A stretch of 51,019 nucleotides of DNA from contig JALSPC010000047.1 of the NCBI GenBank assembly GCA_026986155.1, positions 1-51,019 on the forward strand, read 5' to 3'. Of this stretch, positions 1 to 51,019 are shown in pieces; within the stretch, counting starts at the first letter, position 1, and each line of letters opens with the position of its first letter. The notes beneath the pieces were generated by a model, which saw only the letters and a program-made list of their open reading frames with translations, did no database searches and was not told the DNA's origin. This DNA comes from a bacterium. Its GTDB lineage: Bacteria > Desulfobacterota > S145-22. The position numbers and the translations under genes were made by a program.

Positions 1-2
1 TC

Positions 3-896
3 ATCTTCGAGGAAAAGGCCCTCTACATCTTCGACTGCATCGAGTTCAACGAGCGTTTCCGCTTCATCGACACCATGTCCGACCTCGCCTTCCTCGTGAT
101 GGAACTGGAATTCCTGGGGCAGGCCTTCCGGAATCCCGTTCTTCTGAATGTCTATTTTGCACACGTGGAAGACAAATGGGGACCGCGCATGCTCGACTTC
201 TACGCCTGCTACCGCGCCACGGTCCGCGCCAAGGTTCACGCCTTCACCGCGGGGGACGCCTCGGTTCCAGAAAAGCAGCGGGAACGCTCGAAGGCCCTGT
301 CCCGGGCCTACCTCGGGCTTGCCGAGAGACTGATTCGACGCTACGAGCGTCCCTATCTCGTCCTGACCATGGGACTTTCCGGGACGGGGAAGACCACCGT
401 GGCGAGGGCCCTTGCCGACAGGAACGGGATCACCGTGGTGAGCTCCGATGTCGTGCGGAAAGACCTTATGGAGGGACAGACGTTCGCCGCCGGAAGGTGG
501 AACGAGGGGCTTTACCGGCCGGAGAACCGGGCGCGGGTCTACGATCGCATGTTCGCGTCGGCGCGGGAGACCTTGCGTGACGGGCGCTCCGTCTGCCTGG
601 ACGCCAGCTTTCTCGATGCCTCTCAGCGGGAGCGGGCCGCCGCCCTCGCGGGGGAGATAGGTGCCAATTTACTCGCCCTGGTATGCCACTGCGCGGAAGA
701 CCAGGTCCGGAAATTCCTGGAAGAGCGCCGGGCGGCGGGAAACGACGCCTCAGATGCCGATTTTGGCATCTACCTAAAACAGAAAGAGGCCTTCAAGGGA
801 TGGGATCCCATCCCCGCTTACAGCCGCTTTTCCATCGATACCACCGGGGGGATCCCGGAAGAGGAACTCGACCTCTTGGCGCCCTTTGTGGTCTGA
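3..896 (+). CDS. Bifunctional aminoglycoside phosphotransferase-like / AAA_33 P-loop kinase (5' truncated by window edge)
   Basis: Frame of ORF 75..896 is open to the window start (IFDCIEFNERFRFIDTMSDLAFL, typical of this family); P-loop GLSGTGKTT, SSDVVRK and SDAD motifs. Confidence 0.85.
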   Translation: MFEEKALYIFDCIEFNERFRFIDTMSDLAFLVMELEFLGQAFRNPVLLNVYFAHVEDKWGPRMLDFYACYRATVRAKVHAFTAGDASVPEKQRERSKALSRAYLGLAERLIRRYERPYLVLTMGLSGTGKTTVARALADRNGITVVSSDVVRKDLMEGQTFAAGRWNEGLYRPENRARVYDRMFASARETLRDGRSVCLDASFLDASQRERAAALAGEIGANLLALVCHCAEDQVRKFLEERRAAGNDASDADFGIYLKQKEAFKGWDPIPAYSRFSIDTTGGIPEEELDLLAPFVV

Positions 897-930
897 TATT
901 ATTTTCCAACATGGCTTTTGAAATGCCATG

Positions 931-975
931 AACTCGGGTTATCCCATGGGATAACCCGAGTTTGTTTCTTTTTTT
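931..975 (+). terminator. Perfect 32-bp palindrome followed by T-rich tract; probable intrinsic terminator
   Basis: aactcgggttatccca|tgggataacccgagtt (931-962) then tgtttctttttt. Confidence 0.5.
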
Positions 976-1008
976 ATGCCAAAGTGAAACGTCCATCGAT
1001 TTTAATTG

Positions 1009-1038
1009 TTGACATGGAAGCGGAAATTGTGATAAAAA
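1009..1038 (+). promoter_or_regulatory. Putative sigma70 promoter of the glutamate synthase operon
   Basis: TTGACA at 1009-1014, TGTGATAAAAA at the -10 position. Confidence 0.4.
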
Positions 1039-1071
1039 GCAGTCCACTTTTGAGGAAGGGTTTGCAGGGGA

Positions 1072-2169
1072 ATGATAAACGACATCTATCGGGAAAAAGA
1101 GATATCCGGCTGCGGGCTTTCCGCCTACATGGACGAGTCAGGCCGGCGGACTTCTGGGGACGACATCATCCAGTCGATCGCCCTGCTGCACGACCGGAGC
1201 AACGGCCTGGGAGGCGGGTTTGCCGCCTACGGCATCTACCCGGAGTTTCCGGACAGTTATGCCTTCCACCTCTTCTATGACGACGGCGCGAGCCAGGTAA
1301 CCTGCGAGGAGCTGATCCACGCCAGCTTCCATATCCGGGAATCGGGCCCCATCGCCACCCGGAAGGCCTTCGGGATCGGGCCTTCGCCCATCATCTGGCG
1401 GTATTTCGTGGATCCGAAGGAGGAAATCCTCGAGCGCGCCGGCCTTTCCGCCGACGACTTCGTGGTCCGGGAGGTCATGAAGATAAACAAGACCATCGAA
1501 GGTGCCTTCGTCTTCTCCAGCGGCAAGAACATGGGGGCCTTCAAGGCGGTCGGGTTTCCCGAGGACGTGGGGGATTTCTACCGGCTCGATGAATACAGGG
1601 CCTACATGTGGGTAGCCCACGGACGGTTCCCCACCAATACCCCCGGCTGGTGGGGAGGCGCGCATCCCTTCACGATTCTGGACTGGGCCATCGTCCATAA
1701 CGGCGAGATCTCGTCCTACGGCATCAACAAGCGCTACGTGGAGATGTTCGGATACCACTGCACCATGATGACCGACACGGAGGTCATGGCCTACCTCTTC
1801 GACCTGCTGTTGCGGAAACACGGCCTTCCCATCGAAACGGCCTGCGCCATTCTCGCCCCGCCCTTCTGGGACCTGATCGCCCACATGCCCGAAGAGGAAA
1901 AAAACTATTACACGACCCTTCGGATGGTTTACGGAAGCGCCATGGCCAACGGGCCCTTTGCCATCGTTTTGGGCAGCAGGGACATGATGGTAGCCCTGAA
2001 CGACCGGGTCAAGCTGCGTCCCCTCGTGGCCGCCCGGAAGGGGAGTATTGTCTACGTCTCGAGTGAGGAATCGGGCATCCGCGAGATATGCCCCCGCCCC
2101 GATACCGTCTGGATGCCCCGGACGGGGGAACCCGTCATCGCGAGACTTCAGCAGGAGGCCGCGTCGTGA
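1072..2169 (+). CDS. Class II glutamine amidotransferase, stand-alone GltB1-like domain of split glutamate synthase
   Basis: N-terminal CG after short propeptide, RSNGLGGG, AHGRFPTNT, HPF, VHNGEISSYG, TDTEV, NGPF, DRVKLRP. Confidence 0.9.
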   Translation: MINDIYREKEISGCGLSAYMDESGRRTSGDDIIQSIALLHDRSNGLGGGFAAYGIYPEFPDSYAFHLFYDDGASQVTCEELIHASFHIRESGPIATRKAFGIGPSPIIWRYFVDPKEEILERAGLSADDFVVREVMKINKTIEGAFVFSSGKNMGAFKAVGFPEDVGDFYRLDEYRAYMWVAHGRFPTNTPGWWGGAHPFTILDWAIVHNGEISSYGINKRYVEMFGYHCTMMTDTEVMAYLFDLLLRKHGLPIETACAILAPPFWDLIAHMPEEEKNYYTTLRMVYGSAMANGPFAIVLGSRDMMVALNDRVKLRPLVAARKGSIVYVSSEESGIREICPRPDTVWMPRTGEPVIARLQQEAAS

Positions 2170-3680
2170 GATTCAGCTACCTTGAACCGGAATTTCTCGT
2201 CGAACGCAACCTGGAACGCTGTATTCGCTGCCAAGTCTGTGTCCGACAGTGCGCCTTCGAGGCCCATCGCTACGACGCGGCGTCAGACGTGGTGACCGTG
2301 GACTCCAGCAGGTGCGTGGGATGCCTACGCTGCGTGACGATGTGTCCCACCGACGCCCTCATCGTCCGGCAGAACCCCACCACCTTCAAGGAGAACGCCA
2401 ACTGGACGGGCCGGGTCATCAAAAACATCTACAAACAGGCGGAAACAGGCGGCGTCCTCTTGACCGGCATGGGAAACGACCGTCCCTATCCCATCTACTG
2501 GGATCACATGGTCCTGAACGCGAGCCAGGTGACCAACCCGTCCATTGACCCGCTCAGGGAACCGATGGAGCTGAAGACCTACCTGGGCCGGAAACCGGAA
2601 CGGCTCGACGTCTCCGTGAAGGACGGCAAGATCAGCCTGAACACGAAACTCGCCCCACAACTGGAGCTTCGGATGCCCGTTGTCTTTTCCGCCCTCTCCT
2701 ATGGGGCCATCAGCTTCAACGCGAGCAAGGCCCTGGCCAGCGCCGCCTATGAATTCGGCACCTATTACAACACGGGCGAGGGAGGCCTGCACCGGGACCT
2801 CTACCGGTACGGGGAACGGACCATCGTCCAGTGCGCCTCGGGGCGGTTCGGGGTCCACAAGGACTACCTCCAGGCGGCCGCCGCCATCGAAATCAAGATA
2901 GGCCAGGGGGCGAAACCGGGCATCGGGGGTCACCTGCCGGGAGAGAAGGTGAGCCGGGAGGTTTCCAGGACCCGGATGATCCCGGAGGGATCCGACGCCC
3001 TGTCCCCGGCACCGCACCACGACATCTACTCCATCGAGGACCTCCGGCAGCTCATCTACGCCCTGAAGGAGGCGACCCGCTACGAGAAACCCGTCTCCGT
3101 GAAGATCGCGGCGGTTCACAACTCGGCGGCCATCGCCAGCGGCATGGTGCGGGCGGGGGCCGACATCATCGCCCTTGACGGGATCCGCGGGGGGACCGGG
3201 GCCGCGCCCACCACCATCCGGGACAACGTGGGCATCCCCATTGAGCTGGCCATCGCCTCGGTGGACCAGCGCCTGCGTGAAGAGGGCATCCGTCACCAGG
3301 CCTCCATACTCGCGGCGGGGGGCTTCCGCAGCAGCTCCGACGTGATCAAGGCCATCGCCCTGGGCGCCGACGCCGTCTATATCGGAACCTCCGCCCTCGT
3401 GGCCATGGGGTGTCACCTCTGCCAGATCTGCTACACGGGAAAGTGCAACTGGGGGATCGCCACCCAGGATCCCTACCTGGAAAAGCGCCTCAACCCAGAG
3501 ATCGCGAAGGAACGCCTGATGAACCTCCTGCGCGCGTGGGAGCACGAAATCAAGGAGATGCTCGGGGGCATGGGGATCAACGCCATCGAAAGCCTGAGAG
3601 GGAACCGTCTTCACCTGCGGGGTGTCGGCCTGACGGACAGCGAACTGGAAATCCTTGGCATCTTGCCAGCGGGAAGGTAA
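2166..3680 (+). CDS. Glutamate synthase FMN-binding subunit (GltB2-like) with N-terminal 2x[4Fe-4S]
   Basis: GTG at 2166 overlaps upstream TGA; CIRCQVC/CVGCLRC ferredoxin motifs; SYGAIS, NTGEGG, QCASGRFGV, EIKIGQGAKPGIGGHLPGEKV, HHDIYSIEDL, CHLCQICYTGKCNWGIATQ. Confidence 0.92.
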   Translation: MRFSYLEPEFLVERNLERCIRCQVCVRQCAFEAHRYDAASDVVTVDSSRCVGCLRCVTMCPTDALIVRQNPTTFKENANWTGRVIKNIYKQAETGGVLLTGMGNDRPYPIYWDHMVLNASQVTNPSIDPLREPMELKTYLGRKPERLDVSVKDGKISLNTKLAPQLELRMPVVFSALSYGAISFNASKALASAAYEFGTYYNTGEGGLHRDLYRYGERTIVQCASGRFGVHKDYLQAAAAIEIKIGQGAKPGIGGHLPGEKVSREVSRTRMIPEGSDALSPAPHHDIYSIEDLRQLIYALKEATRYEKPVSVKIAAVHNSAAIASGMVRAGADIIALDGIRGGTGAAPTTIRDNVGIPIELAIASVDQRLREEGIRHQASILAAGGFRSSSDVIKAIALGADAVYIGTSALVAMGCHLCQICYTGKCNWGIATQDPYLEKRLNPEIAKERLMNLLRAWEHEIKEMLGGMGINAIESLRGNRLHLRGVGLTDSELEILGILPAGR

Positions 3681-3689
3681 CACGAAAAG

Positions 3690-4136
3690 ATGAAACGGGT
3701 TTACGCGAAAGAAGAGGTATGCGCCGGGTGCCGGCTCTGCGAGATCTGGTGTGTGGTGGCGCATTCTAAGACAAAGGACATCATCAAGGCCTTCAACGAG
3801 GAGTTTCCCCGGCCCTTGCCGCGTGTCCAGGTGGAGGAGTTCGGGTCCTTCTCCTTCGCCCTCCAGTGCCGGCACTGCAACGAGCCGCCCTGCATCGAGG
3901 CGTGCATGACGGGGGCCATGCACCGGGAGGCCCCGGACGGGCCGGTGCTCCACGACGCGGACAAGTGCGTGGGATGCTGGATGTGCATCATGGTCTGTCC
4001 CTATGGCGCCATCGCGAGGGACGAAACCTTAAAAAAGATTGCCAGCAAGTGTGACCTCTGTTACGGGGAAGAGGAGCCCGCCTGCGTGGCCCACTGTCCC
4101 AACGAGGCCCTTGTGTTCGAGGATAGAGGAGAATGA
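3690..4136 (+). CDS. 4Fe-4S dicluster electron-transfer protein (CooF/HydN-like)
   Basis: CAGCRLCEIWC, CRHCNEPPCIEAC, CVGCWMCIMVCP, KCDLC..PACVAHCP. Confidence 0.9.
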   Translation: MKRVYAKEEVCAGCRLCEIWCVVAHSKTKDIIKAFNEEFPRPLPRVQVEEFGSFSFALQCRHCNEPPCIEACMTGAMHREAPDGPVLHDADKCVGCWMCIMVCPYGAIARDETLKKIASKCDLCYGEEEPACVAHCPNEALVFEDRGE

Positions 4137-5404
4137 AATACGTCATCATTGGAAATTCCGCGGCCGCCATCGGCGGAGTGGAGGGAATCCGGCGGGTCGA
4201 TCCGGAGGGCGAGATTATCCTTATCTCGAAGGAACCTTACGCCACCTATTCCCGCCCGCTCATCTCCTATTTCCTGGCGGGGCAGGTGGACGCGCGTCAC
4301 ATGGCGTATCGTCCCGCCTCCTTTTACAGGGACACCGGTGTCACGGCGCTCCTGGGGCGGGAAGCGGCGCGGGTGGACACGGAGGCCTCCCGGGTGATCC
4401 TCGCGGACGGGGAGGCGGTTTCCTACGACCGTCTGCTCATCGCAACGGGCGGGGTTCCCTTCGTTCCCCCCATCGAGGGGGCGGACGCCGGAGGTGTGAC
4501 GACCTTTACCACCTGGGACGACGCCAAGGCGTTGAAGCGCCTCGCGCCCTCCCTGAAAAAGGTGGTGATCCTGGGCGGAGGCCTCATCGGCGTCAAGGCG
4601 ATGGAGGGCCTGCAGGCCCACGGCATCGACATCACCGTCGTGGAGCTTATGGACAGAATTTTGGGCCTGGTCCTCGACAAGACGGCCTCCGGGATCCTGG
4701 AGAAGAAACTGGTCCAGGAAGGCGTGACCCTCAGGAAGGGGACGACCATCCGGAAAATCGTGCCCGGCGGGGATGGGAAGGTCCGGGAGGTTCTCCTCGA
4801 AAACGGGGAGAGCCTGGAAGCGGATCACCTGATCATCGCCATCGGGGTGCGCCCGAACCTGCGAGTGGCGGCCGATACCCCCATCGCCTGCGGGCGCGGT
4901 ATCCTGGTGGATGACGCCATGCGGACGAACGTGCCCCATGTCTACGCGGCGGGGGACGTGGCGGAGGCCACCGAGCTGCTCAGCGGGGAAAAGCGCGTCA
5001 TTCCCATCCTTCCCAACGCCTACAGGCAGGGAAAGATCGCCGGGATGGCCATGGCGGGGCAGGAAAGCGCCTACCTGGGCGGCCTCGTTATGAACTCCGT
5101 CGAGGTGGGGGGAATTCCCGCCATTTCCGCGGGCCTCATGAACCCCCCGGAGGAGGCGGGCTACGAGGTCAAGCGGTTCTTGGACAAGAAGAACAACGTC
5201 TATAGAAAAATGGTTCTCAAGGATGACCGCCTGATCGGCTTCATCCTCATCGGGGCAGTGGACCGGGCGGGAATTTACACGGGGCTGATCCGGGAAAGAA
5301 TCGATGTGGGCCCCTTCAAGCGGCGCCTGCTGGAGTCCGATTTCGGGGTCATCGATTTCCCAAGGGACCTGAGGTCCTACAAACTATCAACCGTTTACAT
5401 GTGA
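4133..5404 (+). CDS. FAD-dependent NAD(P)H oxidoreductase (NirB N-terminal / rubredoxin reductase-like)
   Basis: IIGNSAAA, YSRPLI, LLIATGG, GGGLIG, YAAGDVAE. Confidence 0.88.
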   Translation: MKYVIIGNSAAAIGGVEGIRRVDPEGEIILISKEPYATYSRPLISYFLAGQVDARHMAYRPASFYRDTGVTALLGREAARVDTEASRVILADGEAVSYDRLLIATGGVPFVPPIEGADAGGVTTFTTWDDAKALKRLAPSLKKVVILGGGLIGVKAMEGLQAHGIDITVVELMDRILGLVLDKTASGILEKKLVQEGVTLRKGTTIRKIVPGGDGKVREVLLENGESLEADHLIIAIGVRPNLRVAADTPIACGRGILVDDAMRTNVPHVYAAGDVAEATELLSGEKRVIPILPNAYRQGKIAGMAMAGQESAYLGGLVMNSVEVGGIPAISAGLMNPPEEAGYEVKRFLDKKNNVYRKMVLKDDRLIGFILIGAVDRAGIYTGLIRERIDVGPFKRRLLESDFGVIDFPRDLRSYKLSTVYM

Positions 5405-5417
5405 GCGAAAGGGTTTC

Positions 5418-6152
5418 ATGAGGATAAGCGCGAAAGGATTGCACTACCGGACGTTGAACGAAAAGATTCACCATCTCGTCGATTCGGGCGCGAAAAGTCT
5501 TCACGTGACGCACGTGAACGGCCAGCGCTATATCGGCGGCGGGCTCCAGGGAGACATTCGCCTCACCCTCGAAGGCGTGCCGGGAAACGACCTGGCCGCC
5601 TTCATGGACGGTCCCAGGATCCGGGTCAAGGGCAACGCCCAGGACGGCGTGGCCAACACCATGAACGCGGGGGAGGTCATCATCGACGGTAACGCGGGAG
5701 ACGTCCTTGGATACGGGATGCGGGGCGGCAGGGTTTTCATCCGCGGCAGCGTGGGATACCGCGTGGGGATTCATATGAAATCGTTTGAGAAACAGGTTCC
5801 CGTCATGGTGGTGGGAGGCAGCGCCCGCGATTTCCTGGGGGAATACCAGGCGGGCGGCATTATCCTCGTCCTGGGCCTCGGCCTGGCGCCGGGCGAACCC
5901 ATCGCCGGTTACATGGTGGGAACCGGCATGCACGGCGGCGTCATGTATGTCCGCGGCAAGGTGGAAGACTGGCAGATAGGAAGAGAAGTCAAGATATTCG
6001 AGCTCGACGAGGCGGACTACAAGACCATGCGGCCGCACCTGAGGGCCTTCGCTCGTGCCTTTCGCCTTGACCTGGACGAGATCATGGCAGAACCCTTCCT
6101 GAAAATGATTCCCTATTCCAAGCGCCCCTACGGACGGATTTACGCGTATTAA
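5418..6152 (+). CDS. Glutamate synthase GXGXG beta-helix domain protein (GltB3-like)
   Basis: NGQRYIG, GNAQDGVANTMNAG, GDVLGYGMRGG, GYRVGIHMK, GTGMHGG repeats. Confidence 0.88.
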   Translation: MRISAKGLHYRTLNEKIHHLVDSGAKSLHVTHVNGQRYIGGGLQGDIRLTLEGVPGNDLAAFMDGPRIRVKGNAQDGVANTMNAGEVIIDGNAGDVLGYGMRGGRVFIRGSVGYRVGIHMKSFEKQVPVMVVGGSARDFLGEYQAGGIILVLGLGLAPGEPIAGYMVGTGMHGGVMYVRGKVEDWQIGREVKIFELDEADYKTMRPHLRAFARAFRLDLDEIMAEPFLKMIPYSKRPYGRIYAY

Positions 6153-6420
6153 CGGGTGTGACGTGCCGGTTAGGAGCCCGGCTGCGCGGATGAGCTCAGA
6201 CAGAAAGACCGACGACATGGTAGAAAGCGAAAGATTAGAATTACTTCTGTAAACGCGACCGTTTTTTTGTCGTGATTTGTGGGAATTCTTGTTTCAGTGT
6301 GTTCCCAAGAGGATAAGATTCATCCCGTCTTTACCTAACACAAAAGCCCAAAACATGGCCCTTCACGCCGAGGAATAAAACCAAAGGGCAGAATGGCCGG
6401 AACAGGCCGGCATAAAAAAA

Positions 6421-6496
6421 TGGTGGAGATGATGGGATTCGAACCCACGACCCCCACGTTGCGAACGTGGTGCTCTCCCAGCTGAGCTACATCCCC
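6421..6496 (-). tRNA. tRNA-Ala (anticodon CGC)
   Basis: Reverse complement GGGGATGTAGCTCAGCTGGGAGAGC..CCACG TTCGCAA CGTGG..GGTTCGAATCCC..CTCCACCA; 76 nt with encoded CCA. Confidence 0.95.
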
Positions 6497-6640
6497 ACGG
6501 CAGAAATACCTATCATGACCGGTGACGCGTGTCAAGACGCGGGAAAGTTTTGCGTAGCAAATCCCTCAAGTAGCACTTATGAGTTCGCGTTTTTCATCTG
6601 TGTAAATCTGTATCAATATTTGCCTTCGAGTCCGGGCGTT

Positions 6641-7240
6641 TCAGAACTCGGTGCGCTGCTTGAGGGAGGCCCCGAGGGTTTGCGTGTCCACGTATTCGAT
6701 GTCTCCTCCCACGGGGATTCCCTGCGCGAGCCGCGTGACTTTGAGGCCAAAGGGCTGGAACCGCTTCACGAGGTAAAGGGCCGTGGCGGTCCCGTTGGTG
6801 TCGGAATTGGTTGCCAGAATGATCTCCCGCACCGGCTCCTTTTGGAGGCGGGTGATAAGCTCGTCGATGCGGAGCTTCTCGGGCCCCATCCCCTTGAGGG
6901 GATCGATGTGCCCCTGGAGGACGTGATAAAGGCCCCGGAACGCCCCCGTTTGCTCGATGGCGATGAGGTCCTTCGTGTCCTCCACGACGCAGATCACGCG
7001 GGGATCCCGCTTGGGGTCCCGGCAGATGGCGCACAGTTCCGCGTCCGCGAGATTGAAACAACGGGCGCAGAGGCGCAAGTCATTCTTGACGGCGCGGATC
7101 GCCTCGGCAAGGGCCTCTGCGTAGGCGTTCGAGGCGTTTAAAACATGAAAGGCCATGCGGGTGGCGCTTTTCCGCCCCACGCCGGGGAGCTTGGAAAAAA
7201 GGTCGATCAAGCGCAGGACGGGCTTGGGATAGGGTTCCAT
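6641..7240 (-). CDS. recR: Recombination mediator RecR
   Basis: LPGVGRKSA HhH, CARCFNL..CAIC zinc finger, ICVVE, YHVLQG, EIILAT TOPRIM, GIPVGGDIEYVD. Confidence 0.97.
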   Translation of the reverse strand: MEPYPKPVLRLIDLFSKLPGVGRKSATRMAFHVLNASNAYAEALAEAIRAVKNDLRLCARCFNLADAELCAICRDPKRDPRVICVVEDTKDLIAIEQTGAFRGLYHVLQGHIDPLKGMGPEKLRIDELITRLQKEPVREIILATNSDTNGTATALYLVKRFQPFGLKVTRLAQGIPVGGDIEYVDTQTLGASLKQRTEF

Positions 7241-7247
7241 CGTCTCC

Positions 7248-7562
7248 TCAAAAAAGGCCGGGAATCGACATGCCGCCCGTGAGTTTCTTCATCTCCTCCG
7301 CCATCATCTCCTGGGATTTTCGGAGGGCGTCGTTCACCGCGGCGACCACCAGGTCCTGGAGCATCTCCACGTCTTCCGGATCCACCACGTCGGGTTCTAT
7401 CTGAATGGAAAGAACTTCCTGGCGACCGTTTGCCAGAACCTTGACCATGCCGCCCCCCGAAGTGGCTTCCACCACCTTGTCGCCCAGCTCCTCCTGGATT
7501 TCCGCCATCTTGGCCTGCATCTTCTGGGCCTGTTTCATGATATCGGACAGTTTCGGACTCAT
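7248..7562 (-). CDS. ybaB: YbaB/EbfC nucleoid-associated protein
   Basis: MKQAQKMQ..GGGMVKV..DVEMLQDLVVAAVNDA; conserved dnaX-ybaB-recR order. Confidence 0.95.
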   Translation of the reverse strand: MSPKLSDIMKQAQKMQAKMAEIQEELGDKVVEATSGGGMVKVLANGRQEVLSIQIEPDVVDPEDVEMLQDLVVAAVNDALRKSQEMMAEEMKKLTGGMSIPGLF

Positions 7563-9247
7563 TGTTCCTCCTTATCTTGCTTGCTTATCGGTTTTATCTC
7601 GACGAGTTTCCCACCCAGGATCCCGAGGGCGTTCTGAACAGCGGGATGCCGGGCGAGTCCCTTCTTGGCCGGCGCGGTATCTTCCGACGTTTCACCCATA
7701 CCGGCCCTGTCGTTTCCGCCTGTCTCTTGCCTGAATGCCACGCGGGAAACATCCCGCCCGGTATGGGCCTTCAAAAGGTCCTTGAGTTGTTTCTCTTTCT
7801 CCGGGGTTTGCAAGAGGTGAAGCGAAAAGGACCTGAGGGGGAACAGGAATTCCACCATATCACCCTGCCACCGGACACCGCAGGCCTCCGAGAGCTGCAC
7901 GGAAAGGGGCATCGCCTTTTTTTTCACGAATTCAAGGAACCCGCGAAGGAAATCCTCCTTTTCTCCGCTGCCAGGTTCCTTTCTGTCAGAATCCCTTGAC
8001 TTTTCTTTCTTTTCCTCCGGACGGGGAGGACGGGTTTCAGCCTCCTTTGGGGCCTCTACACTCTGAATCCGGGAAGCGGCAGGTTGCGTTTCGGGTATTT
8101 TCCCTCCCCCAAGACGCGCCTCCAACTGCCGGATGAGGGCCTCTAGCGAGACCACTTGGCCCACGTGGACCATGCGCAGCAGCGCCGATTCCAGGCCGAT
8201 CCGGGCGTATTCGCTCTGAAGGACAAACCGTTCCTTGTCGTGGAAGATCTGTATCCACTGCTCTATCTGCTCGAGCGAGACGGGACGGATGAGCTCCCGC
8301 ATCCTTGTTATCTCCTCCTCCCCCCGCTCCATGGCGACCTCCCGATCCCCCGCCGCCTTCAAGAGGAGCAGGTCGTGGAGAAAGAGGAGAAAGGACCGAT
8401 AGAAAAAGGCGAGGTCGGTTCCCGCGTCCACCAGGTCGTGGATCAGCCCCAAAAGCCCCTCGGCATCTTGTCGTATGATGAAATCGAGTACCCGTATCAT
8501 GACCGAGGTATCCACCACCGACAGGGTGGACCGGGCGTCCTCGATGGTAATCTTCCTGTCCTCGGAGATGAGCATCAACTGGTCGAGCACCACCTCCGCG
8601 TCCCGAAGACTTCCCGTGGCCTCCCTCGCCACCAGCGTCAGGGCGTTCTCGTCGGCGGTAAATCCCTCCCGGCTCACGATCTTCTTGAGATGTTCCACCA
8701 TCAGGTGAAAGGGAACCCGTCGGAAATCGTAGCGCTGGCAGCGGGAAAGAATCGTGGGAGGGATCTTGTGGGGTTCCGTGGTGGCCAGGATGAAAATGAC
8801 GTGCTCGGGAGGCTCCTCCAGGGTCTTGAGGAGGGCGTTGAAGGCCTCCTTCGTCAGCATGTGGACTTCGTCGATGATGATGACCTTCGTGGTGAGGCTT
8901 GCCGGGAGATACATGACCGTTTCCTTGAGCTTGCGTATCTCGTCGATCCCCCGGTTGGAGGCCCCGTCGATCTCGTGGATGTCCAGGCTGACGCCCTGGG
9001 AGATCTCACGGCAGGCAGGACACTGACCGCACGGGCTAGGGGTTGGCCCCTTTTCGCAGTTCATGGCCTTTGCCAGGATACGCGCCACGGAGGTCTTCCC
9101 CACGCCGCGGGGCCCGCAGAACAACAGGGCGTGGGCGACCCGGTTCTGCTCGATGGCGTTTTTCAGGGTCTTTGTGATGATCTGCTGCCCCACGACCTCC
9201 TCGAAGGTCTGGGGCCGCCATTTTCTCGCGAGGACAAGATAAGACAT
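7559..9247 (-). CDS. dnaX: DNA polymerase III subunit gamma/tau
   Basis: YLVLARKWRPQTF, GPRGVGKTS, PCGQCPAC, IIDEVHML, NALLKTLEEPP, SRC. Confidence 0.97.
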   Translation of the reverse strand: MSYLVLARKWRPQTFEEVVGQQIITKTLKNAIEQNRVAHALLFCGPRGVGKTSVARILAKAMNCEKGPTPSPCGQCPACREISQGVSLDIHEIDGASNRGIDEIRKLKETVMYLPASLTTKVIIIDEVHMLTKEAFNALLKTLEEPPEHVIFILATTEPHKIPPTILSRCQRYDFRRVPFHLMVEHLKKIVSREGFTADENALTLVAREATGSLRDAEVVLDQLMLISEDRKITIEDARSTLSVVDTSVMIRVLDFIIRQDAEGLLGLIHDLVDAGTDLAFFYRSFLLFLHDLLLLKAAGDREVAMERGEEEITRMRELIRPVSLEQIEQWIQIFHDKERFVLQSEYARIGLESALLRMVHVGQVVSLEALIRQLEARLGGGKIPETQPAASRIQSVEAPKEAETRPPRPEEKKEKSRDSDRKEPGSGEKEDFLRGFLEFVKKKAMPLSVQLSEACGVRWQGDMVEFLFPLRSFSLHLLQTPEKEKQLKDLLKAHTGRDVSRVAFRQETGGNDRAGMGETSEDTAPAKKGLARHPAVQNALGILGGKLVEIKPISKQDKEEQ

Positions 9248-9262
9248 GCCGCTACCTGATGA

Positions 9263-9396
9263 AAGGGTGAACCGACTGGATAGTCAGGCACCCCTGCGGC
9301 ACACGCAAGGTCCCACTACCGCTGCTTCCTTCCGGACCTGACGGGGTTTGCGGGTTTACGTTGCGCAGGACCCGACTATCCAGGCCGTTCACCCTT
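9263..9396 (-). ncRNA. ffs: Signal recognition particle RNA (4.5S)
   Basis: Minus strand contains GTCAGGTCCGGAAGGAAGCAGC core within a long hairpin (aagggtgaac..gttcaccctt); upstream of dnaX; ends approximate. Confidence 0.92.
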
Positions 9397-9405
9397 GAAC
9401 ACTCA

Positions 9406-9499
9406 TGGCGGAGAGAGAGGGATTCGAACCCTCGGTACCCCTTGTGGGGGTACACACGATTTCCAATCGTGCTCCTTCGGCCAGCTCGGACATCTCTCC
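9406..9499 (-). tRNA. tRNA-Ser (anticodon GGA)
   Basis: GGAGAGATGTCCGAG..CACGA TTGGAAA TCGTG, long variable arm, GGTTCGAATCC..GCCA. Confidence 0.95.
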
Positions 9500-9560
9500 C
9501 TCTTGAAGTAATTCATTATATCACACCCTCGGGGGATGTGAACCCCCGACATGTGAAAAA

Positions 9561-9652
<92 letters not shown>

Positions 9653-10057
9653 GCGCTTACGGCTCATTTTTAGCATATCCATCTCGGAAGTGTCAATTCC
9701 CAAACAGAAAAGCAACCGCGAAGCATCATTTTGAAATATCAATAAATTAACCTGTATCGTAACTGCATTTATGTGTGGTAACAGTAAAAGAATGTTTGCG
9801 AATCACGACTGATAAGAACATAAGGTGATAAAAATACAAAGGACGCACTTCGGATCTTCTAACACGACATATTGACAGGATTAGCAGGATTAATTATTTA
9901 TAAGAAAACATCTCCTGTTTTCTCCATTCAGATTTTTTTATTCTCGGCAAAAGGGGAGTAAGTGTCTTTGAGGAGGTGATGCCCAAGATAGAAGATGCGG
10001 TTATCCTGGAGGAGTAGTAAAAAAAGGGGATGCTTCAAAAAAGTTGGGAGAAAGGTG

Positions 10058-11311
10058 ATGAAAAAAGAAAAATTCCATTATGGCTGGGTGGTCATCTTCA
10101 TGGGATTGCTCACCACCATCGCGGCCCACGGCTTCGGCCGCATGGCCTATACCATCATCCTTCCGGCGATGAAGGACGGCCTAAAATTCGATTATACGCA
10201 ACTTGGACTGCTGGGAACCGGAAATTTTATCGGTTACCTATCCATGGCCATCATCGGGGGATTTCTTGCGGCCCGGTTCGGAACCCGCATCGTGATTACC
10301 CTTGCACTGGTGTTGATGGGTGTCACCATGATGCTGACCGGGCTCGCGAACTCCTTCGGGTTTGCCTTGTCCATGCGTTTTTTGACCGGGCTGGGAAACG
10401 GGGCCGCTTACGTGCCGGCGATGGCGCTGGGATCCGCGTGGTTTGCCATGAGAAAACGGGGGTTTGCCACGGGCATTGTCTCGGCGGGAATCGGCATGGG
10501 AACATTGATCTCGGGACTGGTGGTTCCCCCAATTCTGAAGGCCTTTGGCGCCGACGGGTGGCGTTATTCCTGGTATATTCTCGGAGGCGCCGTCCTGGTC
10601 GTTTCGGGTATCGTGTTCCTTTTTGTCCGGAGTCGCCCGGAGGAGAAGGGCCTCCTGCCGGTTGGCGTGTCGGATGATGACGCGGAGGCATCCGCTTCCA
10701 GGCCGGGAGGCAAGGCCTCGGCCCTGGACTGGTCAAGGATCTACCGAAGGCCTTCGGTCTGGTATCTTGGCGTGGTCTATTTCTTTTACGGGCTGTCCTA
10801 CATCATCTACATGGTCTTTTTTGCCGCCTACCTGGTCAAGGAAATGGGGTATTCCCAGGCATGGGCAGGGGCGCTCTGGGCGACCGTCGGAGGGCTGAGT
10901 ATCTTCTGCGGCATTATCTGGGGCGGCATCTCGGACCGCCTCGGAAGAAGCCGGGGGGCGGCCCTTGCTTACCTGGTTCTCGGGGCTTCCTATATCATTT
11001 ACGCCCTAATCAAGGTGAAATTCGGGTTTTACCTTTCGGCGTTCATGTTCGGGCTGACGGCCTGGAGTATTCCCACCATCATGGCGGCGGCGGCCGGTGA
11101 TTTTGTCGGCCCCCGCCTGGCTCCGGCGGGGCTGGGGTTTATCACCCTTTTCTTCGGCATCGGCCAGGCAATCGGTCCCGCCCTGGGGGGCTACCTGGCA
11201 GATGTCAGCCATTCTTTCACCCTTCCCTTTCTGGTGGCAGGGGGAATCTCACTGGTAGGGATGGTGCTCTCCCTGTATATGAAAAAGCCGGTACAGGAAG
11301 AATCGGGTTGA
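10058..11311 (+). CDS. MFS transporter (YbfB/YjiJ-like)
   Basis: About 12 hydrophobic segments, GFGRMAYTIILPAM, NFIGYL, WGGISDRLGR; start taken at ATG 10058 after AAAGG. Confidence 0.85.
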   Translation: MKKEKFHYGWVVIFMGLLTTIAAHGFGRMAYTIILPAMKDGLKFDYTQLGLLGTGNFIGYLSMAIIGGFLAARFGTRIVITLALVLMGVTMMLTGLANSFGFALSMRFLTGLGNGAAYVPAMALGSAWFAMRKRGFATGIVSAGIGMGTLISGLVVPPILKAFGADGWRYSWYILGGAVLVVSGIVFLFVRSRPEEKGLLPVGVSDDDAEASASRPGGKASALDWSRIYRRPSVWYLGVVYFFYGLSYIIYMVFFAAYLVKEMGYSQAWAGALWATVGGLSIFCGIIWGGISDRLGRSRGAALAYLVLGASYIIYALIKVKFGFYLSAFMFGLTAWSIPTIMAAAAGDFVGPRLAPAGLGFITLFFGIGQAIGPALGGYLADVSHSFTLPFLVAGGISLVGMVLSLYMKKPVQEESG

Positions 11312-11391
11312 ACAAGATCTCCAAGACTCAGGGGATGAACCACGGGTGAAAATGGGATCAGCTTAATGTCCCGAAACCCACGGTGGCACGT

Positions 11392-12036
11392 TTACTTGTT
11401 AAGTTTTTCCGCCGCCTCGGAAAGCAAGGTCTTGAACCGGTCCAGCGTGACGGGATAGGACTGGATGGGAAGCCCCATCCAGTCGGAGTAGTCGAGAAAC
11501 GCCTCCGGCTTTTCCTCCATGTACTTCTCGGTATAGCCGACGGCGTCCAGCACGATGGCTATGGAATGGCGGCCGAAGTTCTCGTTGGCCCGGGCCTTGT
11601 CCATCCCTTTGAAGACCTGGTTCCGGTACTTGATCCAGCCCGGCGTCATCCACCAGACGCTCTCGCCCCCGGCCACTTCCTGGGCAATGCGGTCGCGCTC
11701 CTCCTCTCCGGCGACCATGTCCATGCAGTGGGTGGCGTTGACGCGCGCCACGTTCGGCTGCAGTTCGGCCATCAGCGTCTTCATGGTCCGGGTGGGATTC
11801 TTCGTGTTGACGTAGCAGAACTTTCCCCCGTAAACCACGATGACGCCCAGGGCCACTTTCTTGGCCCTGGCCACCTTTTCGAAGAGCTGCCGTTCCAGCT
11901 CGAACGGGTCCTGGTGAAGCCCGGGCGTGGTATAAAAAACGTGTTTCGTGTCGAGGAATCCCTCGTCCCGCAGGGCCTGGATTTCCAGGCTCATGACACC
12001 GCACGAAACGACGGCGAGATCGGTAAAAGAAGTCAT
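11392..12036 (-). CDS. DUF1638 domain protein
   Basis: VVSCGVM..PGLH..P..L, VVYG..C, THCMDM, WMTPGW pattern; ATG 12036 follows GGAGGA. Confidence 0.75.
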   Translation of the reverse strand: MTSFTDLAVVSCGVMSLEIQALRDEGFLDTKHVFYTTPGLHQDPFELERQLFEKVARAKKVALGVIVVYGGKFCYVNTKNPTRTMKTLMAELQPNVARVNATHCMDMVAGEEERDRIAQEVAGGESVWWMTPGWIKYRNQVFKGMDKARANENFGRHSIAIVLDAVGYTEKYMEEKPEAFLDYSDWMGLPIQSYPVTLDRFKTLLSEAAEKLNK

Positions 12037-12169
12037 GTTTGATCCTCCTCCAACGGGTAAAAACACAGGGTTCTTTTCCAATATGGTTCCCGGAGAGGTT
12101 CAAGTCAAGGAGTTTCATGAAAGATTGGATTTTAAAAGTCCCGCGCAACATGGTAGGCTGGGTTGTTCA

Positions 12170-12450
12170 TCGCAGGGAGACAACGAGAACGTGGCCATTC
12201 CCTATGCCGCGGGATGCCGGACCATCGGAATCTACCCCTACCGGGAGGCCGAGGCTAAAAAGCCGCGCACCGTCGTTGGGCTGACCGGCGTCTCCGCCCG
12301 CGTGGCCATCCGCGGGCAGCTTGGGGATAACCTCATGACCTTTACCGTCCCCCTTTGACATGTTTCAGGAGATGGAAGAAAACGTGGAGGGCTCTTTCCT
12401 TCAGGGACCGACCTGGTTAGGATTGCCGAGGGGAAAAAAGAAGGTCAAAC
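12170..12450 (+). pseudogene. C-terminal relic of a DUF169-like gene, frameshifted
   Basis: ENVAIPYAAGCRTIGIYPYREA..RTVVGLT..SAR..NLMTFTVP continues as FDMFQEMEENVEGSFLQGPTW in another frame after a C5 run at 12349-12353; no 5' half. Confidence 0.6.
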
Positions 12451-12515
12451 CTCTTGCAACAAGCGACAAGACGGATTAGAGTTGAACCAATCGCGGGGAA
12501 ATTTATGATTGATAA

Positions 12516-13745
12516 ATGGAGTGTCATCCCTTGAAAAGGGGGAGTGGGTCCCTTGCTGTCCTGGGGAGCGCCCTTTGCATCTTCTGGCCGGGCGCCCTGA
12601 TCTTCGGGTATCCCGGGGTCATGGCCGCCTACTGGCAGGAAGTCTTTCACGTCGGGCGGGGGGCCATCGGGAACATCCTCTTTTTTGTTCTTTCCGCCGT
12701 GGGCCTCCTCATGTTTTTCGTGGGTCGCTGGCAGAAACGGTTTGGCCTCAGGAAGATGATGTTTCTCGGCACGTTCATCTGCGGCCTGCCCCTGCTGATC
12801 CTTGCCTTCACCCCGAATCTCTACCTGCTTTACTTGTGGGCGTTTCTCACCGGCGCCGCCTCCTGCTTCATCTACATTCCCGCCCTGACCATCGTCCAGG
12901 CCTGGTACCCGGAAAGGCGCGGCCTCGTGACGGGCATCGTCAATTTCGTCTTTGCCGCCTCGGCGGCCGGGATGGCCCCCCTCTTCAACCGGATGTTCCG
13001 GTCCATGGGTTATCGCCCTATGAATCTCCTCCTAATGATCCTGGTCATCGCTACGGGGCTGGTGGCCGTGGCGATGACGGGCATGCCGGGGAGGGAGCAC
13101 GCGGCGCGCGGGAACAGAGCTTCCCAAATGGCACCGGGAGACGACCTGACGGTCGGGCAGGCCGTTCGCACGAGGAGCTTCTGGTTTTTGTGGGGCGTGT
13201 GGGCCTTGCAGGGGGCGGCGGGGATCTCCATGGTGACCCTGGCCATTCCGTTCGGGAAATCGAAGGGGCTTAGCGTGGGGCTTGCCGTTGGCATCCTCAC
13301 GGCCTTCAACCTGACCAGCGGAATCAGCCGGCTCGTCATCGGGAGCCTCTCCGACCGGGTGGGGAGAAACGTTCTCATGAGCCTCTCCTTCTTCGCCGCC
13401 GCCGCGGCCTACTTCGCCCTGCCCCATGTATCATCGACCGGGGCCATCATGGCCCTGGCGGCAATGATCGGCGTGGCCTTCGGAACCCAGTTCGCCGTCT
13501 CGGCGCCCCTGGTGACGGACTGCTTCGGCCTGGCCCACTTCGGGGCTATCTTCGGGCTTGTCTTCACCGCCTACGGCTTCGTCTCGGGGCTCATCGGCCC
13601 CACCCTGAGCGGCGTTCTCCTCGATATCACCCGCGGCAATTTCACGGTAGTCTTCTCCAACCTGGGCCTCTTCTGCCTGGTATCGAGCGGACTCATCCTC
13701 GGGGTTCGGAAGGTCCATGGCGCGAAGTTTAAGGCCCGAGATTGA
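12516..13745 (+). CDS. MFS transporter (oxalate/formate antiporter-like)
   Basis: Hydrophobic helices, WYPERRGLVTG, RSFWFLW, GSLSDRVGR, FGLAHFGAIFG. Confidence 0.82.
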   Translation: MECHPLKRGSGSLAVLGSALCIFWPGALIFGYPGVMAAYWQEVFHVGRGAIGNILFFVLSAVGLLMFFVGRWQKRFGLRKMMFLGTFICGLPLLILAFTPNLYLLYLWAFLTGAASCFIYIPALTIVQAWYPERRGLVTGIVNFVFAASAAGMAPLFNRMFRSMGYRPMNLLLMILVIATGLVAVAMTGMPGREHAARGNRASQMAPGDDLTVGQAVRTRSFWFLWGVWALQGAAGISMVTLAIPFGKSKGLSVGLAVGILTAFNLTSGISRLVIGSLSDRVGRNVLMSLSFFAAAAAYFALPHVSSTGAIMALAAMIGVAFGTQFAVSAPLVTDCFGLAHFGAIFGLVFTAYGFVSGLIGPTLSGVLLDITRGNFTVVFSNLGLFCLVSSGLILGVRKVHGAKFKARD

Positions 13746-13767
13746 AAAGATCCGAAATCCCGGGAAT

Positions 13768-13937
13768 CTACCCCTCCCGCTTGCGGAGCTCCTCCCGGCG
13801 CATCTGCCTTCGAAGCATCTTACCCACCTTGGACTTGGGGAGCATGTCGCGGAATTCGATGTAGTGGGGGACTTTGTAGGACGCCAGACGTTCCCGGCAC
13901 CACGACATGAGTTCGTAGCCGCTCATGCCCCGCGTGA
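13768..13937 (-). pseudogene. C-terminal fragment of a long-chain acyl-CoA ligase (AMP-binding C domain)
   Basis: Minus frame reads [52 protein letters not shown]; PKSKVGK is the A10 lysine motif; remainder absent. Confidence 0.75.
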
Positions 13938-13939
13938 CA

Positions 13940-13987
13940 GGCATCGTTTCAAGGATCTCATCGTCTTTCCTTAATGGTAAATAATCC
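13940..13987. repeat. Degenerate direct copy of the higB/higA junction (14381-14433)
   Basis: 13940-13980 matches 14381-14421 at 38 of 41 positions by manual alignment. Confidence 0.85.
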
Positions 13988-14075
13988 TACACCCACAGTT
14001 TATCCAGGATGGCCTGGTTGATGAGGTGCTCCCGTTTGCCGTGGGCAATCTGGCAATAGAGGGCTGGGGGATAAA
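13984..14075 (-). repeat. Degenerate copy of the 3' end of the ferritin-FNT gene
   Basis: 13984-14031 matches 14781-14828 at 42 of 48; translates QIAHGKREHLINQAILDKLWV* versus QIVHAKKEH..KKEHLISQAILDKLRL*. Confidence 0.85.
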
Positions 14076-14093
14076 AACGATGAAATCCTTGAG

Positions 14094-14402
14094 TTACGAG
14101 CGGGCTGTCAGATACACGACGGGTTTTACCTCTTTCCAGGCACTCGACGCGTGCTCCGCCCGCCAGAGATCATAGTTTTTTTGCAGATTCAACCAGAGGT
14201 CCGGAGATGTGTCGAAGGCCCGGGAAAGACGAAGCGCCATCTCCGGCGTGACAGCCCCCTTCCCGTTTATGATTTTTGAAAAGGTTTTGCGGGAGACTCC
14301 AACGATTTCAGATAGGCGGGTAACCGTCAGTCCCAGTGGTTTCATATAGTCTTCCCGGAGGATTTCACCCGGATGAACCGGGCATCGTTTCAAGGGTCTC
14401 AT
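14094..14402 (-). CDS. higA: HigA-family antitoxin (Xre HTH)
   Basis: PVHPGEILREDY, TPEMALRLSRAF.TS..LWLNLQ..YDL. Confidence 0.92.
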   Translation of the reverse strand: MRPLKRCPVHPGEILREDYMKPLGLTVTRLSEIVGVSRKTFSKIINGKGAVTPEMALRLSRAFDTSPDLWLNLQKNYDLWRAEHASSAWKEVKPVVYLTARS

Positions 14403-14411
14403 CTTCTTTCC

Positions 14412-14693
14412 TCAATGGTAATCGTTATAATCCACTTCGTAGGCGTTTCCTTCGATAAATTTGAAAATTATACGCCAGTTTCCGGAAACACATTTACGGC
14501 ATTATATCCTTTTTTATCTCCTGTCAATTTATGCAAGTTGGAGCCTGGGTATCTCATATCTTTCAATTCACAGGCGGCATGAAGTCGATCGAGAATTCTT
14601 TCCAATCTGTTTGTTTGTTCTGGTTTGATGCCCTTTTTGGAACCCGTATAAAAGAATTCTTCAAGCCCTTTATGCCTAAATGACTTAAATCAC
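14412..14693 (-). pseudogene. higB: HigB/RelE-family toxin, two frameshifts
   Basis: Reconstructed MI/KSFRHKGLEEFFYTGSKKGI..LHKLTGDKKGYNAVNV/SGNWRIIFKFIEGNAYEVDYNDYH*; GTG ATT TAA stop at the start and second shift near 14488. Confidence 0.85.
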
Positions 14694-14698
14694 TTTTA

Positions 14699-14728
14699 AA
14701 GTGTAACCCAAAAGGTTACACTTGTCAA
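14699..14728 (-). promoter_or_regulatory. higBA sigma70 promoter with overlapping palindromic operator
   Basis: TTGACA (14728-14723), 17 nt, TACACT (14705-14700); inverted repeat aagtgtaacc-caaaa-ggttacactt at 14699-14723. Confidence 0.75.
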
Positions 14729-14783
14729 CACGCCGTATATTTTTTTCAATCCTTGCAGTCTAATATGTGAAGCCTAAATGATC

Positions 14784-16076
14784 CTACAACCGCAGCTTGT
14801 CCAGGATTGCCTGGCTGATGAGGTGCTCTTTCTTCTTCTCGTAGCGTTCGTGTTCCTTCTTGGCGTGGACGATCTGGAGGTAGTGGAGCAGAGAGATGAA
14901 GAGGAGGCCGCCGGTCAGGTTGCCCACGACGCCGGGGACGAAGATCTTCTTGAACCAGAGGAGGATGGAGATATCGGCCCCCATGACCATGCCGAGGAAG
15001 ACCTCGGATGTGGAAACGATGACGTGCGTGAAAGAAAGGGAAGCCAGGATGAAGATGGTGGACCAGATGGCGATCATCTTGACCACGCTGTCCTTGGCGG
15101 CCAGGACGAGCCAGGTCATGGTCGTGATGATGACGCCCGCCCAGAAGGCGCTGAAGAACTCGGAAAGGTAGGGGCGGGAAACCTTGTACACGGATAGGTG
15201 GCGCAGGTGATCGATGGGCAGGGCGCCGATGGAATGCACCCCACCGAGGGCGACGAGCAGGGTGAAGGCGACGGCTCCGAAGAGGTTGCCGAAGAGGGTC
15301 CAGAACCAGAGTTTCCCGAGCTTGGAAACCGGTTCCCGGCCCTCGAAGACGGGCGCCACCGGGACGAGAAAGTTTTCCGTGAAGAGCTCGCTCCGGGAGA
15401 GTTTCAGGAGGATGAAGCCGATGGGAAAGATGGCGGCCCCAAGGATGTAGGCGGCCTTTTCGCCCAGGAGGCCCGCGAACCCTCCGGCGACGGCTGACAT
15501 GGCGAGGGCGCCGAAGGTGACATGCAAGGCGCCGATGATCCCCGACATGAACATCTCCAGCCAAGTCCGGTTCAGGCGGCTGACGCCCGTCTCGACGGAC
15601 TCGATGAAAACATCGAGGGGACTCTCCGATTCCGAGAGGTTGTCCACCTTCCGGAATTCCTTGATCAGCCCAAAATAGAGATCCCCGTGGCGGATCTCGT
15701 CTTCCAGGATTCTCGCGATGGCGGCCTTAGCCCGGGCGTCCTCGATGGTGAGCAGGTCATTCTTGTACTCGATGATGGCCTGGCGTTCAAGGACGTAGTT
15801 GAGGCGCATGAGGTCGGCGTCGTTTTTCAGGTTCCCCACGATCTCCATGACCTTGTTCTCGAGGGTCGCGTCGAACATGCGGGGGGTGCCGCCCAGGCGG
15901 ACGATTTCGGCCCTCAGAAGGCGCGCGTGCTCCCGCTCCTCGGCCGCGGTGGACTTGAGAAGGAGGGTCGTGTCCATGTCCTCAAACCTTTCCGCCATGA
16001 GGGTGTAGATCTTGTTGGCCGTGAGCTCGGCGGTGAGGTGCTCGTTGAGCCGTTCGATGAGGGTATCGCGGTTCAT
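14784..16076 (-). CDS. Fusion: ferritin-like di-iron domain + formate/nitrite transporter (YfdC-like FNT)
   Basis: N-terminal E..EEREH..E..EDEIRH four-helix pattern; C-terminal ELFTEN, GNLFG, FTHVI, GNLTGG FNT motifs with hydrophobic helices. Confidence 0.82.
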   Translation of the reverse strand: MNRDTLIERLNEHLTAELTANKIYTLMAERFEDMDTTLLLKSTAAEEREHARLLRAEIVRLGGTPRMFDATLENKVMEIVGNLKNDADLMRLNYVLERQAIIEYKNDLLTIEDARAKAAIARILEDEIRHGDLYFGLIKEFRKVDNLSESESPLDVFIESVETGVSRLNRTWLEMFMSGIIGALHVTFGALAMSAVAGGFAGLLGEKAAYILGAAIFPIGFILLKLSRSELFTENFLVPVAPVFEGREPVSKLGKLWFWTLFGNLFGAVAFTLLVALGGVHSIGALPIDHLRHLSVYKVSRPYLSEFFSAFWAGVIITTMTWLVLAAKDSVVKMIAIWSTIFILASLSFTHVIVSTSEVFLGMVMGADISILLWFKKIFVPGVVGNLTGGLLFISLLHYLQIVHAKKEHERYEKKKEHLISQAILDKLRL

Positions 16077-17245
16077 GAGTCGGGTCCCTCCTTGTGAAGG
16101 GTGAGAACCTTTTGATAGAAGCTTTCCACCGTCCGGACCTGCCGATCGAGTCGGAACTCGTTTAAGGCGAAGTCCTTCGCGGCCCTGGCCAGGGCGTCCC
16201 GCTGTTTTTCGTCCGTCGCCAGGGCGTAGATGGCCTCCGCGAGGTTTTCCGGCGTGTCCTCCACGACCACCCCAGCGTTTCCCTCGTCCACCAGCTCCGG
16301 CAGCATCCCCCGTTTCGCCACGATGACGGGCAGCCCCATGACCATGGCCTCCCGGAGGGCCCGGGCGGTGCCGTCCGAGCCGGGGGTGAGGAAGGCGAAG
16401 GCGTCCATGGCGGCGAGGGTGTCGAAGTAATCGTCCACGCGGTAGCCGGCCAGGATGACCCGGTCTTCCAAGCGGAATTTTTTGACGGGAGCCTCCACGC
16501 TCTCCTTGATCTCCCCGCTTCGTCCCACCAGGAGCAGTCGGAGATGGGGGAGGCGGTCCCGAAGGAGGTGGACGGCCTCAATGAGCCGGTCCGTTCCCCG
16601 ATATTTCTGAAAACGCGCCACGTTTCCCACCACGAAGGCGTCCCCGGGGATGCCGAAGGCGGGCCGCATGTGCTCGTAGGCACGGTGAAAGTCGGGGCGG
16701 TCCAGGTCGAGGGCCGGGTTGACGATGACCATCCGCTTCAGGGGAAAGGCGAAGCGTTCCCGGAGGAGATTAAAAGAGCGCCGGGAAAAGGTAACGAGCC
16801 CGTCGGTGAAACGGGAAAGGAGGAACTTGTTGGAGAAGGAAGGGGCGAGGGAATCCCGTTTGTGGTCCATGCGGACGACGGGGGGACGGCTCCGGCAGAC
16901 GCGCGCGGCGATACCGCCCACCAGGTGGTCGTGGGAGCGGTGAACCTGGACGAGGTCGAATCCCCCCCGGTCGATGAAAGATGGCAGGTGCCGAAGGTCG
17001 TGGATCGTGCCGGGGATGGAGGACCAGTTGTTCCACTTGAGGACGTGGGAGAGCTTAAAACGGGTCACGGGCGTCAGCCGGTAACGGCCCATGTAGGCAT
17101 GGATGCAGCGGTCGGTCTCGTAGGGGGGGAGCCCGTAGGCGAAGGTGATTTCGTGGCCCCGCGAGGCGAGGGCGTTCATGATATTGAGGACCGGTTCGAT
17201 GGGGCCGGTCCACTTCCAGTCGCTGTAGAGGTTCAGGATCTTCAC
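16073..17245 (-). CDS. GT4 family glycosyltransferase
   Basis: [27 protein letters not shown]. Confidence 0.88.
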
Positions 17246-17730
17246 GCGTCGGCGTCCTTGATGACATCGATCAGGGTGGACGAGGCGTGATCCTTGGGAT
17301 CCCCCACGATGGCTACTCTTCCCCCGTATTCCCGGACGACCGCCCGTTCCGGGACGGACTCCTCCGTGTAGTCGGTTCCCTTGGCGTGGATGTGGGGCTT
17401 GAGCAGCCTGAGGAGGGGCTCCACGGTGTCCGTGTGGAAGAGTGTGAGGTAGTCGACCATCTCCAGCGCGGCAAGGATCTCGAGGCGCTCCGATTCCGGG
17501 ACGACGGGACGTCCCTTTCCCTTGAGACGGCGGGTGGAGGCGTCGCTGTTGACGGCGACGACGAGGATGTCCGCCAAGGCCTTGGCGCCCCGGAGGTAAC
17601 GGACATGCCCCACGTGGAGGATGTCGAAGCAGCCGTTGGTGAAGACGACGGTCTTGCCTTCTCCCTTGAGCCGGTCGAGGGTTTCTTTCAGGACGGCGTG
17701 GTCAAGGACGATGCGTCCCATGGGGGACAT
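17242..17730 (-). CDS. rfaE2: D-glycero-beta-D-manno-heptose 1-phosphate adenylyltransferase (HldE domain II)
   Basis: [32 protein letters not shown]. Confidence 0.9.
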
Positions 17731-18727
17731 GCTCGCTTTCTATGAAGGTCAAAAGTTCCCGGGGAGTCAGGGTGGCGGCGCCCCGCTTCATGACGACGAT
17801 CCCGCCGCCGTAATTGGCGATCCGCGCCGCGTCCTTGTAGGTGGCGCCGCAGACCTTCGCGAGGGTGAACAGGGCGGCCACGGTGTCCCCCGCCCCCGTG
17901 ACGTCGATGATTTCGTCGGAGCCCACGATGGGGATGCGGGTTACCTCCCCGCCGTCCTCGAAGAGGGCCATGCCGTGGTTTCCCATGGTGACGAGCAGGG
18001 CCTCCAGGTCCAGGCCTCGATAGAAGTCCCGGCCGATGTCCAGGAGCTCCGCCTCGTTTTCCGCCGTCCGGCCCGCGGCCATCTGGAGCTCGGATTCGTT
18101 GGGGGTCATGACGTGGACCCCGGAAAACTCCCGGAGCCGGTAGCGCGAGTCCACCACGGTGAACCGCTTCTCCGAGATTGCCTTTAGGGCCTCGAGAATC
18201 CGCCCGCTGATGAGCTGGTAGCCGTAGTCGGAGATGAGAAACGCGTCCACCTCGTCGGCCAGGGCGCGGATGTGCTCCAGTATCCGGTTTTCCACCTCCG
18301 GTGGAAAGGGGCCCGGCGCCTCCTTGTCGATCCGGATGACCTGCTGTTTGGAGGTATGGTCGTCGCCCGCCAGGATGCGCATCTTGGTGGTGGTGGGAAT
18401 CTCCGGGGTAACCTCGATGAAGTCGGTGGGAATGTCCCTCTCCCGGAAGATGGACAGGAGGGTCGCGCCGGCGGAATCGATACCCAGGCGGCTGATGGGG
18501 ATCACCTGGCAGCCCATGGCTGCCAGGTTGAGGATGGTGTTTCCCGCGCTGCCGGGAAGGAGCCGTTCCCCGTCGTAGCGGACCACGAGGACGGGTGCCT
18601 CCCGGGAGAGTTTCATCGGTTTGCCGTAGATGTACTGGTCCGCGACGATGTCCCCGATGACGGCGATGCGGGCGCCTGGAAAGCGGGAGATGATCTCTTC
18701 GTAGCTTTTGAGGTTTTCAGGCGTCAT
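17702..18727 (-). CDS. rfaE1: D-glycero-beta-D-manno-heptose 7-phosphate kinase (HldE domain I, PfkB family)
   Basis: [36 protein letters not shown]. Confidence 0.9.
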
Positions 18728-18777
18728 CGATTCTCCTGGAGAATTTGCCTAATGGGTACACATCTCGCGCGGCCTTG

Positions 18778-19191
18778 TCAAGGCGTGCCGACGAGGCACC
18801 GGGTGAAGGATTCGGGAAGCCGGACGAGCCTCCCCGCCATGTCCGTGCAGACGTGCTTGGTATAGCCTTGGGCGAGCAATTGGCCGGTGGCATCGTTGAA
18901 AATCTTGTACCCGAAGACGAGGGTCTTTTTCTTCAATTCCTGGATGGTGGTCTCGACCCGGACGCGCTCGTCGTAGCGGGCGGGGGCCTTGTAACGGCAG
19001 TGGGCGTCGGCTACCATGAGGCGGAAACCGCTTGTCTCCAGCTCAGCGTAGCTGAATCCCATCCGGCGGCAATACTCGGCGCGGCCCATCTCGAACCAGA
19101 CGAGGTAGTTGGCGTAATAGACCACCCCCATCTGGTCGGTCTCGGCGTATCTCACCCGCAGCGTGAGGGAGACGACCGGGGTCTCCATCAC
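18778..19191 (-). CDS. YbgC/4HBT-family acyl-CoA thioesterase
   Basis: RVRYAETDQMGVVYYANYLVWFEMGR. Confidence 0.9.
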   Translation of the reverse strand: MMETPVVSLTLRVRYAETDQMGVVYYANYLVWFEMGRAEYCRRMGFSYAELETSGFRLMVADAHCRYKAPARYDERVRVETTIQELKKKTLVFGYKIFNDATGQLLAQGYTKHVCTDMAGRLVRLPESFTRCLVGTP

Positions 19192-20063
19192 AGCCCCCGG
19201 TAGGCCTCGGGCCTGAGGATGCTCTCATCGTGCCTCTGGATCACCTCGCGGATGAGGGCGAGGATCTCCTCCTTGCCCTCGGGGAGCCAGACCTGGACGG
19301 GGAGGTAGTTGGAGGCGTGGTTCGAGGAGAAGAAACAGTGGGTGACATCCATGTTGGCGATGATCAAGGCCAGTTCTTCGAGCATCTCGAAGGGCCCGGG
19401 GAGGTGAAAACGCCCCTCCTCGTACGCCTTGCACAGGGGCGCGGGGGGAACCAGCATGAGGGAGAGCGCCGCGGCAAATTCCGGATCCATCTTGCTCAGG
19501 ACCTTGCCCGTGTCGATGGCGTGGACCTTCGACATCTCCCTGCCTCCCAGCCCCAGGATCACCGTGACGGACAGGGTGATACCCGCGGCATGAATGCGAC
19601 TTGCCGCATCGATCATGTTGGCCGTGGTGTCCCCCTTGTTGACCTTCCTGAGGATCTCGTCGTTTCCCGACTCGAGGCCGATGTAGACGATCCCCAGTTT
19701 CAGGTCCCGGAGGATCTTGAGATCCTCCACGGATTTCCGGAGAATGGCCTTGGCGTTCCCATAGATCCCGATCCGTTCCAGGTTGGGGAAGGACTCGTTG
19801 ACCATCTCGAGAATCCGGACAAGTTTCTTCTGGGGGATGATCAGGGCGTCCCCGTCGGCCAGGAAGACCCGCCGGACATGCCCGGCGAAGGACTTGGCTT
19901 CCGCTAGGTCCCCGGCGATCTCCTCGAGGGACTTTATCTGGAACCGTTTGTCCTTGTAAACGGAACAGAAGGCGCACTTGTTATGTGAACACCCCACGGT
20001 GACCTGAAGGATGAAGCTTCGGGCTTCACTGGGGGGGCGATAGATGGCCCCGACGTATGGCAT
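19188..20063 (-). CDS. Radical SAM protein
   Basis: YRPPSEA, CSHNKCAFC (CxxxCxxC), FLADGDAL, GLESG, SNHASNY; start reassigned to ATG 20063 after GGAGG. Confidence 0.88.
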   Translation of the reverse strand: MPYVGAIYRPPSEARSFILQVTVGCSHNKCAFCSVYKDKRFQIKSLEEIAGDLAEAKSFAGHVRRVFLADGDALIIPQKKLVRILEMVNESFPNLERIGIYGNAKAILRKSVEDLKILRDLKLGIVYIGLESGNDEILRKVNKGDTTANMIDAASRIHAAGITLSVTVILGLGGREMSKVHAIDTGKVLSKMDPEFAAALSLMLVPPAPLCKAYEEGRFHLPGPFEMLEELALIIANMDVTHCFFSSNHASNYLPVQVWLPEGKEEILALIREVIQRHDESILRPEAYRGL

Positions 20064-20079
20064 AACCTGACCTCCGGTC

Positions 20080-20370
20080 TCAGTGATGGGATTTGAATTT
20101 GAAGACGAGTTCATCGGGTTTGCCCACGTCCAACTGCTGGCGGACAACCCGTTCCTGGTAGTCTTTGTCATGTTCCAGTCGATAGACCTCGTGGGACATG
20201 CGGCGGTTTTCAACCTCGAGCGCGCTGATTCTTTCCTCCATCTGCGCCTTCGTCTGAAGGAGATGACGATATGCAAGCCATCCCTTCTTCCCGAAGATGG
20301 TCACCCATCCCACCAGGAGGATGGCCACAACCAAAAGGATGGTAATGACTTTGAAACTTCGTGCTTTCAT
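20080..20370 (-). CDS. ftsB: Septum formation initiator FtsB/DivIC family
   Basis: Single TM, FGKKG, coiled coil, ERVVRQQL..KPDE. Confidence 0.75.
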   Translation of the reverse strand: MKARSFKVITILLVVAILLVGWVTIFGKKGWLAYRHLLQTKAQMEERISALEVENRRMSHEVYRLEHDKDYQERVVRQQLDVGKPDELVFKFKSHH

Positions 20371-20455
20371 AAGTTCAAGCCCGCTCCCGCCTTTTTCAAC
20401 TATACTTTAATATAGTATTATAGCACAAATCGGCCGGATTGAGCAGTTCCCGTTT

Positions 20456-20962
20456 TCAGTAGGTCTTCGCCCGTTGCTTGACCCGGTGCGGTGCGTCGAA
20501 GGCCTCGTAAAGGGCGTCTATGGCGGCATCGACACTGCGGGACTCCACGACGCAGGAAACACTGGAGATGGAGGTGCTGATGGCAAGTGTATTGACGCCC
20601 ACGGAGGCGAGGGCCGAAAACATCACCCCGGAGATCCGCGGCCTTTCCCGGAAGTGCGGCCCAAAGACGCTGACCACGGAGACATCGGGAATGTAGGTGA
20701 CCACCTTCGCGCCCACCTCGCCCTTGACGGTTTCCAAGGCGGCGACGGCCCGTTCCAGATCTCCCTCGTCGATGCAGAAGGTGAAATTGGCGAAGCCGTC
20801 CAGATCCGCGCTCTCCACGAGGAACTCGATGTTGACGTTGCTGTTGCCCAGGGCCCCGAGAATGAGACCGGGGGTATCTATCCTGTCCGGAACGGAGAGT
20901 AGCTTGACGATGGCCCTGCCGTCGCTCTGCATGATGCCGCCGACTTTTATCTTATCTTCCAT
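20456..20962 (-). CDS. Tandem ACT-domain protein (aspartokinase C-terminal-like)
   Basis: VPDR..G.I..AL...VNI and VSVFG...RPRISGVMFSALA..GVN..AISTS. Confidence 0.78.
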   Translation of the reverse strand: MEDKIKVGGIMQSDGRAIVKLLSVPDRIDTPGLILGALGNSNVNIEFLVESADLDGFANFTFCIDEGDLERAVAALETVKGEVGAKVVTYIPDVSVVSVFGPHFRERPRISGVMFSALASVGVNTLAISTSISSVSCVVESRSVDAAIDALYEAFDAPHRVKQRAKTY

Positions 20963-21004
20963 CCTTATCTCTCCGTGTGTTCTCGGAAATCAAACGCTTC
21001 ATGT

Positions 21005-22291
21005 TCAATTGTCCCACTTCCTTTGATCGTCGATCTTCTTGTGGCGTTCGTAGATGGCGCCCCGCACCACGAAGTCCACCTCTCCCCGGACGTTCAGGAT
21101 CTCCTTGATGGCCCGTTGCAGCTTGGCCCTGAGGATATCCTTGTTGACCGAGCTGTCCCGGAGCTCGACCTTGAAGGTCATCTGGTCCATGTGTCCCTGG
21201 CGGGTAATGACCACTTGGTATTTTTCGACTTCAGGAAACTTGGAGATGATTTCGTCCGTTTGCCACGGATGGATGAAGGTTCCCTTGACCTTGGTGACCT
21301 GGTCGGTTCTCCCAAGGATTCTCCCCAGTTTCGGGGCCGTCCGGCCGCAGGCGCAGACCTCCCCGGTGAAGTAGGAGAGATCCCCCGTGGCATAGCGGAT
21401 CATGGGATAGGTCTTGTTGAAGTTGGTGGCCACAATTTCGCCGGTTGAGCCGTCGGCCATTTTTTTGCCCGTATCAGGGTCGACGATCTCGACAATCACG
21501 TCATCGCAGAGGTGCATTCCTCCACGCTTGGGGCACTCGTAGGCCAGGCAGCCCGTGGTAACCGTACCGTAGGCCTGAGAAACGCGGACCCCCAGTTTCG
21601 ATTCCAGGAGGGACCGCATGGATTCGGGCAACATCTCGGCGGAGACGAAGGCGGCCTTGAGGAAAAGATCCTTCTGGGGCCGAAGCCCCTCGCTCTCCGC
21701 CCGCTGGGCGAGGGTCATGAGAAAGCTCGGGGTTCCCACGAGCCCGGTGACCTTGAGTTTCCGCATAATGGTCAGCTGCACCAGGGAATTCCCCGGGCCC
21801 GCGGGGACCACGGAACACCCAATCATCTTCAGTGAATCATCCAGGATAAACGCGAAGGGCCACATGTGATAGTTGAAGGTATTCTGGACGATGTCGCCCT
21901 TTCGGAATCCCGCGGCGAAGAGGCCTTGCGTCCAGCCTATCTCCCTGTATTCCCAGGGACCCGGCTCGTAGATAGGCCCGGGAGAGACGTAGATGCGGCG
22001 CATCCGGCCCGTCTTGACCGCCTCGAATCCCCCGAAGGGGGGGAGTTGTTTCTGTGATTCTATCAGGTCCTCCCTGCGGGTGATGGGGAGTTTCTCCAGG
22101 TCGTGGATGGATTGAATGTCTTCGGGGACACATCCCGCCTCCTTCATCTTCCTCTGGAAGGAAATGGAGTGCTTGTAGGCGTGCGCAACAATCTCTCTGA
22201 GCTTCCGGGTCAGGGTTTCGATCCGCTTTCCTTTAGGCATGGTTTCGAGGGATCGATCAAAGTAATCCGGCGATTTCTTTCTTGGAACCAT
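21005..22291 (-). CDS. Phenylacetate-CoA ligase (PaaK) family protein
   Basis: LEKLPITRREDL, GTPSF, QAYG, EIVDPDTG, IRYATGDL, CACGRT, GRTDQ.TKVKG.FIHP. Confidence 0.85.
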   Translation of the reverse strand: MVPRKKSPDYFDRSLETMPKGKRIETLTRKLREIVAHAYKHSISFQRKMKEAGCVPEDIQSIHDLEKLPITRREDLIESQKQLPPFGGFEAVKTGRMRRIYVSPGPIYEPGPWEYREIGWTQGLFAAGFRKGDIVQNTFNYHMWPFAFILDDSLKMIGCSVVPAGPGNSLVQLTIMRKLKVTGLVGTPSFLMTLAQRAESEGLRPQKDLFLKAAFVSAEMLPESMRSLLESKLGVRVSQAYGTVTTGCLAYECPKRGGMHLCDDVIVEIVDPDTGKKMADGSTGEIVATNFNKTYPMIRYATGDLSYFTGEVCACGRTAPKLGRILGRTDQVTKVKGTFIHPWQTDEIISKFPEVEKYQVVITRQGHMDQMTFKVELRDSSVNKDILRAKLQRAIKEILNVRGEVDFVVRGAIYERHKKIDDQRKWDN

Positions 22292-22507
22292 TCTATTGCC
22301 TCCCCGTTAGAATGCTTGAGATTTCCATGGGATTCCTCTTATCAAGACCGATTAGCACACGTCATCATTCGAGTCAAGATTAAAACATGATTCAGCTTTC
22401 TCCAACCCAAATGTAAAATTTTATCCCCTAAGGCATTGACATTCTTTTTATATTTTATCATATTATCAGAAATTCTTATTGTAAGGAACCGGGGCAAGGG
22501 AAGAACT

Positions 22508-23383
22508 ATGGAAAAAGAAAAATTACGAAAAAAAATCTTTGCAAAAATCAACACCCTTCCCGCGCTTCCCATCGTAATCCCCAAACTTTTGAACCTTCTT
22601 GACGAAGAAGAAACGCGAGCGGCACAAATTGTGGATACTGTCTCCCATGATCCCGCCCTTACGTCAAAAATACTTCAAGTAGCCAATTCAGCCTACTACG
22701 GATTCCCCCAAGAAATCACCAGCTTAGATCGCGCTATAACCCTTCTCGGTTTCAATATGGTCAAATCCCTCGCCCTTTCGATAGGGGTGATTCACACGCT
22801 TCCATCGCGCCCTAACTGCCCCCGGTTTTCCCATGAGGATTTATGGATACACTGTCTCGCGGTTGCCACGCTCATGCGGCATCTGGGTCAGCAATTCCGA
22901 CGCGACGGGGAAGAGCCGGAAACATTTTTCACTATCGGACTTCTGCACGATATCGGCAAAATCGTCCTGGACCAATTTTTCGCCGAAGAATTTCAAAAAA
23001 CCCTCGAACTCGTCGCGAAAGGGGAGGCCCTCCCTTTTCATGACGCTGAAAAACGCGCCATCGGCATTGATCATGGCGAAACAGGTGCCCTTCTTCTTTC
23101 AAGATGGCGTTTCCCTGATGTGGTCGTCCGTCCCATCCTCGCGCATCATCAGGAGGGTGGAATCAACGATGAAACCATAGCCGCAAGCGTGGCTTTCCTG
23201 CGAATTTCAGATTTCGTGGCACAGGATGAAGGAGTGGGAAGCGGAGGCAATGTAGTTCCGCTGCCCGTCAAAGAAACGGATATGGCCCTCCTCGGCATGA
23301 ATGAAGAGGTACTCGCTGACGCCGTCGATTTCCTGAGAAATGTCAAGGAAGGGATCTACGCCTTCTACCAGGCCATGCGTTAA
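22508..23383 (+). CDS. HDOD domain protein
   Basis: LPALP, DPALTSKILQVANSAYYG, AITLLG, GLLHDIGK, DHGETG..L..W.FP. Confidence 0.9.
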   Translation: MEKEKLRKKIFAKINTLPALPIVIPKLLNLLDEEETRAAQIVDTVSHDPALTSKILQVANSAYYGFPQEITSLDRAITLLGFNMVKSLALSIGVIHTLPSRPNCPRFSHEDLWIHCLAVATLMRHLGQQFRRDGEEPETFFTIGLLHDIGKIVLDQFFAEEFQKTLELVAKGEALPFHDAEKRAIGIDHGETGALLLSRWRFPDVVVRPILAHHQEGGINDETIAASVAFLRISDFVAQDEGVGSGGNVVPLPVKETDMALLGMNEEVLADAVDFLRNVKEGIYAFYQAMR

Positions 23384-25265
23384 TTTTCTCCACCTCTGTT
23401 ACCGGAGTTAGCCAAAAAATATCATACGGAAGGATGCTCACATAAAGTGTTTCGTCATCCGCTTCCCATTCCATGCCCCCCACGATATCATACCATCGGG
23501 AAGCCTTTGCTCCTAATAATTTGAGGGGAATCTCCAATTGTGTGGGACGGCTGGTTACGCTAATCAGGCTGAGGATATGCCTATCTCCTTCAGGTGAAAT
23601 TCTTAACACGGAGAAAACCTCCGGCGATAGATCAAGGATATATTGTTCTCCATTGGGATGAAAGGCCCTTTGTTTCGTGCGAATGGTAATGAGACGCCCG
23701 AGTTCCCGGTTGATTCTGGAGATTTTCGAAAACGGATCCTCAAGCGCCTTTGTAATGGCGCTGTGATCAATAACCGTGCGGTTTATCTCTCGTTTCGATT
23801 TGGTGGCAAGAACCGCCTGAATGTCGTTTTGTGTCCCTATAAGGCTATGGAGATAGATGCCGGGAACGCCTTTGAGAACCAGGGCAATCACACGTGAAGC
23901 CACGAACCGTCTCACCTGAAAGGCAATATCCTCGTCCTTTCCTTCCTGATTCAGCGCGCTGAACCAGGTAATATTTATTTCATAGGGTTCTTCTTTCCCA
24001 TCCTCTCCCGTCTTGTAGGAAACGAGCCCTCCACGTTCTGTGGCTATCTCAATAATCAAATCGATTTCATCTTCCGGAAGGATGTTTTTCACGGCCATGA
24101 GACCAATCCCGTCGTGGGAGTCGAGAAAATTAAAAAAGGCGGTGGCATTGGATGGTGGCTGGAGGGTTTTCGCCCATTGGCTTAAAACCGTGGCGTCCTC
24201 CTTGTAAAAGGTATAAAGAACAAGGGGAGGCAGCGCGAAGTTGTAAACCATCTGCGCCTCGTCATGACCGTTCCCGAAATAGGAGATGTTTTCTTCGTGG
24301 GGAACGTTGGTCTCGGTAATCAGAGCCACATAGGGAGCGACAACGTCCAGGATATCCCGGAAGAGTTTCACAATTTCATGGGTCTGCCTGAGGTGGATAC
24401 AGCGGGTTCCAGGCTCGGCCCATAGATAGGTAACGGCATCCAGCCGGATGATATCCGCCCCTTTTTGGACATACATTAAAAGAATCTTGAGAACGCGCAA
24501 CAACACCCTTGGATTCTTATAGTTCAGGTCGATCTGGTCGGAGGAAAAGGTCGTCCAGACATAGGCGGGCCCATTGATGGTAAGGAATTTCGTGAGGATA
24601 TCGGAGGTCCTCGGCCGGAAAATCAGCTTTCGCTGCTCCGAGGTAAGTTCGTCGGGGGATTTGAAAGTAATAAAAAAATCATGGTAGAATGGATTGCCAT
24701 TAAGAAATTCCTGAAACCAGCGGCTTTTGGAAGAAACATGGTTGATAACCCCATCGAACATGAGCTGGTAACGCGTTCCTAATTCCTCAATATCTTCCCA
24801 ACTTCCCAAGTGTGGGTCCACCGTCTCGAAATCGGTGATGGCGAATCCGCGATCCGAAGAGTAAGGAAAAAAAGGGAGAATATGGAGGGTATTGATGGTT
24901 CCCTCCAGGTAGGTTTCGCAGAATTTAGCAAGGGTCGCGAGGGGGGAGCGTTCCTCCCCCCTGAGAAGGTCTCCATAGGTGATGAGAATGACATCCTCCT
25001 CGGTAAACCGCTCGGCGGGATTAAAGGATTTTTCATTCTCTATCATCTCCGGAGGTTTGAAGGCGTAATAGACCTTCATGATTCTTTCCAATTCCGGCAT
25101 GATTTCACGCGCCGTTTTCTCGCCGTAGAGGAAAGAAAGACGGGACAAAATTCTCTCTCGAGCGTTTTCAGGAATCTTCAGGAGAGGACGGCTGTAATCG
25201 GGTTCAGAATTGTGAAGCATTTTGTGATATCTTATCTCATCCTTACTGGGAATCTTTTCAGCCAT
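23343..25265 (-). CDS. GH13_18 sugar phosphorylase, probably glucosylglycerate phosphorylase
   Basis: LITYGD, HILPFFPYSSDRGF, WTTFSSDQIDLN, RLDAV, ITETN, NFLDSHDGIG, PYEINIT. Confidence 0.85.
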   Translation of the reverse strand: MAEKIPSKDEIRYHKMLHNSEPDYSRPLLKIPENARERILSRLSFLYGEKTAREIMPELERIMKVYYAFKPPEMIENEKSFNPAERFTEEDVILITYGDLLRGEERSPLATLAKFCETYLEGTINTLHILPFFPYSSDRGFAITDFETVDPHLGSWEDIEELGTRYQLMFDGVINHVSSKSRWFQEFLNGNPFYHDFFITFKSPDELTSEQRKLIFRPRTSDILTKFLTINGPAYVWTTFSSDQIDLNYKNPRVLLRVLKILLMYVQKGADIIRLDAVTYLWAEPGTRCIHLRQTHEIVKLFRDILDVVAPYVALITETNVPHEENISYFGNGHDEAQMVYNFALPPLVLYTFYKEDATVLSQWAKTLQPPSNATAFFNFLDSHDGIGLMAVKNILPEDEIDLIIEIATERGGLVSYKTGEDGKEEPYEINITWFSALNQEGKDEDIAFQVRRFVASRVIALVLKGVPGIYLHSLIGTQNDIQAVLATKSKREINRTVIDHSAITKALEDPFSKISRINRELGRLITIRTKQRAFHPNGEQYILDLSPEVFSVLRISPEGDRHILSLISVTSRPTQLEIPLKLLGAKASRWYDIVGGMEWEADDETLYVSILPYDIFWLTPVTEVEKINAWPGRRRRSLP

Positions 25266-25290
25266 CTCCCCCTCCCTTCAAATTCCCACG

Positions 25291-25773
25291 CTAAAACCCG
25301 GCGGCCCGTTTTACCGCATTTTTCAATGCTTCAAAGTCACCTTCGTCCGGATGTCCCGCGGCGCTGTCCGCGTCGCCGATCCATTCCGGGGGATTGGGAC
25401 GGGCCTTGACCTTTTCCAGGAGCCCGGGCTTGACGGCCCCCTGGCAGTTGAAGGTTCCCACGATGTCGGCCCCCTCCGCAAGCGCCCTCGCCGCCGCCAT
25501 CCCCTTCCGGGCGTGTTCCGAATCGGGCGCCGCGCCGTGGGTGGCAAAGAGGAAGAGCCGCGTCCCCTGGACCTTCCTCAGGTATTCCGCGGACTTGGGA
25601 TCGGGATTGCCCGCTTTGAACCAGAATCCCACGGCTACGAGGTCGAATCCTTCAGGATCGGGGGCCTCCTCCACCGGGTGAATCTCCTTTTCCCCTGGAA
25701 GCACCTCGTAAACGGCCTCCGCCAGTTTCTTCGTGTTGCCGGACTGGCTCGAATAGACAACTAATGTTTTCAT
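25291..25773 (-). CDS. Flavodoxin family protein
   Basis: VVYSSQSGNTKKLA, GFW..G, FATHG, F.CQG, GHPD. Confidence 0.88.
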   Translation of the reverse strand: MKTLVVYSSQSGNTKKLAEAVYEVLPGEKEIHPVEEAPDPEGFDLVAVGFWFKAGNPDPKSAEYLRKVQGTRLFLFATHGAAPDSEHARKGMAAARALAEGADIVGTFNCQGAVKPGLLEKVKARPNPPEWIGDADSAAGHPDEGDFEALKNAVKRAAGF

Positions 25774-25937
25774 GGCGCATCTCCTTGTCGTAACGGGTTG
25801 AAATTTTCTTTGGGCGTTAATTTCAACCACGCACCCGATATTGTCAAGGATTTCCCCAAGTTGTCTTACGCCCCTTCCCTAAAAGTAAAGGGCGAGAGTC
25901 TCTCGCCCTGGGATGGCACGGCCATTTTAGCATGGAA

Positions 25938-26660
25938 TCAGCGACAGTTGGGACAAACTTCAAAGAAGTCCTCCGGCACCTTCGCGCGCTTGGTGAAATA
26001 TTCGATCTGGTATTCCGGCATGAAGGGTTCACCGCATACCTTGCAGACCTTCATGGGCAGGGTCCGCTGCCACCGCTTGATGGTCCGCGATTCGGGGGTC
26101 TGAACCATCTTGATGGCGTCCACGGGGCAGACGTAAACGCAGGCCCCGCAGGCGATGCAGAACTGGGACGGCTCCTTGAAGGGCGGTGTGGGAACCCGAT
26201 CCGGCCCCCTCCCCGCGAAGCCGATGGCGTGAACGCCGACCACCTCGTCACAGACCCGCACGCAAAGCCCGCAGAGAATACACGTGTCCTCGCGAACCTG
26301 GAACCGCGAGTTTTCCACGTCGATACCGTAGTCCGCCGCCATGGCGCGGATCTCCGGCACCTTATAGCATCGCGCCAGAAGCAGCTCCACGATCATCTTG
26401 CGGTTTCTAAAGATACGGTCGGAACGGGTGGTCACGGAGATGCCTTCCTTCACCGGGTAGGTGCAGGAGGTCACCAGCCTAGTCCTGCCATGTTCCTCCA
26501 CCTCGATCATGCACATCCGGCAGGCCCCGTAGGGTTTGACCTCGTCGTTGTGGCAGAGGGTGGGGATGTCCGCCCCCGCGTCCCTGGCCACCTGAAGCAG
26601 CATGGCGCCTTCTTCCGCCTCGACCGTCCTTCCGTCTATGGTAAGCTGAACCTTTGCCAT
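25938..26660 (-). CDS. NuoG/HydA N-terminal-like Fe-S subunit without catalytic domain
   Basis: IPTLC..GACRMC..TSC [2Fe-2S]; CILCGLCVRVC and CIACGACVYVCP; terminal CKVC..CPNC. Confidence 0.88.
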   Translation of the reverse strand: MAKVQLTIDGRTVEAEEGAMLLQVARDAGADIPTLCHNDEVKPYGACRMCMIEVEEHGRTRLVTSCTYPVKEGISVTTRSDRIFRNRKMIVELLLARCYKVPEIRAMAADYGIDVENSRFQVREDTCILCGLCVRVCDEVVGVHAIGFAGRGPDRVPTPPFKEPSQFCIACGACVYVCPVDAIKMVQTPESRTIKRWQRTLPMKVCKVCGEPFMPEYQIEYFTKRAKVPEDFFEVCPNCR

Positions 26661-26672
26661 GGTGGTTTCCTT

Positions 26673-28526
26673 CTATTTCACGGTTACGGCATCAAACTTG
26701 CAGACATCCTTGCAGGTTCCGCACTTGATGCACTTCGATTGATCGATGGTATGGGGTTCCTTCTTCTCGCCGGATATGCAGTCCACGGGGCAGTTGCGCT
26801 TGCAGGCGCCGCAGCCGGTGCACTTGTCCGGGTCTATCTCGTAGGTGATCAGGGCCTTGCAAACCCCGGCGGGACACCGCTTCTCCTTGATGTGGGCCTC
26901 GTATTCGTCCCTGAAATACTTGATGGTGCTGAGCACCGGGTTGGGAGCCGTCTGGCCGAGGCCGCAGAGAGAGGCGTCCTTCATCACGACACCCAGTTCC
27001 TCCAGCAACTCGATGTCCCCTTCCCGGCCGCGGCCTTCCGTGATGTCCGCCAGGATCTGGGACATCCTCAGCAGGCCCTCCCGGCAGGGGGTGCACTTAC
27101 CGCACGATTCGCCCTTCAGGAAGTCGACGAAATACTTGGCCACGTCCACCATACAGGTGGTCTCGTCCATGACAATCATCCCGCCGGAGCCCATCATGGA
27201 TCCGACTTCCTTCAACTTATCGAAATCGACGGGCATGTCGATGAGGGATTCCGGGATGCATCCGCCGGAGGGACCGCCCGTCTGCACGGCCTTGAATTTC
27301 TTGCCGCCGGGGACGCCGCCGCCAATGTCAAAGATGATCTCCCGGAGGGTGATGCCCATGGGAACCTCGACGAGGCCCGTATTGTTGACCTTGCCGACCA
27401 GGGAGAAAATCTTGGTCCCCTTGCTCCCCTCCGTTCCGATCTGGCTGTACCAGTCGGCGCCCTTGTCGATGATGACCGGGACGTTAGCCCACGTCTCCAC
27501 GTTGTTGAGATTGGTGGGTTTTCCCCATAACCCGCTCTCGGAGAGATGGATATACTTGGAGCGGGGTTCCCCGACGCGCCCCTCGATGGAGGCCACCAGG
27601 GCCGTCGATTCGCCGCACACGAAGGCGCCGCCGCCGCGATTGATGTGGATGTCGAAGGAAAAGCCGCTACCCAGGATGTTGTCTCCCAGGAGCCCCGCCT
27701 CCTTCAGGGCCGCGATGGCGATCTCCGCGTGCTTGACCGCCAAGGGATACTCGTTGCGCACGTAGATGTATCCCTCGTCGGATCCGATAGCGTAGGCGCC
27801 GATGAGCATGCCCTCCAAGACGCTGTGGGGGTTTCCTTCCAAGAGGCTCCGGTCCATGTAGGCGCCCGGATCGCCCTCGTCCGCGTTGCAGATGACGTAT
27901 TTTTTGTCCCCCTTCGCGTTCCGGCAGCTCTCCCACTTGCGCCCCGTGGGGAAACCACCGCCGCCCCGTCCCCGCAGGCCCGATTTCTTCACCTCTTCCA
28001 CCACCTCCTCGGGTTTCATGGAAAAGAGGGCCTTGGCGAAGGCGGCGTATCCGCCGATACTGAGATAATCCTCCAGACTGGTGGGATCGATGAGGCCGTT
28101 GTTCCCGAAGATGATCCGTTTCTGCAGGCCGTAGAAGGGAACATCGGGCTCGAAGATGGCTACTTCTTCCGTCATGGGATGCGTATAGAGGAGGCGGTCA
28201 ATGATCTTGTCGTTCTTCAAGGTCTCGTTGACGATCTCCGCCACGTCATCCATCTGAACGCGCTGGTAGAAAATCCTCTTGGGGTAGATGACGACCAGGG
28301 GGCCCCGCTCGCAGAACCCGTGGCATCCCGTGGTCCGGATCCCCACCTTGCCGCTCAAGCCCGCCTTTTCTATCTCCCGCTTGAAGGCGGATACAATGTT
28401 CATGCAGCCGTAGGCATGGCATCCCGTTCCGGTACAAATGGTTACAAGGGCCTGGTTGGGATCTCTCGCCTTCCGGATCTCTTCTCGTAAAGCCTCCAGC
28501 TCCTGCTGGGAATTCACACGTCTCAT
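26673..28526 (-). CDS. NuoF/HydB-like FMN/NADH-binding subunit with extra N-terminal [2Fe-2S] and C-terminal 2x[4Fe-4S]
   Basis: [78 protein letters not shown]. Confidence 0.93.
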
Positions 28527-28529
28527 CGA

Positions 28530-28994
28530 TTAACCCTCTGCCTTCTTCAGCGTTTTGTAAATTTTGTCCCACTTGGGGGAGGTCATCTGTCCATGGTATT
28601 CCCCGTCCACGACCACGATGGGACCCAGGGCGCAGGCGCCCAGGCAGTTGACGGTCTCCAGGGTGAACGCCATGTCCTTCGTCGTCTTGCCGGGCTGGAC
28701 GCCCAGATCCCGAATCATCTTGTCGAGGATGCGGGGAGCCCCCCGCACGTGGCACGCCGTTCCCATGCAGACCTGGATGATATGTTTTCCCCTCGGATCG
28801 AGGCTGAAGGCCTTGTAGAACGTGGCGACCGAATAGAGCCGGACGAGGGGGATGTCGAGTTTCTCAGAGATGGCCTCCAGGGCCTCGCGGGGCAAATAGT
28901 TCTCCGCCGCCTGAACGTCCTGGAGAATGGGAATCAACTGGGCGGGATTCCTGTCGTAGCGATCAAGGATGGCGTCTATCTTATCCGGGCTCAT
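28530..28994 (-). CDS. NuoE/HydC-like [2Fe-2S] subunit
   Basis: VATFY..F, VCMGTACHVRGA, VNCLGACALGP. Confidence 0.93.
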   Translation of the reverse strand: MSPDKIDAILDRYDRNPAQLIPILQDVQAAENYLPREALEAISEKLDIPLVRLYSVATFYKAFSLDPRGKHIIQVCMGTACHVRGAPRILDKMIRDLGVQPGKTTKDMAFTLETVNCLGACALGPIVVVDGEYHGQMTSPKWDKIYKTLKKAEG

Positions 28995-29929
28995 GACATT
29001 TCCTCACTGAAACGAATCTTTGCCAACAGTTTGTTGTAGTCCTTGTTGATCCGCTCCTGAATCTTATCGATCAGGTCGGGCGTCAGGTGGCGAAAGCGCC
29101 CCTGGATCTTGAGATAATCTTCCACTGGCCTGAGCTTTGGTATCTCGACGCTCAACTTGTATTTCCCCTCCACCACCTCGTAGAGCGGAAAGATCCCCGT
29201 TTCGACGGCGAGCCGTCCGGCGCGGACGGCCAGGTCCGGCGTGAGACGCCATCCCGTGGGGCAGACGGAGAAGACGTGCACGTAGGCGGGCCCCTCCGTT
29301 TCCGCGGCCCTTTTGACCTTTTCCATCAGGTCAAAGGGATAACTGGGACACGCCGTGGCAACATAGGGAATGTTGTGGGCGACGGCGATTTCCGGCATAT
29401 TCTTCTTCCACGTGACCTGCCCCGGCTTAACCTTCCCGGCGGGCGAGGTGGTCGTGGCCGCCCCGAAGGGGGTGGATGAAGACCGTTGAATCCCCGTGTT
29501 CATGTAGGCCTCGTTATCGTAGCAGACATAGGTGAAATTGTGCCCCCGTTCCAAGGCGCCGGACAAGGCCTGCAGCCCGATATCGGCCGTGCCGCCGTCT
29601 CCTCCCATGGCCAGGATGTTGATCTTCTTTTTTGGGATGCGGCCCTTTCGCATCAGCACCTTGAGTCCCGCCTCCACGCCCGAGGCCACCGCGGCGGCGT
29701 TCTCGAAGGCTACGTGGATCCATGGGACCCGCCACGACGTGGTGGGCAGGGGAGAGGAGATGATTTCCATGCACCCCGTGGCACAGGCAACGACAGTGTT
29801 CCGGCCCAGGGCCTTTCCCACGAGACGAACAGCCAAGACCTCGGCGCACCCCTGGCACGCCCGGTGTCCCGGCGCGATGGCCTCATACTTGGGCAGCAAC
29901 CTGACAGCATAGACATTTAATTTTTCCAT
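28991..29929 (-). CDS. porB: Pyruvate/2-oxoacid:ferredoxin oxidoreductase beta subunit (TPP-binding)
   Basis: GHRACQGC, ATGCMEI, GGDGGTADIG..YDNEAYMNTGIQRS, CPTGW. Confidence 0.92.
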   Translation of the reverse strand: MEKLNVYAVRLLPKYEAIAPGHRACQGCAEVLAVRLVGKALGRNTVVACATGCMEIISSPLPTTSWRVPWIHVAFENAAAVASGVEAGLKVLMRKGRIPKKKINILAMGGDGGTADIGLQALSGALERGHNFTYVCYDNEAYMNTGIQRSSSTPFGAATTTSPAGKVKPGQVTWKKNMPEIAVAHNIPYVATACPSYPFDLMEKVKRAAETEGPAYVHVFSVCPTGWRLTPDLAVRAGRLAVETGIFPLYEVVEGKYKLSVEIPKLRPVEDYLKIQGRFRHLTPDLIDKIQERINKDYNKLLAKIRFSEEMS

Positions 29930-31104
29930 TAGTCCCTTACTCCATAGATTTCGTACCCCGCGATGTCCCCCGACGCGATCTTTTCCTGGGCACGGTGATA
30001 CATTGCTTTGTAATCTCCGGGAGCCACGTCCCTGCCCGCGAGCCCCGCAATGAAGTCGACCACCTTCGGGGGGGTGTCAAGGGTATAAAGGGCGGATCGA
30101 ATCTCCGCGGCCACGGGACCGCCCGGACCACCGTAGGAGGTGGCGCGGTCGATGACAATGAGGGTTTCCACGCCCTTGACAGCCTCATGGAAGGCCTGGA
30201 ATGGGAAGGGACGCCACAGGCGAATCTTGCAAAGCCCCACCGGTTCCCCGTCTTCACGCATGGCATCCACGGCGGTCGATGCCGTTTCACCAAAACTTCC
30301 CATGGTGACGAAGAGGGTCTTGGCACCTTCCGCCTTGTAGGTCTCCACGGGGTGGTAGGTGCGGCCGGTCAGCTTGCCGTATTCTTCCCAGATCTCCTCA
30401 ATAACGGGAAGGGAGGCCTTGAGCCGCTCATCCTGCGCCTTCTTCGTCTCGGTGTAGAGATCCGGCATGGCAAAGGCCCCCATGGTGACGGGATTGTCGG
30501 GATCCAGCCGGTAGAGGGGGTTGTAAACCGGGAGAAAACTGTCCACCGTTTCCTGGTCCAGGATCTCGATGGGCTCGATGACGTGCGACAGGATGAAACC
30601 ATCCATGTTCACCATAAAGGGCAACAGCACCCGGTGGTCCTCCGCGATTTTGAAGGCGCAGAGGGTCAGGTCGAAGATCTCCTGCCCGTTTTCACCGAAG
30701 GCCTGGATCCAGCCGCAGTCGCGCACCAGCATCACGTCCGTGTGGTCGTTCCAGATGCTTAGAGGACCGGAGAGGGAGCGGTTGGCCAGGATCATCACGA
30801 TGGGAAGCTGCATGGCCGAGGCGATGAAGACGATCTCCGACATCAGGGCCAGTCCCTGGGAACTGGTGCAGGTGAAGGTTCGGGCCCCCGCCGCGGAGGT
30901 TCCGCAGCAGACGCTCATGGCGGAGTGTTCCGATTCCACGGGGATGAACTCGGCATCCAGTTCCCCGTTGGCGACGAATTCTGACAGGTGTTCGACAATA
31001 TGGGTCTGGGGCGTGATGGGATAGGCGGCGATGGCATCCACGTTCGCCAGGCGAACCGCCTCGCTCGCCCCGATGGACACCTCCATTCCAACGCGTTTCG
31101 GCAT
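29929..31104 (-). CDS. porA: Pyruvate/2-oxoacid:ferredoxin oxidoreductase alpha subunit
   Basis: AYPITPQT, VESEHSAMS, TSSQGL, DGFILSH, RLWRPFP; ATG at 31104 overlaps porD stop. Confidence 0.92.
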   Translation of the reverse strand: MPKRVGMEVSIGASEAVRLANVDAIAAYPITPQTHIVEHLSEFVANGELDAEFIPVESEHSAMSVCCGTSAAGARTFTCTSSQGLALMSEIVFIASAMQLPIVMILANRSLSGPLSIWNDHTDVMLVRDCGWIQAFGENGQEIFDLTLCAFKIAEDHRVLLPFMVNMDGFILSHVIEPIEILDQETVDSFLPVYNPLYRLDPDNPVTMGAFAMPDLYTETKKAQDERLKASLPVIEEIWEEYGKLTGRTYHPVETYKAEGAKTLFVTMGSFGETASTAVDAMREDGEPVGLCKIRLWRPFPFQAFHEAVKGVETLIVIDRATSYGGPGGPVAAEIRSALYTLDTPPKVVDFIAGLAGRDVAPGDYKAMYHRAQEKIASGDIAGYEIYGVRD

Positions 31105-31394
31105 TATTCTTCCTCCTCGACTAAGCGAATTGCCCCGGTGACGCATTCCTTCACGCAGATACCACACCCTTTGCAGTAGTAGAGATCGGCCTCGAAGTAG
31201 TTGTCTTCCGTTTTATAGATGGCCGCGTCAGGGCAAAAGATGTAGCAGACGCCACACTGGATGCAACGCTCCTTGTCCCAGACGGGACGCATGGAACGCC
31301 AGTCACCACTCTTGTACTCCGCGGCGTTGCCCGCCTCGGTGATGACGCATCCGACGTTCAGGTCTTTCCAGGTCATCTGATCCACTGGTTTCAC
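31104..31394 (-). CDS. porD: Pyruvate/2-oxoacid:ferredoxin oxidoreductase delta subunit
   Basis: GDWRSMRP, CIQCGVC..CP, YCKGCGIC..EC. Confidence 0.92.
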   Translation of the reverse strand: MKPVDQMTWKDLNVGCVITEAGNAAEYKSGDWRSMRPVWDKERCIQCGVCYIFCPDAAIYKTEDNYFEADLYYCKGCGICVKECVTGAIRLVEEEE

Positions 31395-31409
31395 TTGATT
31401 CTCCCTTGG

Positions 31410-31958
31410 CTATTCTAAAACCGTTGTCTTTTCGAAAGCCTCTTTGTAGGCCAGGATGTTCTTCTCCGCGATTTTCCCGAACCGCCGTTTCAGGGGACCT
31501 TCCAGTGCGTCTTTTTCCAGAAGTCCCGTCGCCTTGATCAGCGCCCCCAGCATGGTGGTGTTGGTAATGGGCAGGCCAAGGATCTGCATGGCAATATGGC
31601 TCGCGTCCACCGTGGCGGTCTTCTGACTGACCTTGAGAATCTCGCGGATATGTTTCCCGTCGTACTTGGTGTTGCAGATGAGGGTTCCTTCGGGTTTGAG
31701 CCCCTGCTCCACGTGGGCAATGGTCATGACCGAGGGATCCAAAACGATAACCACGTCCGGTTCGTAGATATTGGCCCGAAGCCGTATGGGCTCGTCGCTG
31801 ATCCGGCAGAATGCCACCACGGGGGCCCCGCGCCGTTCCGGGCCGAAGCTGGGAAACGCCTGGGCGTATTTGCCGTGTTCGATGGCGGCCACGGCCAACA
31901 ATTCGGCGGATGTCACGGCCCCCTGTCCTCCTCTACCATGGAATCGAATCTCAATCAT
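31410..31958 (-). CDS. porC: Pyruvate/2-oxoacid:ferredoxin oxidoreductase gamma subunit
   Basis: [35 protein letters not shown]. Confidence 0.92.
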
Positions 31959-32032
31959 TGAATTTCCACCTTCCGAAATGAATTAAAATTTCAACACTCA
32001 TAACAAAGTTGTTGAGGCAAGTCAACGAAAAT

Positions 32033-32899
32033 TTACGGCTCACCGGGCGCCTCTTCCTCCTCTTCGGGAGACTGGGTATGCTCGTTTGGGATCGCTGTTC
32101 CCGCTTCGTTCCCCTTTTGCGTGGGCGGAGTTGGCGCCGCTTCTTCGCTTCCCTCCTCTTCCTCCGCCGGCTTCCTTCCAAAAATCTTCGCCACCCAGAT
32201 ACTGATCTCGTAGAGGGCCAGAAGCGGTCCCGCCATCATCAACTGGGTCATCACATCCGGGGGAGTGAGGATGGCGGAGGCAACAAAAACGAGGAGGATG
32301 GCGTATTTCCTCTGTTTCCTCAGCATTTTATCGTTGACGAGTCCAATCCGTGAGAGAAAGAGGACCAGGAGGGGAAGCTCGAAGATGACACCGAAGGCGA
32401 AGAGGAGCTTCGCGCAGAAACCGAAGTATTCCTTGATGGTCGGCATGGGTCGGATGTAGTCGGTGGCGAATCCCAGAAAAAATTTGAACCCGAAGGGAAA
32501 GACGACGAAATAGCCGAAGAGGGCCCCGCCGATGAAGAAAATGGAGGAAAAAAAGACGAAGGGGACCACGTAGCGCTTTTCGTGCTTGTAGAGCCCCGGG
32601 GAGATAAAAGCCCACATCTCGTAGAGCACCACGGGCGAGGCGATGAAGACCCCCGCCAGGAGCGATACCTTCAGGTAGGTAAAGAAGGCCTCGGGAAGAC
32701 TGGTGAAGATGAGGGTCGACTTGGGGGGGAGGGAAACGATGAGAGGTTTCATCAGGATTTCGAAGAGCTGTTTCGAGAAAAAGTAGGAAACAAGGAAACC
32801 CGCCGCGATAGCGATGACGGAGATGATCAGCCGCCGCCGCAGTTCTTCAAGGTGTTCCGTAAAGGGAAGTTTTTTTTCTTCGTCGACGGGGGGGCTCAT
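32033..32899 (-). CDS. tatC: Twin-arginine translocase subunit TatC
   Basis: [33 protein letters not shown]. Confidence 0.95.
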
Positions 32900-33267
32900 G
32901 GGGCGGTGCCGGCGGGGGGTTTCAAGGCGTCGTTTCCTTCCGGTTCCTTCCCCTTTTCCCCGGGCGTTTGCTCCTCGGCGGGTGAGGGCGCCTCCGCGTC
33001 GCTGCCGGAAACCCCGGAAGTCTCTACCTCAACGGATGGTGCCGATTCATCGTCGGCGGTCTTCAGTTCGTTTTCGATTTTTGAACCGATATCGTCCAGC
33101 GCCAGCTCGTCGAGCCCAATGTTCTCCTTCACCTCGTCGGTGGCCTTCTTGAATTCGCGCATGGCCTTTCCCAGGTGCTTGGCAAGCTCAGGTAGGCGCT
33201 TCGGCCCGAAGATAATCAGGGCGATCACCAGGATAACAAGCAACTCTGTCATGCCGATACCGAACAT
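32896..33267 (-). CDS. tatB: Twin-arginine translocase TatB/TatA-family subunit
   Basis: [30 protein letters not shown]; long acidic tail; directly upstream of tatC. Confidence 0.8.
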
Positions 33268-33388
33268 CGCTTCCAGCCTCTCGTTTAATCAGCCGTTTAT
33301 AACATAGGGAAGAAGCCACCGCAACTAAAGAAGACAACGGTATTTATAAAACAAGCATGGAAATCTAAAGCATGAAAAAACGCATTAA

Positions 33389-34354
33389 TCAAACAATCTC
33401 AAGACATGTTTTAACGCAGTTACGCCCGGAGTTTTTGGAAAGGTAGAGTGCCTGATCCGCCGCTTCCAGCACGGCGTCGGCCGAATCTTTCCCCTTACAG
33501 TCCGCCACGCCAAGGGACGCGGTGACTTTCAACTCAAGATTCTTTTTCCGGTATGTAAAAACCGTTGAATTAATCTTATCGAGAATCCTTTTAGCCACGA
33601 TCTCGGCATCTTCAAGCCGTGTTTCCGGCAAGAGAACCGTAAACTCCTCGCCGCCATACCGGAAGACCGTATCCACATTGCGAACTGAGTTTGTCAGTAG
33701 AGCACCGAACTTTCTCAAAATGGCGTCTCCCACCGTGTGGCCGTAAAAATCGTTGAAGCGTTTAAAATGATCAATATCGATCATGATGACAGAGAAAGAA
33801 CGCCTGTACCGTTTATACCTTTCAAACTCCTTTTCAACATACTTGTTCCAACCCCTCCGGTTTAAAAGCTGAGTCAACGGATCCTTTTGAGATTCGGTTT
33901 CCAGTTCATGAATCTTCTCTTCTTTTTCAGCAAGATCCTGCCGGGTTTCCGCGAGATTATCCATCAATTGCTGGTTCGAAGCTTGAAGTTTCACCACCTC
34001 ATCCACGAGTTTTTTGACATTCTCGTCCAGGCTCTGTTCCGAAAACGTTTTGATCGATGCCACGGACTGATTCATGGAAGAAATGTTTTCCTTATTCTCT
34101 TCTTCAAACATGCCGAGGGAAAGCTGCAAGGAGGATAAGATCCCTCCCGCCTCAGCAAGAACCTCTTCCACTTTTTGTTCGAGCTTTTTCTCATCCTCCA
34201 AAAGATATTTTAAGACCCTATCCTTCTTCAGTTTGCGCGCCGCATTAATAAATTCACTTTCATAAACAAGGGGCGTGGGGAGACGCCTGGAAGAAACAAT
34301 TTCCCTCAGGGCGTATCTCGCGATCTCCGTAATGTCTTTGGCAAGATTCTTCAT
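33389..34354 (-). CDS. Diguanylate cyclase (GGDEF) with N-terminal coiled coil
   Basis: DPLTQLLNRR, DIDHFK..ND.YGH..GD, RYGGEEF, ADQALY.SK..GRN. Confidence 0.92.
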   Translation of the reverse strand: MKNLAKDITEIARYALREIVSSRRLPTPLVYESEFINAARKLKKDRVLKYLLEDEKKLEQKVEEVLAEAGGILSSLQLSLGMFEEENKENISSMNQSVASIKTFSEQSLDENVKKLVDEVVKLQASNQQLMDNLAETRQDLAEKEEKIHELETESQKDPLTQLLNRRGWNKYVEKEFERYKRYRRSFSVIMIDIDHFKRFNDFYGHTVGDAILRKFGALLTNSVRNVDTVFRYGGEEFTVLLPETRLEDAEIVAKRILDKINSTVFTYRKKNLELKVTASLGVADCKGKDSADAVLEAADQALYLSKNSGRNCVKTCLEIV

Positions 34355-34592
34355 GAATTGTTATCTTCTTTCAGTTATATTTATACATATCTCATCTAAC
34401 TTTGCAATACCCAAAGAGATTTTTCTCTGCATATTTTAATGGGTTCGTCAAAATTCGGGTTTTCCCGCTTTGTAGTTGAAAAAAACATGGTGGAAATATC
34501 AAGATAAAATTTCAGTTTATTTTACCATTCTTCTACCTACGTTAGGGCTGTGATCGCTGTAACCTGTTTAATTTAAGAGAAAAACGAAAAAA

Positions 34593-36059
34593 TCAAAGCC
34601 CGTTAAGAAATTTGTAAATCTTCACCATCGCCAGGGTGTCGAGCCGGCAGTAGCTGAGCAGGTCCGCGCGGATTTTCGCCCGCTCCGCCGGGTCCTCCTC
34701 CAGGTGCAGGGTCGCGTAGGCGGTCATGGCCATGCCCCCGTCCCGGATGGCGAGGGCCTGGTAGCTGAGTTCCGGGTCGTCCGGGAAGAGGGCGGGCAGG
34801 ACGGACTTCAGGGAGAAACTGCCGTTGAAACCGGGATGATAGAACCCGCCGCCGCGAAAGGGGACGATGAGGTCCGCGAACCGGTCCACCAGCCCGAGGA
34901 GCTCCCGCGCCCGGGCGGGTTCGAAGGTGGCAAGCTCCCGGATCCGCCCGATCTCGAACCCCTTGTTGTAGGCGATGATGCTGCCTTCCGGGGTGAGGTC
35001 GGACAGCATCCGGGCGATCAGCGGGGGCCGCGGGTCCCGGGTCTCGTCCGCCAGGAACTCCCTGTGCTCCAGGCGGCCGTCCGCGTGAAGGATGTGGAGG
35101 GAATACTGGAAGGGCATCTGCTGGTAGGGACGCTGACCGTCGAAGCGGGGCACCGGCTCCATAAAGGTCTCGAAATCGAAAAAATTCAGGGGAAAGCGCA
35201 GGCCCGTTAGAAACGCCCGGATCGCGCCCCGGCGCACGACGGGCCGTCCCGTCTCTTCCGCCGCTATCTGAAGGGACTGGATGAAATTCGGGTTGAAATC
35301 GCCCGGCAGCTCCCCGATTTTAAGCACCCCGCGGTCGTAGAGGCTGAACTTTTTACTCCCCGGAAGCCGGTAGAGGCCGAAGACGGAACGCTCGGGGATA
35401 TGCCGCCAGCACCACGACGCGTAATCGCAGTCGTAGAACCGCGAGCAGTGGGGTCCGATGTCCCTGTCAGGCATCTCTCCCTCCAGCATTGCCGCGAGAC
35501 CGCGATGCCGCGACGCGATCTCCTCCCGCATGGCAAGCACCTGGGCCGTCACGTCCTCCACCGTAAAAAGCTTCCGTAACGCCAGGTCCCCGTGGCGGAC
35601 ATAGGATCTGTCGATATGGACGATGAAGACCCTTCGGACGTCCACGCCGAAGTCCCGAAAGACCTTGAACTGGAACGCCGCGTCGTAGAGGTGGTAGTCC
35701 TTGAGGCCCGTGGCGGCCTTGACCTCGTAGAGCGCCCAGCCGCCGCCCTCTCTCCGGAGAATATCCGCCATGGCGAACCCGCCGTTCGCCTGGGCGGTGG
35801 CCTCGTAAAGGGTGTCCACGCCCGAATCGATCCACGCCCGCGTCTGTCGAATCATCCCCTCGAAGTCGTCGGGGTTAAAGGGGATCTCCCGCCCGCCGGG
35901 GAAGAGGTCCCGGGCGAGGCGCCCCACCAGATGTCCCGTCTCGAAGCGTGCCTGCTGGCCCTCGTCCGGCACGTCTCTCGGCACGTCGCTGTTTTTCAAG
36001 AGCCACAGCGACTTGGGGCACTTGACGCCCCGGACGAACTGCGACTTGGACAGGATCAT
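34593..36059 (-). CDS. DUF2779-containing RecB-like nuclease/RNase H-like protein
   Basis: LSKS....KCPK.LWL, DIL..EVK, D..FQ, IGPHC..CDY..WC, FDFET, PFQYSLH, SLKSVLP, YCRLDT; start reassigned to ATG 36059. Confidence 0.8.
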   Translation of the reverse strand: MILSKSQFVRGVKCPKSLWLLKNSDVPRDVPDEGQQARFETGHLVGRLARDLFPGGREIPFNPDDFEGMIRQTRAWIDSGVDTLYEATAQANGGFAMADILRREGGGWALYEVKAATGLKDYHLYDAAFQFKVFRDFGVDVRRVFIVHIDRSYVRHGDLALRKLFTVEDVTAQVLAMREEIASRHRGLAAMLEGEMPDRDIGPHCSRFYDCDYASWCWRHIPERSVFGLYRLPGSKKFSLYDRGVLKIGELPGDFNPNFIQSLQIAAEETGRPVVRRGAIRAFLTGLRFPLNFFDFETFMEPVPRFDGQRPYQQMPFQYSLHILHADGRLEHREFLADETRDPRPPLIARMLSDLTPEGSIIAYNKGFEIGRIRELATFEPARARELLGLVDRFADLIVPFRGGGFYHPGFNGSFSLKSVLPALFPDDPELSYQALAIRDGGMAMTAYATLHLEEDPAERAKIRADLLSYCRLDTLAMVKIYKFLNGL

Positions 36060-36367
36060 CCCGCGCCACCCTCTTTCTGGACCGGTTTGTCCGGCGCGCC
36101 CTCGCTCAGGTCGGCGCCGCAGAACCGGCACCGCACGGCCTCTTTTCTGATAAGCTCCGCGCAATAGGGGCACCGTTTCATCTTCCCCTCTTTGAGGGCC
36201 TTCTTCTCCAGCGCCTCCTCGTTTTTCGGCATGACGAGGGACAGGATGAGCCCCAGCGGCCCCAAAAACACCCCGAGGAGAAACCAGCCGCACCCGCTGC
36301 GCCCCTTCGACGAGGCGACCACCGCGCTGATAATCCCAATCAAAAACCAAACGAAAACGAGTTCCAT
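36056..36367 (-). CDS. Small membrane protein with zinc ribbon
   Basis: ASSKGRS..GWFLLG..LGPLG, CPYCAE.I..EA..CRFCG. Confidence 0.8.
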   Translation of the reverse strand: MELVFVWFLIGIISAVVASSKGRSGCGWFLLGVFLGPLGLILSLVMPKNEEALEKKALKEGKMKRCPYCAELIRKEAVRCRFCGADLSEGAPDKPVQKEGGAG

Positions 36368-36444
36368 GCTTGATTCCTTTCAAAATATAACGGGTTGGAA
36401 GATTCTCATACTCTCCCCCTTTTTCCTGTAACATTTTAAAAGAT

Positions 36445-36708
36445 TCATTTCCATTTGTTCTCCCCGCAGCCTTTGACATTTCCCCCGGCGACGCGTTTTA
36501 ACGAATTCACACCGAACGCCCCGATAACCCCGCCATGCGTTCTATAAGACAGTCCTTGTGACATCAGAAGCGCCTCGGCCATATAGAACATCGCATAATA
36601 AACTCGTGACATGGCAAATTCCGGATACCCTTGATCCAAAAGGAGTTTCACCGCAAAGAGACTCCTTTTGGCCTTATCAAGCAGAGGGATTCCACCCTTT
36701 TTCATCAT
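36445..36708 (-). pseudogene. HEPN-domain toxin, frameshifted/truncated
   Basis: LDKAKRSL..SRVYYAMFY.AEALL..THGGVIGAFG, then EFVKT appears in a shifted frame near 36510; C-terminal half missing. Confidence 0.7.
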
Positions 36709-37028
36709 GCCGCCTTGCCTTCGCGCCGGATGTTCAAATAAAAAGAAAGGGGGTTGTTTTTCAGATCTTCGGGGGTTACAAAGACCCGTGATATGGCAAC
36801 GCCATATTTCATGGATAATTCAGCCGTTAAACTTGAGGTTTTTCGAATAGCCTCCATGTAGTCGAATGGCCCCTTCAAGACCACAAGAATGTCGATATCC
36901 GAATGTTCCTGCCCCTCTCCCCTCACAAATGAACCGTAAAGAATGACCTGCTCAAGATGATCTCCAAATACTTTTCTGAGTTCAACCCAGTATTCCCTGA
37001 CAACTCGCATGCCATTCTTCACGACCAT
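36705..37028 (-). CDS. Minimal nucleotidyltransferase (MNT antitoxin)
   Basis: ILYGSFVRG..SDIDILVV, NIRREG; ATG 37028 after GGAGG. Confidence 0.85.
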   Translation of the reverse strand: MVVKNGMRVVREYWVELRKVFGDHLEQVILYGSFVRGEGQEHSDIDILVVLKGPFDYMEAIRKTSSLTAELSMKYGVAISRVFVTPEDLKNNPLSFYLNIRREGKAA

Positions 37029-37250
37029 TGGAATCCCTCCAAAGAGACAACCTTTCAATCAGGTTCCGAAACTACATGTCTCGATACTTGTATAACAAAA
37101 AAACCCCGGGAACCCGCAAGGGATCGAATATCCACAATGTTTCATCTCGTTGATAACGCGCAATGGGCTAACATAACGTCCGCCCTTTTCGCGCCTCGAT
37201 TGACAGGTGGGCGGGGGTTTGCAAATATCCCATGAGGGGAGGGGTGAGTC

Positions 37251-38009
37251 ATGCCGGAGGAGATTCTTTACGAGAAGCGGGGACGGATCGTTGTCATCAC
37301 CATCAACCGGCCGGCGGCCCTGAACGCCTTGACGCCGGATTCCGCCCGGGCGCTGGGGGAGGCGTGGCAGCGCTTCCGGGACGACGCGGAGGCCTGGGTG
37401 GCGGTCGTCACGGGGGCGGGGGAGAGGGCCTTTTGCGCGGGTTACGAGACGAGCCCCGAGGCCCTTGCCCTGGCGGGGGCCAAGGCGTCGGTGGCCACGA
37501 TCCCTACTCATTTCGGCATCACGAAGCCGGTCATCGCCGCCGTCAACGGCGTGTGTGTGGCGGGGGGATGGTGGATCGCCCAGGAGTGCGACCTGCGGGT
37601 GGCCTCGGAGACGGCCCGGTTTGGCATCACCCAGGTGAAGTGGGGGCTCATGCCGGCCTTCACCGCCACCCTGTCCCGCCACCTGCTGCCCGGCCACGCC
37701 CTGGAACTGCTTTTGACCGGCAAACTCATCACCGCGCGCCGGGCCTACGAGATGGGGTTCGTCAACGAGGTGACACCTCCCGGGCAGGCGCTCCAGCGGA
37801 CCCTGGAGGTGGCGGAGGCCATCTGCGAGAACGGCCCCATCGCGGTGCGGATGAGCAAGGAGCTCTTCTACAAGGGGCAGTCTCTCTCCGAGGCGGCGGC
37901 CTTCGAGCTGACGTGGCAACGCTACGCGGAAAACGAGGCCACGCGCGACGCCAAGGAGGGTATCCGGGCCTTCATGGAAAAGCGCAAGCCCAAATTCACG
38001 AATGCTTAG
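37251..38009 (+). CDS. Crotonase-superfamily protein
   Basis: ITINRP..LNAL, AFCAG, KPVIAAVNG, CDLRVA, LELLLTG, KEGIRAF.EKRKP.F. Confidence 0.88.
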   Translation: MPEEILYEKRGRIVVITINRPAALNALTPDSARALGEAWQRFRDDAEAWVAVVTGAGERAFCAGYETSPEALALAGAKASVATIPTHFGITKPVIAAVNGVCVAGGWWIAQECDLRVASETARFGITQVKWGLMPAFTATLSRHLLPGHALELLLTGKLITARRAYEMGFVNEVTPPGQALQRTLEVAEAICENGPIAVRMSKELFYKGQSLSEAAAFELTWQRYAENEATRDAKEGIRAFMEKRKPKFTNA

Positions 38010-38038
38010 GAAACGAACGATTCAAAAGGAGGACAGGC

Positions 38039-38794
38039 ATGGACTTCACGGGTAAGGTAGCGATCGTTACGGGAGGCGGCAGCGGGATCGGCCGCGCCAC
38101 CGCCCTGAAACTGGCCGGCTTGGGCGCCACGGTGGCCATCGCGGACATCAACGAGGAAGACGGCCGGAAGGTGGTCCAGGAGATAACGGACCTCGGCGCA
38201 AAGGCCCTGTTCGTCAAGACCGACATCTCCGATTTCGCGCAGACGCGGGAGATGGCGAAGCGGGTGGTGGACACCTTCGGCCGAATCGACGTCCTCGTGA
38301 ACAACGCAGCCTGGGACAAGATCCAGCCTTTCATGGAGAACGACCCCGCCCTCTGGGAACGGCTCATCAACATCAACCTGAAGGGCCCCATCTACGTGAC
38401 CCGGGCCGTCCTGGAATACATGACGAAGCAGGAAACGGGCGGGGCCATCGTCAACGTGGCCTCCGACGCGGCCAAGGTGGGTAGCACGGGGGAGGCGGTC
38501 TATTCCGCCACGAAAGGGGGCGTCTACGCCTTCACCAAGTCCATCGCCCGGGAGATGGCCCGCCACAAGATCCGCGTCAACAGTATCTGTCCAGGTCCCA
38601 CGCAGACACCCCTGTTCGAGGACGTGGCCCGGACCATGCCGAAGGTGGTGGAGGCCATCAAGAAGGCCATCCCCATGCGGCGGGTGGCCAAGCCGGAGGA
38701 ACAGGCCAACGCCATCGTCTGGCTCGCCTCGGAGGAGGCTGGTTACATCACGGGGCAGGCCCTGAGCGTCAACGGCGGCCTCAACATGTGTTAG
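38039..38794 (+). CDS. SDR oxidoreductase, BadH-like hydroxyacyl-CoA dehydrogenase
   Basis: TGGGSGIG, NNAAWD, ASDAAKVGSTGEAVYSATKGG, CPGPT.TPL, GQALSVNGG; ATG 38039 after AGGAGG. Confidence 0.85.
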   Translation: MDFTGKVAIVTGGGSGIGRATALKLAGLGATVAIADINEEDGRKVVQEITDLGAKALFVKTDISDFAQTREMAKRVVDTFGRIDVLVNNAAWDKIQPFMENDPALWERLININLKGPIYVTRAVLEYMTKQETGGAIVNVASDAAKVGSTGEAVYSATKGGVYAFTKSIAREMARHKIRVNSICPGPTQTPLFEDVARTMPKVVEAIKKAIPMRRVAKPEEQANAIVWLASEEAGYITGQALSVNGGLNMC

Positions 38795-38803
38795 GAGGGA
38801 ACC

Positions 38804-39583
38804 ATGGGTGAACGCATCGACCTGACGGTGGAAGGCGGCGTCGCCGTCGCGACCCTTAACCGCCCCGACAAGGGCAACCCCTTCGACTGGACGAGCATCG
38901 AGGAGATGAACGCCGTCCTGGATACGGTGGAGGAGGACGACGCCATCGGGGGGCTCATCCTGACGGCCATGGGGGAGAAGTATTTCAGCGTGGGTGCCGA
39001 CATCTCCCTGATGCGGGAGATCGAGGGGAAGGCGTACGCCCGGTTTCTCTTCGCCGGGATGCGCATGTGCGAGCGGATCCAGCGCCTCAAGAAGCCGACC
39101 CTGGCCGCGGTGAACGGCTGGGCCGTGGGGGCGGGCGGCGAGGTGGCCATGGCCTGTGACCTGCGCGTCGCCACGAAGAACGCCCGGATTGGGGTGCCGG
39201 AGTTGAAGATTGGCCTCATCCCCGGCTGGGGCGGCGTCTTCCGCCTCACCCGCCTGGTAGGGCCCGCCAAGGCGATGGAGTTGGTCCTGACGGCCCAGAA
39301 CCTGCCCGCGGACGAGGCGCAACGGGTCGGACTGGTCAACCGGGTCGTGCCGCCGGGGGAACTCATGGCCGCCGCGAAGGACCTGATGGGGCGGGTCCTT
39401 GAAAACGCACCCATCGCCATCGCCTTCGCCAAGTCCATCATTTTAAGCGAGCGGGAGGTGCCCGTCGGCTTCGGCGAGACCTACGAGGCGTTAAGCAGCA
39501 TCCTGACCTTTTTGAGTCACGACGGGAAGGAAGGCATGCGGGCCTTCTTCGAGAAGCGAGCGCCGGAGTGGAAGGGGGAATAG
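38804..39583 (+). CDS. Enoyl-CoA hydratase/isomerase
   Basis: FSVGADI, AVGAGGEVAMACD, PELKIGLIPGWGG with both catalytic Glu. Confidence 0.9.
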   Translation: MGERIDLTVEGGVAVATLNRPDKGNPFDWTSIEEMNAVLDTVEEDDAIGGLILTAMGEKYFSVGADISLMREIEGKAYARFLFAGMRMCERIQRLKKPTLAAVNGWAVGAGGEVAMACDLRVATKNARIGVPELKIGLIPGWGGVFRLTRLVGPAKAMELVLTAQNLPADEAQRVGLVNRVVPPGELMAAAKDLMGRVLENAPIAIAFAKSIILSEREVPVGFGETYEALSSILTFLSHDGKEGMRAFFEKRAPEWKGE

Positions 39584-39587
39584 GGGC

Positions 39588-40760
39588 CTACGTCTCTTTC
39601 CAGAAGGTCTCCGGGTCGCGGCGCCCGCCGTATCCCAAAAGCCCGTCGATGCGAAGGAAGGCCGGGTTCAAGGCAGGCAGGCGCATGATCGCCGCCTTCG
39701 CCAGGTTGTGAATCCACCCCGCGGGCTTGTTGAAGGGGCAGACCCGGATGCAGTTCGAACAGTCCGTGCCGTTTCGGGCCCAGAAATCGAGGCAGTTTTC
39801 CGCATTGATGTGCCAGGCGTGGACGTTCCGGCGGTTGGAGATGTTGTGGGTCTCCGTGCTGGGCTCGCCGTGCATGATGGACTGGCTGGGGCACTGCTTC
39901 GCGCACAGCCCGCACTGTTGGCAGAACTCCCATACCCCGAAGGCGATGGGCCGGTCGGGCACGAGGGGCAGGTCGGTCAGCACCTTCGCCAACCGGACAC
40001 GCGGCCCGTATTCCGGGGTGATCAGCAGTCCGTTGCGCCCCAGTTCCCCCAGGCCCGCGTCGATGGCCAGCGGAATGCTGCACGCCGTGTCGTTCCCACA
40101 GGGTATCGCCTTGAAGCCCAGGCCCCGGATGAACTGCGCCAGCAGGCCCGCTACGAAGGCCATCCGGGAATATTGCAGGCCCACCGTGGCGGACGCGGGA
40201 TGGGCGGGGGAACACGCCACCGCCCCGTAGTCCATCGCGAACCCCAGCACCACGGCGTAAGCGTATTCTTCCGGTATTTCATTCTCCGCCACCTTTCCTC
40301 CTTCCGGCGTGAGGAGGTAGGCCTTGGAATAGAGCCATCGCCGGTCCAGCCGGCCAACACCCACCAGGGACGCCCCGAAAAACCGCGCGACCCGCTTCAT
40401 GTCCCGGGTGACGGCCGCCGGATCATCGGCGTCTATCTTCAGCCCCCTGGGAACGCGGGGGAAGTCGAACCGCCCGTTCCACGTCCAGTCGTAAAGGCCC
40501 GTCCGCCCGCCGCAGACCCCGCAGCCGAAATGCGATTCCAGGTGCCAGGCGGCGTTGACCACGGCCTGGTCCTTGAGGCGGTAGCCCGGCTTGTCCTTCG
40601 GGGAAACCTTGTCCTTGTAGAAGCGCTGGAAAAGGTCGCGGACCTCCGGGTCCCAGAAGGGGCGCTTGAACATCTCGTTCTTCTGGTCGAAGGGCGGGGC
40701 GTCGCCCCGGACGTAGCGGGCCGCCCCTTCATCCACCTTCCGCGGCTTGAAAAGTCTCAA
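39588..40760 (-). CDS. Reductive dehalogenase (RdhA)-like cobalamin/2x[4Fe-4S] protein without TAT signal
   Basis: K..ARFFGASLVGV, YSRM, FIRGLG.KA, SIPLAIDAGLGELGRNGLLITPEYGPRVRL, TDLPL.PD.PI.FG, FCQQCGLC..CP, CLDFW..NG.DC..C..VCPFNK; probable TTG start 40760 after GGAG. Confidence 0.85.
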   Translation of the reverse strand: MRLFKPRKVDEGAARYVRGDAPPFDQKNEMFKRPFWDPEVRDLFQRFYKDKVSPKDKPGYRLKDQAVVNAAWHLESHFGCGVCGGRTGLYDWTWNGRFDFPRVPRGLKIDADDPAAVTRDMKRVARFFGASLVGVGRLDRRWLYSKAYLLTPEGGKVAENEIPEEYAYAVVLGFAMDYGAVACSPAHPASATVGLQYSRMAFVAGLLAQFIRGLGFKAIPCGNDTACSIPLAIDAGLGELGRNGLLITPEYGPRVRLAKVLTDLPLVPDRPIAFGVWEFCQQCGLCAKQCPSQSIMHGEPSTETHNISNRRNVHAWHINAENCLDFWARNGTDCSNCIRVCPFNKPAGWIHNLAKAAIMRLPALNPAFLRIDGLLGYGGRRDPETFWKET

Positions 40761-40777
40761 CGGCAACTCCAGGCCTT

Positions 40778-41230
40778 CTACGGTTTTTGAACGGGCCAGT
40801 CCCCCGGCTTCAGGAGAACCCTCGCGAAGGTGCAGCGGGTTTCCCGCCACTCCCGGAACGTCGGCACCATGTCCCGGCACGCTTCCTGCCAGGCCACGCC
40901 GTAGCTCAACACCTTGAAAAACGCCTCGAAGTCGTAGGCGGGATTCAGGCCCCTGTCCCGCAGCGCGCGGTAGGCCGTCAGGGCCTCCGGGAACTTGTAG
41001 AGGACGAACCAGTTGAGGCGGTGCGCCTCCGGGATATCCTCGTTTTCCTCGTACCACAGGTGAATGGCCTGCTCCCGGGCGATTGTCTCCGCCTCCTCCC
41101 GGAGCATGGCGTAATCCCCGGGGTAGAAGGGGGGAGAGAGGGCCAATTTCTTGCTCTCGTTGGTCACGCACTCGGCGAAGGCGGTCATCATCCCCAGGAT
41201 GAACGCCCTCCTCTCCGCATCATTCATCAT
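40778..41230 (-). CDS. Hypothetical protein
   Basis: Start overlaps the livF stop, GAGGA upstream, ends 17 nt before the RdhA-like start; no motif recognised. Confidence 0.7.
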   Translation of the reverse strand: MMNDAERRAFILGMMTAFAECVTNESKKLALSPPFYPGDYAMLREEAETIAREQAIHLWYEENEDIPEAHRLNWFVLYKFPEALTAYRALRDRGLNPAYDFEAFFKVLSYGVAWQEACRDMVPTFREWRETRCTFARVLLKPGDWPVQKP

Positions 41231-41976
41231 ATTTCATCCTCCTCGTCTTCGTCGTCCCGGCCGCCCAGGTAGGCCTCTTTCATCATCTCGTTTTCCAGCA
41301 GGGCCCGCGCCGTGTCGTGCAGGACGATCTCCCCCGTCTGCAGGACGTAGCCCCGGTCCGCGATGGACAGGGCCATGCTCGCGTTCTGCTCCACCATGAA
41401 GATGGTGGTTCCCCGGCGATGGACCTCCTGGATGATCTCGAACTGCTGGTCCACGAGCATGGGCGACAGCCCCATGGACGGCTCGTCCATCAGGAGGATC
41501 TCGGGACGGGAGAGGAGGGCGCGTCCCATGGCGAGCATCTGCTGCTCGCCACCGCTCAGGGTGGCCCCCATCTGGTTCGCCCGTTTTCGCAAGATGGGAA
41601 ACAGGTCGAAGATGTTGTCGATCTCCCTTTTCACCTGCTCCCGGTCGCTCCGCAGGTAGGCCCCCAGCTCCAGGTTCTCCAGGACCGTCATCCTGGGGAA
41701 GATGCGGCGGTTTTCCGGGACGATGGCCACGCCCATGGCGATAATTTCCTTCGTGGGCCTGCCATTGATGCGCTTCCCCTTCAGGAAGACGCTGCCGTTT
41801 TTCACCTTGCAGGCTCCGAGGATGGTCTTCAGCGTGGTCGATTTCCCCGAGGCGTTACCGCCCAGGAGGCAGACCAGCTCCCCCGGGTAGACCTCGAAGT
41901 TGATGTCGTAGAGGACCTGGATGCTCCCGTAGTAGGCATCGATGTGCTCAAATTTTAATACCGGCTCTCTTTCCAT
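41227..41976 (-). CDS. livF: Branched-chain amino acid-type ABC transporter ATPase (LivF-like)
   Basis: GGNASGKST, VPENRRIF, LSGGEQQMLAMGRAL, DEPSMGL, EQN. Confidence 0.92.
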   Translation of the reverse strand: MEREPVLKFEHIDAYYGSIQVLYDINFEVYPGELVCLLGGNASGKSTTLKTILGACKVKNGSVFLKGKRINGRPTKEIIAMGVAIVPENRRIFPRMTVLENLELGAYLRSDREQVKREIDNIFDLFPILRKRANQMGATLSGGEQQMLAMGRALLSRPEILLMDEPSMGLSPMLVDQQFEIIQEVHRRGTTIFMVEQNASMALSIADRGYVLQTGEIVLHDTARALLENEMMKEAYLGGRDDEDEEDEI

Positions 41977-43834
41977 GTCCCTTTCGTCCCAGGTAGGCCT
42001 CGATGACCTTTTCGTTGTTGGCGACCTCGCGGTAGCGCCCCTCCGCGATCTTCACCCCGTAGTCGAGGGCGATGACCCGATCGGAGATGCGCCGGACCAG
42101 GTTCAGCTTGTGCTCGATAAGCAGGATGGTGTAGCCGTAGGCGTCCCGCAGGTGCTTGATAAACGCCGTGATCTCCTTCGTTTCCTGGGGATTCATCCCG
42201 GCGGACGGTTCGTCCAGGAGGAGGAGCCTTGGTTCCGTCATAAGGACCCGCGCGATCTCGAGGCGCCGCCGGTTGGCGTAGGAGAGATACATGGCCTGCT
42301 GGTGGTACCGATAGCCCGTGAGGCGCCCGCCGAAGAGCCCGAGGATTTCGTCCGCCTTCTTTTGGGTTTCCATCTCTTCCCGCCTGTGCCTGGGCAGGTG
42401 CAGCAGCACGGAAACAGGCCCCGCGTGCGTCCGGCAGAACCGCCCCACCCTGGCGTTGTCGAGCACGCTCATCTTGTTGAAGAGCCGGAGGTTTTGGAAG
42501 GTGCGGGCGACCCCCAGCGCGACAATGGCGTGGGGCCTCAGCCCCGTGATGTCCCGGCCCTCGAAGAGGATGCGTCCTTCCGTGGGCCTGTAGATACCGG
42601 AGACGAGGTTGAACAGGGTGGTCTTTCCCGCCCCGTTCGGGCCGATGATGCTCAGGATCTCCCGCTCGTGGAGCGTGAAACTCAGGCCGCTCAACGCCCG
42701 GATACCCCCGAAGTCCTGTGTGAGGCCCTCAACCTCGAGCAGGACCCGGCTGGTGCGGGCATACCGCACCTTGGGCGCCTTTCGCGCGGGCGCCTCCCCG
42801 CCCTCCGCGTAGTAGAGGTCCGTGGAGGCTTTCAGCACGCCGCTTTCATCCTTGTCCGGGCGTTTCTTTTTCCTCGTGAGAAAGCCTATCTCCCCGAGGA
42901 TCCCCTGGGGACGCAGCGCCATGAGGACGATCAGGACGAGGCCGTAGAACATCATCCGGTAGGCACCGTATTCCCGCAGGAACTCCGGGAGGACCGAGAG
43001 GAGGATGGCCCCCACGATGACGCCCGGAATGTTCCCCAGTCCTCCCAGGATGACCATGCAATAGACGATGACGAGCTGAGGAAAGTCGAAATTATTGGGA
43101 AAGACGGAGTCCTGGAGGGAGGCGAACAGCACCCCAGCCATCCCCGCCACGAAGGCCCCGATGGCAAAGGCCATCAGCTTCATCCGCGTGGTGTTCACGC
43201 CCACCGCCTCGGAGGCCAGTTCGTCCTCCCGTAGGGATTCCCAGCCCCGCCCGAGGCGGGACATCTTTAGTCGGTAGGCCCCGATGGTCACCAGGCAGGC
43301 GAAGAACCAGATGAGATAGGCGTAACCGACGGGCGATTCTATCTTTAGCCCGAAGATGTTGATGGGATCGAATCCGAAAATCCCGTTCACCCCTCCCGTG
43401 ATGTTGACGGGGGTATCCAGGTTGAGGAGGAGGAGCTTGAAGATCTGGGCGAAGGCGAGGGTCACGATGGCCAGGTAGTCCCCCTTCAGCCTCAGGCTCG
43501 TGGAGCCGAGGGCGATGCCCACTCCCATCGTCAGGAAGGCGGCCACGGGGAGAACCACGAGGAAAGGGAGATGGATGCCGAACTGGTCGGACGACAGGAG
43601 GGCGAAGGTGTAGCCGCCGATCCCGAAGAAGGCCACGTAGGAGAGGTCGAACAGCCCCGCGAACCCCGCCACCACGTTCAGCCCCAGGGCCAGCATCACC
43701 CAGATTCCCGTCACCAGGTAGATGCGGAGCCAGTAATCGTTGGGCATGACGTGCGGCAGGAAGATGAGGGCCGCCGCGACTGCCGCGGTGAAGGCTGCCT
43801 TTCGTTTCCCGTTCCCGACAGTCAGGGTCATCAA
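41948..43834 (-). CDS. LivM permease - LivG ATPase fusion
   Basis: LRLKGDYLAIVTLAF, REDELAS, ILGGLG, then GPNGAGKTT, ARTFQN, LLDEPSAG, IEHK, EAYLG. Confidence 0.9.
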   Translation of the reverse strand: MMTLTVGNGKRKAAFTAAVAAALIFLPHVMPNDYWLRIYLVTGIWVMLALGLNVVAGFAGLFDLSYVAFFGIGGYTFALLSSDQFGIHLPFLVVLPVAAFLTMGVGIALGSTSLRLKGDYLAIVTLAFAQIFKLLLLNLDTPVNITGGVNGIFGFDPINIFGLKIESPVGYAYLIWFFACLVTIGAYRLKMSRLGRGWESLREDELASEAVGVNTTRMKLMAFAIGAFVAGMAGVLFASLQDSVFPNNFDFPQLVIVYCMVILGGLGNIPGVIVGAILLSVLPEFLREYGAYRMMFYGLVLIVLMALRPQGILGEIGFLTRKKKRPDKDESGVLKASTDLYYAEGGEAPARKAPKVRYARTSRVLLEVEGLTQDFGGIRALSGLSFTLHEREILSIIGPNGAGKTTLFNLVSGIYRPTEGRILFEGRDITGLRPHAIVALGVARTFQNLRLFNKMSVLDNARVGRFCRTHAGPVSVLLHLPRHRREEMETQKKADEILGLFGGRLTGYRYHQQAMYLSYANRRRLEIARVLMTEPRLLLLDEPSAGMNPQETKEITAFIKHLRDAYGYTILLIEHKLNLVRRISDRVIALDYGVKIAEGRYREVANNEKVIEAYLGRKGHGKRAGIKI

Positions 43835-44763
43835 ACCTTCTCCTGAATCTTCTCACCCAGAAGCCCCGAGGGCTTGACGATGAGGATAATCACGAGGATG
43901 ACGAAGGCGACCACGTCCTTGTAGGCGGCGGGCAGGAAGGTGACGGCGAGGGACTCGGCCAGGCCGAGGATGATCCCGCCGAGCATGGCGCCGGGGATGC
44001 TCCCGATGCCCCCCAGGACGGCGGCGGTGAACCCCTTGAGCCCCGCCTGGAAACCCACGTAGTAATCGACCTGGGTGAACAAGAGTCCCACGAGGGTTCC
44101 CGCGGCCCCTCCCAGCGCCGAGCCGATGATGAAGACCAGGACGATGATCCGGTCCACGTCGATGCCGAGGAACGTGGCCATCTCCAGGTCCTGGGCGGTG
44201 GCCCGCATCGCCTTGCCCGCCTTCGTCCGCTTGATCATGATGCTCAGCAGGGCCATGAGCAGAAAGGTCACCGCGATGACGATGAGGCGGGTCAGGGTGA
44301 TGACAACCGGTCCCAGGTGGATCAGGCGGACGCTCTCCGGGATCAGGGAATGGACGTAAAAGACCCGGGCCTTCGCCCCCTGGTAGTTCAGGACCAGGTT
44401 CTGAAGGAAGATGGAAACCCCGAGGGCGCTCAAGAGGAGGTTGATGCGGGGGGCGTTCCGGAGGGGACGGTAGGCGAACCGTTCCGTCAAGACCCCGACG
44501 AAGGCGGAGACCCCCATGGCGATGACGATCATGAGGGCGATGACCACGGCGGCGTTCATCACCACCTGGTGGTTCCGGCTGAGAAGGTGCAGCACCCACC
44601 AGCCGGTAAAACCACCGATCATGTAGATCTCGCCGTGGGCGAAGTTCAGCATCCCGAGGATACCATAGACCATGGTGTATCCGATGGCGATCAAGGCGTA
44701 GACGCCGCCCAGCGTCAGGCCGTTGACCAGTTGCTGCGGTAATTCCTTCAGTAAGAGATCCAT
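43831..44763 (-). CDS. livH: LivH-like ABC permease
   Basis: QQLVNGLTLGGVYALIAIGYTMVYGIL..NFAHGE, GLKGFTAAVLGGIG. Confidence 0.92.
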   Translation of the reverse strand: MDLLLKELPQQLVNGLTLGGVYALIAIGYTMVYGILGMLNFAHGEIYMIGGFTGWWVLHLLSRNHQVVMNAAVVIALMIVIAMGVSAFVGVLTERFAYRPLRNAPRINLLLSALGVSIFLQNLVLNYQGAKARVFYVHSLIPESVRLIHLGPVVITLTRLIVIAVTFLLMALLSIMIKRTKAGKAMRATAQDLEMATFLGIDVDRIIVLVFIIGSALGGAAGTLVGLLFTQVDYYVGFQAGLKGFTAAVLGGIGSIPGAMLGGIILGLAESLAVTFLPAAYKDVVAFVILVIILIVKPSGLLGEKIQEKV

Positions 44764-44825
44764 GAACCCCGCTTTCGCCCGGGATGTCCCACGGGACGGT
44801 CCGGGCCTGCACGCGGATAGAGATA

Positions 44826-44864
44826 AAAAGGGCCCCGGCCGCCGCGAGGGGACCGGGACCCTTT
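44826..44864 (-). terminator. Hairpin between substrate-binding gene and permease (attenuating or stabilising stem)
   Basis: Minus strand aaagggtcccggtc..ggccggggccctttt. Confidence 0.5.
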
Positions 44865-44874
44865 GGCCGCTATC

Positions 44875-46065
44875 CTACTTTCCCGTCATGACGGCGACCT
44901 GCTTGAAGTCGTTTCCCACCACCTTGAAGAAGTAGGTGGCGCCGCCTTCCAGGTCTCCCTTTGCGTTGAACGTGATGGGAAAACCGAGGATTCCCTTATA
45001 GTTCTTCGTCTTGTGCAGTTCCTCCACCACTTCCTTCCGGGTAATCTTTCCGTCCGCCGCAGCGCGGTCGATGGCCGCGAGGAGGATGTTCATCGCCTCG
45101 TAGGCGGGGGGGCCGAACCCGCTGATGGTCCCGTATTTCTTTTCATACGTCTTGACGTAGCCTGCAGCCGCGGGAATGGCGTAGATGTCCGGGGCGAAGT
45201 GATAGACATACGCCCCCTCCGCCGCGCCCTCGGACGCCTGTATGAAATCCTTCTTGTCCCGGGCCCCTTCCGTTCCCAGGAAGATGGCCTTGATGCCAAG
45301 CTCCTTCATCTGCCGCACGCCGATGGCCTGGTCGGGGGCCGTCGTGGCGATGAAGAAGAGGACGTCGGGCTTGAAGGCCTTCACCTTGGTCAAAACGGGA
45401 GAGAAGTCCTTGGAGCCGCCTACGATGGTTTCCTGCATAATGTCCTTGATACCCAGTTTCTTCAGCCCCTTGATGGTCTCCTTCGCCATATTCTCGCAGT
45501 AGGCAACCTTTTCGTTGAGGACCGCCACCCGCTTCGCCTTCAGGTAGTTCTTGATGAAGAGGGCGCAGTTCCAGCCGTGGGAATCGTTCCGGGCGTTGAC
45601 CCGAAAGAAGTGCTTGTAACCCTGTTCCGTCAGGTTGGGCTTCGAGGCGGCCGTCGTGATGCAGGCCAGGTTCGCCCTGCCGTAGATCTTCAGGGTCGCC
45701 TGGGCGATGTGGCTCATGGGCGGCCCGATGACCCCGTACATGAGCTTGTCCGACACGAACTTGTGGGCCACGTTCACCCCCTGGGCGGGGTCCATGGCGT
45801 CGTCACCCATGATATGTTTCAGCTTGACCCCGTGAATCCCCCCTTTGGCGTTCCACTCGTCCAGGGCGATCTGGGCGGAGTGGAAGATCTCCATGCACGG
45901 AGAGGCGGCGTCCCCCGTGAAGGATCCCGCGTCCCCGATATGGATCTCGGTCACCTTCATGCCGGTGGAGGGGTCGATCAGCCCCGCGGCGTGCGCCCGG
46001 GCCAAAAACCCCGCGAAACAAAGAATCAACGCGATGATAAAAAACAGACGATACCCTTTCCTCAT
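44875..46065 (-). CDS. LivJ/K-like periplasmic substrate-binding protein
   Basis: Signal peptide ending AHA, NAKGGIHG, DD..DP, FFRV, KDFSPVLTKVK..PD, YEA. Confidence 0.88.
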   Translation of the reverse strand: MRKGYRLFFIIALILCFAGFLARAHAAGLIDPSTGMKVTEIHIGDAGSFTGDAASPCMEIFHSAQIALDEWNAKGGIHGVKLKHIMGDDAMDPAQGVNVAHKFVSDKLMYGVIGPPMSHIAQATLKIYGRANLACITTAASKPNLTEQGYKHFFRVNARNDSHGWNCALFIKNYLKAKRVAVLNEKVAYCENMAKETIKGLKKLGIKDIMQETIVGGSKDFSPVLTKVKAFKPDVLFFIATTAPDQAIGVRQMKELGIKAIFLGTEGARDKKDFIQASEGAAEGAYVYHFAPDIYAIPAAAGYVKTYEKKYGTISGFGPPAYEAMNILLAAIDRAAADGKITRKEVVEELHKTKNYKGILGFPITFNAKGDLEGGATYFFKVVGNDFKQVAVMTGK

Positions 46066-46148
46066 TTTATACCTCCCTTGAAACCCGGTTAAAAATTTTT
46101 ATCGAGTCTCCCTCACCTCCTTCTGCCGTTTTTTCCCGATACTTCCTT

Positions 46149-46850
46149 TCAAATACCCGAAGCCGAGAAGAAGGCCTCGTCCCGGGTGCGCTCGATCATC
46201 TTGAGGATATCCTCCTTCGCCAGTTCCAGGTGGCCCTTGATGGCCTTCTCCAGCCGGGGGAAATCCTTCGCCACGAATGCCCTGAATATCTCGTAGTGGC
46301 CGTCCCGGGTCTTGGCCGCGAATTCCAGGATGTGAATCAGGGAAATCCTGTATTTCAGGGAGTGGTCGCTCAGCGACTGGCAGATGTGCACCATGGTCTT
46401 GCTCCGCGTCGCCCGGTAGATAATGCCGTGAAAGTCCACGTCCAGCTCCGTCAGACCCTCCGCGTGGCCGCTGTCCACCTTTTCGTCCGTCATCTTGAGG
46501 TTTAATTCCATTCGTTCCAGTTCCACCGGCGTCATCTTCTCGAAGGCGAGCCGTGCCGCAAGCAGCTCGATTTCCAGGCGAATGGTGAACAGGTCCTGGA
46601 TGTCGTAGTCCGACATCTCCTCCACGATGTAGCCCGCCCTGGGGATGGAATAGAGGAAACCCTCCACGGCAAGCCGGTGAAGGGCCTCCCGGACCGGTGT
46701 GCGGCTGACCTTCATCTCCCCCGCGAGCGCCGATTCCACCAGGCGGGTGCCCCCGGCAATCTTTCCGGTAATGATCTTGTTTCGAAGGGTCTGGTAGACC
46801 TGCTCGACCAGGGTATCCTCGTTCCGCCGCGTCGCCTTTAGCACCTTCAT
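46149..46850 (-). CDS. GntR/FCD transcriptional regulator
   Basis: VYQTLR..I..G...GTRL.E..LA....VSRTPVREAL, DFH; start likely ATG 46850 (ORF open to 46892). Confidence 0.9.
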   Translation of the reverse strand: MKVLKATRRNEDTLVEQVYQTLRNKIITGKIAGGTRLVESALAGEMKVSRTPVREALHRLAVEGFLYSIPRAGYIVEEMSDYDIQDLFTIRLEIELLAARLAFEKMTPVELERMELNLKMTDEKVDSGHAEGLTELDVDFHGIIYRATRSKTMVHICQSLSDHSLKYRISLIHILEFAAKTRDGHYEIFRAFVAKDFPRLEKAIKGHLELAKEDILKMIERTRDEAFFSASGI

Positions 46851-46889
46851 GTCTTTCGGCTCCCTGTAACAGTGTTTGCATTCCACTAC

Positions 46890-46904
46890 CATACCAGTTG
46901 TATG
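46890..46904. promoter_or_regulatory. Candidate GntR operator
   Basis: CATAC-cagtt-GTATG inverted repeat next to a minus-strand TTGACA (46911-46906); CATACCA recurs at 46989-46995 overlapping a plus-strand TTGACA (46985-46990). Confidence 0.5.
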
Positions 46905-47049
46905 TTGTCAATATTGGCCCACTGGAATTTTCCTACTACAACAGTTAAAATCACGGAACAGGTAGGAACAGATATGAAATACTATTGACATACCAATTAT
47001 TTTTTGTTACGAAGGTGCAAATTCAAACGCGTTTTCAAGCGGGGTTAAC

Positions 47050-47331
47050 ATGGTCACACTCAAGGTCACGGTCGAACACATCGACGGCTATTGCAATCAG
47101 CCCCTCCTGGTGGGCGACAGTTTCCTCGTGAAGGGCGGGGAAATCCACGTTCCGTCCGGAAAACATGTCTGCATGTGGGCCCTCCAGAGCATGATGCCCA
47201 TCTTCCCCCTCCTCCAGCGGGCGGAGCCGAAGGCGGGCGACTGGACGGGCAAGGCGGGCCAGATCTTCGTCTGCCCCGATCCGAAAGGAAAGGTCCATTT
47301 CCGTATCGAACGCGCGGGGGACGCGCCATGA
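47050..47331 (+). CDS. TIGR04076-like small Cys protein
   Basis: G.C....VGD.F, C.WA, CPDP..V.F.IER. Confidence 0.75.
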   Translation: MVTLKVTVEHIDGYCNQPLLVGDSFLVKGGEIHVPSGKHVCMWALQSMMPIFPLLQRAEPKAGDWTGKAGQIFVCPDPKGKVHFRIERAGDAP

Positions 47332-47849
47332 TCGTCGTGGACGCCGCCAAGTGCTCCGGATGCAGCCGCTGCGAGGTGGCGTGTTCCTTCTTCCATTCGG
47401 GAAAGGTGGGGCGCGCCGGTTCCCGCGTCAAGGTCGTCAAGATGGAAGAGTTCGGGATCGACTTTCCCGTCGTCTGCCAGCACTGCGTGGAGCGTTACTG
47501 CGTCAAGTGCCCGGAGCACGCCATCGAGATCGGCCCCCTGGGGCAGGTCATCGTCTCTCCCACCCTCTGCACCACCTGCGGCGCCTGCGAGGCCCTCTGC
47601 CCCATCGGCGCCATCGAGCTCTTCGAGGAGATCCCCTACGTCTGCGACCTGTGCGGGGGGAACCCCCGATGCGTGAAGGCCTGCACCCTCGACGCCATCC
47701 GGTACGAACCGGAAACCACGGGGAACGTTTCCCTCGAGACATTCCGTAAAAAATCGAAAAACCTGACCCCGGAGGAAAAACGCGTCCGGTTCGCCCTGAC
47801 GCGATTCGAGCCTATCCGGGAAACCTGGCTATCCAAGAGGAGGGCGTAA
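47328..47849 (+). CDS. 4Fe-4S dicluster protein (AOR electron-transfer subunit)
   Basis: CSGCSRCEVAC, CQHC...C..CP, CTTCGACEALCP, CDLC..PRCVKAC; ATG overlaps upstream TGA. Confidence 0.88.
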   Translation: MIVVDAAKCSGCSRCEVACSFFHSGKVGRAGSRVKVVKMEEFGIDFPVVCQHCVERYCVKCPEHAIEIGPLGQVIVSPTLCTTCGACEALCPIGAIELFEEIPYVCDLCGGNPRCVKACTLDAIRYEPETTGNVSLETFRKKSKNLTPEEKRVRFALTRFEPIRETWLSKRRA

Positions 47850-47852
47850 CCC

Positions 47853-49670
47853 ATGCTTCACGGCTACGGCGGTTTCATCCTGCGGGTCGATCTGACGTCC
47901 GGGCGCGTCCGTCGGGAAAAGACCGATCCCGCCTACATGCTCAAGACCATCGGCGGCAGGGGCCTCAATTCCACCCGGCTCTTCGAAGAACTGAAACGTG
48001 ACGTGGATCCCCTCTCGCCGGAAAACATGCTCCTCTTCGGCGTCGGCCCTCTCACGGGGACGCTCCTTCCCGCCTCGGCCTACACCACCATCACCGGGAA
48101 GTCCCCCCTGACGGGGATCCTGGGAGACTCCGCCGCGGGGGGATTTTTCGGGACGGAACTGAAACAAGCGGGATACGACCAGGTCATTGTCACGGGAAGA
48201 AGCGAGACCCCCTGTTACCTTCTCGTCACCAACGACACCGTCGAAATCCGCGACGCGGGCCACCTATGGGGAAGGGACATCTGGGAAACCACCGCCGCGC
48301 TGCGCAGGGAATTGGGCGACAACGCCGTCCAGGTGGCGGCCATCGGGCCGGCGGGGGAGAATCTCGTCAAGTTCGCCACGGTGGCCTGCAACAATTCCCG
48401 CACGTTCGGCCGCACGGGCATGGGGTGCATCTTCGGGTCGAAGAACCTCAAGGCCATCGTGGTGCGGGGCACGAGGCGTGTCACCATTGCCGACACGCTC
48501 CGGTTCGCCGATCTCTGCCGGAAGCTAGAGGCCGACATCTTGAATCACCCCGAATACGAACAGCGCCACGCCCTGGGCTCCACGCTTCTCATGAAGGCCC
48601 TCCAGGGTATCGGCATCCTTCCCACGCGGCATTTCCAGGAAGGGTTGTGCGACTACGTGGACGAGATCAGCGGGGAGACCCTGGCGGAGCGCTACAAGGT
48701 GAAGAACAAGTCGTGCTTCAACTGTAACATCCACTGCTCCCGTTACTTCATCACCCCCACGCACGAGGGAGAAGGGCCAGAATACGAGACCCTCTGCAGC
48801 TACACCTCCCGGCTCGGGAACCGGGACCTGGAATTCGCCCTGAGGATGACCACCTTTCTCAACCGGATGGGGATCGATTCCCTGAGCTCGGGCGAGACGA
48901 TCGGCTGGGCCATGGAGTGTGCCCAGCGGGGGCTTTTGACGCGGGAGGACTTAGACGGGCTCGACTTCACCTGGGGCAACACGCAAACCATCGAGAAAAT
49001 CCTCCGGATGATCGTTCACCGGGAGGGCCTCGGGGACGCCTTTGCCGAGGGGACTCGCAGCCTGGCACGGCGCTTCGGCAAGGGGACGGAGAACTACGCC
49101 TTCCACGTGAAAGGGCTCGACATGATCTGCGGGGATCCGCGCGGCATCAAGGCCTTCGGCCTGACCTACGCCATCGCCTCCCGGGGCGGTGACCACCTCC
49201 GGGCGGAACCTTTCTTCGAACTGACCGAGCGCTACGACGAGGCGGAGCGGCGCTGGGGCATCCGGGAGATCGCCGACCGTCTCGCCGTGAAGGGGAAGGC
49301 CGTCCTGGTGGAGCACACGGAGCGGCAGGCCCTCATCTCTGACTGCCTGACCATGTGCAAGAACATCGGTTTGAGCATGGACTTGATGGACGTCGACTTC
49401 GCCGCCCGGCTTCTCACCGCCGGCACGGGTCTCAAGTTCACGCCGGAACGGGTGGACGACGCCCTCAAGGGCGTCATCGAGCGCGACCGCCTCCTCAACA
49501 TCGACTTCGGCATCGACGCCGGCCAGGATACATTGCCGGAACGCTTCCGGAAGGAGCCCCTCGCGGAGGGCGCCTCCAAGGGCCAGACGGTGCCCGTCGA
49601 GGAGATGGTCCAGGAATACTACCGGCTCAAGGGATGGGACGAACGGGGCGTTCCCAGGGGACGGGCGTAG
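47853..49670 (+). CDS. aor: Aldehyde:ferredoxin oxidoreductase family (tungstopterin) enzyme
   Basis: LRVDLT, GGRGL, GPLTG, KSPLTG, IGPAGENLV, GRTGMG..FGSKNLKA, CFNCNIHC, GPEYET, RGGDH, DTLPERF, EYY..KGWD..G.P. Confidence 0.92.
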   Translation: MLHGYGGFILRVDLTSGRVRREKTDPAYMLKTIGGRGLNSTRLFEELKRDVDPLSPENMLLFGVGPLTGTLLPASAYTTITGKSPLTGILGDSAAGGFFGTELKQAGYDQVIVTGRSETPCYLLVTNDTVEIRDAGHLWGRDIWETTAALRRELGDNAVQVAAIGPAGENLVKFATVACNNSRTFGRTGMGCIFGSKNLKAIVVRGTRRVTIADTLRFADLCRKLEADILNHPEYEQRHALGSTLLMKALQGIGILPTRHFQEGLCDYVDEISGETLAERYKVKNKSCFNCNIHCSRYFITPTHEGEGPEYETLCSYTSRLGNRDLEFALRMTTFLNRMGIDSLSSGETIGWAMECAQRGLLTREDLDGLDFTWGNTQTIEKILRMIVHREGLGDAFAEGTRSLARRFGKGTENYAFHVKGLDMICGDPRGIKAFGLTYAIASRGGDHLRAEPFFELTERYDEAERRWGIREIADRLAVKGKAVLVEHTERQALISDCLTMCKNIGLSMDLMDVDFAARLLTAGTGLKFTPERVDDALKGVIERDRLLNIDFGIDAGQDTLPERFRKEPLAEGASKGQTVPVEEMVQEYYRLKGWDERGVPRGRA

Positions 49671-49671
49671 G

Positions 49672-50409
49672 ATGGGGCGCGTCGTCCGGGGCGGCACCAC
49701 CACCTACGGCCAGGTGGCCGGAATCCTGATGACCGAATCCACCATTCCGCGGATCCCCGGGGATCCGGGCCACGCCGAGACCTTCGATTTCCCCGTCCGT
49801 TACGCCGTCATCGAGGATTTTCCCTTCGAAGACCTCGTCCAGGTCAAACGTGATCACCTGGACACAGTCATCGCGGCGGCCCTTTCCCTCCAGCGGGAGG
49901 GGGTTCGTTTCATCGTCGCCGATTGCGGCCTCTTCGCCCCTTTTCAGCGGGAGATCGCCGACCGGCTGGAGATCCCCTTCCTCGGCTCCGCCCTCTCCCT
50001 CCTGCCGCTCATCGCCGCGTTTCTCCCCGCGAAGAAGAAAATCGGCGTTATCACGGGCGACACGCGCCTCCTGAAGGACGTCCACCTGACCTCGACCGGG
50101 GCCGACCTGGGACGCCTCGTCATCCGGGGACTGGACGACTGCGGGGAATTCCAGAAGGTGGTGGTCAACCGCGGCAATGAATTGAACGTGGACGCCATGC
50201 GGGCGTGTGTTTTGGAGGCCGGCGCTTCCCTCTTCGAGGCCGGCGAGCCGGTGGGGGCCATCCTGCTCGAGTGCACGAACCTGGCGAGCTTTCGCCGCGA
50301 CCTCCAGGGAAGGTTTCGCGTCCCCGTTTTCGATATCGTGAGCCTCGTCGACTTCTTCGCCGGGGGATACCGGTTGCGGTCCTTCGCGTCCGCCTTCTTG
50401 CCCCGTTAG
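49672..50409 (+). CDS. Asp/Glu/hydantoin racemase-like protein
   Basis: GILM....PRIPGD.G...TF.FPV, ADCG, LLECTNL, PVFDI (two-Cys pattern). Confidence 0.8.
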   Translation: MGRVVRGGTTTYGQVAGILMTESTIPRIPGDPGHAETFDFPVRYAVIEDFPFEDLVQVKRDHLDTVIAAALSLQREGVRFIVADCGLFAPFQREIADRLEIPFLGSALSLLPLIAAFLPAKKKIGVITGDTRLLKDVHLTSTGADLGRLVIRGLDDCGEFQKVVVNRGNELNVDAMRACVLEAGASLFEAGEPVGAILLECTNLASFRRDLQGRFRVPVFDIVSLVDFFAGGYRLRSFASAFLPR

Positions 50410-50503
50410 GCGGCCAACCCTTATCACCGAATTTACTTTCCCCCGGTGAGCCCCGGGAGTCTCAGCAAAGAGCCATCGACGCCCGGCGGACCCAAGTTTT
50501 TCA

Positions 50504-50532
50504 TTGACTAAACGGGTTATTTGTCTTAGTAT
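50504..50532 (+). promoter_or_regulatory. Putative sigma70 promoter of gyrA
   Basis: TTGACT (50504-50509), 17 nt, TAGTAT (50527-50532). Confidence 0.5.
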
Positions 50533-50570
50533 GATAGGGTTTAGAGTCCTATTCAAAAGGAGGCCGCACC

Positions 50571-51019
50571 ATCCAGAACACCATTCCCACGCCCGTTAAT
50601 ATCGAAGACGAAATGAAGCGCTCCTACATGGATTACGCCATGAGCGTGATCATGGGGCGCGCCCTCCCCGACGCGCGGGACGGGCTCAAGCCCGTCCACC
50701 GCCGGATCATCTACGCCATGTACAAGATGGGGAACTTCTGGAACAAGGAGTTCAAGAAGTCCGCCAGGGTCGTCGGGGACGTGATCGGCAAATACCATCC
50801 CCACGGCGACGCGGCCGTCTATGACGCCATCGTCCGCATGGCCCAGGATTTCTCCCTCCGTTATCCCCTGGTGAACGGCCAGGGCAACTTCGGCTCCATC
50901 GACGGGGATCCCCCCGCCGCCATGCGTTACACGGAGGTGCGGCTCACGCGGCTTGCCCACCTGCTTCTCGAGGACATCGAGAAGGACACGGTCGATTTCG
51001 TGCCCAACTACGACGCGAC
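50571..51019 (+). CDS. gyrA: DNA gyrase subunit A (3' truncated by window edge)
   Basis: [73 protein letters not shown]. Confidence 0.93.

Follow-up and report, generated by a model that had tools for sequence, protein, structure and literature searches.

Locus organization

The question raised by this locus is whether an RdhA-like protein, encoded behind an amino-acid-type ABC importer and opposite an aldehyde:ferredoxin oxidoreductase (AOR), forms a single pathway with these neighbours. The window, that is the whole stretch of 51 019 nucleotides that was analysed, contains the following features, with all 11 genes lying where an earlier note on this DNA had placed them and in the same order.

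39588–40766, minus strand: RdhA-like gene (predicted cytoplasmic product, ~390–392 aa), last gene of the importer arm
40778–41230, minus strand: hyp150, a conserved 150-aa protein without a Pfam or NCBIfam match
41227–41976, minus strand: LivF-type ABC ATPase (ABC_tran, 102.5 bits)
41948–43834, minus strand: LivM permease–LivG ATPase fusion (BPD_transp_2 36–304, ABC_tran 381–544, BCA_ABC_TP_C 595–617)
43831–44763, minus strand: LivH-type permease (BPD_transp_2, 162.2 bits)
44875–46065, minus strand: LivJ-type periplasmic binding protein (Peripla_BP_6, 156.3 bits)
46149–46892, minus strand: GntR/FCD (FadR-type) regulator (GntR, 62.6 bits; FCD, 83.8 bits)
46884–46913, no strand: control block 1, CACTAnCATAyyA...GTATGTTGTCAATA, containing the first CATACCA
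46975–46996, no strand: control block 2, ATACTATTGACATACyAA, containing TTGACA and the second CATACCA
47050–47331, plus strand: TIGR04076 family small protein (76.6 bits, cut-off 33)
47328–47849, plus strand: AorA-like polyferredoxin, 173 aa (Fer4 families)
47853–49670, plus strand: AOR proper (AFOR_N, 256.4 bits; AFOR_C, 375.7 bits)
49672–50409, plus strand: two-cysteine Asp/Glu-racemase-superfamily protein of the PRK07475 type (PF01177, 41.5 bits, cut-off 31)

The best NCBIfam match of the LivF-type ATPase is LivF (265.3 bits, under the equivalog cut-off of 441). The ATG of the polyferredoxin gene overlaps the TIGR04076 stop codon, and the RdhA stop codon lies 4 bp from that of a convergent crotonase/enoyl-CoA hydratase gene (ECH2). 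Contigs from another study span the ECH2–RdhA and RdhA–hyp150 joints and the region from livJ to gyrA, indicating that the gene adjacency is not an assembly artefact.

The longest RdhA open reading frame extends to 41171 and overlaps hyp150, and the codon at 40781 is GTA, which is no start codon. Translation likely starts at a TTG at 40766 or 40760, candidates that are preceded by AGAAGG/GGAG and give a protein of 390–392 aa. The resulting gap of 11–17 nt to hyp150, in which no terminator-like site was found, suggests that RdhA is probably co-transcribed with hyp150 and the importer arm. A search for RNA runs that contain the stretch found none.

CATACCA occurs five times in the window (2.06 expected), and two of these copies, at 46890–46896 and 46989–46995, lie in the spacer between gntR and the TIGR04076 gene, both inside blocks that are conserved across four genomes, as would suit the repeated motif that had been noticed in a shared control region. 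The 200 bp previously given for this spacer fits a gntR start at Met15 (46850), which leaves about 199 bp, but not the longest gntR open reading frame, which leaves 157 bp; Met15 is probably the true start, since the ATG upstream of it falls in a conserved DNA block.

Conserved core cassette

Four related genomes and many metagenome contigs share, as a linked group, a core set consisting of TIGR04076–ferredoxin–AOR, LivJ–LivH–LivMG–LivF, hyp150 and the two-cysteine racemase-like gene, in some cases on a single strand, which bears out the earlier proposal that the two arms are linked. One relative (G006) has the order hyp150–livF–livMG–livH–livJ–gntR divergent from TIGR04076–ferredoxin–AOR–racemase-like at 74–89% identity, and the other three (G002, G004 and G005) show this unit up to the limits of their contigs or stretches. 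Four metagenome loci (L127, L134, L135 and L140) carry TIGR04076–ferredoxin–AOR–livJ–livH–livMG–livF–hyp150 on one strand throughout and two (L131 and L132) have the divergent arrangement. AOR is present in all seven metagenome loci with sufficient DNA past livJ, while the racemase-like gene lies convergently beyond hyp150 in eight of the 11 LIV-linked metagenome loci with a readable flank. The LivM–LivG fusion is retained in the relatives. The core thus defined appears to be a GntR/FCD-controlled two-part unit, with the LIV importer and hyp150 in one part and TIGR04076, polyferredoxin, AOR and the racemase-like protein in the other.

The solved structures nearest to LivJ are Escherichia coli LivK/LivJ and 3ipc (8e-37 to 4.5e-34), in keeping with the amino-acid-type importer that had been suggested; two of the seven positions that we take to be the LivJ ligand residues differ in the binding protein here. 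None of the 203 homologues of hyp150 is named and no fold match was found in the PDB at E<=0.001; its AF2 model has a pLDDT of 87.4 and a pTM of 0.81, and the gene accompanies those for the importer and the racemase-like protein in the relatives and metagenome loci. The AOR catalytic subunit resembles those of Pyrococcus furiosus AOR (1aor, 5.3e-125) and of AorABC from Aromatoleum aromaticum (8c0z_A, 4.1e-95), with BamB matching at just 1e-70. As in Aromatoleum, an AorA-like polyferredoxin, whose nearest solved chain is the AOR Fe–S subunit 8c0z_C (3.6e-25), precedes AOR; in contrast to AorABC, the block contains no AorC-type FAD subunit, and TIGR04076 and the racemase-like gene flank it instead. 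TIGR04076 adjoins or lies near AOR-family genes in nine of 30 loci from the phylum. The racemase-like protein scores 232 bits against NF005679 (cut-off 231), and its Asp84-Cys85-Gly86 and Glu200-Cys201 are invariant in all four sequences compared.

The RdhA-like protein

Profile searches identify this protein as a member of the RdhA family and not as QueG, with 234.7 bits against TIGR02486 (cut-off 160.35) and 47.6 bits against the QueG model TIGR00276 (cut-off 200), which settles a check that had been proposed earlier. The two groups share a cobalamin/Fe–S superfamily, and the match to the QueG structure 5d08 (3.4e-8) is weak; elsewhere in the genome, on another contig (C121), there is a distinct QueG-like match, likewise weak. 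Identity as the epoxyqueuosine reductase QueG has a negligible chance of being correct and was ruled out. By phmmer, the protein is closest to the respiratory PceA structures (8q4h, 6.3e-66; 4uqu, 8.1e-62), followed by NpRdhA (1.2e-33).

The characters previously attributed to the protein were all upheld. Fe–S motifs are present at residues 287 (CxxCxxCxxxCP) and 341 (CxxCxxxCP). No TAT motif of the form RRx[FGAVML][LITMVF] was found along the whole protein, nor any membrane helix (maximum 19-residue hydropathy 1.43 overall and -0.29 at the N-terminus), and a domain search found no reductase domain. Neither neighbour is RdhB-like: one is the crotonase, and hyp150 reaches a hydropathy of 0.73 at most. 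By sequence, the protein is predicted to be cytoplasmic. It resembles PceA of Sulfurospirillum multivorans and Desulfitobacterium hafniense best over the C-terminal ~220 residues, and in the alignment Tyr246 and Arg305 of S. multivorans PceA, described in PMC10624902 as needed for dehalogenation, coincide with a tyrosine and an arginine. It differs from these respiratory enzymes in lacking a TAT signal and an RdhB gene, in its shorter N-terminus and in being encoded inside an importer operon. Like the catabolic enzymes NpRdhA (4ras and 6zxu) and BhbA, which are believed to make a halogenated acid accessible to catabolism, it would be cytoplasmic; however, those aerobic, oxygen-tolerant enzymes are about 700 aa long with a vestigial second cobalamin-type domain, some with a fused NAD(P)H reductase.

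The earlier description of such a protein as belonging to an undescribed pathway was overstated. PMC12219181 and PMC4959651 report putative RdhA proteins of ~395 aa from anoxic-sediment Desulfobacterota and Chloroflexota without TAT signal, RdhB or reductase domain. Among them are the 'simplified cytosolic type' of PMC12219181 and, in PMC4959651, the proteins of Desulfobacula toluolica Tol2 and of the marine Dehalococcoidia DEH-C11; both papers mention the bromoxynil route of Comamonas 7D-2. The protein here shares these absences, both Fe–S motifs and a similar length, and on these features can be assigned to this clade. The clade is placed beside the NpRdhA group in the two papers, whereas the protein here is nearer to PceA by phmmer.

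Genomic context of the RdhA gene

Within the conserved cassette, the RdhA gene was seen in the host genome only. In G006, the single relative with a readable orthologous flank after hyp150, the next gene is a convergent pdxA-like gene with no RdhA at the equivalent position, and none of the 11 LIV-linked metagenome loci with a readable flank has RdhA there. RdhA homologues in the same genus are only 66% identical and occupy other loci; the AOR orthologues are 81–87% identical. By this synteny, RdhA is outside the conserved unit and an accessory addition in the host genome, so that of the unit proposed earlier the importer and AOR arms stand and RdhA does not. Neither refutation named in the earlier note, a grouping with QueG or arms that never occur together, applies, because the protein is not QueG and the arms are syntenic beyond the host genome.

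Members of the RdhA clade nevertheless show an importer habit. Wasmund et al. report few syntenic genes; here, a co-directional LIV or TRAP gene lies directly beside the RdhA homologue in 17 of 74 loci. A LIV or TRAP gene occurs within 6 kb in 26 of 80 loci, with none in 48 of the 74 callable loci under crude ORF calling, and transporter genes make up 15–17% of ORFs within 4 kb of the homologues compared with about 5% at 4–10 kb. The 66% identical homologue follows a different LIV operon in both G002 and G003, and a paralogue in the host genome (on C18) follows DctP–DctM. The LIV proteins beside other RdhA homologues are only 21–49% identical to the importer here, so no common substrate can be deduced.

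Functional interpretation

The placement of RdhA could be an accident of rearrangement, as it sits exactly at the synteny breakpoint at the cassette edge, next to the ECH2 stop, and G002, a relative in the same genus, has ECH2 and gyrA without the 10.9-kb block in between (an indel). RdhA would then have no tie to the importer or AOR, and the cassette, complete without it elsewhere, would serve ordinary amino-acid and aldehyde catabolism. The short gap to hyp150, with Shine–Dalgarno-like sequences and no terminator-like site, and the independent occurrence of clade members behind other importers, twice in the genome family and once more in the host genome, make this unlikely, though well worth considering. 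A somewhat smaller chance attaches to an RdhA-like fold and cofactors used for another cobalamin/Fe–S reduction, of nitrogen-containing acids from LIV or TRAP importers. QueG exemplifies non-halogen chemistry in the superfamily, and operons of the closest homologues contain genes for RidA, class-III aminotransferase, aldehyde dehydrogenase, class-I amidotransferase/peptidase-C26-like proteins, C–N hydrolase, Old Yellow Enzyme and M20 peptidase, suggesting amino-acid or amine catabolism over classic organohalide substrates. Against this stand the equivalents of Tyr246 and Arg305, a score far over the RDH cut-off and the combination of C–N hydrolase, TRAP and RdhA, which is reminiscent of the bromoxynil pathway in Comamonas 7D-2, where BhbA is reportedly linked to a TRAP importer.

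Improbable, and more so than either of these, is a single route in which the AOR ferredoxin feeds RdhA specifically to reduce an imported, perhaps halogenated, amino-acid-like compound. In the host genome a single GntR-controlled block contains all of the genes, the arms are syntenic elsewhere, and AOR yields electrons of suitably low potential, which with the AorA-like ferredoxin could supply RdhA. However, the cassette occurs without RdhA in G006 and in the 11 readable LIV-linked loci, and just three of 80 RdhA homologue loci (L024, L073 and L074) have an AOR gene within 10 kb, leaving the dedicated AOR-to-RdhA electron route proposed earlier without comparative support; other homologues neighbour genes for 2-oxoacid:ferredoxin oxidoreductase, molybdopterin oxidoreductase or FAD-oxidase.

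The preferred reading, to which a probability of roughly 0.5 is given, is a conserved importer–AOR cassette with an accessory cytoplasmic dehalogenase acting on the imported solute. Bases 39588–50409 would form one 10.9-kb cassette, the core of which, judging from families and synteny, most probably imports an amino-acid-like solute through the LIV system. The racemase-like enzyme and hyp150 may interconvert or prepare this solute, and AOR may oxidize a derived aldehyde and pass the electrons to ferredoxin, a step that is a guess because no aminotransferase or decarboxylase able to yield the aldehyde was found in the core. In the host genome, the importer arm would have gained the RdhA-family gene at its end, and the product would reductively remove halogen in the cytoplasm from the solute taken up, or from a variant of that solute, ahead of ordinary catabolism. 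This role is considered most likely because clade members repeatedly end LIV or TRAP operons. The electrons for RdhA may come from the general reduced-ferredoxin pool, which AOR may feed without being a dedicated partner. The putative accessory dehalogenase would thus belong to a known clade, in a conserved importer–AOR cassette that carries RdhA in the host genome only.

Organization of the gene block

The block at 39588–50409 consists of two divergent arms, a minus-strand arm carrying the regulator, the importer, hyp150 and the RdhA-like gene and a plus-strand arm running from the TIGR04076 gene to the racemase-like gene.

Features of the block (coordinates, strand, assignment)
End at 39588, minus strand: RdhA-like gene
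40778–41230, minus strand: hyp150, a 150-aa protein with no Pfam or NCBIfam match
41227–41976, minus strand: LivF
41948–43834, minus strand: LivM–LivG fusion
43831–44763, minus strand: LivH permease
44875–46065, minus strand: LivJ-type binding protein
46149–46892, minus strand: GntR/FCD regulator, with an N-terminal GntR winged helix (62.6 bits) and a C-terminal FCD domain (83.8 bits)
47050–47331, plus strand: TIGR04076 protein (76.6 bits, cut-off 33)
47328–47849, plus strand: polyferredoxin of 173 aa, its ATG overlapping the preceding stop codon
47853–49670, plus strand: AOR (AFOR_N and AFOR_C)
49672–50409, plus strand: Asp/Glu-racemase-superfamily protein

Every gene named in the earlier note was found by the listing of open reading frames and the family scans. 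The block is bordered by a convergent crotonase–SDR–crotonase operon ending at 39583 and by gyrA starting at 50613. The stop codons of the RdhA gene and the crotonase gene are 4 bp apart (39583–39588). Contigs from a sequencing run of a different study span 39291–40241 (crotonase/RdhA), 40410–41120 (RdhA/hyp150) and 44652–50904 (livJ to gyrA), and since they bridge the gene joints the layout is not an assembly chimera. One base inside the RdhA gene (window position 40630) is missing from one low-depth contig of that run, owing either to misassembly or to a frameshift variant. A look for RNA sequencing runs that cover the block found none. The GC profile passes both ends of the block without a break in composition, and the alignment of the crotonase/gyrA junction shows no flanking repeats.

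The long RdhA reading frame (to 41171) runs into hyp150; at 40781 it has a GTA codon. A plausible start is the TTG at 40766 or 40760, located behind AGAAGG/GGAG, which would give a product of 390–392 aa; these candidates lie 11–17 nt after the hyp150 TAG, in a position that agrees with the starts of homologues. The intergenic control DNA between the two arms contains two blocks that are conserved in four genomes, each holding one of the two CATACCA copies. At full length the gntR reading frame starts inside control block 1, and Met15 at 46850 is the likelier start (window 46850–46892). The conserved TTGACA of block 2 was not called in a promoter scan, and terminator-like sites are not enriched over shuffled sequences (13 versus 10.2).

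The RdhA-like protein

The RdhA-like protein scores 234.7 bits with TIGR02486 (cut-off 160.35) and 25.9 bits with PF13486 (cut-off 24.3), whereas the QueG equivalog TIGR00276 gives 47.6 bits against a cut-off of 200. These scores rule out a QueG identity and bear out the distinction from QueG for which the earlier note had suggested an HMM check. The nearest solved structures are those of PceA (8q4h, 6.3e-66; 4uqu, 8.1e-62), followed by NpRdhA (1.2e-33) and QueG (3.4e-8). Two Fe–S motifs are present in the C-terminal part, CQQCGLCAKQCP at residue 287 (CxxCxxCxxxCP) and CSNCIRVCP at residue 341 (CxxCxxxCP). In the 4uqu alignment Asn272 of SmPceA, a residue to which we assume a role in that enzyme, is also aligned in the query, and SmPceA Tyr246 and Arg305 align with a tyrosine and an arginine, respectively. 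Catalytic roles for Tyr246 and Arg305 are described in PMC10624902.

No twin-arginine motif is found in the protein, the N-terminal hydropathy maximum is −0.29 and the hydropathy scan detects no hydrophobic span; a family scan likewise detects neither a reductase domain nor a vestigial cobalamin-type domain. The gene has no rdhB anchor beside it, its neighbours being a crotonase gene and hyp150 (hydropathy maximum 0.73, globular model). A role of hyp150 as an RdhB-like anchor can be dismissed, as it lacks a hydrophobic span, is modelled as globular and occurs without RdhA. The window contains reading frames at 32033–33267 that we take, by eye, to be tatA/tatC-like, so the missing TAT signal probably does not reflect a missing pathway. 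With neither a TAT motif nor a hydrophobic span, the protein is assigned from its sequence as a cytoplasmic RdhA, as the earlier note had supposed.

Respiratory RdhAB systems have a TAT signal and an adjacent rdhB anchor, both of which are absent here. The catabolic enzymes NpRdhA and BhbA are about 700 aa in length and carry an additional vestigial cobalamin-type domain, whether or not a reductase is also fused to them, in contrast to the 390–392 residues without such a domain in the present protein, which also matches NpRdhA more weakly than it matches PceA. Its length and domain content agree with the `simplified cytosolic type' described in PMC12219181, which has a mean length of 395 aa, a short N-terminus and no reductase and is found in Desulfobacterota and Chloroflexota. 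An RdhA with neither TAT signal nor RdhB is also described for Dehalococcoidia of marine origin and for Desulfobacula toluolica Tol2 (PMC4959651), and cytoplasmic RdhA is reported from Desulfatiglans single cells (PMC6129605); the protein class is thus not undescribed, contrary to the earlier note. Facilitated fermentation, detoxification and pre-catabolic dehalogenation are the functions proposed in PMC4959651, and the accessible parts of all three papers contain no enzyme assay of a cytoplasmic RdhA. A literature search found no report of importer adjacency for such proteins, although the legend to Fig. 4B of PMC12219181 mentions `transport-related' genes beside RdhA-like genes and Supplementary Tables S7 and S11 of that paper, which lie outside its accessible part, may show it.

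The importer–AOR cassette

The AOR is closest to P. furiosus AOR (1aor, 5.3e-125), followed by FOR (1.7e-91) and BamB (1e-70), and a GAPOR model gives only 50.3 bits versus 1300. With its AFOR_N and AFOR_C domains it is classified by homology as AOR proper. The difference between the 1aor and BamB matches rules out a reading as a BamB-type benzoyl-CoA reductase. The ferredoxin is AorA-like, its closest match being the AOR Fe–S subunit 8c0z_C (3.6e-25); family scans of the block revealed no AorC-type FAD subunit. Genes of the AOR family are present in unusually high number, with about ten loci in this 2.7-Mb genome and 5–9 matches in each of five relatives.

Within the phylum, 50 of 151 genomes carry TIGR04076 genes. 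These adjoin or lie near AOR-family genes in nine of 30 fetched loci, for which only 1.5-kb flanks were available, and this proximity hints at an accessory role to AOR. A literature search found only a guessed redox role for the family, and an ESM Atlas search with the TIGR04076 protein returned only its own family.

The LIV importer is complete, with a Peripla_BP_6 binding protein, two BPD_transp_2 permeases and two ATPases, none of which reaches the cut-off of its E. coli equivalog model. The closest matches of the LivJ-type protein are E. coli LivK/LivJ and the amino-acid-binding protein 3ipc. Of the residues that we take to contact the ligand in LivJ, Ser79, Ala100, Tyr150 and Glu226 are kept, Thr102 is replaced by serine and Tyr18 and Tyr202 differ. 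The racemase-like protein matches PF01177 (41.5 bits, cut-off 31) and barely passes NF005679 (232 versus 231 bits); Cys85 and Cys201 are invariant in all four aligned sequences, and its best match to a solved structure has an E value of only 0.063.

The hyp150 family has at least 203 homologues of 139–173 aa, none of which is named or has a Pfam domain, with Glu20, Cys21, Glu25 and Lys27 invariant in the alignment. The AF2 model is confident (pLDDT 87.4), but a Foldseek search of the PDB gave nothing at E ≤ 0.001, and the ESM Atlas yielded no usable feature match, only matches with TM < 0.5 on a poor Atlas model.

The unit recurs in genomes of the same family at 72–89% protein identity. In a related genome (G006) and in one of the same genus (G002) hyp150, the LIV genes and gntR lie divergent to the TIGR04076, ferredoxin, AOR and racemase-like genes, the G002 contig being cut at either end. 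Two further relatives show the same arrangement as far as their sequence reaches, from gntR to the racemase-like gene to the limit of the contig (G004) and from livJ to AOR to the limit of the fetched stretch (G005). A metagenome scan with hyp150 gave 40 loci, in 17 of which LIV genes adjoin hyp150. The TIGR04076–ferredoxin–AOR genes are present in all seven LIV-linked loci with enough DNA past livJ, on the same strand as the LIV genes in five (L127, L128, L134, L135 and L140) and divergent in two (L131 and L132), and the racemase-like gene follows hyp150 convergently in eight of the 11 LIV-linked loci with a readable flank. The link between the two arms that the earlier note had drawn therefore holds in relatives and in metagenome loci, and the TIGR04076–AorA–AOR–LIV–hyp150–racemase cassette forms a conserved but unstudied set of genes; a literature search on it found nothing.

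In four of the metagenome loci (L126, L128, L130 and L134) the racemase match after hyp150 is in two overlapping pieces of 36–39% identity, as if frameshifted or decaying. In locus L146 (4363–14318) the racemase-like gene and hyp150 are accompanied by a different type of transporter (two NhaC-like carriers) and by RidA, two ATP-grasp ligases, a GNAT protein, a class-V aminotransferase and a radical-SAM enzyme resembling lysine-2,3-aminomutase, company that ties the pair to amino-acid-type metabolism. A second setting of hyp150 is seen in loci L114–L125, L133 and L137, which have a MarR–GNAT fusion, an EamA-type carrier and hyp150, followed by PHP-domain, class-I/II aminotransferase and glyoxalase genes.

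Genomic context of RdhA

RdhA stands outside this conserved core. In G006 a convergent pdxA-like gene follows hyp150, placing the block between this gene and an isocitrate-dehydrogenase-like gene, both presumed from recognition by eye. RdhA is absent from all 11 readable flanks of LIV-linked metagenome loci; L137 alone, which lacks LIV genes, has a 46% identical RdhA homologue convergent to hyp150. In the same-genus genomes the RdhA homologues are only 66% identical and lie on other contigs, whereas the AOR orthologues are 81–87% identical. In G002 gyrA (98%) lies within about 200 bp downstream of the crotonase gene (89%), and the gyrA promoter region aligns with the window from about 50525; this junction indicates that the 10.9-kb block, RdhA included, is an indel at the site. 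By these comparisons RdhA is assigned as an accessory to the cassette core, and its integration with the two arms into one pathway, as proposed earlier, is not upheld.

A contig scan with RdhA gave 82 relatives; 80 of them were retained, with identities of up to 68%. An exhaustive search of representative proteins gave 517 homologues at E ≤ 1e-30. By record title the relatives are mostly Desulfobacterales and Thermodesulfobacteriota, with others from Dehalococcoidia, Actinomycetota, Aminicenantes and archaea. Reading frames were called by a crude longest-frame rule on GC-rich DNA, by which the RdhA frame itself was lost in six of the 80 loci, so that the neighbour counts are lower bounds. The commonest clustered neighbours are ABC ATPases, LivH/M and LivJ and the TRAP components DctP/Q/M. 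A LIV or TRAP gene lies within 6 kb in at least 26 of the 80 loci and is the immediate co-directional neighbour in at least 17 of 74, and transporters make up 15–17% of reading frames within 4 kb of RdhA versus about 5% at 4–10 kb. The 66% homologues in G002 and G003 are located directly behind a different LIV operon, and a paralogue in the present genome (contig C18, 1–3970; 31% identical and clipped by the contig end) lies directly behind DctP–DctM. Further paralogues are found on contigs C71 and C122. Genes for RidA, class-III aminotransferase, aldehyde dehydrogenase, FAD-linked oxidase, molybdopterin oxidoreductase, 2-oxoacid:ferredoxin oxidoreductase, C–N hydrolase, M20 peptidase, Old Yellow Enzyme and a class-I amidotransferase-like protein also recur in the neighbourhood.

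Possible function

The earlier interpretation survives in its cytoplasmic RdhA and its linked arms and fails in taking RdhA as integral, the class as undescribed and AOR as the dedicated electron donor. AOR occurs within 10 kb of RdhA homologues in only three of the 80 loci. As the donor proposal, the most striking element of the earlier note, is not borne out by comparison, the finding is useful but incremental. Family membership and the recurring importer adjacency suggest that RdhA most likely removes halogen from an imported solute, for which the electrons would come from the ferredoxin pool. A broader and more speculative proposal, to which we give a probability of roughly 0.2, is that the clade of RdhAs of about 390 aa without a TAT signal comprises importer-coupled cytoplasmic reductases, each tied to a LIV or TRAP operon. 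These would act on natural halogenated or modified amino-acid-, amine- or acid-type metabolites of anoxic sediments by means of reduced ferredoxin (from AOR or 2-oxoacid oxidoreductases), the present member being plugged into the TIGR04076–AorA–AOR/LIV/hyp150/racemase cassette.

The cassette includes in hyp150 one family without annotation or a solved fold relative. For RdhA, this locus and the 17 of 74 loci with importer adjacency offer a handle, since the neighbouring LivJ- or DctP-type proteins can be screened and each ligand would nominate an RdhA substrate. Genomes from marine sediments are rich in cytoplasmic RdhA-like genes; if the broader proposal is true, these genes would represent a third mode of RdhA function, distinct both from respiration and from aerobic catabolism driven by NAD(P)H.
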